DNA of 43,441 nucleotides from the NCBI GenBank assembly GCA_004356735.1, contig SMWR01000088.1, positions 1-43,441 on the forward strand. The letters run 5' to 3'. A program made the position numbers and the translations under genes. How positions within the stretch are numbered: the first letter of the stretch is position 1; each line of letters starts with the position of its first letter. Under the pieces are notes generated by a model. That model was not told the DNA's origin and made no database searches. It saw only the letters and a list, made by a program, of their open reading frames with translations. Source of the stretch: Deltaproteobacteria bacterium (lineage in GTDB: Bacteria > Myxococcota_A > UBA9160 > SMWR01). Below are positions 1 through 43,441 of this stretch, one piece after another.

Positions 1-214
1 GATCGCCGCCATGCCGATCGATTCCCTCGTCGCGACGAAGCAGCTGCTGTTGGCGTCCCGCCTCGATGCGGTTCGCGCAGCGCGCGAACGGGAGAACGTC
101 AGCTTTGGATCGCTGCTGGGCGGCCCAGCCAACCGCGAGGCGCTGAAGGCCTTCCGCGAAAAGCGGCCGCCGGACTTCACGAAGCTTCCCGCGAGCAGCA
201 AGAAGGAAAACTAG
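1..214 (+). CDS. enoyl-CoA hydratase/isomerase (crotonase) family protein, C-terminal fragment; the 5' end lies outside the window
   Basis: The frame is open from base 2 to the stop at 212-214. The tail ..NREALKAFREKRPPDF.. matches the conserved C-terminal helix of crotonase-fold enzymes. Confidence 0.7.
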   Translation, partial: IAAMPIDSLVATKQLLLASRLDAVRAARERENVSFGSLLGGPANREALKAFREKRPPDFTKLPASSKKEN

Positions 215-256
215 CTGCGCACTTTGTGCGCACGCTCTGTGCGCACGCTCCGACCC

Positions 257-1468
257 CTAGATCACCTGCTTCTCCCGCAGTTCGGTCACCTCGTCCCAGC
301 TGAAGCCGAGTTCCTCGGTCAGCAAAAGCTCTGTGTGCTGACCGAACTCGGGGGCGGGTCCACGGATCTCGGCCGGAGTTTTGGAGAAGCGGACCGGCAG
401 GTTCAACATCTCGAGCGGGCCCAGGTTCGGGTGCTCGACGTTGGCGATCATGCCGTTGGCGCGAACCTGGGGATCGTCGGGCAGGTCCCCGACCGAATTG
501 ACGATCGTGAAGATGAAGTCACCGGCGGCGTCGAGGCGCTTGCACCACTCTTCGCGACTTGCAGTCGCAAAGACCTCATCCAGGATGCCGATCAGGAGCT
601 TGGCGTGGATGCCGCGGTTCATCATCGAGTTGAAGCGATCGCCCTCCAGCAGATCCTGGCGACCCAGGACCTTGGCGAAGTCCTCCCACCAGCGGTCGGA
701 CTGGGCCATGGCGAAGGCGATCCAGCGGTCGTCGGCGCAGCGGTAGTGGTTCCAGAGCGGATTGAAGGCCGAGTCTCGCGAGAAACGCGGCAGCTCGTTG
801 CCCAACATCAATCGACTGGCCATCGAGAGGCCCTGGAGCCAGGTCATGGCACCGAGTAGCGACACGTCGATCGTCTGGCCCTCGCCCGTGCGCTCGCGGT
901 GGAGCAGCGCCGTCATGATGCCGAAGGCCAGCATGCTGCCCGCCATCTGGTCGGCGATGGCCCCCTGGATGGCGAGCGGCGGATCGTCCGAGGAGCCGGC
1001 CGCGTTCATGATTCCCGAGCGGGCCAGACCCAGGTAGTCCATGCAGGGACGCTCGGCATCGGGACCGTCGAGACCGAAGCCACTACCGCTCGCGTAGATC
1101 AGCTTCGGGTTGATCTTGCACAACACCTCGTCGCCGAGCCCCAAGCGCTTGGCCACGCCTGGCCGGAAGTTCTGGACGAAGACGTCGCTCTTCTCGACGA
1201 GCCGCTTCATGATCTCTTTCGACTCGGGTCGCTTGAGATCGAGGGTGACACTTCGCTTGCCGCGGTTGTGGGCCTCGAAATAGAAGTTGGCCATCTGCGA
1301 GACGTCGACGCCCGCCGCGCGCAACACACCGCGGCCTGGATCGCCCTCTTCCCGGGCTTCGATCTTGATGACGTCAGCGCCGAGGTCGGCCAGCATCATC
1401 GACGCCACAGGGCCCTGCTGCCAGATCGTCCAGTCGATCACGCGGATGCCTTCCAGCGGTCGTGTCAT
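257..1468 (-). CDS. family III CoA-transferase (CaiB/BaiF type)
   Basis: RVIDWTIWQQGPVASMMLADLGADVIKIE is the hallmark opening of family III CoA-transferases. I placed the start at ATG 1468 because AGGAGA sits 6 nt upstream; the ORF is open to 1510. Confidence 0.9.
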   Translation of the reverse strand: MTRPLEGIRVIDWTIWQQGPVASMMLADLGADVIKIEAREEGDPGRGVLRAAGVDVSQMANFYFEAHNRGKRSVTLDLKRPESKEIMKRLVEKSDVFVQNFRPGVAKRLGLGDEVLCKINPKLIYASGSGFGLDGPDAERPCMDYLGLARSGIMNAAGSSDDPPLAIQGAIADQMAGSMLAFGIMTALLHRERTGEGQTIDVSLLGAMTWLQGLSMASRLMLGNELPRFSRDSAFNPLWNHYRCADDRWIAFAMAQSDRWWEDFAKVLGRQDLLEGDRFNSMMNRGIHAKLLIGILDEVFATASREEWCKRLDAAGDFIFTIVNSVGDLPDDPQVRANGMIANVEHPNLGPLEMLNLPVRFSKTPAEIRGPAPEFGQHTELLLTEELGFSWDEVTELREKQVI

Positions 1469-1754
1469 TTCCATTCTCCTATGTGTCGATCGCTTGGCTG
1501 CCTGACGCACCGGGTCACCCGTTGCAGGATCATTTCAACCCGACGACGCTCCGTCCGGCCCAGATCGGCTTGAAGCCGTTTTGACATGTTGAAGTTTCCA
1601 TCCGGTTCCGGAATCCGTCAATACACCGCTCGACGAGCTACTCCGTGCACGAAGAGATCGACCGGGTGATCGGCCACCAGCAGCCGCCCGACGGACTGCT
1701 GCTCCCCCATGCGGGCGGACTCCGTCGAGAGAGACGGCCGCACGCTCTCCGGGA

Positions 1755-2681
<927 letters not shown>

Positions 2682-2909
2682 CTCGACGGTTCCTCATGGA
2701 GGGTGAGCGGGAATCCAGAGACGCGAGGCCCGCTGCTCATCCCAGGGCCCGGTCGCAGCCGAGACTAGAGAGCTGAGCGGCCGGAGGCAGCAGAAGAATG
2801 GTCAAAGTTCTGTAAGAATCCGGACTTCCCCTGGGATGACGCAGCTGCTTGCAGACGGGGCCATGACGCTCCGCGGCAAGATCGACACACAACCGAGGTG
2901 AACCGTTGA

Positions 2910-3623
2910 GCAACCAACCGGCCCAGGCCCGCTTCGCTCAGCGGGATCTCTGCCGACAACATCCACCAGCTCGGACTCGCCTGGTCGTACATGACGGGCA
3001 CAAAGCGCGGGCTCGAGTCGACGCCCCTGGTGATCGACGGTGTGCTCTACGCCACCGGTTCCTGGAGCCGCGTCTACGCCCTTGACGCCGCCAGCGGCCG
3101 CGAGCTCTGGCGCTTCGACCCCGAGGTTCCCGGCTGGAAGGGGCGCAACGTCTGCTGCGATGTGGTGAACCGGGGCGTCGCGGCCTGGAAGGGCCGCATC
3201 TACCTGGGAACCATCGACGGTCGGCTGATCGCCCTGGACGCCGCGACGGGCAAGCCGGATTGGGAAGTCCAGACCACCGACCCCGGGCAGCCCTACTCGA
3301 TCACGGGTGCACCCCGGGTCGTGAAAGGTCGCGTCATTATCGGCAACGGCGGCGCCGACCTTGGCGTGCGCAGCAGTGGCCTTTACCCCGACCTCAGGAA
3401 GTCCTCGCGGGCCGTCCACGACAGCTGGAACGAAATCGTGCTGGGGGGCTCACTCCAGGCTGGAGGAATGGCGAGCTTCGCCGACCACCTGACCGGGAAG
3501 CAAGCCCAGCAGATCCACGCCTACGTCCTCGCCCGCAGCCATCACGAGCCCGGACTGCTCGAGCGGGCTGCCCGCTGGATCGGGCGCTACGCGTGCATCC
3601 CGGTTGCCTGGGCCGCGGACTGA
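2910..3623 (+). pseudogene. PQQ-dependent (methanol/ethanol family) dehydrogenase remnant with a large internal deletion and a degraded 5' end
   Basis: Beta-propeller N-terminal blades are present (..[64 protein letters not shown]). They join near nt 3375 directly to the extreme C-terminal tail ([40 protein letters not shown]). About 450 aa of propeller are missing. There is no signal peptide or start, and an in-frame stop lies at 2907-2909. Confidence 0.65.
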
Positions 3624-3898
3624 TCGGGCGCAGCCGCTCCCGGACACAGCGGCCGCCTGGCCGGCGCTGGATCGCACTCCCAGACCCGCGCACTACCCGG
3701 CAGAGCGCCTCGAGGCCGGCGCTGGCGGCTCCGACGCAACAGCAGACGTCGCGTGTCGGCCCAAAGTGCGCGACCGGATTCCGTCCATCTTGTGCGGGCC
3801 GACCCACCTGGCACCCCCCGCCAGCCGAGCTCCCGATTTCGCCGAATTGAAAGTCGGCGTGAAGACAAGAGGAGACCCAGCGCGAGGCCAACTGGAGG

Positions 3899-5089
3899 CT
3901 AGATCCATACCATCAGATCTTCGATTCCCACGACGAAGTTGGCCGGCCGCAATGAAGGGGCCTCTTGGCTTGCAAGCTCGATCTGGGGTATGCGGGTCAT
4001 GAGTTCTTCGAACATGACACGCAGCTCGAGACGGGCCAACGAGCTGCCCAGGCAAAAGTGGCTGCCGTTCCCGCCAAACGCGACATGGGCGTTTGGGCTT
4101 CGTTCGATATCGAATTCGGAAGCGCGCTCGAAGACTTGCTCATCGCGGTTCGCCGCCCCGTATAGCATCAAGACCCGGTCTCCCTCACGGAGTCGTATTC
4201 CTCGCAGCTCGGTGTCTTGCTTGACGGTGCGCATCAGGTTTTGGAGTGGAGTCACCCATCGCAGCATCTCCTCGACGGCGGTGGGGATTTTCGACGGATC
4301 CTCAACCAGCCTGCGATGCTGCGCCGGGTGAAGCAGAAGCTGATGCATGCCACCGCTGATGACATGCCGAGTCGTCTCATCACCACCAATCAGGATCAGC
4401 AGCGACTCCATCAAGATGGATTGATCGTCGAGACGCTGTCCGCCGACTTCGGCGTGCACGAGAATGCTCATCAAATCTTCAGCAAGCGGCTTCGATCTGC
4501 GATCGGCGACCACTGCAGCGTTGTACTGAGCCCATTCCGCGGCGGCGCTGACCTGGCGCTGAAGGAGCACCGGATCGTCGCTGCCGAGTGCGCACATGAT
4601 ATCATCGGACCAGCGCAACAGCCGGTCGTGGTCCTCTGCTTTCACGCCAAGCAAGTCTGCAATCACGCTCATCGGCAGCGGTGCGGCGACCTCGCGAACG
4701 AAGTCGAATGCCTGCTTCCCGCCATACTTCTGCGCGACGTTTTCGATGATCTGGATACAAATCTCACGTATGCGCGGCTCGAGTCTGGAAACCTGCCGGG
4801 GCGTAAAGCCTCGACTGACCAGGCCTCGCCGAATCATATGCTCCGGCCGATCCATACAGGCCATCATCGGCATCGGTGGAGAATCGGGTCGAAAGCCCAT
4901 ATGACTGCCATAGACGTCGGGATTCTTCGAGATCATCGTGATGTCTTCGTGCCGGGACACTGCGTATAGATCGTTCTTCGCATCGTAGTAGACGGGCGCA
5001 TGCTTACGCAGCCATGCATACGAGCGCTGAACATCGTTGGCGTAGAATTCGCCACGCACGAGATCAATGGCGGGGGGGGACTGGGGCAT
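3899..5089 (-). CDS. cytochrome P450
   Basis: Heme loop FGGNGSHFCLGSSLAR, ExxR motif (EEMLRW) and I-helix GGDETT. The start is either ATG 5089 (MPQSPP..) or 5131. Confidence 0.9.
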   Translation of the reverse strand: MPQSPPAIDLVRGEFYANDVQRSYAWLRKHAPVYYDAKNDLYAVSRHEDITMISKNPDVYGSHMGFRPDSPPMPMMACMDRPEHMIRRGLVSRGFTPRQVSRLEPRIREICIQIIENVAQKYGGKQAFDFVREVAAPLPMSVIADLLGVKAEDHDRLLRWSDDIMCALGSDDPVLLQRQVSAAAEWAQYNAAVVADRRSKPLAEDLMSILVHAEVGGQRLDDQSILMESLLILIGGDETTRHVISGGMHQLLLHPAQHRRLVEDPSKIPTAVEEMLRWVTPLQNLMRTVKQDTELRGIRLREGDRVLMLYGAANRDEQVFERASEFDIERSPNAHVAFGGNGSHFCLGSSLARLELRVMFEELMTRIPQIELASQEAPSLRPANFVVGIEDLMVWI

Positions 5090-5222
5090 CTCGGTTTTGG
5101 TTCCTGTGCGGCACGCGTTGTGGGGCACCACATGCAGCGCGTGGTCGAGTGCAAGGCCTGGATCGACGAGCGAGGGACGAGGCCGCTGAGGCCCGGCGTG
5201 GTTCAGCCGGCTCGATCACACC

Positions 5223-5648
5223 TCATCGCAGCTCGTAGATGTCGTAGACCACGTTCGCGCCGTCCAGTCCTCCGAGCCCGACCGCTTGAATATTGTTGAG
5301 CCAGGCGTATCGCTCGTCCCCGGTCTCGAATAGCGGGGCGCAGCGCGCCTTTAGAGCTCCGTCGACCACGACCCCGATGCCATTGTAGGTTACGAGGATC
5401 ATCGCGTCGTCGTGGGTCTGCAAGGTCAGGCGTACATCCAACTTGATGCTTCCATCGGCCCGTTGGGTGACCCAATCGCCGCCTGGCCCAATCACGGTTC
5501 CGTTCAGCTTCTCGCCTTCAAACTTGCCGCCCTTCACGCCCACCAGCATACGCGTGCCCTGCGGAGCGCCCGGCATCATGGTCGGAGCGCCGTCGGTCTC
5601 GAGCGTGATCTTGAACAGGTGGGTTACCGGTAGGGATGATTCGGCCAT
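5223..5648 (-). CDS. DUF3237 (UPF0311) family protein
   Basis: 141 aa. The ..GGKFEGEKLNGTVIGPGGDW.. and ..FETGDERYAWLN.. blocks are typical of DUF3237. Confidence 0.8.
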   Translation of the reverse strand: MAESSLPVTHLFKITLETDGAPTMMPGAPQGTRMLVGVKGGKFEGEKLNGTVIGPGGDWVTQRADGSIKLDVRLTLQTHDDAMILVTYNGIGVVVDGALKARCAPLFETGDERYAWLNNIQAVGLGGLDGANVVYDIYELR

Positions 5649-5730
5649 CAGGCCTCCTTCGCCGTGTTCGAGGTGGATTGGAAGGTAGCTGGGATCAAAC
5701 CATCCAACGATCGCACGTTAGCCACATTCG

Positions 5731-6048
5731 ATGGCGACGAACAATTGCATCGCTGCGCTGGACGTTGCAATCCTTGCTGATGTCCAGGTGGCCTCGGGGC
5801 ATGAATCGAAACGCGGCAGCGGCTCCCACTCCCATGATCTTCATCGGCCACCGATCCCGAAGGATCCTGGCCTGCCGAGGCACCTTCACCGAGAACAAGG
5901 ACTCGCGGACCACAGGGTCTCTGCCGCGAAGCAGAACCCGGATATCCCGGCAGTCTCGCCCCAGGGCCTGATGCTCTTGGGCGTGACGCTCGTTGCAGCG
6001 ATGTACATCACGCTGCGTCGCACGCGGCTGGGACGCAGCGCGACTTAG
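5731..6048 (+). CDS. hypothetical small Pro/His-rich protein ending in an IPTLxxWG-CTERM-like tripartite sorting signal (speculative)
   Basis: The C-terminus is DIPAVSPQG-LMLLGVTLVAAMYITL-RRTRLGR, that is motif, TM helix, then basic cluster. GC3 is about 70% in a lower-GC stretch. Weaknesses: no convincing N-terminal signal peptide, and the ORF is bounded by a stop at 5719-5721. Confidence 0.3.
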   Translation: MATNNCIAALDVAILADVQVASGHESKRGSGSHSHDLHRPPIPKDPGLPRHLHREQGLADHRVSAAKQNPDIPAVSPQGLMLLGVTLVAAMYITLRRTRLGRSAT

Positions 6049-6689
6049 ACGCGAACGCCCGCCGCGCGTCGTTCGACCAGAAGCCGCCAATCTTCTGGCT
6101 TGAACGCGAGCAGCAGCCACACCAGAGTTGGAACCAGGTAGTAGGGCCCCATCCACAGGCTGAACTGCGCGAACCCGTGCACGATGGCTCGCCAGGGACC
6201 TGCGAGCCAGGGCAGCTGGCTGATCAAGAAGTGGGTCCGCTCGGGTTCGAAGGCTTCGTAGATCTGGAAGGCAGGCATCGCAGCGACGAACATCGTCATC
6301 ATGAGAGCCGCTACGCCGAGCCCAGAGACCCGGCGCTTCCAGGACATGGGGGATGCGAGCATCAGGGCGAGTGCCAGCGCGGTCGGCATGTAACCCGTCG
6401 ATCGGCTGCTGCGAATCGACTGGGTTGCGCCGACTCTCGAGATGCCAGGCGTGCCGGGGATCCGGTGCAGGATCTCCGTATCCATCACCGTGGCAGTGAG
6501 CGGTCGGTTTGGCCGGTAGCGGCGAACGACGACGCTGCGCTGCGGGTCGCTCGAGACGACCGCGATTTGTACGATCGCGCGGTAGAAGCCCCCGTAGGTC
6601 TCCGTGAGGCCGGGCCATGGGGCCATCAGCACGCCGTAGAAGAACACGAAGCGGAGGGCGAAGCCCGCGACCCGCTTAGAGCTGAGCAC
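6045..6689 (-). CDS. polytopic membrane protein of unknown function, translationally coupled to the exosortase-family gene
   Basis: 214 aa with a GTG start that overlaps the upstream stop by 14 nt. It has one N-terminal TM helix (FALRFVFFYGVLMA) and about three C-terminal TM helices flanking a loop of about 90 aa. I recognise no family motif. Confidence 0.65.
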   Translation of the reverse strand: MLSSKRVAGFALRFVFFYGVLMAPWPGLTETYGGFYRAIVQIAVVSSDPQRSVVVRRYRPNRPLTATVMDTEILHRIPGTPGISRVGATQSIRSSRSTGYMPTALALALMLASPMSWKRRVSGLGVAALMMTMFVAAMPAFQIYEAFEPERTHFLISQLPWLAGPWRAIVHGFAQFSLWMGPYYLVPTLVWLLLAFKPEDWRLLVERRAAGVRV

Positions 6690-7239
6690 GTTCCCGTCTC
6701 CGTGTCGCCCACGCGAGCCAGAATCCGAACGAGACGAGTGCGAACGCGATGTACAGTACCTGCCAGACGTCCGTGTGCATCACCACGAACAGTTGCGGAC
6801 GGTAGGCGCCGATCAGGAACAGGCTCACGATTCGTACGATGTTGAGGGCCGCGAGGAGCGGAAGGCAGATCAGGAGCGCGGGCAGTCGGAGCACGAACCG
6901 GGTGGGAAACGCGAACAGAGCCGCCAGGAAGAGCATCATCGGTTCGATGCCGTCGCAGCCTCGGGCCACAGAAACGGCGAAATGATCGGAGAAGATTCTC
7001 ACGCCGTCGGTGTCGACGGCTTCTCCAAGCATCGCGAGGACGTGGGTTGAAAGCAAAGTGTTGATCGCCAGGTAGGGCCCGAATACGTAGTCGTCGTAGA
7101 TGTCTGTAGCGGCGAAGGCGTAGTACGCGCCGAGAATGAGCACGAAGACGCACACCATTCGCAGGAGCAGGCGGTTGGCAACCGCTCGGTCTGCGCTCTC
7201 ACGGGCCGGATCCCCGCCAGAATCATTCTCTTCTGACAA
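6676..7239 (-). CDS. exosortase/archaeosortase family protein, short (exosortase H-like) form
   Basis: 187 aa and multi-TM. Candidate catalytic residues are Cys95 (VARGCDGIEP), Arg136 (LNIVRIV) and His155 (VVMHTDVW). The Cys-to-Arg spacing is 41 aa, as in characterised family members. Confidence 0.75.
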   Translation of the reverse strand: MSEENDSGGDPARESADRAVANRLLLRMVCVFVLILGAYYAFAATDIYDDYVFGPYLAINTLLSTHVLAMLGEAVDTDGVRIFSDHFAVSVARGCDGIEPMMLFLAALFAFPTRFVLRLPALLICLPLLAALNIVRIVSLFLIGAYRPQLFVVMHTDVWQVLYIAFALVSFGFWLAWATRRRERAQL

Positions 7240-7315
7240 AGCAGTCCGAGGCTACCACACGGTCCGGATCGGACGAGAATGGACACGATGTGAGATCACG
7301 AAACGAGCCGGACTC

Positions 7316-9241
7316 CTAGGCCGGCGTGAGTCCGAGCAGGTGCCGCACGCGCCGGGCGACCTCCTCGCCGTCGTCCAGCGTGTTTCCCGGCGCAGCGGGC
7401 AGGCTTACCGATGGCGGAATGATCAAGCCTCGCTCGATCAGCCGCGCGCAAAGATACTCGAGGCCCTGTTGGGGCCGCGTCGTTCCGCGTCGGTTCTTGG
7501 GACGGCTGTTGGCTCGTTTGATCACCCACTCCCGAAGCGGACTCTCGAGGGCACCGACCGGGTCGACGTCATCGAGACGGTCCGACGACGTCTCGATGCG
7601 ATTCGGATGTGGCCAGAGCCGCGCGCCGGCAGGACTCAAGACGGCATCGAACCATTCGGCCACTTCACCGCCGCGAAGTCCCAGCTGGACCAGGCGGGGT
7701 CGTCCGGCGTCCTGGTCACGGATCCAGCGCGCAACGCGGGCACAGCGGCCGCCGGCCGCGATGACCACGTCCGGCCAGGGTCCATCGAGTGGAGACGAAA
7801 CCGCTCGGTCGAGTCCCGTACAACGCGCACCCAGCCATCCCGTCTCGAGACGGCCGATGCCGCGGAAGCGCAGGTCCTTGCGTTGGCACGACCCGCCCAG
7901 CGATTCGCCCAGCGCGAGCGCTTCCCGAGCTTCGGCTTCGTTGTCGTCGCACAGGATCCAGACCCGGGGCGTCCCGGACCAGCAACAGCCTCCCTCTCGG
8001 ACGCTCAGCCGCTGTTCGACGCTGAGGTTCCACTCGCCCAGCACCAGGGTCCAGTGGACGTGCGGATGACGCCGCGCTGCAGTCTCGAAGTGTTCCATCC
8101 ACCAGGACCGATCTCGGGGGGAATTCCGCAGCTCGCTGGCATCGTCGAGTCGGATCGCGTGATCTCCGTTCTCGGCGCCCACGCAAACGAAACGATCGGC
8201 CTGGGCAAAGATCCGATCGATCACCCAAGGCGCATCCTCATCGGGCAGGTACTCGAGCAGCCCGCAGCAGAAGATGCCGTCGCTGCGCTTCTCGAGTGCC
8301 GCAATCGGGTCGTCGCCAAGGCGTAGCTCGAGCAGCGACCCGTTGCCGCTGGCTTGGAGGTCTCGCACGAGACGTCGCGCCAGCTCGTCGTCGACGGCTC
8401 GGGGACGCCGACTGTTCGGACTCGGCGGCGCCTTGCGCAGGCGCTCGAGCAGGGCGAGATAGCCCGGGCTGGGCGCATCGGCGCGGAACACCTGAAAGCC
8501 GACAGCATCGGCCGATCGCTTGAGATCGAACCAGAGATCACCGGTGCGATTCGGCTGATAGACGAAGCGCTTCGGCAGCGGTCGCCAGGGCTGGGTGTGG
8601 AGGGTCGTCCAGTGCTGGAACTTCGACTGGCCACGCACGAAATCGTCGTCACGAGCCGTCCAGACGGAGTCGAGGTCACCTCGAATCCCCGGATGGGCCC
8701 GGATCGAGGGCCCCAGGATCTCCTTCTTGAGCTTCTTCTGGCAGTCTTCGAGCGGCCAGACGGTGGCCATGCGCTGGCAGTCGATCAACATGATCGATGT
8801 CTCGGTGTCGTCGGTCGACAGGAAACCGTGCTCGCCCATGTCGGCGTCGAAGAGTTCGCCCGGGTCCGCAAACCAGGCCATGTCCTCGTCGGTGTAGATG
8901 GCGCGTCCCTGCGCTCCGGCGTAGTGCGGAATTGCGAACCGATAGTTGCTGAAGCCCGTCGTCCAACCGCGCCGATCGAAGCCGGCCAGCTCCTTCAACA
9001 GGAAGATCTCGTAGACCCGGGCGGGATCGCGGTGCTCGAGCACCGACCAGACCAGCACCCGTTCGGGCCGGTACTGCCCCGGCTCGGACCCGATGTAGAT
9101 CCGCACCGGCGGCTTGCCGTTCGGCGCCACACCGTCGGCGACGCCGTAGGTGATCCGGGCGGGCTGCCGGGTATTAAAAGCCAGGCGCGAATCCGGCGGA
9201 TTCAGGAACCGCAGCTTCGAACGCAGCTCGAGAAATGCCAT
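7316..9241 (-). CDS. multidomain protein: GT8-like glycosyltransferase, then a degenerate methyltransferase-like segment, then an ELM1/DUF1022-like domain
   Basis: N-terminus: FSNYRFAIPHY..AIYTDEDM (GT-A fold with a DxD-type motif). Middle: LLEYLPDEDAPWVIDRIF..RFVCV, with no intact SAM-binding Gly loop. C-terminus: PRVWILCDDNEAEAREALALGESLG..PWPDVVIAAGGRCARVARWIR (ELM1-family signature). Confidence 0.75.
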   Translation of the reverse strand: MAFLELRSKLRFLNPPDSRLAFNTRQPARITYGVADGVAPNGKPPVRIYIGSEPGQYRPERVLVWSVLEHRDPARVYEIFLLKELAGFDRRGWTTGFSNYRFAIPHYAGAQGRAIYTDEDMAWFADPGELFDADMGEHGFLSTDDTETSIMLIDCQRMATVWPLEDCQKKLKKEILGPSIRAHPGIRGDLDSVWTARDDDFVRGQSKFQHWTTLHTQPWRPLPKRFVYQPNRTGDLWFDLKRSADAVGFQVFRADAPSPGYLALLERLRKAPPSPNSRRPRAVDDELARRLVRDLQASGNGSLLELRLGDDPIAALEKRSDGIFCCGLLEYLPDEDAPWVIDRIFAQADRFVCVGAENGDHAIRLDDASELRNSPRDRSWWMEHFETAARRHPHVHWTLVLGEWNLSVEQRLSVREGGCCWSGTPRVWILCDDNEAEAREALALGESLGGSCQRKDLRFRGIGRLETGWLGARCTGLDRAVSSPLDGPWPDVVIAAGGRCARVARWIRDQDAGRPRLVQLGLRGGEVAEWFDAVLSPAGARLWPHPNRIETSSDRLDDVDPVGALESPLREWVIKRANSRPKNRRGTTRPQQGLEYLCARLIERGLIIPPSVSLPAAPGNTLDDGEEVARRVRHLLGLTPA

Positions 9242-9265
9242 CCCGGCTCCTTGCGCCCCATCGGG

Positions 9266-9982
9266 TCAGTAGGTCTCGGTGCCCCGCTTGCGGCGGCCGG
9301 AAAGGAGGCGGCGGGTCCATCTCCAGTCGTCGACGACGACGATGAAGACCTTGCGCATGGCGTCCTTGGGGCACTTGATCTCGCGTACGGTGTGCCAGGC
9401 GTGGGCCATGCGCTGGAAGATGAAGCTCATGTTGTCGATCGTACTGGCCGCGATGGAGCCGTCGAAGTCTTCGATGGCCGGCGCGCTGCGGTGACCCAAG
9501 CGGCCGCCATCGTCGAGCACGATCGTCTCGCCACCCCAGCTCGGATCCCAATCCCGGGACGTGTTCATGTAGAAGATGTGGGAGCCCAGCTTGTGCGTGG
9601 AATCGCAATGGGGCGAGACCGAGCAGCCGTTCGGCGTGTAGTGCCAGTGAAAGCGCAGCTTGAAGGAGCCGTGACCGAACAAGCGGGCCAGGAAGGCCCG
9701 GTAGCGGTCGCTGGTGAGCTCGCCGACGAATCTCTTCCAGGGCTGGGCCACGTCGACACCCTCGACGTATTCGAGATTGAACCGGTCGTGGCTCTGCTGC
9801 CCAAAGCGGCGTTCACGGCCGAAGTCCGGGGCGAAGCGCGAGACCTCGGGAAGGGTCGCCACCAGCTCCTCGAACGCCTGCTGCCGCAGCAAGCCGGCCG
9901 GGTTGATCCACGGGTAGGGCTGCTGTTGCTGGAAATCGTTTGCGTCGATGGCGTCGAGCCGATCCCAGTCGAGATACGACAT
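9266..9982 (-). CDS. 2OG-Fe(II) oxygenase superfamily protein (prolyl-4-hydroxylase-like)
   Basis: The HxD..H facial triad context is present (SPHCDSTHKLGSHIFYMN..WGGETIVLDD..RMAHAWHTV). The start is ATG 9982 (MSYLDW..); the upstream ORF extension is Arg-rich and implausible. Confidence 0.7.
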   Translation of the reverse strand: MSYLDWDRLDAIDANDFQQQQPYPWINPAGLLRQQAFEELVATLPEVSRFAPDFGRERRFGQQSHDRFNLEYVEGVDVAQPWKRFVGELTSDRYRAFLARLFGHGSFKLRFHWHYTPNGCSVSPHCDSTHKLGSHIFYMNTSRDWDPSWGGETIVLDDGGRLGHRSAPAIEDFDGSIAASTIDNMSFIFQRMAHAWHTVREIKCPKDAMRKVFIVVVDDWRWTRRLLSGRRKRGTETY

Positions 9983-10140
9983 GTTGGCCGGTCCCCCCGT
10001 TCGGCATCGGAGTCTAACGCTGCGGCGGGAATCGCGAATGCGCCGGAAAGGAACAGCTTCTCCCCGCGGGGTCAAGAGCCGCATGAGGCCGCCACACGCT
10101 AGGCTCGCGGCCGCGCCGTTCCAACCCCGCAGGTGATCCG

Positions 10141-11241
10141 ATGAGCGACTTTCCGGCCTTCCCCAGCGCACGACCCGTCACGATTCCCGCACATCCCAGC
10201 GAAAAGGGGACCCCGCTTGCCGAGATCACGCTCTCGGTTCACGACGCTGGAACGGGTCCGACCGTCGTGCTGTGCCACGGCTGGCCCGAGATTGCGTTCT
10301 CGTGGCGCAAGCAGTTCGGGGCGCTGGTCGACGCCGGCTTCCGGGTGATCGCACCCGACATGCGTGGGTTTGGCGCCAGCGACTCCCCTGAGGTCATCGA
10401 AGCTTTCGACCTCGAGCACCTGACCGGCGATCTCGCCGGCCTGCTCGACGTGCTCGGCATCGATGAGGCCGTCTTCGTCGGACACGACTGGGGCGGGTTC
10501 GTCGTCTGGGCGATGCCCATCGCCTACCCCCAACGCACCGCGGGTGTCATCGGCGTGAACACACCGTACGTGCCCTTCCCCTCAACCTCGATGTTGCGGC
10601 GTCTGTTCGAGGACACGGAGAAGCTCTACATCCTATGGTTCCAGCGCCCTGGCGTCGCCGAGGCCGTGATGGACCGCAACCCCCGCGTCTTCTTCCAAAA
10701 GATCATGCGCTACCCCATCGAGCCCAACGGCCCAGCCATGATGACGGCGGGCGGCGACATCGACGCGAATCCGTTCCGGCACGTCGAAACGCTGGAAGAC
10801 CGCGGCGAAGTGCTTCTCACGGAGCCGGAGCTCGACACCTACACGCGCGCCTACGAGAAGGCCGGCTTCCGCGGTGGTGTGAATTGGTACCGGAACATCG
10901 ATCGCAACATGGGACTCTATCCGGGCATCGGCAGTCAGAAGCTCGATCTGCCCTGCTTGATGGTCACATCGGAATGGGATCCCGCGCTGCCGCCGACACT
11001 CGCGGCCGGCATGCCGATGGTCTGCAGCGATCTCGAGACACACCAGATCGCAAAGTGCGGCCACTGGACCATGCAGGAGAAGCCCGAAGACCTGAACCGC
11101 GTCATGGTCGACTGGCTCGGCCGTCGCTTCTCGAGCAAAGGGCTGGCCGCCGGAGCGGCGGCTGTCCAAGGAACAGCTTGCAGTTCGCCGGGGCGGCGAA
11201 CTGCGGGGGGTCGCGCAGAGCGCGATCCTTCGGATCGCTAG
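10141..11241 (+). CDS. alpha/beta hydrolase, epoxide-hydrolase-like
   Basis: HGWPE oxyanion motif and GHDWGG nucleophile elbow. An AGGTGAT Shine-Dalgarno sits before the ATG. The last ~45 aa are low-complexity, so the 3' end is uncertain. Confidence 0.85.
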   Translation: MSDFPAFPSARPVTIPAHPSEKGTPLAEITLSVHDAGTGPTVVLCHGWPEIAFSWRKQFGALVDAGFRVIAPDMRGFGASDSPEVIEAFDLEHLTGDLAGLLDVLGIDEAVFVGHDWGGFVVWAMPIAYPQRTAGVIGVNTPYVPFPSTSMLRRLFEDTEKLYILWFQRPGVAEAVMDRNPRVFFQKIMRYPIEPNGPAMMTAGGDIDANPFRHVETLEDRGEVLLTEPELDTYTRAYEKAGFRGGVNWYRNIDRNMGLYPGIGSQKLDLPCLMVTSEWDPALPPTLAAGMPMVCSDLETHQIAKCGHWTMQEKPEDLNRVMVDWLGRRFSSKGLAAGAAAVQGTACSSPGRRTAGGRAERDPSDR

Positions 11242-11960
11242 CTGCGAGTTGCCAGCCTGGGCGCGCCTTCGAACCGAATCGCCTCGTAGACGGGCGGCGG
11301 ACCGAGCTTCAGCCGCTCGCGCACCTGATCGAGCGGGCACGACATCAGCTTCTCCCACTCGGCGTCGACGACCCAGCGCGCGCGCCAGCCACGTCGAAAG
11401 CCGTGACGGATCATCTTGCCGATTTCGGATCGGAAGCCGGCCTTGAAGAGGACGTAGAGCGGGATGAAGGCGATGCCGAAATTCCGGGTCTGGATGCCGC
11501 TGAACGCGAGCACGGCAGCCTCGCCGCGAACGTCCCGGCCGTAGCCCGTCATTACGTGATAGATGTCGTGCTGGTCGCGGAGGCGATTGTAGAAGTAGCG
11601 TCGCTCCTCGCAGGCTTCCTCGCCTGGGACTTCAGTGCCCGCTGCTGCGCCGGCTTCCTCCAACCCACCGACCGAGAGCTGCTCGCGCTTGAAAAAATCC
11701 GCCATGCTGCGTCCGAACGTAGCTTCGGGAAGCGCTCCCAGACGGTCCAGATCGTTCAACGTATCCGCCAGCTCCGGTCGTTCTTCGAGGATCCGCGCGC
11801 CGGATTCGCTGCGCCGGAAGCGCTGATAGAGCCGCTCACCGGACTTCCCCGACAGGGCGGCCACGACGCGGAACGCCTGGGCCGTGTCCTCGGGATTCGC
11901 GACCAGGGCGCGTATGGCACGCCAGGCATCGAGGGGTCGGAGGCGGCTGGATCGTTCCAT
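11238..11960 (-). CDS. Coq4-family protein (ubiquinone biosynthesis protein COQ4 homologue)
   Basis: Exact HDxxH-x11-E zinc motif: HDIYHVMTGYGRDVRGE. The start is taken at ATG 11960 (MERSSRL..). Confidence 0.8.
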   Translation of the reverse strand: MERSSRLRPLDAWRAIRALVANPEDTAQAFRVVAALSGKSGERLYQRFRRSESGARILEERPELADTLNDLDRLGALPEATFGRSMADFFKREQLSVGGLEEAGAAAGTEVPGEEACEERRYFYNRLRDQHDIYHVMTGYGRDVRGEAAVLAFSGIQTRNFGIAFIPLYVLFKAGFRSEIGKMIRHGFRRGWRARWVVDAEWEKLMSCPLDQVRERLKLGPPPVYEAIRFEGAPRLATRS

Positions 11961-12013
11961 CGGAAAGCGATTATACGTCGCTCCCGGCGCACGCGCCGAC
12001 GGGCGCGTTGGAA

Positions 12014-12736
12014 TCAAGAAAGATTGGAATACGGGGGACGCTTCTCGACGTACGCGAGCCACATGGCATCGAGCATCGACCACAGCACGTCGAGCTTGAA
12101 CTTCAAGATCTCGAGGGCTCGCTCCTGCTGAGGCCGGGTCTCGAACAGATCGAGGGTGACCTGGAGCCCGTGCTGGACGTCGCGGCGCACCTCACCCAGG
12201 CGCTTGCGAAAATAGTCGTAGCCCTCGGGTCGGATCCAAGGATAGTGCTTGGGCCAATTGTCCAGACGCCGCCGGTGGATCGTGGGTGCGAAGAGTTCGG
12301 TGAGCGAAGCGCTCACGGCCTCCTGCCAGGTGGCCTGTCGGGCAAAGTTCACGTAGGCGTCGACGGCGAAGCGCACACCGGGCAGCACCCGGCACTCCGA
12401 CTCGAGCTCTCCGCGCTCGAGGCCCACCGCTTCGCCGAGCCGGAGCCAGGCTTCGATGCCACCCGGATCGTCGCCCCGCCCGTCGTGATCGAGCAGACGC
12501 TGGATCCACAGGCGTCGCACCTCGCGATCCGGGCAGTTCGCGAGGATCGCCCCGTCCTTGCGCGGGATCGAGATCTGGTAGTAGTAACGATTGGCGACCC
12601 ACCCCTGGATCGCGTCTCGATCGAGCTGACCGGAATCCATCCGCTGCTGGAACTCATGATGGATGTGATAGAAGCGTTCCATCTCGCGGAGCTTGGCTTC
12701 GAACTCGGAGCGCGACCAGGGTTTTTCCACGTCCAT
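12014..12736 (-). CDS. pqqC: pyrroloquinoline-quinone synthase PqqC
   Basis: Near-collinear with canonical PqqC: [80 protein letters not shown]. Confidence 0.92.
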
Positions 12737-12795
12737 TCCTTGATGATCACAGATCCGTTCTCAGCTGGCTGGCGGGGTGGTCGCGATCGCTTGGA

Positions 12796-13968
12796 TCACT
12801 CGCGGAGGCCCGCAGCCGCTTCCAGGATCTCGCGGGTTGCCCGGGCCCCGTCGAGGGCAATACCGGAATCGACCCGCGGGCGGCCCAGCGCTCTCAAGAT
12901 CGCGTCCTCCAAGGCCTGGGAATCCTCCTCATCGGCCTCGAAGATCTCGACCGCGCCGCGTTCGGCGAGACGCCGGGCCCGAATCGTCTGGTCCGACATG
13001 GTGGGGTCTGGAATCAACAACGCTCGCGTCCCGAGCTCCAGCAGGTTCGCTGACGTGCTGTAGCCGGCGTGGCTGATCGAGAGATCGGCGAGCTCGAGCC
13101 AATCGAGGAAGTCCGCCGAGAACGGCCGCTGCCGGAACGGCCCGTCGGCGATCTCGATTTCGACGCGCAAAACCTCCTCGTCGCTCCAATCGAGCCCTGA
13201 GAAGAGCACGAGCACGCGATCTCCCACTTCACCGCGGGAAGACACGGCGCGCCAGGCACGGACGATCCGGAGGGTGATCCCGACACTGCGACGCCCCCCG
13301 CCGCTGCTCCAGACGGCAATGCCCGACCTCTTCTCCAGCAGGTCTCGCAGGGCGCCGGAGCGCTCGGCCCGCTTCTCGCGCTTCTCGGCCACGATTCCGG
13401 TGTAGTGCATCGGGATCGCGATCCGATCGACAGCGGAGAAGAAATCGTCGAGGCGGCTGATACCCGGATCCCCGTGCACCAGCAGGCCGTCGAAGTGCTC
13501 GTTCAAGTCACTGGACACTTGCGCTGCGGAGACGCCCGACTCGAAACGGGACTGCGGACTGATGTCGCGGAGTGAGCACCAGACTCGCACCGCCGGGTTA
13601 GCACTGCGGGCGGCGCAGATCAGCGGCAGGATCTCGTCCCGCAGCTCCCACTTGCTGAAGGGAAAGTGCTCGACCAGAAGCACGTCCGGTGCAATGCGCC
13701 ACACGGCCGCATCCAAAAGGTCTCCGCGCACAGCCATCAGCTCGTCGATCGAGCGATGATCGACGAACGGAACCAGATCCTGCTGGCGGCGCTCGATGAC
13801 GGGGATCGGCAGCCACTCGAAACGACCGTCGATGGGACGCCCGGGGACCGGCCGTCCGCCCTGCACGAAGAAGACGTCGTGCTCTCGGGCCAGTTCACGC
13901 GCGATCTCCCGGCTGCGCACGAAGGAACCGATGCCGGAGAGATGCTGCGCATAGACGAGGACTTGCAC
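12796..13968 (-). CDS. GT-B fold glycosyltransferase (MurG/GT28-C-terminal-like, COG4671-type)
   Basis: 390 aa with a GTG start. The N-terminus is ..VYAQHLSGIGSFVRSREIA.. and the C-terminal half is ..ADLSISHAGYSTSANLLELGTRALLIP.., typical of the MurG-like nucleotide-sugar binding domain. Confidence 0.7.
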   Translation of the reverse strand: MQVLVYAQHLSGIGSFVRSREIARELAREHDVFFVQGGRPVPGRPIDGRFEWLPIPVIERRQQDLVPFVDHRSIDELMAVRGDLLDAAVWRIAPDVLLVEHFPFSKWELRDEILPLICAARSANPAVRVWCSLRDISPQSRFESGVSAAQVSSDLNEHFDGLLVHGDPGISRLDDFFSAVDRIAIPMHYTGIVAEKREKRAERSGALRDLLEKRSGIAVWSSGGGRRSVGITLRIVRAWRAVSSRGEVGDRVLVLFSGLDWSDEEVLRVEIEIADGPFRQRPFSADFLDWLELADLSISHAGYSTSANLLELGTRALLIPDPTMSDQTIRARRLAERGAVEIFEADEEDSQALEDAILRALGRPRVDSGIALDGARATREILEAAAGLRE

Positions 13969-14027
13969 GCCGTGCTTTCCTCCAGGTGCTCGAACGCTGG
14001 GGAATTAGCTCGCCAGACCCCCCTGCG

Positions 14028-15221
14028 TCAAGCGGGCCTGAATTCCACGGGCAGGTGCAGGAAGCCGCGGACGAAGGTAGACGGCGGATAGTCGGGAACG
14101 AAGCCTTCCCGCATGTGGATGTCCGGCAGGCGCCGGAACAGCTCTTCGTAGAGGATTCGGATCTGGGCCCGGGCCAGGCTCGCGCCCAGACAGAAATGGT
14201 TGCCGACACCGAAGGCGAGGTGGGGATTGCGCTCGCGGCGCACGTCGAAGCACTCGGGCGCTTCGAAGACCCGCTCGTCGAAGTTGGCTGCCGGATACAG
14301 GAGCACGACCTGATCGCCCTCACGGATCTTCTTCCCGCGATGCTCGAGGTCCCGAGTTGCCGTCCGCTTCATGTTCAGGATCGGCGTCACCCAGCGGATG
14401 AATTCTTCGACAGCCACGCGCAGTCCTTCGGGATGATCCACCAGAACCTGCTTCTGATCCGGGTGGAGACTCAGGAGCTCCATGGCGCAGCCAGTGACGT
14501 TGCGCGACGTCTCGGAACCTCCAACCAGAAGCAGCAGGGTCTCGTGGATCAGCTCGTCATCGGTGAGCTTCCGACCGTCGACCTCGGCATTCACGAGGAT
14601 GCTGATCAGGTCGTCGGACGGCTCGCGGCGCTTGCGCGCGCAGAGCGCCTTCATGTAGTCGCTGTACTCGGCGAAAGCCTCACCCACGGAACCGATCGAG
14701 TCCTCGTCGAGAGCGTCGGAGGCGAGGGTCATGACGTCGGACCAGTGACCGAGCCTCGAGAGATCCTCGTCCGGAACGCCCAGGAAACGGCCGATCATGG
14801 TGAGCGGCAGCAGGGCTGCCACGTCCTGGATGAAGTCGCACTCGCCGCGGGGCGCCACGGCGTCGATCAGGCTCGTGGCGATGCCCCGGATCTGGCCCGA
14901 CTGCTTTGCCAACTGATTCGGAGTGAAGCCCTTGGACACGAACTTTCGCAAGGTCCCATGACGCGGCTCGTCCTGGTTGATCATCGACGGCGTCGACGGA
15001 AGATTCGGGCGACTTCCTCCGCGAGCACTCGAAAAGAGCTGAGTGTTCCTCGAGGCCCAGATGACGTCTTCGTGGCGGGAGAGGCACCAGGCCCTGCCCT
15101 TCTCGTCCCAGTGGACAGGAGATTCGTTCCGCAACCATTGATAGACCGGAAGCGCGTCCTCCTGGCGCACGGCCAGAAGCCGGCGGTCGAGAAGATTCAG
15201 AGTCTCGTCGAATCCGCCCAA
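14028..15221 (-). CDS. cytochrome P450 (paralogue of 3899-5089)
   Basis: Heme loop FGVGNHFCLGASLAR, ExxR motif (EEFIRW) and I-helix GGSETS. A TTG start lies 7 nt after the upstream stop. Confidence 0.9.
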   Translation of the reverse strand: MGGFDETLNLLDRRLLAVRQEDALPVYQWLRNESPVHWDEKGRAWCLSRHEDVIWASRNTQLFSSARGGSRPNLPSTPSMINQDEPRHGTLRKFVSKGFTPNQLAKQSGQIRGIATSLIDAVAPRGECDFIQDVAALLPLTMIGRFLGVPDEDLSRLGHWSDVMTLASDALDEDSIGSVGEAFAEYSDYMKALCARKRREPSDDLISILVNAEVDGRKLTDDELIHETLLLLVGGSETSRNVTGCAMELLSLHPDQKQVLVDHPEGLRVAVEEFIRWVTPILNMKRTATRDLEHRGKKIREGDQVVLLYPAANFDERVFEAPECFDVRRERNPHLAFGVGNHFCLGASLARAQIRILYEELFRRLPDIHMREGFVPDYPPSTFVRGFLHLPVEFRPA

Positions 15222-15228
15222 AGACAGA

Positions 15229-16332
15229 CTACTTGAACTCGGGAATCACGTGCTTTCCCATGAGCTCGATGGTCTGCATCACTTTTTCATGGGAAATGTT
15301 GTAGGGATTGACCAGGCAGAGAAGCAGGTCGACACCGGCGGCCTCATAGGCCCGGGCGGTCTCGATCACCTGCTCTGGATCGCCGACGATGGTGGCCTTC
15401 GAGTCCTTCAGGTATTCGAAGTCGAGCATCTCGAGGGTACCGTCTTTCACGATCTTCTTGACGTCCTCGAGGTATTCGTAAGTGCCGAGCTCCTGCTTCA
15501 TCTCCTCGAGCCAGCTCGCAACCGACGAGACCAGCTCGGCCGAACGCTTGCCGTACCAGACAAACGACTCCTTCGAGACGTCGTAGGACTCCTGCTTCGT
15601 GGGGGCACAATTGACCATGGTGAAGGCCGCGGCGCAGTTGTTCACGAACGTCGCGAGCGGCTTGGTGCAGGTCTTGATCGCCTTGCGGTAGATGTCGATC
15701 CGTCGGGCGATGTCATCGGGCGGTACGCCGACACCGAAGGAGCAGAGACCGAGCCCCAACTCTCCCATCAGCTGGTGACCCGAGTCACTACCGGTAGCGC
15801 CGAAGACGGGCGGATGAGGATCCTGGAGCGGCTTCGGCTGAACGCGCCGCTTTGGCATCTGCCAATATTTTCCTTCAAACTCGTAGTGCTCGTGGGTCCA
15901 GCAACCGACGATGTGCTCGATCGCTTCCTGCCACATGGGGCGGGTCTCGTCGGGATGCACGCCGAAACCCTCGAGCTCGAGTCGCGTCGACGAGCGGCCA
16001 GTGCCGAAGTCGACGCGACCGTCGGAGATCAGGTCGAGCACGGCCGCGGACTCGGCCGAGCGTACCGGGTGGTTGTACGGCTTGGGGGCAAGGCGGACGC
16101 CGTAGCCGATTCGTATGTTCTTGGTACGGGCAGCGATGGCTCCGTAGAGCACCTCCGGGTTGGAGCAGTGAGAGAACTCCTCGAGGAAGTGGTGCTCGAC
16201 GGTCCAGAAGGCGTGGAAGCCGACCTTGTCGCCCAGCACGGCCTGCTCGAGTGTGTTCTTGAACGCTTCGTACTCGCTGCGCGGATTCCAGGGTTTCGCG
16301 ACGGGGATCTCGTAGAACAGGGCAAATTTCAC
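15229..16332 (-). CDS. LLM-class (luciferase-like) flavin-dependent oxidoreductase
   Basis: KFALFYEIP..FHAFWTVEHHF.. is the typical LLM opening. I prefer the GTG start at 16332 because AGGAGA lies about 5 nt upstream; the ORF is open to 16359. Confidence 0.88.
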   Translation of the reverse strand: MKFALFYEIPVAKPWNPRSEYEAFKNTLEQAVLGDKVGFHAFWTVEHHFLEEFSHCSNPEVLYGAIAARTKNIRIGYGVRLAPKPYNHPVRSAESAAVLDLISDGRVDFGTGRSSTRLELEGFGVHPDETRPMWQEAIEHIVGCWTHEHYEFEGKYWQMPKRRVQPKPLQDPHPPVFGATGSDSGHQLMGELGLGLCSFGVGVPPDDIARRIDIYRKAIKTCTKPLATFVNNCAAAFTMVNCAPTKQESYDVSKESFVWYGKRSAELVSSVASWLEEMKQELGTYEYLEDVKKIVKDGTLEMLDFEYLKDSKATIVGDPEQVIETARAYEAAGVDLLLCLVNPYNISHEKVMQTIELMGKHVIPEFK

Positions 16333-16523
16333 GGGGTTCTCCTGCGATGGAGAGCGCAATCTATCATGGCATGAGACGGGTGTCTAAACCCACTTCTCAT
16401 CCCCGGATTCTTCCACGCACGATCGTGTCAAGGAAAGGACAGAGTGACGTAAAATCGTGTGGTGTGGACCGACCTCGCGGGTGTCTGTAGGCTCGCCGGC
16501 TCGCGGAGGCTCGTGCTCGCCCG

Positions 16524-17345
16524 ATGCCCATCATCTCGCTCGACGACATCCTCGCCAGCCTCGAGATCGAAGAAATCGGCTCCGGGCGCTACACCGCCGC
16601 GAATGTGCCCATGGAGCACCGGCGGATCTTCGGGGGGCAGTTGCTGGCCCAAGCGGTGGCCGTGGCAACCTACACGGCTCCAGGCAAGCAGGTGAAATCA
16701 CTTCACGTGACGTTTCCGCATGAGGGAGATCTGGCGGCGCGGGTCGAGTTCAAAGTGGAATCGATCCAGGATGGACGCTCCTTCGCCACCCGTTGGATCG
16801 TCGCGACGCAGAACGACCGTCCAGTCCTGACCGCCCTGGTTTCGCTCCACATCGAAGAGACCGGCCTATCGCACCAGACCGATGCGCCCGATGTGGCCGG
16901 ACCCGACGCCGCGGTCGCGACCGATCTCGACATGATTCCCTGGGAGACGCGTGTCGTAGACGGAGTCGACCTGGCGGATCGCGAAGTCGGCCCCGCGCGC
17001 CTCGCGTTCTGGATGCGAGCTCCGACCCTGCCGGTCGACCCGATGGTTCACCAGGCCCTGCTGGCCCATGCCACAGACCTGACCCTGATCGGTACCGCGC
17101 TCCGACCCCATGCTGGCCTCAGCCAGGCCGACTCGCCCGAACATCTCGCCACGGCGGTGACCACGCACACGCTGTGGTTCCACCGACCCTTCCGGATCGA
17201 TGACTGGCTGCTGGTTGCCCAGGAGAGTCCCTGCGCGGCCGGCGCCCGGGGCTTTGGTCTGGGCCACGTGTTCTCGGGCGAGAGCGCGAAGCACGCGACG
17301 CTGGTCGCATCGTTCGCCCAGGAGAGCCTGATCCGACAGCGCTAG
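16524..17345 (+). CDS. tesB: acyl-CoA thioesterase II
   Basis: Double hot-dog TesB pattern: ..RRIFGGQLLAQAV..SLHVTF..DGRSFATRWIVATQ.. and ..TTHTLWFHRPFRIDDWLL.. Confidence 0.88.
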   Translation: MPIISLDDILASLEIEEIGSGRYTAANVPMEHRRIFGGQLLAQAVAVATYTAPGKQVKSLHVTFPHEGDLAARVEFKVESIQDGRSFATRWIVATQNDRPVLTALVSLHIEETGLSHQTDAPDVAGPDAAVATDLDMIPWETRVVDGVDLADREVGPARLAFWMRAPTLPVDPMVHQALLAHATDLTLIGTALRPHAGLSQADSPEHLATAVTTHTLWFHRPFRIDDWLLVAQESPCAAGARGFGLGHVFSGESAKHATLVASFAQESLIRQR

Positions 17346-17485
17346 CGGGGCGATGAAAAGCGGGCGTTGCCGAACCTTCACAACCGAAAACTCGTGTGGC
17401 AGCCCCAAAAAAATGAAACACGTCAGCGCCACGCCGCCAGAAAGCCCAACGGACCTCCCAGCAGCGCGCCGCTGGCGCGATGCAA

Positions 17486-17502
17486 GCTGCCCGAAGGGCA
17501 GC
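17486..17502. terminator. GC-rich hairpin between convergent tesB and the histone-fold gene (possible bidirectional terminator)
   Basis: GCTGCCC-GAA-GGGCAGC forms a 7-bp stem. It starts 7 nt past the histone-gene stop. There is no clear U-tract. Confidence 0.3.
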
Positions 17503-17508
17503 CGCGGC

Positions 17509-17727
17509 CTAGCTCACGGCGAGCTTGGCCCTGGCGGCTTCGATATCGCCGTCCATCACGGTCTTGCGCTTGTTGGCCTCGGCCGAGGCCTGGGCCTCAC
17601 GCGCGAGTGCTGCCACGTAGCCCTCAGTTGCCGCGACGGCCAGGCTCAGCGCAGAGCCAGAGACGCGCAAGCCGCCTCCGTGCTTGGTCAAGAGTCGCTT
17701 CACGACCGCATTCGGAAGGTCTGCCAT
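17509..17727 (-). CDS. bacterial histone-fold protein (archaeal-histone/NFYB-like singlet)
   Basis: 72 aa with an alpha1-L1-alpha2-L2-alpha3 layout: PNAVVKRLLTKHGG / LRVSGSA / LSLAVAATEGYVAALAREAQASAEANKRKTV / MDGDIEAARAKL. The RKTVM..DI block matches the histone L2/alpha3 signature. GGAGG lies 5 nt before the ATG. Confidence 0.75.
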   Translation of the reverse strand: MADLPNAVVKRLLTKHGGGLRVSGSALSLAVAATEGYVAALAREAQASAEANKRKTVMDGDIEAARAKLAVS

Positions 17728-17755
17728 GAAATCCTCCGTTCTGGCGTCGCGCGGA

Positions 17756-17785
17756 AGCGTAGAAGCCCCGGGGAGGAGCTGTCAA
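17756..17785 (-). promoter_or_regulatory. putative sigma70-type promoter of the histone-fold gene
   Basis: On the minus strand: TTGACA (17785-17780), an 18-nt spacer, then TACGCT (17761-17756), about 29 nt upstream of the ATG. Confidence 0.35.
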
Positions 17786-17853
17786 CGAGGCGGAGAGCGA
17801 CTTAGAACAAAAAGACTGCGTTCTAGAACGCGCAGGTGGCTTTTGGGCCGTGC

Positions 17854-18711
17854 TCACGCGGACAAGAATTCGACCGCCTCCCGCGCGAACTCGGGGCCGT
17901 CGTAGTCCACGGGAACCACATGGGCCGAGTTCTCGAGAATCCGATGTTTCCGCCGCTCGGACCGAACGGCATCGAAAATCTCCTTTGAATCCGAGGGGTC
18001 GGCGGTCCGATCGTGGGCCCCGTGGGCCACCAGGATGGGCGTCTCGATCCGACCGAGTGCGCGCCGCACGACGTTCTGGAAGTGGATGAGCTGGTGCACG
18101 GCCGCCAACGGCATCACCTCGTAGCTGGGGTGACGAGCGCGGGCCGCCGGATCCCGGATGTCCGAGCCGGTTGCCTTGCGGGGAAAAGGCAGCAGGTATT
18201 TCAGGACCGGAATCAGCAGCGGCAATGGCTGACGCAGGCGCAGTGGTGTCCCCACCACCACCGCCCCATCCACGGCAGCCTCCGCGGACAGGGCCAGCGC
18301 GACCAACCCGCCCATGGAGAGTCCCGCGACGAACACCCTGTCGTGCTGCTTGCGCAGCCGCTCCACAGCGTCCCGGGCCGCTCCCAGCCACTCCGTATAT
18401 TTCACACGCGCCAGCGCCTGGGGCGTCTCGTTGTGGCCCGGCAGCGCTGGGCCAAACGCCCGGTAGCCGGCTTGTGCGAAGGCCTCACCGAGTGAGCGCA
18501 TCTCGTAGGGCGTCCCCGAGAGACCATGAAGACACAATATTGCGTCTCTCCCGGATCCCGGAAAGTCGAACGGCGCCGGATCGACCCGGACTTCAGTCGA
18601 GGTCACGTCCGGCTTCTTCGGCGGCTTGGACCACCTTGCGCAAGGGAACCTGCTTGCTTCGCGCGAGTCGCTTGCAGTCATCGTATTCGGGCGAGACCGA
18701 AACGCGCCCAT
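17854..18711 (-). CDS. alpha/beta hydrolase (carboxylesterase/lysophospholipase-like)
   Basis: LCLHGLSG oxyanion region and GLSMGG nucleophile elbow. The annotated ATG at 18711 would overlap larC by 119 nt, so a GTG at 18606 (14-nt overlap) is a plausible true start. Confidence 0.8.
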   Translation of the reverse strand: MGAFRSRPNTMTASDSREASRFPCARWSKPPKKPDVTSTEVRVDPAPFDFPGSGRDAILCLHGLSGTPYEMRSLGEAFAQAGYRAFGPALPGHNETPQALARVKYTEWLGAARDAVERLRKQHDRVFVAGLSMGGLVALALSAEAAVDGAVVVGTPLRLRQPLPLLIPVLKYLLPFPRKATGSDIRDPAARARHPSYEVMPLAAVHQLIHFQNVVRRALGRIETPILVAHGAHDRTADPSDSKEIFDAVRSERRKHRILENSAHVVPVDYDGPEFAREAVEFLSA

Positions 18712-19837
18712 CGAGATCGAACACGCGCTTCACGCGAACGCGACCGTACGTCGTGTCGACCCTCCGGACTTCGCGTTTCAGGATGATGCGGTCGCTCTCG
18801 GTGACGCGCACGCCGATGGCGGTCGATTCCGCGAACAGGATGCGTGCCAGCGAGATCCGATCCGACGGATGGCCCAGGACGCGCACCAGGTGACCCGGGC
18901 GATTCTTCTTCATCTGCAGGGGTTGGACCGATACGTCGAGGGCGCCGACCTCGAAGAGGCGCTCCATCAGATAGTCGAAGTGCTCGGGCACGAGATCGTC
19001 CAGGTTCGTCTCGAGCACCACGATCCGGTCCGAGCCAGCTCCGACACTGCGCCCCAACACCGCACGCAGCACGTTCGGCATGGGTCCCGGCCGATCGTTT
19101 CCGGCACCCAGACCGATCGACTCGATGGTGAGCGCGGGCAACGGACCGTAGTCTTCGACGATCGTCTTGAGGATCGCGGCCCCGGTGGGCGTCACGGTCT
19201 CCCAGTTGACGTGGGCGGGCACGGTCGGAACCCCGCGCAGCAGCTCGAGGGTCGCCGGCGCCGGCAAGGGCAGTCGGCCGTGCTCTGTCTCGACGCTTCC
19301 TTCGCCCAGGGCCACTGGCGATGAGGTCACCCGGTCGATCTCGAGACGGGCCAGCCCGATGGCGGCCCCGGTCACGTCGACGATGGCGTCGACCGCCCCC
19401 ACCTCGTGGAAGTGCACCTCGTCGACCGGCTTGCCGTGGACCCTCGCCTCGGCTCGGGCCAGGGCCTCGAAAATGGCGATCGCGCGCTCACGAACGCCGC
19501 CGTCGAGGCGGGCACGCTCGAGGATCTTCACGATCGCGCCGAAGGACCTGCCGTGGTGGGGATGCCCGTGGGAATGTTTCCGAGCCGCCGACTTCTGCTT
19601 CGGTCGCGCCCTGGGGACGCCGACGTCGACGTAACGGGCGGCCAGCGCGCCGCGCTTCACCTTCCGCACCTTGAGGCTGAATTCCAGATCGAGTCCGGCC
19701 AGATCGCCTTCGAGCTCCTTTCGCTTGAGACCCAGGTCGAGCAGTGCGCCCAGAAACATGTTTCCGGCGATTCCCGAGAAACAATCCAGGTGCAGGGTTC
19801 TGACGCCCGATCTCTCCACACGCCGGGACGCGCCCAT
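18593..19837 (-). CDS. larC: nickel-pincer cofactor biosynthesis protein LarC (nickel insertion), single fused ORF
   Basis: LHLDCFSGIAGNMFLGALLDLG opening and a His-rich HSHGHPHHG loop (DUF111 family). The start is ATG 19837, or 19888 with a 29-nt overlap of larB. Confidence 0.9.
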   Translation of the reverse strand: MGASRRVERSGVRTLHLDCFSGIAGNMFLGALLDLGLKRKELEGDLAGLDLEFSLKVRKVKRGALAARYVDVGVPRARPKQKSAARKHSHGHPHHGRSFGAIVKILERARLDGGVRERAIAIFEALARAEARVHGKPVDEVHFHEVGAVDAIVDVTGAAIGLARLEIDRVTSSPVALGEGSVETEHGRLPLPAPATLELLRGVPTVPAHVNWETVTPTGAAILKTIVEDYGPLPALTIESIGLGAGNDRPGPMPNVLRAVLGRSVGAGSDRIVVLETNLDDLVPEHFDYLMERLFEVGALDVSVQPLQMKKNRPGHLVRVLGHPSDRISLARILFAESTAIGVRVTESDRIILKREVRRVDTTYGRVRVKRVFDLDGRVSVSPEYDDCKRLARSKQVPLRKVVQAAEEAGRDLD

Positions 19838-19859
19838 CCGACCCGTGCGACGCACGGGA

Positions 19860-20609
19860 CTAGAGTCGGTTGATAAGCGTCGCGACATAGGCGGCCCCGA
19901 AACCGTTGTCGATGTTCACCACAGTTACGTTGGAGGCACAGCTCGTCAGCATGCCCAGCAGGGCCGCGACACCGCCGAACGCGGCCCCGTAACCCACGCT
20001 GGTCGGAACGGCGATGACGGGCTTGTCCACCAGACCTCCGACCACCGATGGCAGGGCGCCTTCCATGCCGGCCACCGCGATCAGGACCCGCGCACTCCGC
20101 AGCACGTCACTCGACGCCAGCAACCGGTGCAGACCGGCAACACCCACGTCCGTCAGGACCTCGACCTTGTTTCCGAAGCGGCGAGCGACGCCTGCGGCTT
20201 CACTCGCCACAGGCAGATCCGAGGTCCCGGCACAGATGATGGCGATGGTGCCCTTGCCGAGCAGGGGCGGCTCGGCCGGTCCGTACCAGAGCAGGCGCGA
20301 CTTCTCGTCGTAATCACCGGCGCCCACCCGTTCGGCGACATGCCCTGCCACGTCGGACTCGACCCTCGTCGCCAGCACGTCCTGACCCGCATCGCGAATC
20401 GCCCGGACGATGTCGGCGATCTGATCCGGCGTCTTGCCCGGCGCGTAGATCACTTCTGGCAAACCCGCTCGCAGGGCTCGGTGGGTATCCACCCGGGCGC
20501 CGGGAACGTCCACGAACGGCAGACGCGCAATTCTCTCCAGTGCGTCATCGAGGGACACGTCACCCTGCTGCACGCCCTCGAGAAGCCGTCGCACCCGTTC
20601 GCGGTCCAT
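19860..20609 (-). CDS. larB: nickel-pincer cofactor biosynthesis protein LarB (AIR-carboxylase-like)
   Basis: N-terminal ..DVSLDDALERIARLPFVD..ARVDTHRALRAGLPEVIYAPGKT.. followed by a PurE-like C-terminal half (IAIICAGTSDLPVA). Confidence 0.9.
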   Translation of the reverse strand: MDRERVRRLLEGVQQGDVSLDDALERIARLPFVDVPGARVDTHRALRAGLPEVIYAPGKTPDQIADIVRAIRDAGQDVLATRVESDVAGHVAERVGAGDYDEKSRLLWYGPAEPPLLGKGTIAIICAGTSDLPVASEAAGVARRFGNKVEVLTDVGVAGLHRLLASSDVLRSARVLIAVAGMEGALPSVVGGLVDKPVIAVPTSVGYGAAFGGVAALLGMLTSCASNVTVVNIDNGFGAAYVATLINRL

Positions 20610-20630
20610 GGGACCACGGTATCAGAAGAT

Positions 20631-21170
20631 TCAGATCACGTCCGGGGCGATCACCAGGAGTGCGCGGCGCGCACCGTTGGGCTCGCAGAGATCGATCTCA
20701 CTGGCGATGCCGGCGCTTCCCTTGCGACGTTCGAAGAGCAGACTCCCGAACGCATCGTCCACTGAATCTCCAACCAGGATCGGGACCGAGATCGTAATGC
20801 GGTCACCGAGATGGTCGGCCACCGAGGACATCGCACGGGAGGCGACGATGTTGCCAACTTCGCGCAACACCGAGTGGGCCATGAGGCTGTTGGGATCAAC
20901 GCCCGGACACAGCAGGTCGATCACCGATTCGGCGCCCTTGGGTGGCAGGAACAGCGCAATCAGGCCCTGAACCGCACCCTCCATTTCGAAGATCACACCG
21001 GTTGCGCCCGCACCCATCTCTTCCACGGTAGCGGCGCGCACCCGCGGCTCGTGGGCGTGAAGATCGCTGCCCAGAATCGCCGAGATGGCCGAGGCCGCGC
21101 TGGCGGCGCTGATCTGCGCGATCTCGCGCATGCGGCCAAAAGCGGCGAAGAGCTCTTCGCTGGTCGTCAT
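20631..21170 (-). CDS. CheC-family CheY-P phosphatase (single intact active-site motif)
   Basis: Exact [D/S]-x3-E-x2-N-x22-P motif: SVLREVGN + 22 residues + P. The first-half motif is degenerate. An ATGA overlap links it to the cheA core stop. Confidence 0.7.
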   Translation of the reverse strand: MTTSEELFAAFGRMREIAQISAASAASAISAILGSDLHAHEPRVRAATVEEMGAGATGVIFEMEGAVQGLIALFLPPKGAESVIDLLCPGVDPNSLMAHSVLREVGNIVASRAMSSVADHLGDRITISVPILVGDSVDDAFGSLLFERRKGSAGIASEIDLCEPNGARRALLVIAPDVI

Positions 21171-22405
21171 GCCAGCTGATTCTGGTCGAGCACGAATACG
21201 GGCCGACCATCTCCCAGAATCGTGAGTCCGGCGAGCGCGCGAAGGGTCGAGAGCAGCTCCGGAACCGGCTTCACGTAGATCTGTTGCTGACCCGACACCC
21301 TGTCGGTCCGAAGGGCAATTCGCTCACCGCGAACGTCAGTGAGGATCAAGGTGACGACGCTGTCCCGCTCTCCGCCTACCGGTTCCTCAGATTCGTGTTC
21401 GCGGCCGTCGTCGAGCGCAAGCTGTGCGGCCAGATGGAGCACAGGAATCGGATCGTCATCGATCAGAACGAAGGACTCGTGGCCTGCCGTCTCGATCTGG
21501 TCGGAGTGGACTTCGAGGATGCGCTCAACCCGTGAGATCGGCAGCGCTACGGTCTCGTTCCCCAGGGCCAGCAGCAGAACGCGCTGGACCGCGGCCGTGA
21601 TCGGAACCGTCAACGTGGTGGTGGTGCCGCGCCCGGCCTCGGTAACGATCTCGACGCTGCCACCCAGCGACTCGATGGTTACCCGCACGGCGTCCATGCC
21701 GACACCGCGCCCGGAAATCGCGGAAACGGTCTCGACGGTCGAGAACCCGGGGAGGAAGACGAGGGCGACCAGTTCGTGGGGAGGCAGGTCCTCTGCGAGG
21801 TCCGGATGGAGCAGGCCCTTCTCGACCGCGCGGGAGCGCACCGCGTCGAGGTCCATACCGCGACCGTCGTCTCGCACCGAGATCTGGATCGAGTCCTTTA
21901 CGCGGCGGGCCTCGATGTCCAGACGTCCGATTTCCGGCTTGCCAGCTTCGAGCCGAGCCTCGGGGGTCTCGATGCCGTGATCGACGGCGTTTCGGATCAG
22001 GTGGACCAGGGGATCGCTGAGACGGTCGAGAATCGAGCGGTCCAGCTCGAGCTCGCCGCCCTCGATGTGGACCTGCACCCGCTTGCCGCTGAGTTGGGCG
22101 ATGTCTCGCGCCATGCGCGGCAGAAGCTCGACGATGCGGAGCAGGGGTGTCGTCCGCAGGTCGAGGGCACGCAGCTGGAGTTCGCCGACGACCCGATCCA
22201 TGCGGTCGAGGCCCGTGCCCAGATCAGCGTTGCGCTCGGGCCCGTCGCCAGCAGCCGCGGTTCGGACTTGGCTGGTGTTGAGGATCACTTCGCCCACGGT
22301 ACTGAGGAAGCGGTCCAGCATTTCGGTCTTGACGCGAACCGTCGGCGGCGGCTGCGGTGGGACCACCGTCTTGACGGGCGGCGGGGCGGGCGCGGGGCCC
22401 TTCAT
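21167..22405 (-). CDS. cheA: chemotaxis histidine kinase CheA, core part (P3 dimerisation, P4 HATPase, P5 CheW-like); lacks P1 and P2
   Basis: Pro-rich linker, then LDRFLSTVGEV. N box HLIRNAVDHGIE, G1 VRDDGRGMD, G2 GRGVGMDAV, and a CheW-like C-terminus. It lies in the +1 frame relative to the upstream Hpt ORF. Confidence 0.9.
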   Translation of the reverse strand: MKGPAPAPPPVKTVVPPQPPPTVRVKTEMLDRFLSTVGEVILNTSQVRTAAAGDGPERNADLGTGLDRMDRVVGELQLRALDLRTTPLLRIVELLPRMARDIAQLSGKRVQVHIEGGELELDRSILDRLSDPLVHLIRNAVDHGIETPEARLEAGKPEIGRLDIEARRVKDSIQISVRDDGRGMDLDAVRSRAVEKGLLHPDLAEDLPPHELVALVFLPGFSTVETVSAISGRGVGMDAVRVTIESLGGSVEIVTEAGRGTTTTLTVPITAAVQRVLLLALGNETVALPISRVERILEVHSDQIETAGHESFVLIDDDPIPVLHLAAQLALDDGREHESEEPVGGERDSVVTLILTDVRGERIALRTDRVSGQQQIYVKPVPELLSTLRALAGLTILGDGRPVFVLDQNQLA

Positions 22406-22438
22406 CGCAGCGAGTCCTACATCGTCATCGGAGGAGGC

Positions 22439-22477
22439 CGCCGCTACTCGAGTAGCGGCGTCACGACTTTTTTTTTT
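22439..22477 (-). promoter_or_regulatory. A10 homopolymer + 6-nt spacer + perfect 22-nt palindrome at the Hpt/kinase junction of cheA (slippage or recoding candidate)
   Basis: mRNA sense reads CAA AAA AAA AAG UCG UGA followed by CGCCGCUACUCGAGUAGCGGCG. The A10 tract is 22468-22477 and the palindrome is 22439-22460. Confidence 0.6.
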
Positions 22478-22871
22478 GGCACTCCGCGGGAGCGATGGGC
22501 GTAGCCAGTGCGTTGACGAGGTCGGGGTTGGGCGGTGGAGACTCGCCAGTCTGCCGCACGACCTCGATCATTGCCTCGAGCCCTTCCATGCCCTTGAACA
22601 CGAGTGTCAAACCCTCTGTACCGTCCACACCACCGGCACTCCGGATCTCCTGCATCCGATCCTCGAGAACGTGGGACACTTCGGCGATCGAGTCGTATTC
22701 CAGAGACGCCGCCATCCCCTTGATGGAATGGGCCATCCGGAACAGCACGTCGATCGCATCGGCGTGCTCGGTGTCCTTCTCGAGATCGAGAAGCGCCCGG
22801 CTCATGTCCGCGAGGTGCTCGGTGGCATCCTCGAGGAAGACCGCGCGGTACTTGGTCATGTCGAGGGCCAA
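22461..22871 (-). CDS. cheA: CheA P1 (Hpt) domain ORF, terminated just after an A10 tract
   Basis: Hpt signature ..DVLFRMAHSIKGMAASL.. The TTG start abuts the cheY stop; an alternative ATG is at 22859. The ORF ends ..ECQKKKS*. Confidence 0.85.
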   Translation of the reverse strand: MALDMTKYRAVFLEDATEHLADMSRALLDLEKDTEHADAIDVLFRMAHSIKGMAASLEYDSIAEVSHVLEDRMQEIRSAGGVDGTEGLTLVFKGMEGLEAMIEVVRQTGESPPPNPDLVNALATPIAPAECQKKKS

Positions 22872-23243
22872 CTACTGGCTCTCCTTTTCCAGCACCTTGT
22901 TCACCGTCTTGACGACGGAGTCGGGCTTGAAGGGCTTCACGATGAAGTCCCGCGCCCCTGCCTGAAGCGCTTCGGTCACGAGTGTTTCCTGACCGAGTGC
23001 GCTGCACATCACGACGCAGGCAGTGGAGTCGATCTCCAGAATGCCCTTCACCGCATCGATGCCCGACCTTCGCGGCATCACGATGTCCATCGTGACCAGG
23101 TCCGGATGGTGAGCCTTGAACTGATCGACAGCCTCGACGCCATCCGATGCCTCGGCAACGACCTCATGCCCTTCCGCCTCGACGATCTCACGGATCATCT
23201 GACGCATGAAGGCGGCATCATCTGCAACCAGAATTCGCGCCAT
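22872..23243 (-). CDS. cheY: CheY-like single-domain response regulator
   Basis: MARILVADDAAFMR..DLVTMDIVMP..IVKPF carries the acidic pocket, the phospho-Asp and the conserved Lys. A GGGGGAG Shine-Dalgarno lies upstream. Confidence 0.9.
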   Translation of the reverse strand: MARILVADDAAFMRQMIREIVEAEGHEVVAEASDGVEAVDQFKAHHPDLVTMDIVMPRRSGIDAVKGILEIDSTACVVMCSALGQETLVTEALQAGARDFIVKPFKPDSVVKTVNKVLEKESQ

Positions 23244-23262
23244 TTTCTTCTCCCCCCTGGAA

Positions 23263-23730
23263 TCATTCGTTTCGACCCAGTGAACTCTCAATCACTTCCT
23301 TCGCCCGGTCCACCAAACGGACCGGATCCAATACGAGCACCACGCGGTCGTCGATCGACCGCCGCTCCGCAACGGGATCCTCGTCCCGCGACATCGCACT
23401 CTCTCCATCGACGAGTCCCATGACCCGGTCTACGGGCAGTCCCAGCCGCGCGCCGCCCGTGATCGTCTCCGAGATCACCAACACTTGGGTCGGCTCGCCC
23501 AACTTCGCCGCCTCCACGTTCAACAGCACATTGGGCCGCAGCACCGGCAGAGCATCTCCGTGATGGTTCATCACCCCGGCGATCTCGGTCGGCAGGGTCG
23601 GGATACAGGCCAGTGGCTCCACCTCGCTGACCTCGACGATGCAGGCGATGGGAATCGCATAGATCGAGTCGGCCAGCTCGAACGTGAGGAGGCGCTGCTG
23701 AATGTCGGGTGCAGAGAAGACACCGGTCAC
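23263..23730 (-). CDS. cheW: CheW coupling protein
   Basis: ..[36 protein letters not shown].. is a CheW-like domain. Confidence 0.9.
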
Positions 23731-25010
23731 GACTGGGGCTCTTTCGCGACGGAGCTTCCGGTCTCGAAGCGCCTCAGGATCTCCTGAAGCTGCTCGGCCA
23801 GCTCCGTCAGTGTCGTCGACGAGCTCACCATCTCCGACATGGAAATGAGTTGACGCTGGGAGGTGGCCACGACGCCGTCGATGGAAATGGAGTTGCTCTC
23901 AGCACCCTTGGCGACCTCGTCCATGGCACTCACCATGCGCTCGACACCCTGGGTCTGGCTATCGGCGCCATGGAAGATCTCCTCGGCACGGTTCGAAGCC
24001 TCACCCACGGCCTGACGAATGTTCTCCAGCGTGTGCGCGATCGTATCGACGTCCTCACGGCCCTCACGCATCCCCAGGCTCGACTCGCGCATCTCGTCGG
24101 CGACATCGTGTGTGTCGACCTGAATCTCGTTGATGAGCTTCGAGATCTCCTCGGCGCTTTCGCCCGAGTTCTCGGCCAGTTTGCGAATTTCGTCGGCCAC
24201 CACCGAGAAGCCACGACCGGCCTCGCCGGCGCGGGCGGCCTCGATCGAAGCGTTCAACGAAAGGAGATTCGTTCGATGCGCGATGCTGGTGATGATCGAA
24301 GAAATCTGGTTTACGTGGCGCGTCTTCTCCTCGAGCTCAAAGACCTTGGCCACCGCATGCTCTACCCGCTCGAAGACGGTGCGCATCTTCTCGATGGCAA
24401 GCCGCGCGATATCGACGCCCGAGTTCGCCTTCTGATTCGCCTCGGCGGCAAAGCCGAAAGCCTCGCGAGCATGGTCGGCATTGCGTTCGATGGTCGAGGC
24501 GATCTCGTGGATCAGTCGCGCCGCTTCGTTGAGCTGACTCTGCTGTTGGCTCACGTTTTCGGCGAGGTTGGCCACGGTAGAGGAGATCTCACCGTTGTTG
24601 GTGCTGACGTGCTCGGCGGAGCGGGTCAATTCATGGGCGGCGTGGGAAACGCGGTTGGCCGTCGACTGCACGTGTTCGACCAGGTTCCGCAAGCTGCCGG
24701 CCATGCCCTGAAGGCTGTGGGCCAGCGCATCGGTCTCATCCGGGAAGTGCGGGGTCTCATCTGCGACGACCTGGACGGTGAGGTCCCCGCGACTCATCTG
24801 ATCGCTGGCCCTGTGCAGTTGTTGGAACGTCTTCGAGAGGTCCCGCGACAGCAGCCATCCCAGGCCGGCGCCGAAGCCGAGCGCCACAAGACTCGAGAGA
24901 GACCAGTGCACGGCGAGTCCGCCGGCCTCAATGAGGGCCGGCACGATCTGAGCCGACAAACCGACCAGCACCGCCCCGAAAACAAACTTGTACTTCAGCG
25001 AAACTCGCAC
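23727..25010 (-). CDS. methyl-accepting chemotaxis protein with a membrane hairpin and HAMP domain but no periplasmic sensor domain
   Basis: Two TM helices are separated by about 8 residues, followed by HAMP. The conserved hairpin tip [33 protein letters not shown] is present. Confidence 0.9.
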
Positions 25011-25120
25011 CCCCTGGCCTATCGGTGAAAGGGGGCGCCGCCTTGAAGCCTCGGACCCGAGAAAAAGGTAATCAAACCGACAAGTTGTCTAGGCGTCAGT
25101 CACCCGTCCCGGGAGCGGCA

Positions 25121-26077
25121 CTAGAAGTGACGAAAACCCCCGTGGGGAGCGGGTCCGGGCCTCGATTCCTGCACTGCCGCCGCCGCCCGGAGCCGGCCGA
25201 TCTCGGTCACAGCGACTCCCAGCCGCCGCGCCAGCGCGCCGGCCCCCGGCCCAGCGGGGCGCACACTGAACAACAGCTCGTAGTCCTCGCCGCCGGTCCG
25301 GGCCAGCCGCTCGGGTTCGAGACCGAGCTTCCGACAGGCTGCTCGGAAGCCGCGCGGCAGCGGGATCCGTTCGGCGGCGACCTCTGCCGCGAGCCGCGTG
25401 GTCTCGAGCAGGTGATCGAGATCCGCATCGAGCCCATCGGAAATGTCGATGCACCCCCCGATCTGCTTCACCCGGGTCAGCGCCCTGCCCGCTTCGAGCC
25501 GCGGCTGCGGCACCCGGCGGATTTGCCCGAGACCGCGCTCCGCCCGGGCCAGCTCCAAGGCGGGGCCACCGACCGTGCCGGTGACGAAGAGGCGATCGCC
25601 CCGGCGAACTCCACGCCGGGTGAGTGCGCGTCCGCGCCGGACGGCGCCCAGCGCCGTGATCGTGAGCGAGCACTCGGTCCCCCGGCTCACGTTGCCACCC
25701 ACGAGGGGGCAGCCATGCCGGCGGGCCTCGCGGAGCAGCCCCGCCACCAGCCCGTCCAGCGTCGCCACTTCGAGCGAGGCAGGTGTCACCAGCGCCAGCG
25801 TGAAGCCCAGCGGACGCGCCCCCATGGCCGCCAGATCCGAGAGGTTCGCCACCAGTGCGCGGCGCCCGATCGTGCGCGCGCTCTGGCTGCGCCAGCGGAA
25901 GTGTACGTCCTCCACCAGCGAATCGGTCGTGACGACGAGATCCTCACCCGAACGCAGCCGCAGGATCGCGGCGTCGTCGCCGATTCCGAGCACGACGAAG
26001 CGCGGGCTTCCCGCCCGACGGGCGGCGCGCTCGATTCGCGCAATCAGTTCGAACTCCCCGAGATCCCCTAACCGCAA
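25121..26077 (-). CDS. thiL: thiamine-monophosphate kinase ThiL
   Basis: LGEFELIARI..LGIGDDAAIL..VVTTDSLVEDVHF. I chose the in-frame TTG start at 26077; the longer ORF to 26320 would overlap the lon 3' end. Confidence 0.85.
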   Translation of the reverse strand: MRLGDLGEFELIARIERAARRAGSPRFVVLGIGDDAAILRLRSGEDLVVTTDSLVEDVHFRWRSQSARTIGRRALVANLSDLAAMGARPLGFTLALVTPASLEVATLDGLVAGLLREARRHGCPLVGGNVSRGTECSLTITALGAVRRGRALTRRGVRRGDRLFVTGTVGGPALELARAERGLGQIRRVPQPRLEAGRALTRVKQIGGCIDISDGLDADLDHLLETTRLAAEVAAERIPLPRGFRAACRKLGLEPERLARTGGEDYELLFSVRPAGPGAGALARRLGVAVTEIGRLRAAAAVQESRPGPAPHGGFRHF

Positions 26078-26150
26078 GAAACACAGGGTAGCGGCGCTCA
26101 GTGCCCGTATCCCAGTTCCCTGAGCAGCTCGCCGTCGGCTTGGAAATCGA

Positions 26151-28562
26151 TCAGCGGGTCTTGGCCGACGCCATCGACGGTGGGACGGTCGCTGCGGGCG
26201 TCGGCCCCGAGCGGACAAGCGGTGCGCCCAGCGGCCGTTCGAGGGCCGCTTCGAGCACCTCATCCATGTGTTCGACCGGAATGAAGGTGATCTTCTTCTT
26301 GAGATCCGCCGGGATCTCATTCAGGTCCTGGAGGTTCCGGCGCGGAAGCACCACCCGGGTGATGCCGGCTCGCAGCGCCGCCAGGGCCTTCTCGCGCACG
26401 CCGCCAACCGGCAGTACGCGGCCCCGCAGCGTGACTTCGCCCGTCATGGCGACATCGGGCCGCACCGGGATGCGCGTTGCAAGGGATATGATGGCTGTAG
26501 CCATCGCGATGCCGGCCGAAGGGCCGTCCTTGGGAACCGCACCAGCGGGCACATGCACGTGGACCTCACTGCGCGAGAAGATGGCTTCGTCGAAGCCGAG
26601 CTCGCCGCCGCGGCAACGGGCGTAAGTTAACGCCGCGTGGGCGGACTCCTTCATCACGTCGCCCAGCTGTCCCGTCAACACCAGGCCCTTGCCGCTCGTG
26701 AGGGTGGCTTCGATCGTCAGCACCTCACCGCCACTCTCGGTCCAGGCCAGACCGTTGCTGAGCCCCACCTCACCGATCTCGCTGGGGGGTTCGTCCAGGT
26801 ACGGCGCCGGTCCCAGGAACTTCTCGAGTGTGCGCCGGTTGACGGTCACATGCCTCTCGTCGCCCTCGGCCGCCCGCCGGGCCGTCTTGCGACACACCGT
26901 CGCGATCTCGCGCTCCAGATTCCGAACGCCCGCTTCACGGGTGTAGTGGGTAACGATGCGCATCACAGCCGGATCCGACCATTTGATGCGATCGTCGGGA
27001 AGCCCGTTCTCCTTCACCTGGCCCGGGATGAGAAAGGAGCGCGCGATCTCGATCTTCTCTTCCGGCGTGTAGCCCGGGATACGGATCACTTCCATTCGGT
27101 CGCGCAACGCATTGGGAATCGCGTCGAGCATGTTCGCCGTCGTGATGAACATGACCCGCGAGAGATCGAAGGGAACGTTCAAGTAGTGGTCGCTGAAGCT
27201 CACGTTCTGCTCGGGGTCGAGAACCTCCAGCAGGGCCGACGACGGGTCACCTCGGTAGTCGGCTCCCAGCTTGTCGATCTCGTCCAACATGAAGACCGGA
27301 TTGCGGGTGCCCGCCTGCTTGAGGCCCTGGATGATCCGACCCGGCAGCGCCCCCACGTAGGTGCGGCGGTGACCGCGGATCTCGGCCTCGTCTCGCACGC
27401 CACCGAGCGAGATGCGAACGAACTCGCGCCCCAGGGCCCGCGCGATCGACCGACCCAGCGACGTCTTGCCGACACCCGGCGGGCCGGCGAAACACAGAAT
27501 CGGTCCACGCGAGTCACCGCGCAGCTTGCGCACACCCAGGTACTCGAGAATCCGGTCCTTGATGCCTTGCAGATGGGCGTGGTCCTCATCCAGGATCGTC
27601 TTGGCATGGCCGAGATCGAGTCGATCCGGTGACTCCTGGGACCAAGGCAGCTCGACCATCCAATCGAGATAGCTGCGCAGGACGTGCGCCTCAGGACCTT
27701 CCGGATGCATCCGTTCGAGCCTGTGGACCTGCTTCGTCGCCTCGATCAGCGGCTCTTCGGGCAGCCCCGCTTCTTCGATGCGAGCGCGATATTCTTCGGA
27801 CTCGTCGATGCGGGGGTCGGTCTCACCGAGCTCGGCCTGGATCGCCCGCAGCTGCTCACGCAGGTAGGCCTCACGCTGACCGCGGCTCATTTCGTCCTGG
27901 GCCTGGCTCTGGATCTCCGCCTGGACGGTGGTGACCTCGAGCTCGCGCTTCAGCAGGGCATCGACCTTCCGTAGCCGCGCCAGGGGATCCGTGATCTCGA
28001 GGAGTTCCTGGGCTTCGGCCGTCCGCAATTGGAGATGGGCGGCCACCAGGTCCGCCAGTCTGCCGGGCTCGTGCACGTTGGCCGTGACCGACAGCACTTC
28101 GGGGGGCAGGTTCTTGAGGGGCAGCAATTCCTCGACCCGGGAGCGAACCGTGCGCACCAGCGCTTCGACTTCCACGCACCAATCGGTGTCTTCGTCCGCG
28201 GGCAATCCCGTGACCCGCACCCACTGGGCGCGCTCGTGTTCGACAAAGGCATCGATGCGCGCCTTGCCGAGCCCCTGCACCAGTACCTTCACGCGCCCGT
28301 CGCCCATGCGCAGAATGCGCATGACCATGGCCACGGTGCCAACCGGGTAGAGATCCTCGGGCTCGGGGTCTTCGACGTCGGCTTCCCGCTGGGCGGTCAG
28401 CAACAGCAAGCGGTCGCCGGCCAACGCATCCTCGACGGCCGCAATCGAACGCTCGCGCGCCACGAAGAGCGGCAGAGCCATGTAGGGAAAGACCACCATC
28501 TCCCGGAGAGGCAACACCGGAAGCTCATCGGGTACGGACAGCGGCGCACTGAATTCGCTCAT
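26151..28562 (-). CDS. lon: ATP-dependent Lon protease
   Basis: LON N-domain, Walker [10 protein letters not shown] and protease Ser site PKDGPSAG. Confidence 0.95.
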
Positions 28563-28598
28563 GCCTGCGTTGTCGACGCAGACAACGGCCGACTTGAA

Positions 28599-30665
28599 CT
28601 ATTCCACCGCTACGATGCGGCCGCGCTCGACCCTGAGCAGAAACGGCCGTTTCCGGGCATTTCCGTCGGGCTGCATGCGCAACACGCCGGTGACGCCGGG
28701 GTGCGCCCGAACGGCCAGGATTCCGGTGCGAACCCGCTCACGCACGTCGTCGTCTCCGAAGGAAAAACCCGTGAGCTGGAGCAGGACCAGATTGGTCGCG
28801 TCGTAGGCCTGGGCCGCGAACACGTCCGGCTCCTGGGAGTAGGCGCGCCGGTAGCCGTCGGTGAAGGCGCGCACGAAGAGCAGCTCGCTCGAGACTGGGA
28901 AGTGGGTGGTGAAGATGGCGCCTTCTACGTGCTCCCGGGCGATCTTGACCAGGTCCGAGTGGTGCCATCCGCTGGTTCCCATCAGTCGCGTCTGTTCGGC
29001 CCCGTGGAAGGCGAGCTGGGGCGCGATCAGCACCACCTTCTCGTGGGATTCCGGAATGAACAGCACGTCGAAGTCGACCACGGGCGGCAGCAGCTCGCCA
29101 TTGGGCCCCGTCATCGCCTGGCCTACGAGGCGAAGCGCCGCGGCTTCCTCAGCGGGCAAGCGGCGCGCGCGTCGTTCGAGAGCTTCCCTCTCTTCGAGAG
29201 CTTGCTTCTCCTCCGATGTCAGCAGCACGAAGCCCACCAGACGTCGGATCGGCTCGGCGAAATCGACTGCGTTCGGATCGTAGGACGCCACTCCGACGAT
29301 GCGGCCGCCCTGCTCTTCCACGGCCTCCCAGAACATGCGCCGCAGGCCGCGACCATAGGTGTCGCGGGGATACAAGACGGCGAAGCGCTGGGCACCGAGC
29401 TCCCGAACCGCGTAGTCCACGAGCAAGGCGACCTCCTCGCGCGGCTGAGTGCGCACGCGGAAGACATGCGGGCGGCCGGCGCTCACCGCCTCACTTGCCG
29501 TGAGCGCGAGCAGCGGAACGCTCTCGGACTCGGCGACCGCCGCGGCGGCCTCACATTCCTCCTTCAGGAGCGGACCGATGATTGCCGAAACCTCGAGATC
29601 AGCCAGCTCGCGAACCGCACGCGCCGCCTGCTCGGGGTCCGCGGCGCTATCGCGGATCATCACGCGGACGCGACGTGTGTCGGGCGGCCCCGTCCCGTCA
29701 TCGGCGCCGAAGATTCCCGCCGCCAACAGCACGCCGCGAAGACTCTCTTCCCCGAAGTGGGCAAAGGGACCCGACAGCGGCAACACGACACCGAGAGTTC
29801 CTTCGGCGCCCGCAGTGTCGGCACCACCGAGGTCCGCCAGGTCCTCGATGCGCGGGAGCGCTGCGTCGAAGCTCAGCCCTTCGTCCCGAAGCCTCAGCCG
29901 CTCGCTCACGGTGATGAGCCGCGCCTGGTACAGATCGTCCAGGGGAAGCTTCGAGGCAAGTTTGATGGCGCGTCGCGCCCGATCGATCTCGCCCTGGTCC
30001 AGGGAGAGGTCGGCGGCCTGGAGCAACGCGCGACCCGCCGGGATCTGCCGTCCGATCTGCTCGGCCCCCCGGAACAGATCGATCGCCTCCATTTTCTGGA
30101 TCAGCGTGTCGATCTCGACATCCACCAGGGCGACCGCGTCTTCGTCGCGTTCGGCACGTCGCAAGCGCGACAGCCAACGAAGCTTGCGCGCCGGATCGTC
30201 CGACACGTCCAGCATCAGTCGGAACGCCTCGCGCTGCTCGACGACATTGAGGCGCGAGAGGCGGGCCTGCTTGATCATGGCCGCGGCTGCGAGCGCGTTG
30301 CCCCGCCCGTGTTCGAGACGCGCAATCGCGATTCGAACGGCGTCGACGCTGTCGCTATCGGGATAATTGCTCAGTGTTTGGTGGAAGCGCCGCAGCGCCA
30401 GGTCCTCGTCACCCTGGTCGAGGGCGATCTGGCCGAGGCGCTTGGACGCATCGTCGGCGAGCACGCTGCTGGGAAATCGGGCCAGGAACTCTGTGAACGC
30501 TCGCTCGGCGGCGCCCGGGTCGTCCGCTTGCTGGGACACGGCCGCTGCGTAGGCCCGGCGTTCCTCTTCGCTGGCACGGGGACCGTCGCCTCCCACAAGC
30601 GCAGCACACCCGGAGAGGAGCAAGAAGCCCGACAGGATCGCGGCGGAAGCGCGCCAGCTCATCAA
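28599..30665 (-). CDS. lipoprotein with a TPR-like N-terminal region and a type-I periplasmic-binding-protein domain (LpoA-like penicillin-binding-protein activator)
   Basis: Lipobox LLLSGC. A helical repeat region is followed by a LivK-like domain (LGVVLPLSGPFAHFGE..). Confidence 0.65.
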   Translation of the reverse strand: MMSWRASAAILSGFLLLSGCAALVGGDGPRASEEERRAYAAAVSQQADDPGAAERAFTEFLARFPSSVLADDASKRLGQIALDQGDEDLALRRFHQTLSNYPDSDSVDAVRIAIARLEHGRGNALAAAAMIKQARLSRLNVVEQREAFRLMLDVSDDPARKLRWLSRLRRAERDEDAVALVDVEIDTLIQKMEAIDLFRGAEQIGRQIPAGRALLQAADLSLDQGEIDRARRAIKLASKLPLDDLYQARLITVSERLRLRDEGLSFDAALPRIEDLADLGGADTAGAEGTLGVVLPLSGPFAHFGEESLRGVLLAAGIFGADDGTGPPDTRRVRVMIRDSAADPEQAARAVRELADLEVSAIIGPLLKEECEAAAAVAESESVPLLALTASEAVSAGRPHVFRVRTQPREEVALLVDYAVRELGAQRFAVLYPRDTYGRGLRRMFWEAVEEQGGRIVGVASYDPNAVDFAEPIRRLVGFVLLTSEEKQALEEREALERRARRLPAEEAAALRLVGQAMTGPNGELLPPVVDFDVLFIPESHEKVVLIAPQLAFHGAEQTRLMGTSGWHHSDLVKIAREHVEGAIFTTHFPVSSELLFVRAFTDGYRRAYSQEPDVFAAQAYDATNLVLLQLTGFSFGDDDVRERVRTGILAVRAHPGVTGVLRMQPDGNARKRPFLLRVERGRIVAVE

Positions 30666-31783
30666 TCGAACAGATCCTTCAGTTTCTCGAGGAAACCACG
30701 CGTCACCGGAGACACCTCGGTCCCGCTCTCCTCGGCGAACTCCGCCAGCAGCTCCCGTTGCCGCTTCGTCATCTTCGTCGGAACCTCGACGAAGATATGC
30801 AGAAGCTGGTCGCCGCGAGCCGAATTCCGGATCGAGGGTACACCCTTGCCCCGCAGCCGCAGGGTCTTCCCGGTTTGGGAGCCCTCCGGCACCTTCAGCA
30901 TGACCTTGCCCTCCAGCGTCGGCACCTCGATCTCGTCGCCGAGAGCCGCCTGCACGAACGAGATCGGAACCTGGCAGTGGATGTCGGAGCCTTCGCGTTC
31001 GAACAACGGATGGTCGCGAATCGAGATCACGACGAAGAGGTCACCGGGGGGGCCGCCGGCGATCCCGGCTTCGCCCTCGCCCAACAACCGGAGACGCATC
31101 CCGTCATCGATGCCGGCGGGCACCTTCACCCGGATGTTCTGGCGGCCCTCGCTCCGCCCGGCGCCGCGACATTCGGGGCAGCGCTCACGAACGATCTCGC
31201 CCGCCCCCGCACACTGTTCGCAAGGGCGGCTGATCCGAAAGAAGCCCTGCTGGAGCACGACCTGGCCCGCGCCATGACAACGGCCGCAGGTCTCCGGACG
31301 GGTTCCCGGTCGCACGCCCGAGCCGTCACAGGTTTCGCAGGGGCGCATCTTGGGAATCCGGATCTGGGCTTCCATGCCCTCGAGCACGTCGGTGAGATCA
31401 ATGTCGAGGTTGTAGCGGAGGTCGGCGCCGCGCTGGCCGCGGCCCGTGCGGCGCCCACCACGGCCACCCCCAAACAGATCCCCGAAGAGATCGTTGAACA
31501 GGTCGGTGAAGTTGCCCAGGTCGCCGAAGTCCTGGAATCCCGATTGCCCGCCGCTGGCCCCGACGCCTCCAAAGCCGAAGCGATCGTAGGACCGCCGCTT
31601 GTCCGGGTCCGAGAGGATCGAGTAGGCCTCAGACGCCCCCTTGAAGCGCTCCTCAGCGGCGGAATCGCCCGGATTCCGGTCGGGATGGTTCTCGAGCGCG
31701 ATCTTCCGATAGGCCTTTTTCAGCTCGGCCACTTCGACGCCGCGAGAGACGCCCAGGACTTCGTAGTAATCGCGCTTCGGCAA
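30662..31783 (-). CDS. dnaJ: chaperone DnaJ
   Basis: J domain with HPD, a G/F region, and four CxxCxGxG zinc motifs (CETCDGSG, CGRCHGAG, CEQCAGAG, CPECRGAG). Confidence 0.95.
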   Translation of the reverse strand: MPKRDYYEVLGVSRGVEVAELKKAYRKIALENHPDRNPGDSAAEERFKGASEAYSILSDPDKRRSYDRFGFGGVGASGGQSGFQDFGDLGNFTDLFNDLFGDLFGGGRGGRRTGRGQRGADLRYNLDIDLTDVLEGMEAQIRIPKMRPCETCDGSGVRPGTRPETCGRCHGAGQVVLQQGFFRISRPCEQCAGAGEIVRERCPECRGAGRSEGRQNIRVKVPAGIDDGMRLRLLGEGEAGIAGGPPGDLFVVISIRDHPLFEREGSDIHCQVPISFVQAALGDEIEVPTLEGKVMLKVPEGSQTGKTLRLRGKGVPSIRNSARGDQLLHIFVEVPTKMTKRQRELLAEFAEESGTEVSPVTRGFLEKLKDLFD

Positions 31784-31836
31784 TGGATCAGGGCCTCGAC
31801 GGGGTGAAGGCCCACTGGGGCGGGAACCCGCGGGAA

Positions 31837-33660
31837 CTACTCGGAATCGTCTCCACCGAGCTCGGCGTACAGGACCTCGGTCATTTTGTAAGTGAGGGCC
31901 GACAATTCGTCAACGGCGACTCGCAGTGCGCCGGCGTCCTCGCCCTGTGTGGCCTCCTTGGCAATCTCGAGAGCCTTCTCGATCTCACCCCGGTCGTCCT
32001 CATGCACGTTCTCGGCGAACTCCTCGAGCGTTCGCTCGGTCGAATAGATGAGCCCGTCGGCCCGGTTTCGGAGCTCCACCAGGTCGCGGCGCTGCTGGTC
32101 GGCCTCGCTGTATTCCTCAGCCTCGGAGATCAGCCGATTGACCTCCTCCTCATCGAGTCCGCTCGAGGCCGTGACCTGGACGGCCTGTGACTTGCCCGTT
32201 CCGAGGTCCTTGGCCGAAACGTTCACGACGCCATTGGCGTCGATCTCGAAGTTGACTTCGATCTGGGGCACGCCACGGGGCGCCGGCGGGATGCCCAGCA
32301 GTTCGAAACGGCCCAGGGTCTTGTTGTCCACAGCCATGTCACGCTCACCCTGGATCACGTGGATCCGGACGACCGATTGGTGGTCCTCGGTGGTCGAGAA
32401 GACCTGGGACTTCGACGTTGGAATGGTCGTGTTCCGTTCGATGATCTTGGTCGAAACGCCACCCTGGGTCTCGACGCCCAGCGACAGGGGCGTCACATCC
32501 AGCAACAGCACGTTCTCGACCTCGCCGGTCATGACACCGCCCTGGATGGCGGCGCCGGCCGCAACCACCTCATCGGGATTCACGCCACCGTGGGGTTCTC
32601 GATCGAAAATCTCGCCCACTTTCGCACGCACCGCCGGCATGCGCGTCATACCACCGACGAGGATCACGTCGTCGATCTCGGACGAGGAGATTCCGGCGTC
32701 CGCTAGCGCGATCGTGCAGGGCTCGACCAGCCGCTCCAGCAACCCGGCGCTCAGCTCGTCGAGCTTCTCGCGGGTCAGGGTCATGGCCAGATGCTTGGGC
32801 CCGTCGTCGGTGGCCGCAATGAACGGGAGATTGATGTCGGTCTCAGTGGCCGACGACAGCTCGTGCTTGGCGCGTTCGGCTGCCTCCTTGAGACGCTGCA
32901 GGGCCATCTTGTCGCCGTGAAGATCGATCCCGGCCTCTTCCTGGAAGGAATCCATCAGGTGGTCACAGATCTTCATGTCGAAGTCTTCGCCACCGAGATA
33001 GGTGTCGCCGTTGGTGCTGAGCACCTCGAAAACATCATCGGAGATGTGCAGGATCGAGACGTCGAACGTGCCACCGCCGAGGTCGAACACAGCAACCTTC
33101 TTGTCGTCCTGGCAGCCCAGGCCATAGGCCAGCGCAGCCGCGGTCGGCTCGTTCACGATCCGCAAGACGTTGAGCCCCGCGATCTTGCCCGCGTCCTGGG
33201 TCGCCTGACGTTGGGAGTCGTCGAAGTAGGCGGGCACCGTGATCACGGCGTCTTTGATCGGCTCGCCCAGGTAGTCGGCCACCGTGTCCCTCATCTTGGC
33301 CAGCACCAGGGCCGAGATCTCCTGGGCCGAAACCAGCTTGCCGCCGGCCTGGACCCAGGCGTCGCCGTTGTCGGAGGCCTCGATGCCAAAGGGGGCGATC
33401 TTGGCGAACGAGGTGACTTCCTCGCTGTCGTACTTGCGGCCGATCAGGCGCTTGACGGCATAGATGGTCTGTTCGGGGTTGGTAACGGACTGCCGCTTGG
33501 CGATCTGACCGACCAGCTTGTCGCCGGAAGACGTGATGGCGACGACCGACGGGGTCGTTCGCCCACCCTCGGAGTTCGCGACGATCACGGGCTCACCGTT
33601 GTCGAATAGGGCGACGCACGAGTTCGTGGTTCCGAGATCGATTCCGATGACCTTGCCCAT
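31837..33660 (-). CDS. dnaK: chaperone DnaK (Hsp70)
   Basis: [14 protein letters not shown].., DLGGGTFD, and collinear with Hsp70 throughout. The start is at ATG 33660, behind a GGAGGGGGAAGGG Shine-Dalgarno. Confidence 0.95.
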
Positions 33661-33712
33661 CCGGCTGGCCCTTCCCCCTCCGCATCGTGGGGACGGTGCC
33701 GCCACCGGCCGG

Positions 33713-34420
33713 CTATTCGCCGCTACCGCCCCCGTCACCCGATGCGTCGTCTTCTTCCGGTTGCTTCCCCTCGTCGCCTTCGGCCTCGTCCGGCGCCCGG
33801 GTCACGATCACCCGGGTCGGACGCAGGAGCCTGTCCCGCAACATGTATCCCGTCTGCAGCTCCTCGATGACCGTATTCGGGGCCACCGAACCGTCTGGCG
33901 CTTGCGCCATTGCCTCATGCACCGCCGGATCGAAGGCTTTGCCGACGGCCTCGATCCGCACCACTCCGTGCTTCCCGAGGGCCGTCATGAGCTCCCTCTG
34001 CATGAGCTCGACGCCCTGCAGAAGATTCTCAAAATCTTCGCCCTCACTCTCGCGAGCATGGCCAATGGCACGGTCCAGGTTATCGACCGTAGAAAGAAGA
34101 TCCTTGACGAGATTCTGATGGCCGTATTGATTGGCATCGGTGCGCTCTTTGAGCGCACGGCGCTTGAAGTTTTCGAAATCGGCCAGGAGGCGCAACAGCC
34201 GGTCTTCGGTCTCCTTGAGCTGGACGGCCAGCTCATCGGCACCGCTCCCCTCGGGGGCCGCGGTCGCTTTCTCGCGCGCCTCCAGCGAGGCCTCGGCCTC
34301 CTTGAGGGCGGCCTCGAGCTCGGGGTTGGGCGCCAGCGCCCCGGCCGCAGCCGCCTCGGCCACGCCTTCCCAGCCCTCGGCGTCTTCCGTCTCGATCTCG
34401 ATCTTCTTCTTCGGGCTCAT
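33713..34420 (-). CDS. grpE: nucleotide exchange factor GrpE
   Basis: ..[15 protein letters not shown].. is the GrpE signature. The ATG at 34420 overlaps the hrcA stop (ATGA). Confidence 0.9.
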
Positions 34421-35481
34421 GCGCAGAGCCTTTCCGTCATGAGAGTGGAGACGTAGTCCACCAAGGGGATGATGCGTCCGAAGTCCATGCGGCTGGGTCC
34501 AATCACCCCCAGCGCACCCAGCGCCTCGTCGGCTCCAGCGCCGCCGTAGGAGGTCGCCACCAGGGCGCACCCGCGTAGCGAGGGATCGTCGATCTCCCGA
34601 CCGATCGCCACGCTGACGCCGTCTTGCTCGAGGATGCCGTCGAGCACCGAGAGCAGACGCTCCTTGGTCTCGATGGCCTCGAACAGATCGCGCAGACGCC
34701 GCGGGTCGTTGAACTCAGGCTGCTCGAGCAGCCCCAGCCGGGTCTCGATCACGAGATCGCCCGCCTGAGGGTCCGTTCCGGCCAGGACGAGACGACCGAT
34801 TTCGACCGCACGGGATTGGAGATCATCGGCTTCGCGCTGCAGCAGCGCCGCCTCGCGGGTCAACAACTCGCGCACCTCCACAAGCGTCCGACCGAGCACG
34901 CGCTCACTGAGAACGGCGGCAACACGATCGAGCTCTCGCTGGTCGATCACGGGCTCGTTGTCGATCACACGGCGATAGGTTGTGCCGGTTCGAGAGATCA
35001 AGACCACCAGCAGGCGCTCGCTCGAGAGCCGCACCAAGCTCACGTGCATGAGCACCACGCGATCGAGCCGCGGCGCTACCACGAAGCCGAGCTGACGGGT
35101 GTGACGACTCAAGATCTCGGAGGCCAGCGGCATCAGATCATCGCCATGGGCATCGTCGAGCTGATAGGCGAGCTCCCGCCGCTGGGACGCCGCCAGACGA
35201 GCGGGAGAGAGCAGCTCGTCTACGAACAGGCGCAGGCCGAACTCCGTCGGAATTCGGCCGGCCGACCGATGCGGCTGCTCCACCAGGCCGAGCTCGGTCA
35301 GCTCGGCCAGGACGCTGCGGATGCTCGCCGACGAGATCGACACGGGCAGCAGGTGGGAGATGGTCTTGGAGCCGATCGGCGAGGCTTCCCCCACGTAGCC
35401 GGTCACCACGGCGCGAAGCACCGAGGCCTGACGCTCGGTCAAGCGGGGCGTGGCCGCTTCGGCCTTCCGGATGGACACCAC
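34417..35481 (-). CDS. hrcA: heat-inducible transcription repressor HrcA
   Basis: Winged-helix N-terminus LTERQASVLRAVVTGYVGEASPIGSKTIS and an HrcA C-domain. GTG start. Confidence 0.9.
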   Translation of the reverse strand: MVSIRKAEAATPRLTERQASVLRAVVTGYVGEASPIGSKTISHLLPVSISSASIRSVLAELTELGLVEQPHRSAGRIPTEFGLRLFVDELLSPARLAASQRRELAYQLDDAHGDDLMPLASEILSRHTRQLGFVVAPRLDRVVLMHVSLVRLSSERLLVVLISRTGTTYRRVIDNEPVIDQRELDRVAAVLSERVLGRTLVEVRELLTREAALLQREADDLQSRAVEIGRLVLAGTDPQAGDLVIETRLGLLEQPEFNDPRRLRDLFEAIETKERLLSVLDGILEQDGVSVAIGREIDDPSLRGCALVATSYGGAGADEALGALGVIGPSRMDFGRIIPLVDYVSTLMTERLCA

Positions 35482-35576
35482 GGAACCTCTCGAACATAGC
35501 CGCTGGAGATCTCAGCTGGATCGGGTCGAAAATTGGTTACCACCGGACCTCAGGACAGTCAATAAACCCTCAGAAA

Positions 35577-36752
35577 TCAAACGAAATACTGGAACACGCT
35601 ATCGGAAAGCAGACGCCCGCGGTCGGTCAGGCAGAGGTCTCCGCCGGGCGCTTCCTCGAGCAGACCCCGCCCCACCAACTCATCGATGGAGGCCTCCCAG
35701 AAACCCCTCGGGGGCGACCCGAACTCGTCCGAGAAACGGGCCGAATCCAGCCCACGGGCGGTTCGGAGGGCCAGGAAGACGGCCTCGCCGCGCGCGGTCG
35801 CCGCATCGAAGATCTCGGCGTCCCGGTCCTCGGCCGATTCAGCGCGCCCCGTGCAATCCAGGTAGCGCGCAAGATCGCGCGTGTTCTGCCGGCGCACGCC
35901 GAAGGGCGCTCGGGCCGAGGGCGGATCGCTCGACACCGCCCCGACCCCGAGACCGAGCACGGGTCGTCGCTCCCAGTAGCGGCGGTTGTGCACCGCCTCG
36001 AAACCCGGCCGCGCAAAGTTCGAGAGCTCGTAGCGGGCATAGCCCGCGGCGGCGAGTCGATGTTCGGCCTGCTCGAGCATCGCCAGCACGCCTGTTTCGT
36101 TGGGACGCCTCAGCTGACCTCGCGCATCGGCGAGGGCGAAGGGCGTGCCCGGCTCGATGCTGAGCTCGTAGAGCGAGACGTGCTCGGGCCCGAAGGCGAC
36201 GGCTTCTTCCAGGTCCCGCTCGAACGCCTCGAGGGCCTGGCCGGGGGCCGCCAGGATCAGGTCCAGGCTGAGCTGGTCAAAGCCCGCCTCGCGAGCCGCT
36301 GCCAGGGCGAGGCGTGCTTCCGCTGCCCGGTGGGCGCGGCCCAGCCGCTTGAGTGTGATGTCGCTAAAGGACTGCACGCCCATGGAGATCCGATTGACGC
36401 CGGCAGCCCGGAAACCGGGCAGGCGCTGGCGCTCGAGGCTGCCAGGATTGGCCTCGAGGGTCACCTCCACGGATCCGGCCGCGTCGAAGGTCTCGTGAAC
36501 CCTGCGGATGATGCGGGCGACGCTGGCCGGTCGCAGCAACGAGGGCGTGCCACCGCCGAGATAGAGGCTCGCCAGACGGCGGCCCGCATAGGACTCCGCA
36601 CGGCGCTCCAGCTCCGACAGCAACGCATCGACGTAGCCCTGCTCCTGGTCGGGCGAGAGCCGCCGGGCGGCCACTACCGCGAAATCGCAATACGGACACA
36701 CACGCTCGCAGAATGGAACGTGGACGTAGACGCCGACGGAGTCGTCGCTCAC
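35577..36752 (-). CDS. hemW: radical SAM heme chaperone HemW (HemN-like, oxygen-independent coproporphyrinogen oxidase family)
   Basis: VYVHVPFCERVCPYCDF contains the CxxxCxxC cluster. I chose the GTG start at 36752; the longer ORF to 36896 is Arg-rich. Confidence 0.9.
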   Translation of the reverse strand: MSDDSVGVYVHVPFCERVCPYCDFAVVAARRLSPDQEQGYVDALLSELERRAESYAGRRLASLYLGGGTPSLLRPASVARIIRRVHETFDAAGSVEVTLEANPGSLERQRLPGFRAAGVNRISMGVQSFSDITLKRLGRAHRAAEARLALAAAREAGFDQLSLDLILAAPGQALEAFERDLEEAVAFGPEHVSLYELSIEPGTPFALADARGQLRRPNETGVLAMLEQAEHRLAAAGYARYELSNFARPGFEAVHNRRYWERRPVLGLGVGAVSSDPPSARAPFGVRRQNTRDLARYLDCTGRAESAEDRDAEIFDAATARGEAVFLALRTARGLDSARFSDEFGSPPRGFWEASIDELVGRGLLEEAPGGDLCLTDRGRLLSDSVFQYFV

Positions 36753-36793
36753 GCCTCGATGATAACCGGCCGCACGGCTATTCTGGCGAGACC

Positions 36794-39361
36794 ATGAGCC
36801 AACCGCCCGTCCATTTCGAGCAGCTGCCCAATGGTCTGGGGGTGCTGCTGTGCGAGACCCACATCGCGCCGGTGGCCGAGATCCAGATCTGGGCAAGCGT
36901 GGGCTCCGCCGACGAACGCGAGCCCGAAGCAGGCCTCGCGCATTTCCACGAGCACATGCTCTTCAAGGGCACTGAAAAACGCGCGGTCGGCGAGATCGCG
37001 GGCGAGGTTGAAGGGGCCGGCGGCCGCATCAACGCGTACACGTCATTCGACGTCACCGTCTACCACGCAACGCTCCCCAGCACGGAGCTGAGCGTGGGTC
37101 TCGATGTGCTGGCTGACGCCACACTCCACTCGAGCTTCGATCCCGACGAGATCTCGCGCGAGGTCGAGGTCGTCCTGGAAGAGATCCGCCGCGGTGAGGA
37201 CTCTCCCGGGCACGTGCTCGGCGACGCGGTCTTTGCCGAGGCGTACCACGCCCACCCCTACGGCGCACCGATCTTGGGCCCGCCCGAGAGCGTCGCCCGC
37301 TTCGACCGCGAACGGGTGCGCGCCTTCTTCGAACGCTGGTACACGCCCCGCAACCTCTGCGTGGTGGTCGCTGGCGACTTCGACCGCGAACGGATTCTCG
37401 ACGAGGTCCGTGCCCATTTCGGGGATCTGCCGGCAGGCGGTGCCGAACGCCACCGACCCGTCGAGCCGCTCCAGCAGGGGCTTCGAACCGTCATCCTCGA
37501 GCGACCGTTCGAGCGGGTGAGCATCGAATTTGCCCACCCGACCGTCAACCTGGCCCACCCCGACGCGCCCTACCTCGACCTGCTGGCCTTCATCCTCGGA
37601 AGCGGGGACAGCAGTCGCCTCGTCCGCCGGGTAAAGGAGCGCGACTCCAGCGCCGACCGCATCGACGCCTCCTGCTACACGCCCGTCGACCCGGGGCTCT
37701 TCTCGGTGAGCATCGAGACCGACGTGGAGCGCGCCACCACCGCAGTCGCAGCCACCGTCCGCGAACTCGAACGCACCCGGCGCGAACCCGTAGGCGGCGA
37801 CGAGCTCGAGAAGGCGCGCGCGAACTTCCTGGCCATGGAGGATTTCGAGCGGGAGAGCGTGTCGGGCCTGGCCCAGAAGCTCGGCAGCTTCCACCACCTG
37901 GCCGGCAGCTGGGAGGTTGAGCAGCGCTATCTGGAGACCATCCGGACCGCGACCCCCGACGATCTGCTGCGCGTCTCTCAGGAGTATCTCGGACCCGATC
38001 GTCTGACCGTGGGCGCCGTGGTGCCCGACGGGCAGGGACGCAGGGTCGACGAGGCTGCCATCCGCGCCGCGGTCGATCGGGGCGTGGCGTCGATCCGGCG
38101 TGCCTACGAAAGGCCGCGCAAGTCGGACTCGGGTCCCGATGTGATCGGCTACGAGCTTCCGGGCGGCGGCGCCCTGCACGTGATCCCGCGGCCGGAGGTT
38201 CCCGTCGTCGCCGCCCGGGCCGCCTTCCTCGGCGGCCTGCTCGCCGAGAACGCCGGGAACTCGGGGATCACCGCCTTCCTCACATCCATGTGGCTGCGCG
38301 GAACCCGGGGACACTCGGCCGCCGACTTTGCCCGCAGCGCCGAAAGCCTGGCGATCGAAATCGACGGTTTCTGCGGGCGCAGCTCCTTGGGCATGACGCT
38401 GGAGGCGCCCAGCAGCCAGCTCGACCAGGCTCTGGATCTGTTCGCCGAAGCGTTGCTCGAACCCAGCCTCGACGTGGACGAGATCGAGCGCGAACGTCGC
38501 GACACCTTGGCGGCCATCGAACGCCGCGAGGACCGGCTGGGGCAGCGCGCGTTCTTGCTCTTCACAGAGACGCACTTCCAGAATCATCCGTACCGCCAGT
38601 CGTTGCTCGGATCCGAAGAGGCGGTTGCTTCGATCGACCGCGCCGCACTCGAAGCCCACCACGCCTGGCTGATTCGCGCGCCGAATCTCTCGTTGGCCGT
38701 GTCAGGCCGCGTCGACCCGGATGCTGTGGCGGCCCGGGTCTCCGCTCGGTTGTCGGACCTCGAGGCCGGCGCCTTCGAACGGCCGGCGCCCCCCGACGAG
38801 CCGCCGCCGCGCGAGATCCGCAGCGCCGAGCTGCGCAAGGACCGGGCCCAGGCTCACCTGGTGATCGGCTTTCGCGGGCTCACGGTCGCCGACCCCGATC
38901 GCCTGACCCTGGAGGTGATCTCGCAGATCCTGGCGGGTCAGGGTGGGCGTCTGTTCCTCGAACTGCGCGACCGCCGCAGCCTCGCCTACAGCGTCAGCGC
39001 CATGAACGTCGAGGGCTTCGCGCCCGGTTACTTCGCCGTCTACATCGCAACCTCGCCCGAGAAGTTCGAGGACGCTCACACGGGTCTGCTCGAAGAGCTG
39101 CGGAAGCTGGTCGAGGCGCCTCCCGAAGACTGGGAACTCGACCGTGCGCGCCGTTATCTGATCGGAAACTTCGTGATCGACCAACAGCGCAACGCCGTCC
39201 ATGCAGCCCAGGTCTCGTTGGACACGCTCTACGGCCTGGGCCCGCGGGACCACGCGGCGTATCCCGAACGCATCGCGGCGGTCGGCAAGGAAGACGTGCT
39301 GCGCGTCGCGCGGCGCATCATCGACCTCGATGCGTATACGCTGGCGACCGTGCGACCCTAG
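36794..39361 (+). CDS. M16 (pitrilysin/insulinase) family zinc peptidase, two M16 units fused in one polypeptide
   Basis: HxxEH motif (HFHEH) in the first unit. The second half repeats the M16 fold without the motif. ATG at 36794 (MSQPPVHFEQLPNG). Confidence 0.9.
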   Translation: MSQPPVHFEQLPNGLGVLLCETHIAPVAEIQIWASVGSADEREPEAGLAHFHEHMLFKGTEKRAVGEIAGEVEGAGGRINAYTSFDVTVYHATLPSTELSVGLDVLADATLHSSFDPDEISREVEVVLEEIRRGEDSPGHVLGDAVFAEAYHAHPYGAPILGPPESVARFDRERVRAFFERWYTPRNLCVVVAGDFDRERILDEVRAHFGDLPAGGAERHRPVEPLQQGLRTVILERPFERVSIEFAHPTVNLAHPDAPYLDLLAFILGSGDSSRLVRRVKERDSSADRIDASCYTPVDPGLFSVSIETDVERATTAVAATVRELERTRREPVGGDELEKARANFLAMEDFERESVSGLAQKLGSFHHLAGSWEVEQRYLETIRTATPDDLLRVSQEYLGPDRLTVGAVVPDGQGRRVDEAAIRAAVDRGVASIRRAYERPRKSDSGPDVIGYELPGGGALHVIPRPEVPVVAARAAFLGGLLAENAGNSGITAFLTSMWLRGTRGHSAADFARSAESLAIEIDGFCGRSSLGMTLEAPSSQLDQALDLFAEALLEPSLDVDEIERERRDTLAAIERREDRLGQRAFLLFTETHFQNHPYRQSLLGSEEAVASIDRAALEAHHAWLIRAPNLSLAVSGRVDPDAVAARVSARLSDLEAGAFERPAPPDEPPPREIRSAELRKDRAQAHLVIGFRGLTVADPDRLTLEVISQILAGQGGRLFLELRDRRSLAYSVSAMNVEGFAPGYFAVYIATSPEKFEDAHTGLLEELRKLVEAPPEDWELDRARRYLIGNFVIDQQRNAVHAAQVSLDTLYGLGPRDHAAYPERIAAVGKEDVLRVARRIIDLDAYTLATVRP

Positions 39362-41196
39362 GGCGTCGATGCAGCAGTACGCCGCTTCGGCGTACTGCTA
39401 GCGCCCGAAGAGCGCCCGCCATCGGAATCGATGGCGGCGGCGTCGGAAGCGATGGCGGCGCCGTCGTAACCGATGGCGGCGCCGTCGCTACGAGGATCGC
39501 TCCCACCGTGATGAATGCCGGTCTCGGGGTCCACCACGATCGACTGGGCGCTCGACCAGCTGCGCCCAGCGACTTCGACCTCGTGGCCGCGTTGGCGCAG
39601 ACCCACCACGATGCCGGGCAAGACCGCCGGTTCGGCGAACACCTTGTTCGGCACCCACTGGTGGTGGAAGCGCGGCGCGGCCACGGCCTGCTGCACGTCC
39701 ATGCCATAGTCGACGACATTCAGGATGGTGTGTAGGGTGGTCGTGATGATGCGCGGGCCGCCGGGGCTTCCCGTCACCATGAAGACCCGGCCGCCCTTGA
39801 GAATGATCGTCGGTGTCATGCTGGACAACGGCCGCTTGCCGGGCGCGATGGCATTGGCACCGCGCACGTCGATCAAACCGTAGACGTTGGGCTCATCGGG
39901 CGCTTTGGAGAAGTCGTCCATCTCGTTGTTGAGGATGATGCCGGTGCCCGACACCGTGATGCCCGATCCGAAGGGCGTGTTGATCGTCATCGTGAGCGCC
40001 ACGGCGTTGCCCTCGCCATCGGTGACCGAGAGATGGGTCGTGCCCGCGTCGCTGGGCGGAATTCCAGGCGCCTTCACGTCGATGGCATGGTCACCGCCCC
40101 AGTGCCAGAGCTTCTTGAAGAACGGCGGATTGATCCGACCGCGCAGATCGTCGGCATGCTGCTTGGACGTGAGTCGGGCCACGGGGACGGCCACGAAGTC
40201 GGGATCACCGAACCACACCGCCCGGTCGGCGAAGGAGAGCTTCATGGCCTCGACGATCCGGTGAGCCGCGCCGGCGTCGTCCGGGCCCATGCTGCCGAGA
40301 TCGAAGCCTTCGAGGACGTTGAGAATCTCCACCAGGACGGCGCCGCCCGATGACGGCGGGGGAAACGAGATCACCTCCAGGTCGCGGTAGCGTCCGATCA
40401 CCGCCGGCCGGAGCTTGGACTGGTAGTCGGCTAGGTCGCGCTCGGACAGCAGGCCCTTGCGGGACTTCATCTCCTTCGAGATCAGCCTGGCGATCTCGCC
40501 CTCGTAGAACGCGTCAGGCCCTGCTTCGGCGAGCACTCGGAGCGTCTTCGCCAGGTCCTTCTGGCGCAGCACCCAGCCGGCCTTCAGCTCAGTGCCGGGT
40601 CGGGGAAACTGGATCCGGCCGGTCTCGGGAAACAACTCGGGAAGACCTCGCCTGCGCATGGCCTCGATCCTGCGGGCGTGGTAGGGACCGATCGCGAAGC
40701 CTTCGTCCGCCAGGCGGATCGCCGCTGCGAGCACCTGCTTCCACGGCAGGGCTCCGTGCAGCTGGTGAAGCGAAGCCAGCCCGCGCACGAAGCCCGGCGT
40801 GGCCACTGCGAGACTCCCCGTCAGGGAAGCGTTCTCTGGCACTCCGGGGCGAACGTACATGTCGCGGTCGGCCGCGGCCGGCGCCGTCTCACGGGCGTCG
40901 ACGGCCAGGACGGTGCCATCGGCGAGTCGCAGCAGCGCGAAGGCGCCACCTCCGAGTCCGGCAGAGAAGGGTTGGGTCACGCCCAGGGCGAAGGCCGTGG
41001 CGACGGCCGCATCGACCGCGTTCCCTCCCGCCGCCAGCATCGACTGGCCGGCTTCGGCCGCGTCGCGCTGGGACGCGACCACCATGCCGTGGGTTCCGGT
41101 CACGGGCGTAGCGGAAGCAACCCACGCCGCACCGGGAGTCAGCACCCCAACGGCGACGACAGCGCAAAAAATCGTCCATCTGCGCTGGAAAATCAT
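39358..41196 (-). CDS. ggt: gamma-glutamyltransferase with an atypical ~35-aa C-terminal extension
   Basis: Signal peptide, the autoprocessing/catalytic Thr context GTTHLSVTD, and the GGSDPRSDGAAIGY block that normally ends the protein. Here DGAAIASDAAAIDSDGGRSSGASSTPKRRTAASTP follows it. Confidence 0.9.
   Translation of the reverse strand: MIFQRRWTIFCAVVAVGVLTPGAAWVASATPVTGTHGMVVASQRDAAEAGQSMLAAGGNAVDAAVATAFALGVTQPFSAGLGGGAFALLRLADGTVLAVDARETAPAAADRDMYVRPGVPENASLTGSLAVATPGFVRGLASLHQLHGALPWKQVLAAAIRLADEGFAIGPYHARRIEAMRRRGLPELFPETGRIQFPRPGTELKAGWVLRQKDLAKTLRVLAEAGPDAFYEGEIARLISKEMKSRKGLLSERDLADYQSKLRPAVIGRYRDLEVISFPPPSSGGAVLVEILNVLEGFDLGSMGPDDAGAAHRIVEAMKLSFADRAVWFGDPDFVAVPVARLTSKQHADDLRGRINPPFFKKLWHWGGDHAIDVKAPGIPPSDAGTTHLSVTDGEGNAVALTMTINTPFGSGITVSGTGIILNNEMDDFSKAPDEPNVYGLIDVRGANAIAPGKRPLSSMTPTIILKGGRVFMVTGSPGGPRIITTTLHTILNVVDYGMDVQQAVAAPRFHHQWVPNKVFAEPAVLPGIVVGLRQRGHEVEVAGRSWSSAQSIVVDPETGIHHGGSDPRSDGAAIGYDGAAIASDAAAIDSDGGRSSGASSTPKRRTAASTP
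39374..39398. terminator. strong hairpin immediately after the M16 peptidase stop (terminator-like), lying inside the extended ggt reading frame
   Basis: GCAGTACGCCG-CTT-CGGCGTACTGC forms an 11-bp perfect stem. There is no U-tract. Confidence 0.4.
39429..39491. repeat. 3 x 21-bp tandem repeat encoding the DGAAIxx heptads at the ggt 3' end
   Basis: cgatggcggcggcgtcggaag / cgatggcggcgccgtcgtaac / cgatggcggcgccgtcgctac, head to tail. Confidence 0.85.
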
Positions 41197-41234
41197 CGAT
41201 GAAAGACGCTAACACAGGACGGAGGGAGTCGAAG

Positions 41235-41882
41235 ATGAAGCCCATGCCGATCGCGGCCAGGATCGCCGCCGTGCTGATCCTGGCCAGCTGCTCCGAAGAG
41301 GCAAAACCCGTCTACCCACTCGTTCCGGCAGCCGATTCGGCCGAGCAGCTGATCGCCGATGGCCCTCACGATGTGGCTGTGTTCGAGATGGAGGACCTGG
41401 GAATCATCCGCGTGGAGCTGTTGTCCGAAATTGCGCCGAACACCGTCAAGAACTTCATCGAGCTCACCGAGCGCAAGTTCTACGACCGCACCAAGTTCCA
41501 CCGCGTGGTCCCCGGCTTCATGATCCAGGGCGGCGATCCACTCAGTCGCAACAAGGACCCACGCGACGATGGCAACGGCGGGCCCGGCTACAAGATCGAC
41601 GACGAGCTGAACGGCATGCCCTACCAGCGCGGCGTGCTCGCCATGACCCTCTCCGGTCAGCGACACACGGCTGGCTGTCAGTTCTTCATTCTCCACCAGG
41701 ACCAGCCCGAGATGAAACGCGAGTACACGGTCTTTGGGCGGGTGGTCGAGGGCATGGACGTGGTCGATGCCATCACCGAGCTCGAAATCGACGTGTACGG
41801 TCGCCATGGCAAGCGCAACCGGCCCTACCCCAAGGACGCGCGGATCACGACCCTGCGCATCGAACGCGCGGCTGGCTCCTGA
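41235..41882 (+). CDS. cyclophilin-type peptidyl-prolyl cis-trans isomerase, lipoprotein
   Basis: FHRVVPGFMIQGGDP and lipobox ILASC. GGAGGGAG lies 6 nt before ATG 41235. An upstream ATG at 41199 would sit 2 nt from the divergent ggt start. Confidence 0.9.
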   Translation: MKPMPIAARIAAVLILASCSEEAKPVYPLVPAADSAEQLIADGPHDVAVFEMEDLGIIRVELLSEIAPNTVKNFIELTERKFYDRTKFHRVVPGFMIQGGDPLSRNKDPRDDGNGGPGYKIDDELNGMPYQRGVLAMTLSGQRHTAGCQFFILHQDQPEMKREYTVFGRVVEGMDVVDAITELEIDVYGRHGKRNRPYPKDARITTLRIERAAGS

Positions 41883-41915
41883 CTGGCGGCCGTGTCCCAG
41901 CCACGAGCCCTGGGC

Positions 41916-43220
41916 TCAAGCGGGCTCGACCCGTAGCACGCCGGCCTCGATCAGCTCCGCGAGCGCCTTGTAGATGCGCACGTCGCTGGCGGTGAGGATG
42001 TCGATCAGGGCGCCGAGCGGGAAGCCCAACCCCGCATTCTCGGCCAACTCTCGACCCAGTTCGTCGAGGCTCGACTCCACCGCGGAAAGGCGTTCTTCGT
42101 CAATCGCAAAGCTGGCGTCGGGATCGAGCTTGCCCAGATCGATTCGCGCAAGCGAGTCGCGCTCGACGGCGGCCGACAGGATCGCCGATTGGAGCGGGAA
42201 GCGCGTCTCGTTGCCGTCCAGCGGCTCGATGCGCGGCTCGAACTCGAACTGGGCCTCGGTCCAGGTGAACATCCGACCCAAGGCCTTCGCGCCCGACACC
42301 AGGCCCGTCGATACGTGCAGGATCTCATCTCCCTGGTAGATGAGCTTGCCAGTTTCGGTGCCGTGGGTCAGTCGGAGCGTTCCAGCGCTGGCCGATGCCG
42401 AGAAGGTTTCGAGCATCGTCTCGAGGGGCGCATCCTTGACCGAGCCGGTCACCGTTGCGAGCGAGCGGGCGTGTTGGAAGCCGCGCAGGTCGTCGACGAA
42501 GGCGGCAACCTCGTCCACGCGCGACAGGTCGTACATGAACTGGATGCCTACGGCCATCACGCCGTGATCGCACGGCGTTTGGTTGGCGATCTTGCCATCG
42601 AGCGAGAGGGTCTCGCCACCGCCCGGATGGGTGATGAGGACGCTCAGCTCGGTGCCTTCTCCCAGATCCACACCCGAGATCAGGGCGAGCAGGCCGTTGT
42701 AGCTGACGTCGACGGTCTCGGCCGAGAACTTCCGGCCCGCCACCAGCATCTCGACCGGAGAGCGCGCCGGGAAGCGGGGCTGTCGGCGCTGCGTGTGAAT
42801 CACCGCCGGATCCGGATCGGGCAGCGACACACCCGTGTTCGCTTCGATCCGTTCGCGGAATTTTTGGAGGGGCTCGGCCAGCTGGACCGACAGTCCGGGG
42901 GTGGCTCCGGCGCGGCTAATCTGGGGCGGGAGGGCCGTCACGACTTCTCCCGCCAGGTCCAGCTGCGCACCGCAGAATTTGAACAGCAGCGTCACCTTGA
43001 CCTGTCGTCCCGCTGGCAGGGCGGCCAGGGTGGGCACGAACAGGGCACCGTGGGCAAGCTCGCGCTCGAACGCATCGCACAGCTCTTCCGAAGAAGCGAA
43101 TGCGACGAACAGCCGCTCCTCGCTCCGATCGAGCCCATGCGTACCCTGCGCACCCCCCATCTGCTGCCCCCTGCCCCTTCGCGGTCTCCGGGTTCCTGCC
43201 ACAGCGCTCCCCGGCGCCAT
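41916..43220 (-). CDS. PilZ-like + canonical PilZ + DUF4388 multidomain protein (probable c-di-GMP effector)
   Basis: The second domain carries RRQPR..DVSYNG (RxxxR / DxSxxG). The first domain is a myxo-type PilZ-like barrel without RxxxR. It is followed by ..LETMLETFSASASAGTLRLTHGTETGKLIYQGDEILHV (DUF4388-like). The start is 43220 or ATG 43160. Confidence 0.7.
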   Translation of the reverse strand: MAPGSAVAGTRRPRRGRGQQMGGAQGTHGLDRSEERLFVAFASSEELCDAFERELAHGALFVPTLAALPAGRQVKVTLLFKFCGAQLDLAGEVVTALPPQISRAGATPGLSVQLAEPLQKFRERIEANTGVSLPDPDPAVIHTQRRQPRFPARSPVEMLVAGRKFSAETVDVSYNGLLALISGVDLGEGTELSVLITHPGGGETLSLDGKIANQTPCDHGVMAVGIQFMYDLSRVDEVAAFVDDLRGFQHARSLATVTGSVKDAPLETMLETFSASASAGTLRLTHGTETGKLIYQGDEILHVSTGLVSGAKALGRMFTWTEAQFEFEPRIEPLDGNETRFPLQSAILSAAVERDSLARIDLGKLDPDASFAIDEERLSAVESSLDELGRELAENAGLGFPLGALIDILTASDVRIYKALAELIEAGVLRVEPA

Positions 43221-43366
43221 TTCTCATCGGCAGAACCCGCTTCCGACGCAACTCCCTCTCAGCCACAAACAAGCATCGACGCAAACTGGCCGGATTCAGG
43301 GCGTTCGGACGCGCCGGGAGCCTCGCTAGCCCCCCTGATTGCGAGCGGCTAAATTCCCTCGTCCGT

Positions 43367-43441
43367 GGCCCGGTAGCTCAGTTGGTAGAGCACGTGACTG
43401 AAAATCACGGTGTCGGCAGTTCGATTCTGCCCTGGGCCACC
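43367..43441 (+). tRNA. tRNA-Phe (anticodon GAA); the encoded CCA is cut after CC by the window edge
   Basis: It folds by hand: acceptor GGCCCGG/CTGGGCC, D arm GCTC-AGTTGGTA-GAGC, anticodon arm CGTGA-CTGAAAA-TCACG, T arm GGCAG-TTCGATT-CTGCC, then discriminator A. Confidence 0.95.

Follow-up and report, generated by a model that had tools for sequence, protein, structure and literature searches.

Environmental diderm bacteria commonly carry exosortase systems, which have barely been studied. Among the closest described systems, XrtA/EpsH has at least eight TM segments and belongs to EPS loci, where many PEP-CTERM genes accompany it (Haft 2006, PMC1569441). For the archaeosortase ArtA of Haloferax volcanii, Cys173 and Arg214 were found by mutagenesis to be required (PMC9263693). 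Exosortase H (XrtH) is described by curated models; a literature search on XrtH, IPTL-CTERM and the model accessions returned nothing relevant, and no experimental XrtH study was found. Here, we describe a pair of overlapping genes in contig SMWR01000088.1 (the window, i.e. the whole stretch of 43,441 nt that was analysed; GC content 65.6%) which is likely to be a two-gene exosortase H-type protein-sorting module, composed of an active enzyme and a non-catalytic paralogue partner.

The two genes were delimited by an ORF check, and the three putative active-site codons were placed by the motifs quoted in an earlier, sequence-only reading of the window:

6676-7239 (-): XrtH-like exosortase, 187 aa, TTG start
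6045-6689 (-): partner membrane protein, 214 aa, GTG start
6676-6689 (-): overlap of the exosortase stop with the partner GTG start, 14 nt
6955-6957 (-): exosortase Cys95 codon, putative active site
6832-6834 (-): exosortase Arg136 codon, putative active site
6775-6777 (-): exosortase His155 codon, putative active site

The coordinates, the lengths, the GTG start of the partner and the 14-nt overlap all agree with that reading, and the codon-position GC of both genes follows the pattern of real genes (GC1/2/3 of 0.65/0.41/0.76 for the exosortase gene and 0.63/0.50/0.82 for the partner gene). The overlap suggests translational coupling. It is identical (-14) in loci L003, L007-L011, L016 and L020, and in other XrtH loci the exosortase and partner genes overlap by -4 to -29 nt. 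A promoter and terminator scan of positions 5400-7500 gave nothing informative. As had been claimed, no Wza/Wzc/Wzx-type export gene was found among the 36 window proteins scanned with Pfam or NCBIfam.

The 187-aa protein is a member of the exosortase/archaeosortase superfamily, as first proposed from its Cys/Arg/His signature. In profile searches it passed the cut-offs of TIGR04178 (53.3 bits, cut-off 23) and PF09721 (34.9 bits, cut-off 25.7). XrtH (TIGR04177) is its top subfamily model by a margin of more than 20 bits, with a score of 79.3 bits that lies under the curated cut-off of 86; the guess of a short exosortase H-type enzyme, made from its size, is thus upheld with this limit on the score. 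The exosortase of locus L004, of the same clade, reaches 98.0 bits. Cys95, Arg136 and His155, whose conservation had been presumed, are unchanged in all 20 aligned homologues (identity down to 26%), and Pro112, Asn133 and Trp159 are likewise invariant in this alignment. Cys95 and Arg136 are 41 residues apart, and the AF2 model (pLDDT 91.6) places Cys95, Arg136 and His155 at helix ends. Neither a sequence search of the PDB nor Foldseek searches of it with the AF2 models of both proteins gave a meaningful match (best E value 0.95). There is no solved exosortase fold to compare them with.

The 214-aa partner had been described as uncharacterised and devoid of recognisable motifs. Neither statement can be kept. 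Indeed, the protein belongs to a family of 908 cluster representatives with its own motifs (PWPG, SRxxGYxPT, ATPxPWxRR and FRRxDW). The Pfam and NCBIfam scan of the partner and the Pfam scan of eight of its relatives returned no match, and four relatives bear the precomputed family assignment PF28117.1. The partner itself has no match to NF041730 ('exosortase H-associated membrane protein', cut-off 35 bits) at E <=1, whereas the proteobacterial XrtH neighbours score 37.5-208 bits against this model. An hhalign comparison of the partner family with NF041730-type proteins gave a probability of 95.9% (E 5e-9) over 187 columns, the full length. Judged by this profile alignment, the partner is a remote homologue of NF041730 occupying the same locus position, and the coupling of XrtH with a partner is therefore a known, curated feature. 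The window pair is a divergent member of this curated gene pairing, not a system of a new kind. Since the exosortase falls below its 86-bit cut-off and the partner has no NF041730 match, membership of the pair in the XrtH and NF041730 families rests on remote homology and synteny.

The expected synteny was found: in every partner-clade locus examined, the partner lies directly downstream of the exosortase, usually with an overlap. The partner family occurs at this place after XrtH-like genes in Myxococcota, Planctomycetota, Verrucomicrobiota and Bacteroidota. Twelve genome loci show it immediately 3' of the exosortase gene, as do all seven of the distinct metagenomic contexts fetched (7/7). 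Considering all 63 genome loci, the position following the exosortase is held by a window-type partner in 12 and by an NF041730-type protein in 34. The XrtH hosts found include the culturable bacteria Thiocapsa roseopersicina DSM 217, Gilvimarinus gilvus, Luminiphilus syltensis NOR5-1B and Dokdonella sp. MW10. The type of partner tracks the exosortase tree, and the pairwise distances are correlated (r = 0.85). For the topology of the partner, one N-terminal and about three C-terminal TM helices around a loop of ~90 aa had been proposed. This holds roughly, with the N-terminal helix followed by a long extracytoplasmic segment and then by the C-terminal helices, and the AF2 model (pLDDT 83.7) refines it to seven helices (4-22, 28-45, 95-112, 117-147, 160-178, 181-195 and 198-209) with a three-stranded sheet at 53-93, between the second and third helices. 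Several polar residues are near-invariant, namely R96 (129 of 146 sequences), S/T95 (125/146), D70 (92%) and Y32 (96%), and are predicted to face the periplasm.

The partner family is also related to the exosortases themselves. The hhalign comparison gave a probability of 96.5% (E 7e-10, score 65.7), and reversed and shuffled controls scored at most 16.9; only runs based on first-sequence columns and accompanied by controls were used. An hhalign match of 97.8% obtained with -M 50 was rejected as spurious: a few mis-called or fused sequences, P0162 among them, had added the N-terminal extension columns that produced it. The exosortase HMM matches about 100 partner proteins in a single register, in some cases from the N-terminal helices onward, the partner of locus L004 matches the XrtX model (E 3.7e-5), and in the AF2 models of partner and exosortase the elements follow one another in the same order. 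When NF041730-type proteins were compared with exosortases directly, profile against profile, no significant match resulted (3.8%), so that paralogy is shown via the window-type clade only. The alignment of 146 sequences has no conserved Cys or His, and the window's partner clade has Met at the Arg-equivalent position. Taken from these profile comparisons, the partner is a remote, ancient exosortase paralogue without conserved Cys or His and, lacking these residues, is probably a non-catalytic subunit. A search for natural exosortase-partner fusions yielded only one doubtful truncated case, again P0162.

An additional open reading frame faces the pair on the opposite strand:

5731-6048 (+): unannotated ORF, 105 codons, convergent with the partner gene, 4-nt overlap
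5944-6045 (+): IPTL-CTERM-like tail (IPAVSPQG, TM helix, RRTR), last 35 residues of this ORF

The tail peptide of this small ORF reads NPDIPAVSPQGLMLLGVTLVAAMYITLRRTR. No other tail of this kind occurs when the window is translated in all six frames, and such tails appeared neither in 200 shuffles of the window nor in 830 kb of reversed loci; the IPTL-like tail is not due to chance. The sequence-only reading had seen no PEP-CTERM gene family in the window and had left the cargo open. The first claim needs to be qualified by this one tail and the second holds only in part, one tail lying beside the pair and the clade relatives using tails of the pattern [IV]P[TA][VL]xxWG-TM-RR. The cargo tails of the clade include VPTVSEWG in L012 and L015, IPTVTEWS in L004 (with a PF18203 match) and VPAVREWG in L085, where it ends a protein with a signal peptide. 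The tail of the small ORF is 50% identical to that of this secreted protein of L085. The small ORF also matches NF033207 weakly (E 0.026, 14.6 bits, cut-off 45), through its C-terminal tail only. In the 'midcut-by-XrtH' proteins that NF033207 defines (at least 45 bits), which are ~175 aa long, the IPTL-like signal is located mid-protein. The partner was considered as such a substrate and rejected: its N-terminal helix has basic residues before it and not after it, and it has no NF033207 match. Other tails accompany clade enzymes, D[VA]PLLS in Verrucomicrobiota and AVPEPG in L003, and because some relatives carry such different adjacent tails, the signal of the window's enzyme is not fixed.

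These tails bear on two alternative readings. That the small ORF encodes a dedicated cargo, making the locus a self-contained three-gene system, seems rather unlikely to us, even though its non-chance tail lies immediately beside the pair, dedicated cargo genes adjoin the enzyme in other XrtH loci, and its codon-position GC (GC1/2/3 of 0.69/0.49/0.72) gives the best pattern of the six frames. Neither a Sec signal peptide nor an RBS was found for it, its body is His-rich and of low complexity, and gene finders called it in none of 10 near-identical contigs, which are without substitutions informative on selection. In relatives at 87-89% identity the ORF is absent and a PQQ dehydrogenase/cytochrome c gene ends at its position, and the match between the L085 cargo protein and the window is confined to the tail, the body of the small ORF being without homologue. 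With no signal peptide and no counterpart in close relatives, the ORF may be a relic; it may represent a minor candidate cargo or the remnant of one. The different tails would also suit an exosortase of another short subtype that has a signal of its own (PEP-like VPEP or PLLS) and whose similarity to XrtH reflects small size only. Near the L003 exosortase (57% identical) lies the gene of a 918-aa secreted protein ending in AVPEPGVV-TM-RRR, the verrucomicrobial D[VA]PLLS tails lie directly upstream, the window enzyme is below the XrtH cut-off, and the tree sets its clade apart from that of the proteobacterial XrtH enzymes. We nevertheless hold this subtype to be quite unlikely: no other subfamily model comes within 20 bits of XrtH, IPTL-type tails adjoin the enzyme in four clade members (L004, L012, L015 and L085), the partner and the XrtH-associated protein are homologues, and the window's own tail is of the form IPAV...G.

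Two further readings concern the partner. Its near-invariant polar residues, predicted to be periplasmic, are conserved above what is expected of a mere scaffold, and the partner could accordingly be an enzyme itself or an acceptor carrier using non-Cys chemistry through Ser/Thr95-Arg96, Asp70, Tyr32 and Tyr100, for example a transferase completing attachment after the exosortase acyl intermediate. We give this little probability, given that neither a known catalytic motif nor a family match was found for the protein, that the chemistry of the homologous exosortases needs the Cys missing here, and that Met stands at the Arg-equivalent position in the window's clade. Far less probable still is that the partner is just a neighbour kept in place while doing something unrelated in the membrane: the overlap of start and stop codons persists across phyla, the partner is co-inherited along the exosortase tree, and it shares ancestry with the exosortase.

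We therefore retain the two-gene module of enzyme and paralogous partner, which most likely belongs to an uncultured myxococcotal bacterium. For this XrtH pair, we infer catalysis, the cleavage site, the acceptor and a physical complex as follows. The 187-aa protein would be a minimal polytopic membrane cysteine transpeptidase, with Cys95, Arg136 and His155 close to the periplasmic surface of the inner membrane. On the model of other exosortases and of archaeosortase A, it would recognise exported proteins anchored by a C-terminal tripartite signal, putatively a [IV]P[TA][VL]xx[WQ]G motif, then a TM helix, then clustered Arg residues. Cleavage within or next to the motif would proceed via a Cys-acyl intermediate, and the mature protein would be passed to an acceptor. 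The partner is probably made together with the enzyme, because it is translated from an overlapping start. It would retain the exosortase fold and core helices without the conserved Cys and His (and, in the window's clade, without the Arg) and would serve as a subunit without catalytic function in a heteromeric sorting complex; binding of the substrate, binding of the acceptor and stabilisation of the minimal enzyme are its possible roles. The genes for the regular cargo probably lie in other parts of the genome.

On a more tentative note, and with some scepticism of our own, XrtH-type minimal exosortases might work only as heteromers of an active protomer and a pseudo-exosortase lacking Cys and His. 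If so, the partner would supply the substrate- or acceptor-binding half that larger exosortases carry in one chain, and its family of at least 908 clusters would be a widespread, unrecognised pseudoenzyme subunit of protein sorting. The descent of the partner from an exosortase without conserved Cys or His makes the pairing of an active enzyme with a pseudoenzyme a testable hypothesis. In addition, the XrtH-associated partner extends beyond the curated model into Myxococcota, PVC phyla and Bacteroidota, and this analysis would improve the annotation of ~900 protein clusters labelled 'hypothetical' wherever the source gives a name.

Compared with known systems, the locus shares with XrtA/EpsH and EpsI the superfamily, the tripartite C-terminal signal logic and an accessory protein that may be fused or adjacent. 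However, the window enzyme is minimal, its locus is metabolic, and its accessory protein is an exosortase paralogue and not of the EpsI type. With ArtA it has in common the family signature and an equal spacing of 41 residues between Cys and Arg (Cys173-Arg214 in ArtA), whereas ArtA is larger, archaeal, specific for PGF-CTERM and has no known paralogous partner subunit. The closest likeness is to XrtH (TIGR04177), which has the same length (~160-190 aa) and Cys/Arg/His signature; the clade of the window enzyme occurs in Myxococcota, PVC phyla and Bacteroidota and not in Proteobacteria. Its relatives carry nearby [IV]PT[VL]xEWG-TM-RR cargo resembling the XrtH signal IPTLxxWG-CTERM (TIGR04174/PF18203), while the window tail IPAVSPQG differs from this signal by Ala for Thr and Gln for Trp. 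Finally, in XrtH loci as in the window, an overlapping membrane-protein gene follows the exosortase, and its NF041730 (XrtH_assoc) product has the position, strand, length (~200 aa) and architecture of the window partner, which is set apart by its own four motifs.

The two minus-strand ORFs were recovered as the sequence-only reading had described them, with matching coordinates, lengths, start codons, 14-nt overlap and Cys/Arg/His motifs. Both show a codon-position GC pattern like that of the genuine genes of the window (43,441 nt, 65.6% GC). The features of the pair are the following:

6676-7239 (-): enzyme ORF, 187 aa, TTG start
6045-6689 (-): partner ORF, 214 aa, GTG start
6955-6957 (-): codon of enzyme Cys95 (VARGC95DGIEP)
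6832-6834 (-): codon of enzyme Arg136 (LNIVR136IV)
6775-6777 (-): codon of enzyme His155 (VVMH155TDVW)

The assignment of the 187-aa protein to the exosortase family held under HMM search, both general models scoring above their curated cut-offs (TIGR04178, exosortase/archaeosortase signature, 53.3 bits against 23; PF09721, 34.9 bits against 25.7). The proposed short exosortase H (XrtH) type held in part: TIGR04177 is clearly the best subfamily model (79.3 bits, followed by XrtM and XrtX at 57), but the score falls slightly short of its cut-off of 86. A word-indexed database search gave 25 relatives; JGI names several of these (38-43% identity) 'exosortase H (IPTLxxWG-CTERM-specific)'. Cys95, Arg136 and His155, whose conservation had been presumed, are invariant among 20 aligned relatives (identity down to 26%), as are Pro112, Asn133 and Trp159. 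The Cys95-Arg136 spacing of 41 residues is the same as that of Cys173 and Arg214 in Haloferax ArtA, both of which are needed for activity (mutagenesis summarised in PMC9263693). In the AF2 model (pLDDT 91.6), two N-terminal TM helices are followed by a small sheet and three long helices, and the three residues sit at helix ends.

Pfam and NCBIfam scans of the 214-aa partner gave no match. However, a profile of eight close homologues retrieved 908 cluster representatives at E <=1e-3 (430 at <=1e-10) among 1.84 billion sequences, nearly all full length (~200 aa) and, where the source gives any name, called 'hypothetical protein'. Four relatives (P0097, P0196, P0200 and P0204) bear the precomputed Pfam annotation PF28117.1, a family absent from the Pfam copy scanned, which the window's partner does not; a newer Pfam release may already model part of the family. 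The expected synteny was borne out: the partner lies directly 3' of the exosortase gene on the same strand in every contig fetched, namely those of the window lineage, relatives at 87-89% and at 64-69% identity, loci L003 and L085, and a JGI XrtH locus. Most of these contigs have overlapping genes; in L001/L002 and L088, 106-168 nt lie between the two. In L003 the partner gene is broken into ORFs of 131 and 90 aa, probably through a frameshift. A single protein, P0162 (259 aa), carries an exosortase core (HMM positions 69-136) and then a partner domain in one chain, which may be a natural fusion or may stem from a frameshift or a contig end.

Scanning one genome per species, we found an XrtH-like gene at 63 loci in Myxococcota (which include the nearest locus, 54% identity), Planctomycetota, Verrucomicrobiota, Bacteroidota, Acidobacteriota, Chloroflexota and many Proteobacteria. 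A window-type partner is immediately downstream in 12 of the 63. Most proteobacterial loci have a gene for a ~200-aa protein overlapping the end of the exosortase gene; six of these proteins match NCBIfam NF041730, 'exosortase H-associated membrane protein' (37.5-208 bits, cut-off 35), and an HMM built from such proteins found this type in 34/63 loci. The enzyme-partner coupling is therefore already curated for canonical XrtH. Profile-profile comparison aligned the window-type family with the NF041730-type proteins over essentially their full length (187 columns, 95.9% probability, E 5e-9). Because of this match and the same position in XrtH loci, the window's partner is best placed among the XrtH-associated membrane proteins, as a divergent branch missed by the Pfam and NCBIfam models searched. 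The description of the partner as uncharacterised thus gives way to that of a 908-representative family remotely homologous to curated proteins.

Neighbour-joining of the exosortases put all 17 sequences whose partner is of window type in one clade of 19, and the 34 with an NF041730-type partner in a separate clade of 44. Pairwise distances among exosortases and among their partners correlate (r = 0.85), the pairs not being independent. Neither partner type was detected at 17 of the 63 loci, several of them cut by contig ends. Others belong to Rhodanobacteraceae/Dokdonella (L026, L037, L044, L055, L057, L059, L061) and Dehalococcoidia (L045, L052, L053), and in L021 and L023 a downstream ORF (172-176 aa) overlaps the exosortase gene, matches neither HMM and could be a third, yet more divergent partner type.

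The partner profile (146 sequences) also aligned with the exosortase profile (88 sequences) at 96.5% probability (E 7e-10, score 65.7), against 16.3 for a reversed template and at most 16.9 for 20 column-shuffled templates. Partner residues 93-195 correspond to exosortase residues 91-175, that is, the catalytic core and last helix. About 100 partner proteins are matched by the exosortase HMM, all in one register, a few alignments starting at the N-terminal helices (P0118, 12-136 to HMM 14-129; P0130), and the L004 partner, beside a bona fide XrtH, matches the XrtX model (E 3.7e-5, 120 residues). The AF2 models of partner and enzyme are built up alike, with two helices ahead of a three-stranded sheet and further helices behind it. 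The partner column aligned to the catalytic Cys holds Tyr, His, Ser or Leu, and no Cys is conserved at any column of the 146 sequences. The His-equivalent column is variable; the only column where His approaches 50% is 132 (48%), and His155 aligns elsewhere. The Arg-equivalent column holds Arg/Lys in 90/146 and Met in the window's clade. Conserved positions are PWPG (24-27), Tyr32, Asp70, Ser/Thr95-Arg96 and, further on, Gly99-Tyr100-x-Pro102-Thr103, Pro114, Trp117, Arg119-Arg120, Gly127, Trp191 and FRRxDW. We infer a non-catalytic paralogous subunit, though the partner may have a catalytic role of another kind. The link of paralogy runs through the window-type clade only, since direct profile comparison of NF041730-type proteins with exosortases was not significant.

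The sequence-only reading had found no PEP-CTERM gene family in the window. A six-frame scan detected TM-plus-basic C-terminal tails only in the enzyme itself and in one small ORF, and the latter qualifies the picture of a window free of sorting signals:

5731-6048 (+): unannotated ORF, 105 codons, filling the gap between the partner and a DUF3237 gene, ending DIPAVSPQGLMLLGVTLVAAMYITLRRTRLGRSAT

Its IPTL-like tail is 50% identical to that of L085 and, weakly (E 0.026), matches NF033207 in its IPTL-like segment. Motif-TM-RR tails numbered 0 in 200 window shuffles, 0 in 830 kb of reversed loci and 18 in real loci, so the tail is a genuine sorting-signal sequence. The ORF as a working gene is doubtful, because its GC1/2/3 (0.69/0.49/0.72) is gene-like to a moderate degree only, no signal peptide or RBS was found, gene finders leave it uncalled in ten near-identical contigs, and in relatives at 87-89% identity its site is taken by the end of a gene for a PQQ dehydrogenase/cytochrome c. 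The body of the ORF is rich in His and of low complexity, and the ten contigs hold no informative variation in it. We regard the ORF as either a relic or a possible minor cargo; the principal cargo probably has its gene elsewhere in the genome (compare the Myxococcota locus L011, with no adjacent cargo). Comparing window 5650-9240 with L007:7071-7600 and L087:1630-1847, we observed that synteny with the 87-89% relatives ends immediately past the partner stop codon, the window lineage having a ~3 kb insertion (the small ORF, DUF3237 and a P450) before the PQQ dehydrogenase.

IPTL-type cargo is clear beside the enzyme in relatives from the partner-bearing clade, and tails of other types also occur near related exosortases:

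L004: IPTVTEWS, PF18203 match
L012: VPTVSEWG
L015: VPTVSEWG, three copies
L085: 268-aa protein with typical signal peptide, two genes upstream of the exosortase, ending VPAVREWGLVLLGLGLLAQMAYVIRRRLRSAAL
L013:~4760-4885; L019:~4490-4615; L020:~5690-5815; L028:~1480-1603: verrucomicrobial D[VAE]PLL[SG] tails
L003, 114-2870 (-): 918-aa signal-peptide protein, PEP-CTERM-like (AVPEPGVV-TM-RRR), ending AVPEPGVVTTLLPGAVLLGILGRRRMRS

The four verrucomicrobial loci belong to the partner-bearing clade, and their tail-bearing proteins (340-530 aa), encoded directly upstream of the exosortase, end in D[VAE]PLL[SG]-TM-basic instead of IPTLxxWG, possibly a sorting-signal variant of this clade. L003 is of the same clade, and its protein lies 1.3 kb from an exosortase of 57% identity to the window's.

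The pair lies outside any EPS locus, and its surroundings include the following:

7316-9241 (-): 641-aa protein upstream of the pair, C-terminal ELM1-like (GT-B type) glycosyltransferase domain
9266-10171 (-): 2OG-Fe(II) oxygenase-like protein, upstream of the 641-aa protein's gene
2991-3623 (+): PQQ beta-propeller fragment, 210 aa
18593-20609 and 21167-22871 (both -): LarC/LarB-type and CheA genes

The first two genes accompany the pair in the close relatives L007, L074 and L084 and not in distant relatives; by eye, the N-terminal region of the 641-aa protein resembles a DxD-containing glycosyltransferase of GT8 type. The PQQ counterpart has 635 aa in the near-identical contig L074 (two PQQ domains and a cytochrome c domain), so the window carries a ~1.3 kb deletion or a truncated PQQ dehydrogenase; in L077 it is in pieces of 152 and 58 aa, and in L085, L007 and L087 a PQQ dehydrogenase is also directly downstream of the pair. 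The remaining genes are metabolic or housekeeping (P450s, a luciferase-like monooxygenase, Lar-type nickel cofactor genes, chemotaxis genes, lon, hrcA, dnaK, dnaJ), with a TIGR02266 domain, typical of Myxococcota; the nearest genome loci and those relatives that bear names likewise point to this phylum. The LarC-like nickel insertion protein gene adjoins an AIR-carboxylase-like (LarB-type) gene, and CheA appears to be divided between two ORFs, one with Hpt only (136 aa), the other with dimerisation, ATPase and CheW domains (412 aa).

Since a literature search found no paper on XrtH or the partner, and PDB sequence and structure searches found no structure for either protein, the mechanism is drawn from the superfamily. 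Enzyme and partner probably form an exosortase H system in function and architecture. What may be new is how broad a partner family lies outside the models, and the partner's descent from an exosortase with loss of the conserved Cys and His; together, these suggest an enzyme-pseudoenzyme heteromer, a testable idea. The window shares with exosortase H systems a minimal exosortase whose gene is overlapped by that of an XrtH-associated membrane protein, and IPTL-type signals occur in its clade. It differs from curated XrtH in that the enzyme is narrowly below the TIGR04177 cut-off and the partner fails NF041730 completely, and the pair is best filed as a divergent member of the exosortase H kind.

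Follow-up and report, generated by a model that had tools for sequence, protein, structure and literature searches.

A conserved A-run in the P1–P3 linker of a P2-less cheA of Myxococcota as a candidate programmed recoding site

The che operon and the junction of its two cheA ORFs

The window, i.e., the entire 43.4-kb stretch of DNA under study (65.6% GC), carries a che operon on its minus strand, whose gene order is the same in two related loci (L001 and L002). Its genes are:

23727–25010, minus strand: MCP chemoreceptor gene, first in the operon (ORF; MCPsignal Pfam match in the partial L002 orthologue)
23263–23730, minus strand: cheW (Pfam CheW, E = 1.9e-19)
22872–23243, minus strand: cheY, response regulator (Pfam Response_reg, E = 3.6e-29; 123-aa gene in orthologous loci)
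22461–22871, minus strand: stand-alone Hpt (CheA P1), 136 aa, 0-frame ORF (Pfam Hpt, E = 2.2e-15)
21167–22405, minus strand: CheA kinase core with P3 dimerization, P4 HATPase_c, and P5 CheW-like domains, 412 aa from its ATG (Pfam H-kinase_dim, HATPase_c, CheW)
20631–21170, minus strand: cheC/cheX-type phosphatase gene, overlapping the stop of the core (Pfam CheC, E = 1.8e-11)

The Hpt ORF starts immediately next to the stop codon of cheY and ends 7 nt past a run of ten A residues. Across the Hpt and core ORFs, the Pfam matches follow the domain order of a P2-less CheA (Hpt, H-kinase_dim, HATPase_c, CheW). Annotation pipelines label the core as “CheW” and the Hpt ORF as “hypothetical”. A protein identical to the 136-aa Hpt is recorded from independent assemblies. 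Among the homologues of the core, six cluster representatives also comprise 412 aa (94–100% identity); the more remote ones are fused CheA proteins of 503–575 aa.

In mRNA sense, the junction reads ..GAG UGC CAA AAA AAA AAG UCG UGA CGCCGCUACUCGAGUAGCGGCG.. and contains the following features:

22482–22485, minus strand: Shine-Dalgarno (SD)-like GGAG, upstream of the run by 4 nt and of the last in-phase A_AAA_AAG by 8 nt (sequence)
22468–22477, minus strand: A10 slippery run (T10 on the plus strand), the proposed recoding site (sequence; homologous runs in relatives)
22461–22463, minus strand: UGA stop of the Hpt (0) frame (sequence)
22439–22460, minus strand: hairpin with a 9-bp GC-rich stem and a 4-nt loop, a perfect 22-nt palindrome (folding, about −17.5 kcal/mol)
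22444–22446, minus strand: UAG stop of the third (−1) frame, within the hairpin (sequence; conserved in L002)
22415–22418, minus strand: weak AGGA resembling an SD sequence, 9 nt upstream of the core ATG at 22403–22405 (sequence)
22406–22567, minus strand: kinase (+1) frame, uninterrupted by stops across the run and the 55-nt gap (..AKKKSRDAATRVAAASSDDDVGLAA-MKGP..; translation)

The original prediction had placed the run, the stop, the palindrome, the GGAG, the core ORF, its ATG, and the AGGA at these positions, and all were confirmed in the sequence. The A_AAA_AAG heptamer is in phase with the 0 frame (CAA AAA AAA AAG), and the A10 message, on which translation stops 7 nt past the run, encodes a free Hpt (P1) of 136 aa. 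The kinase is encoded in the +1 frame, which is open from position 22567 through the tract and, as predicted, across the 55-nt gap, so that A9 and A12 messages translate into a single P2-less protein (P1-P3-P4-P5) of 567 and 568 aa, respectively. A11 or A8 messages translate into the Hpt with a short VVTPLLE tail (..QKKKVVTPLLE), closed by the UAG in the hairpin. The −1 frame is the dead end that had been described, although it ends 24 nt past the run after seven sense codons and not after nine. An open stretch of 18 codons is expected about 60% of the time at such a GC content by our estimate, and the openness of the kinase frame was therefore not counted as evidence.

The claim that a ten-A run is unusual in DNA of this GC content holds: the A10 is the only T or A run longer than seven in the window, and the next-longest T run has five residues. 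In the genes of the window, AAA makes up 12.7% of the Lys codons and CAA 13.7% of the Gln codons, and the codon-usage probability of encoding QKKK as CAA-AAA-AAA-AAG is about 0.002.

A scan of positions 22300–22620 against Rfam (E up to 10) yielded chance matches to eukaryotic miRNAs and snoRNAs only and no known frameshift element. A scan of positions 22000–23000 for terminators and promoters was negative, and because the T-run also lies 7 nt from the stem, the palindrome and the T10 of the plus strand were rejected as a terminator-like site.

Length and conservation of the A-run

Tract length in the lineage of the window was read from 21 independent public assemblies (NCBI, JGI, ENA, Logan), which stem from different projects and assemblers and were retrieved via the core protein, so that the sample is independent of tract length; like all data of this analysis, they come from metagenome assemblies, and they represent the DNA consensus. 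The run comprises ten A residues in 20 of them, although the flanking bases vary. The exception is a single A9 contig (L004, ERZ26783238) with 3.2× coverage, which encodes a fused CheA of 567 aa (protein P0131). The exact DNA pattern had no match among the GTDB species genomes, a collection that lacks this species and whose closest Hpt is 68% identical.

Of the three readings initially put forward with no preference among them, a homopolymer error of sequencing or assembly in an ordinary fused cheA is rejected. Such tracts are prone to errors and a normal CheA would result from A9, but the A10 is shared by 20 assemblies from varied projects and assemblers, homologous A-runs occur across about 140 loci, and out-of-frame runs are conserved in 92 loci, with OZ245002.1 among the chromosome-scale assemblies that have them.

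The best supported of the readings in the original prediction is the slippage switch that would set how much free Hpt is made relative to full-length CheA, but its “heritable” half has little support. A phase-variable (contingency) locus, in which replication slippage heritably toggles between split and fused cheA at the DNA level, is very improbable. The fused gene of the A9 contig would fit such a switch, as would a Logan contig that breaks just 3′ of the palindrome and near-identical contigs of other clades that differ in length (A10 in L055 and A9 in L056; A9 in L061 and L075 inside an A10 clade). However, tract length is stable within deep clades, unlike in classic contingency loci, and the 20 A10 assemblies and one A9 contig at 3× are not the frequent polymorphism of such loci. 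Moreover, none of the ten predicted A8, A9, A11, and A12 products of the common haplotypes has an exact match among 15 billion proteins, giving no sign of common DNA variants or assembled slipped transcripts.

Among 162 related Myxococcota loci, 141 possess an A7–A11 run at the P1–P3 junction, including all 92 split loci (92/92); outside the junction zone, the remaining 580 kb of the 162 loci contain only one A/T run of seven or more. The kinase frame through the run nearly always reads ..AAA AAA AGN.., and the frame in which the run is read differs between lineages. A need of the protein for poly-lysine was rejected as the cause of the run, because Lys runs are absent from the entire linker of those fused relatives in which the A-run is missing and because the frame varies by lineage. 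Conservation against the AAG/CAG preference, in different frames, and only at the junction indicates that the run is under selection at the nucleotide level, beyond any amino-acid need, as expected of a slippage site. In 11 fused relatives, the A10 is in frame and one non-kinase frame stops 7–17 nt past the run (7 nt in 8 of the 11), suggesting that slippage in these loci would give free Hpt.

Run-length designs and the downstream hairpin

Run length separates two patterns among the related loci. Short runs (A7–8) are preceded by a GGAG-like motif and followed, after 6 nt, by a strong hairpin, and only the Hpt frame is closed by a stop, whereas long runs (A9–11) show no excess of structure or SD-like motifs, and both non-kinase frames are closed early. 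The hairpins of A7–8 loci have a mean ΔG of −20 to −22.5 (background −12.7 ± 3.9), and the SD-like motif is present in 60–100% of these loci (background 15.5%). A third-frame stop within 45 nt occurs in 3 of 37 A7–8 loci and in 36 of 55 A9–11 loci (background 11%; overall P = 8e-42), in statistics that ignore shared ancestry and compare classes that are largely clade-coherent. The stop of the Hpt frame follows the run at a median distance of 6 nt in short-run and 21 nt in long-run relatives, and the kinase lies in the −1 frame in 30 short-run relatives.

In their sequence features, the A7–8 loci resemble a ribosomal frameshift cassette and the A9–11 loci the transcriptional slippage site of Thermus dnaX. 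The same dichotomy exists among dnaX homologues, which employ either polymerase slippage, with a long run and both other frames closed by stops, or ribosomal frameshifting, with a heptamer, an SD sequence, and a hairpin; in Thermus, both of these stops are nearby (Atkins 2016 review, PMC5009743). The exact dnaX-like −1 design is found in many of the relatives.

The window fits the long-run pattern in that its A10 has reached the length of about nine or more A/T residues at which a run fills the RNA:DNA hybrid, and in that both non-productive frames stop nearby (+7 and +24 nt). At the same time, its hairpin covaries with that of A7G relatives, so that the window mixes both patterns. The hairpin begins 6 nt past AAG, right after the stop, which is within the 5–9 nt typical of a downstream stimulator, and its position is homologous to that of the hairpin in the A7G relatives, with 98.4% of cells paired. 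Compensatory changes affect five of its nine pairs, and the covariation score was reached by none of 500 shuffles. This is better explained by a conserved frameshift-type stimulator that stems from the A7G relatives than by the polymerase pause element that had been proposed. The GGAG is present in the window and in L001 but lost in three haplotypes of the clade (L002, L005, and L006), which retain the stem via a G·U pair.

The ten closest A7G-type relatives all possess GGAGG at the equivalent place, an in-phase A_AAA_AAG, and the hairpin, yet their kinase is still in the +1 frame. This, together with a run of A7 that is short for efficient polymerase slippage, would suit a shift made chiefly by the ribosome, in which two tRNA-Lys slip by −2, or one by +1, on the A-run and the hairpin and GGAG act as stimulators, as in the A7G relatives. 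Such a shift is also consistent with the position of the hairpin at frameshift-stimulator spacing, with its compensatory changes, and with the re-pairing read from the sequence, which is perfect for both −1 and −2 on seven or more A's. Nevertheless, a ribosomal shift is unlikely to be the main route in the window, because the run of its clade grew from 7 to 10 and an early third-frame stop was gained, both hallmarks of slippage, and because the GGAG is absent from three haplotypes. A standard −1 shift would moreover compete and give a dead-end product only. From systems characterized to date, −2 or +1 frameshifting on A_AAA_AAG is known as a minor pathway.

That an Hpt-only ORF immediately precedes a P3-P4-P5 core ORF within one che operon agrees with the bipartite CheA proteins of Berry et al. 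(2023), who read separate Hpt genes next to CheA cores in this way and cite the functionality of liberated P1; recoding was not considered in that interpretation (PMC10782961). A genuinely bipartite CheA, in which Hpt and core are always separate, the core is translated from its own ATG, the Hpt is phosphorylated in trans, and the run and hairpin are relics, is in line with the core ATG, the AGGA 9 nt upstream of it, and the two separate genes annotated at the locus by gene callers and NCBI. It is nonetheless rather improbable. A functionless A10 should decay fast in an AAG-preferring genome of 66% GC but is intact in nearly all assemblies of the lineage and has counterparts across some 140 loci. 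Relics would also fit poorly with the compensatory changes in the hairpin or with early stops whose frequency, in both non-kinase frames, is far above background. Among translated “+1” relatives, an ATG at the position of the core start is confined to the clade of the window; in the others, the stretch from the run to P3 lacks an ATG.

The two-piece CheA of the original prediction therefore holds as far as the free Hpt of the 0 frame and the core ATG of the clade are concerned but does not account for the conserved run and hairpin or for the early out-of-frame stops, which are conserved as well. Free Hpt and a separate core may be part of the biology; however, the ORFs of the window differ from the published bipartite systems in being linked by a conserved slippery run, and the conserved recoding signals in the sequence speak for the production of a fused protein as well, beside any product of the core ATG. 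Coupling of termination and reinitiation was rejected because the “+1” class has no start codon at the stop, and a role of the run as an A-rich translation enhancer of the core because at least 55 nt separate it from the ATG and because translated “+1” relatives lack that ATG.

Proposed decoding and its relation to known systems

The reading that best accommodates these features is that the A10 is a programmed recoding site in the P1–P3 linker of a P2-less cheA, which likely operates mainly by RNA-polymerase slippage. The polymerase would slip on the 10-bp rA:dT hybrid and produce a mixed mRNA population, in which unslipped messages encode free Hpt and those with A9 or A12 full-length CheA. 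The output of the locus would be mostly free Hpt with a set minority of full-length kinase, so that one gene probably yields both a free phosphotransfer domain and the complete enzyme. The fused product seems viable in form, since the 567-aa A9 version is a CheA of normal length, comparable to the 503–575-aa homologues, and aligns at 100% coverage with fused homologues of 534–574 aa. The hairpin, presumably inherited from A7G relatives in which it is placed as a ribosomal frameshift stimulator, might add some ribosomal −2/+1 slippage or be a relic, and the ATG of the core may allow some P1-less core to form, which could phosphorylate free Hpt in trans.

Several observations speak against the slippage reading. 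The commonest slippage product, with one additional A, is unproductive here; because the kinase lies in the +1 frame, full-length CheA needs the loss of one A or the gain of two, and the yield may be low. In this clade, an ATG preceded by a weak AGGA is available to the core, and a purely two-protein system would be workable on known principles. In addition, the SD-like GGAG has been lost in part of the clade.

For the clade as a whole, the data tip slightly in favor of a previously unrecognized recoding site in the P1–P3 linker of cheA, whose decoding mode was switched repeatedly among four designs and which sets, for each lineage, the proportion between free Hpt and full-length kinase, making many “bipartite” CheA proteins the products of recoded single genes. 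Under the same tentative reading, the designs would be −1 frameshifting (A7–8, SD, hairpin), polymerase slippage (A9–11), an in-frame A10 that leads to truncated Hpt, and a “+1-frame” design that includes the window, in which a dnaX-like cassette would have to bring ribosomes (−2/+1 frameshifting) or transcripts (slippage of −1/+2 nt) into the +1 frame.

The closest parallel is dnaX, in which an A-run gives a short and a long product at a set ratio, by slippage on a 9-nt A/T run in Thermus thermophilus and by a −1 shift at A_AAA_AAG with SD and hairpin in Escherichia coli; the same is proposed here for cheA. The analogy to the E. coli cassette that had been drawn for the window is correct in anatomy (GGAG, A_AAA_AAG, 6-nt spacer, hairpin) but not in outcome. 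A −1 cassette requires a functional extension in the −1 frame; because this frame ends after seven codons and the kinase is in +1, the window is not a member of that class. Apart from the difference in productive frame, cheA is an unrelated gene, studied here at the sequence level. Unlike in classic dnaX, the short product arises without a shift and the long one depends on it, a reversed arrangement that is mentioned for a few dnaX genes (PMC5009743). Adjacent out-of-frame ORFs are joined also in the orfA-orfB fusions of the IS3 family and IS1 (A6G/A7 motifs) and in Shigella mxiE and spa (slippage on runs of about 9 nt; PMC5009743). These cases resemble the window in that an A/T run joins two out-of-frame ORFs to an extended fusion protein, but concern mobile elements or virulence regulators, whereas cheA is a chromosomal core signaling kinase that is conserved in the clade and whose required frame varies by lineage.

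In E. coli, alternative initiation at cheA gives rise to CheA-long and CheA-short, with an internal start that produces a kinase without most of P1. As proposed for the window, one cheA gene yields two isoforms that differ in the presence of P1; in the window, however, early termination would give P1 alone and recoding the whole protein. In copA, a −1 frameshift releases the N-terminal domain, CopA(Z), as a separate protein. The likeness is that recoding allows a multidomain gene to make also its free N-terminal domain; by contrast, the short product of copA results from the frameshift and that of cheA from standard decoding, except in the relatives with an in-frame A10.

Neither the Atkins 2016 review (PMC5009743) nor Antonov 2013 nor a 2025 frameshift survey mentions recoding of cheA, and the literature on CheA and slippage or frameshifting yielded no published description of it. 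The FSscan “+1 candidate” in E. coli cheA was rejected as a precedent because it is an unrelated CGG-hungry-codon site.

If the proposal is true, a central signaling kinase would join the short list of cellular, non-mobile bacterial genes with programmed frameshifting or transcriptional slippage. The roughly 140 natural variants form a rich comparative set for the question, familiar from dnaX, of how polymerase slippage and ribosomal frameshifting replace each other. Natural −2/+1 frameshifting in a chromosomal gene of a bacterium would be unusual, and it is the “+1-frame” loci with their dnaX-like cassette that are candidates for it. The cheA loci split by the A-run call for an annotation of the ribosomal_slippage kind. 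A split CheA with a separate Hpt is currently read as bipartite (PMC10782961), but in this clade it is probably one recoded gene, which would imply a fixed or tunable ratio between a diffusible phosphotransfer domain and the array-bound kinase that is open to testing.

The split cheA junction and its A10 run

The cheA gene of the window is split within a che operon into an Hpt ORF and an ORF encoding the P3-P4-P5 kinase core, with a run of ten A's at their junction.

Features of the che operon and the cheA junction in the window (coordinates, strand, feature)
23727-25010, minus, mcp, first gene of the che operon
23263-23730, minus, cheW, 3' of mcp
22872-23243, minus, cheY, between cheW and the Hpt ORF
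22461-22871, minus, Hpt ORF of the che operon, 136 aa
22468-22477, minus, A10 run at the junction of the Hpt and core ORFs
22461-22463, minus, UGA stop of the Hpt frame (mRNA sense)
22439-22460, minus, perfect palindrome CGCCGCUACUCGAGUAGCGGCG, directly 3' of the UGA stop
22444-22446, minus, UAG stop of the -1 frame, inside the hairpin, 24 nt 3' of the run
21167-22405, minus, P3-P4-P5 core ORF of the che operon, 412 aa
20631-21170, minus, cheC/X, last of the che genes listed

The mRNA-sense sequence of the junction is GGAG UGC CAA AAA AAA AAG UCG UGA, after which the palindrome follows. The kinase frame is +1 relative to the Hpt frame (0 frame) and contains no stop from 22567 through the run; in translation, one A fewer or two A more yields a P2-less CheA of 567/568 aa. 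The original prediction had described run, stop, palindrome, and frames correctly in every material respect, as confirmed by the sequence, the ORFs, and their translation. The run is the sole A/T homopolymer of more than 7 nt in the window (43.4 kb, 65.6% GC), where AAA (12.7%) and CAA (13.7%) are minority codons; next in length are a G8 (5072-5079) and an A7 (17407-17413), both given for the plus strand.

In public annotation (MCH7709499.1, MCH8133772.1, and TDJ19810.1; window 21167-22405 and 22461-22871), the core goes under the name "chemotaxis protein CheW"; the Hpt ORF is listed either as "hypothetical protein" or as "Hpt domain-containing protein", and one Hpt ORF of 132 aa carries the JGI label "sensor kinase CheA". 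Genes for AIRC (LarB-like) and Ni_insertion (LarC-like) proteins (18593-20609, minus) directly follow cheC/X on the same strand, an adjacency that is conserved within the clade (flanks of contigs L001, L003, and L004). A few genes 3' of the operon, a 72-aa ORF (17509-17727, minus; also L003 4707-4925) matches the histone-fold Pfam families CBFD_NFYB_HMF and Histone and may encode a histone-like protein of bacteria.

Used as a query, the hypothetical fused protein matched six cluster representatives (JGI, Logan, NCBI, and ENA) with identities of 94-100%, each of which has 412 aa and therefore shares the split of the window; all matches at ≤68% identity were fused CheAs of 503-575 aa from Myxococcota MAGs. 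Because contigs were gathered via the core protein, sampling was independent of tract length. A10 is present in 20 of the 21 tract-spanning assemblies, whose flanks carry substitutions; the single deviating assembly, an ENA SPAdes contig of 3.2x coverage (L004, ERZ26783238), has A9 and codes for a 567-aa fusion identical to the predicted one (P0131). None of ten A8, A9, A11, or A12 products predicted from the common haplotypes is present among 15 billion proteins. The DNA tract is thus fixed at A10 at the consensus level. The suspicion of a homopolymer miscall does not survive the recurrence of A10 in independent assemblies, and a sequencing or assembly error is almost certainly not the cause of the split. 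The same count, together with the missing variant products, speaks against a heritable DNA switch as a common phase variant, which renders phase variation very improbable.

Near-identical contigs that differ by one A (A10 vs. A9) include L055 and L056, L061 and L075 inside the L052-L102 clade, and L004 and the window. For L055/L056 and for L061 and L075, the difference of one A exchanges one out-of-frame state for the other and does not restore the frame; these differences may be either tolerated real polymorphisms or homopolymer errors. The Logan contig L003 (SRR30892879) begins (positions 1-30) just 3' of the palindrome, with 28 nt left to the core ATG; this start may reflect an assembly graph break at the run or the palindrome, possibly caused by heterogeneous reads.

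Conservation of the run among related loci

With the Hpt ORF as query, 160 related loci (44-95% Hpt identity) were recovered from metagenome contigs and from GTDB species genomes; those with organism titles are mostly MAGs of Myxococcota or "Deltaproteobacteria". The 163 loci analysed (from this search plus L001, L002, L004, and the window) comprise 92 split and 20 fused genes and 51 loci without a kinase motif in the fetched DNA. All 92 split loci carry a run of A7-A11 in the P1-P3 linker. Across 162 loci, 141 runs of at least seven A's fall within the 300-nt junction zone, and the remaining 580 kb (69% GC) contain a single A/T run of at least seven, which amounts to a ~1700-fold enrichment at the junction.

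In the kinase frame, the run is in almost all cases read as ..AAA AAA AGN (KKS or KKR, then P/L, then E/S). Because the Hpt frame reads it in phases that differ between lineages, and because fused relatives without an A-run also lack a run of lysines in the linker, the conserved object is the nucleotide run and not a peptide. The feature is real and conserved and, judging from its sequence, very probably functional. A purely bipartite CheA, whose signals are relics, would leave the conserved run unexplained and is improbable, even though the window fits the "separate Hpt gene" architecture interpreted as bipartite in a survey of CheA domains (PMC10782961).

Eight loci with a Myxococcota-type che operon (L091, L093, L111, L115, L120, L128, L136, and L157) belong to MAGs titled Spirochaetales, Opitutales, Planctomycetota, or Gammaproteobacteria; wrong taxonomic labels or mis-binning, not horizontal transfer, are the probable cause.

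Run length, kinase frame, and the position of the window

Loci grouped by length of the A-run and by frame of the kinase with respect to Hpt (loci with both frames assignable; on a neighbour-joining tree, the run classes largely follow clades, with several transitions, so that counts are not independent events)
A7, kinase frame -1: 21 loci
A8, kinase frame -1: 9 loci
A9, kinase frame -1: 13 loci
A10, kinase frame -1: 31 loci
A11, kinase frame -1: 1 locus
A7, kinase frame +1: 7 loci
A9, kinase frame +1: 5 loci
A10, kinase frame +1: 5 loci (the window, three further loci of its clade, and L007)
A10, kinase in frame: 11 loci
A9, kinase in frame: 1 locus (L004)

Short runs (A7-8) are followed, 2-9 nt downstream, by a strong hairpin (mean best dG -20 to -22.5 kcal/mol vs. 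a background of -12.7 ± 3.9; 63-86% of loci below the background 5th percentile) and preceded at 4-18 nt by GGAG or GAGG in 60-100% of loci (background, 15.5%). The Hpt frame stops at a median of 6 nt past the run, and the third frame is left open (median stop at 640 nt; closed within 45 nt in 3 of 37 loci). This is how a dnaX- or IS-type directed ribosomal frameshift site is built. Long runs (A9-11) show no excess of structure (mean dG -13) or of SD-like motifs (13%); the Hpt and third frames stop at medians of 21 and 24 nt, and the third frame is closed within 45 nt in 36 of 55 loci (background, 11%). When all run-bearing loci are pooled, the first stop outside the kinase frame lies far earlier than in the background (P = 8e-42).

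The eleven fused in-frame A10 relatives are a mirror image of the split design: in all of them, one non-kinase frame stops 7-17 nt after the run. In eight (L023, L030, L031, L036, L072, L078, L088, and L107), the stop lies at 7 nt and is supplied by a conserved ..CUGA/UUGA motif (-1 frame in L030); the others are L053, L111, and L142. Slippage, e.g., by one extra A, would here yield free Hpt.

On the tree, the window's clade adjoins a "+1-frame" group (A7G loci L012, L015, L076, L101, and L117, with seven A's followed by G; A9 locus L016; A10 locus L007) and two A7 "-1" loci. The ten A7G relatives among all loci read GGAGGGCNNN CAA AAA AAG NNC UGA, followed by a 9-bp hairpin, GGCCGYCGC-NNNN-GCGRCGGCC, in exactly the alignment columns of the window's palindrome. 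Across 14 aligned sequences, pairing extends to 98.4% of cells, with compensatory double changes in five of the nine pairs; the covariation score was reached by none of 500 shuffles, and pairing drops to 28-78% of cells when the register is slid. In L002, L005, and L006 of the window's clade, the closing C-G pair is changed to U.G and the GGAG is lost.

The clade differs from its A7G relatives by the longer run (A10), from the "+1" relatives that were translated by the core ATG, which they lack, and from the relatives checked (L007, L012, and L016) by the third-frame stop at +24 nt. Run length and third-frame stop are features of the slippage-type loci. A mainly ribosomal shift into the kinase frame, to which the hairpin might point, is unlikely.

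A full dnaX-like cassette (GGAGG, in-phase A_AAA_AAG, a stop one codon on, and a 9-13-bp hairpin; e.g., L117 2898-2940) is present in L009, L012, L013, L015, L018, L059, L076, L101, L117, and L125; in L101 and L117, the stem reaches to 2-3 nt from AAG. The kinase is +1, not -1, in the seven of these ten loci with an assignable frame, and the -1 frame of L012, the locus checked, is open for 276 nt. A +1 kinase on only seven A's would require -2/+1 ribosomal shifting or slippage by -1/+2 nt.

Predicted output and relationship to known recoding systems

The junction of the window is probably a site of recoding that is mainly transcriptional. RNA polymerase would slip on the 10-bp rA:dT hybrid and generate a spread of tract lengths in each round of transcription. 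By translation, A10 mRNA encodes the 136-aa Hpt, A11 or A8 mRNA an Hpt with a ..KKVVTPLLE tail, and A9 or A12 mRNA full-length CheA, so that most of the output of the locus would be free Hpt and a smaller part the complete kinase. Slippage adds bases in diminishing proportion (PMC5009743); because the +1-A product, usually the dominant one, is unproductive with a kinase in the +1 frame, less full-length CheA is expected than from the "-1" relatives. The hairpin may be a relic or may contribute ribosomal slippage (-2/+1), given that at least seven A's allow perfect re-pairing at both -1 and -2. Translation from the core ATG may supply some core that lacks P1 and could phosphorylate free Hpt in trans; Berry et al. 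2023 (PMC10782961) cite liberated P1 as functional.

The nearest known counterparts are the E. coli dnaX frameshift, Thermus dnaX slippage, the orfAB fusions of IS elements, and the slippage sites of Shigella mxiE and spa. In Thermus thermophilus dnaX, slippage on a 9-nt run yields mixed mRNAs, and the short product arises at stops close by in the two other frames (Atkins et al. 2016, PMC5009743); the A9-11 cheA loci share this arrangement, with both other frames closed early. The window combines the sequence-level hallmarks of a slippage site (run, conservation, and stops in both other frames). The analogy to the dnaX -1 frameshift holds in part: the window would work like dnaX, and 30 short-run relatives are of the -1 type, yet its own -1 frame is a dead end, which sets it apart from -1 frameshift cassettes.

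Recoding of cheA is not mentioned in Atkins et al. 2016 (PMC5009743), the GeneTack survey, a 2025 survey, or the literature retrieved by full-text searches; an FSscan candidate in E. coli cheA is an unrelated site. The cheA loci would represent a new gene family with a known kind of mechanism, and the "+1-frame" subclass, including the window, is unusual and merits experimental work.
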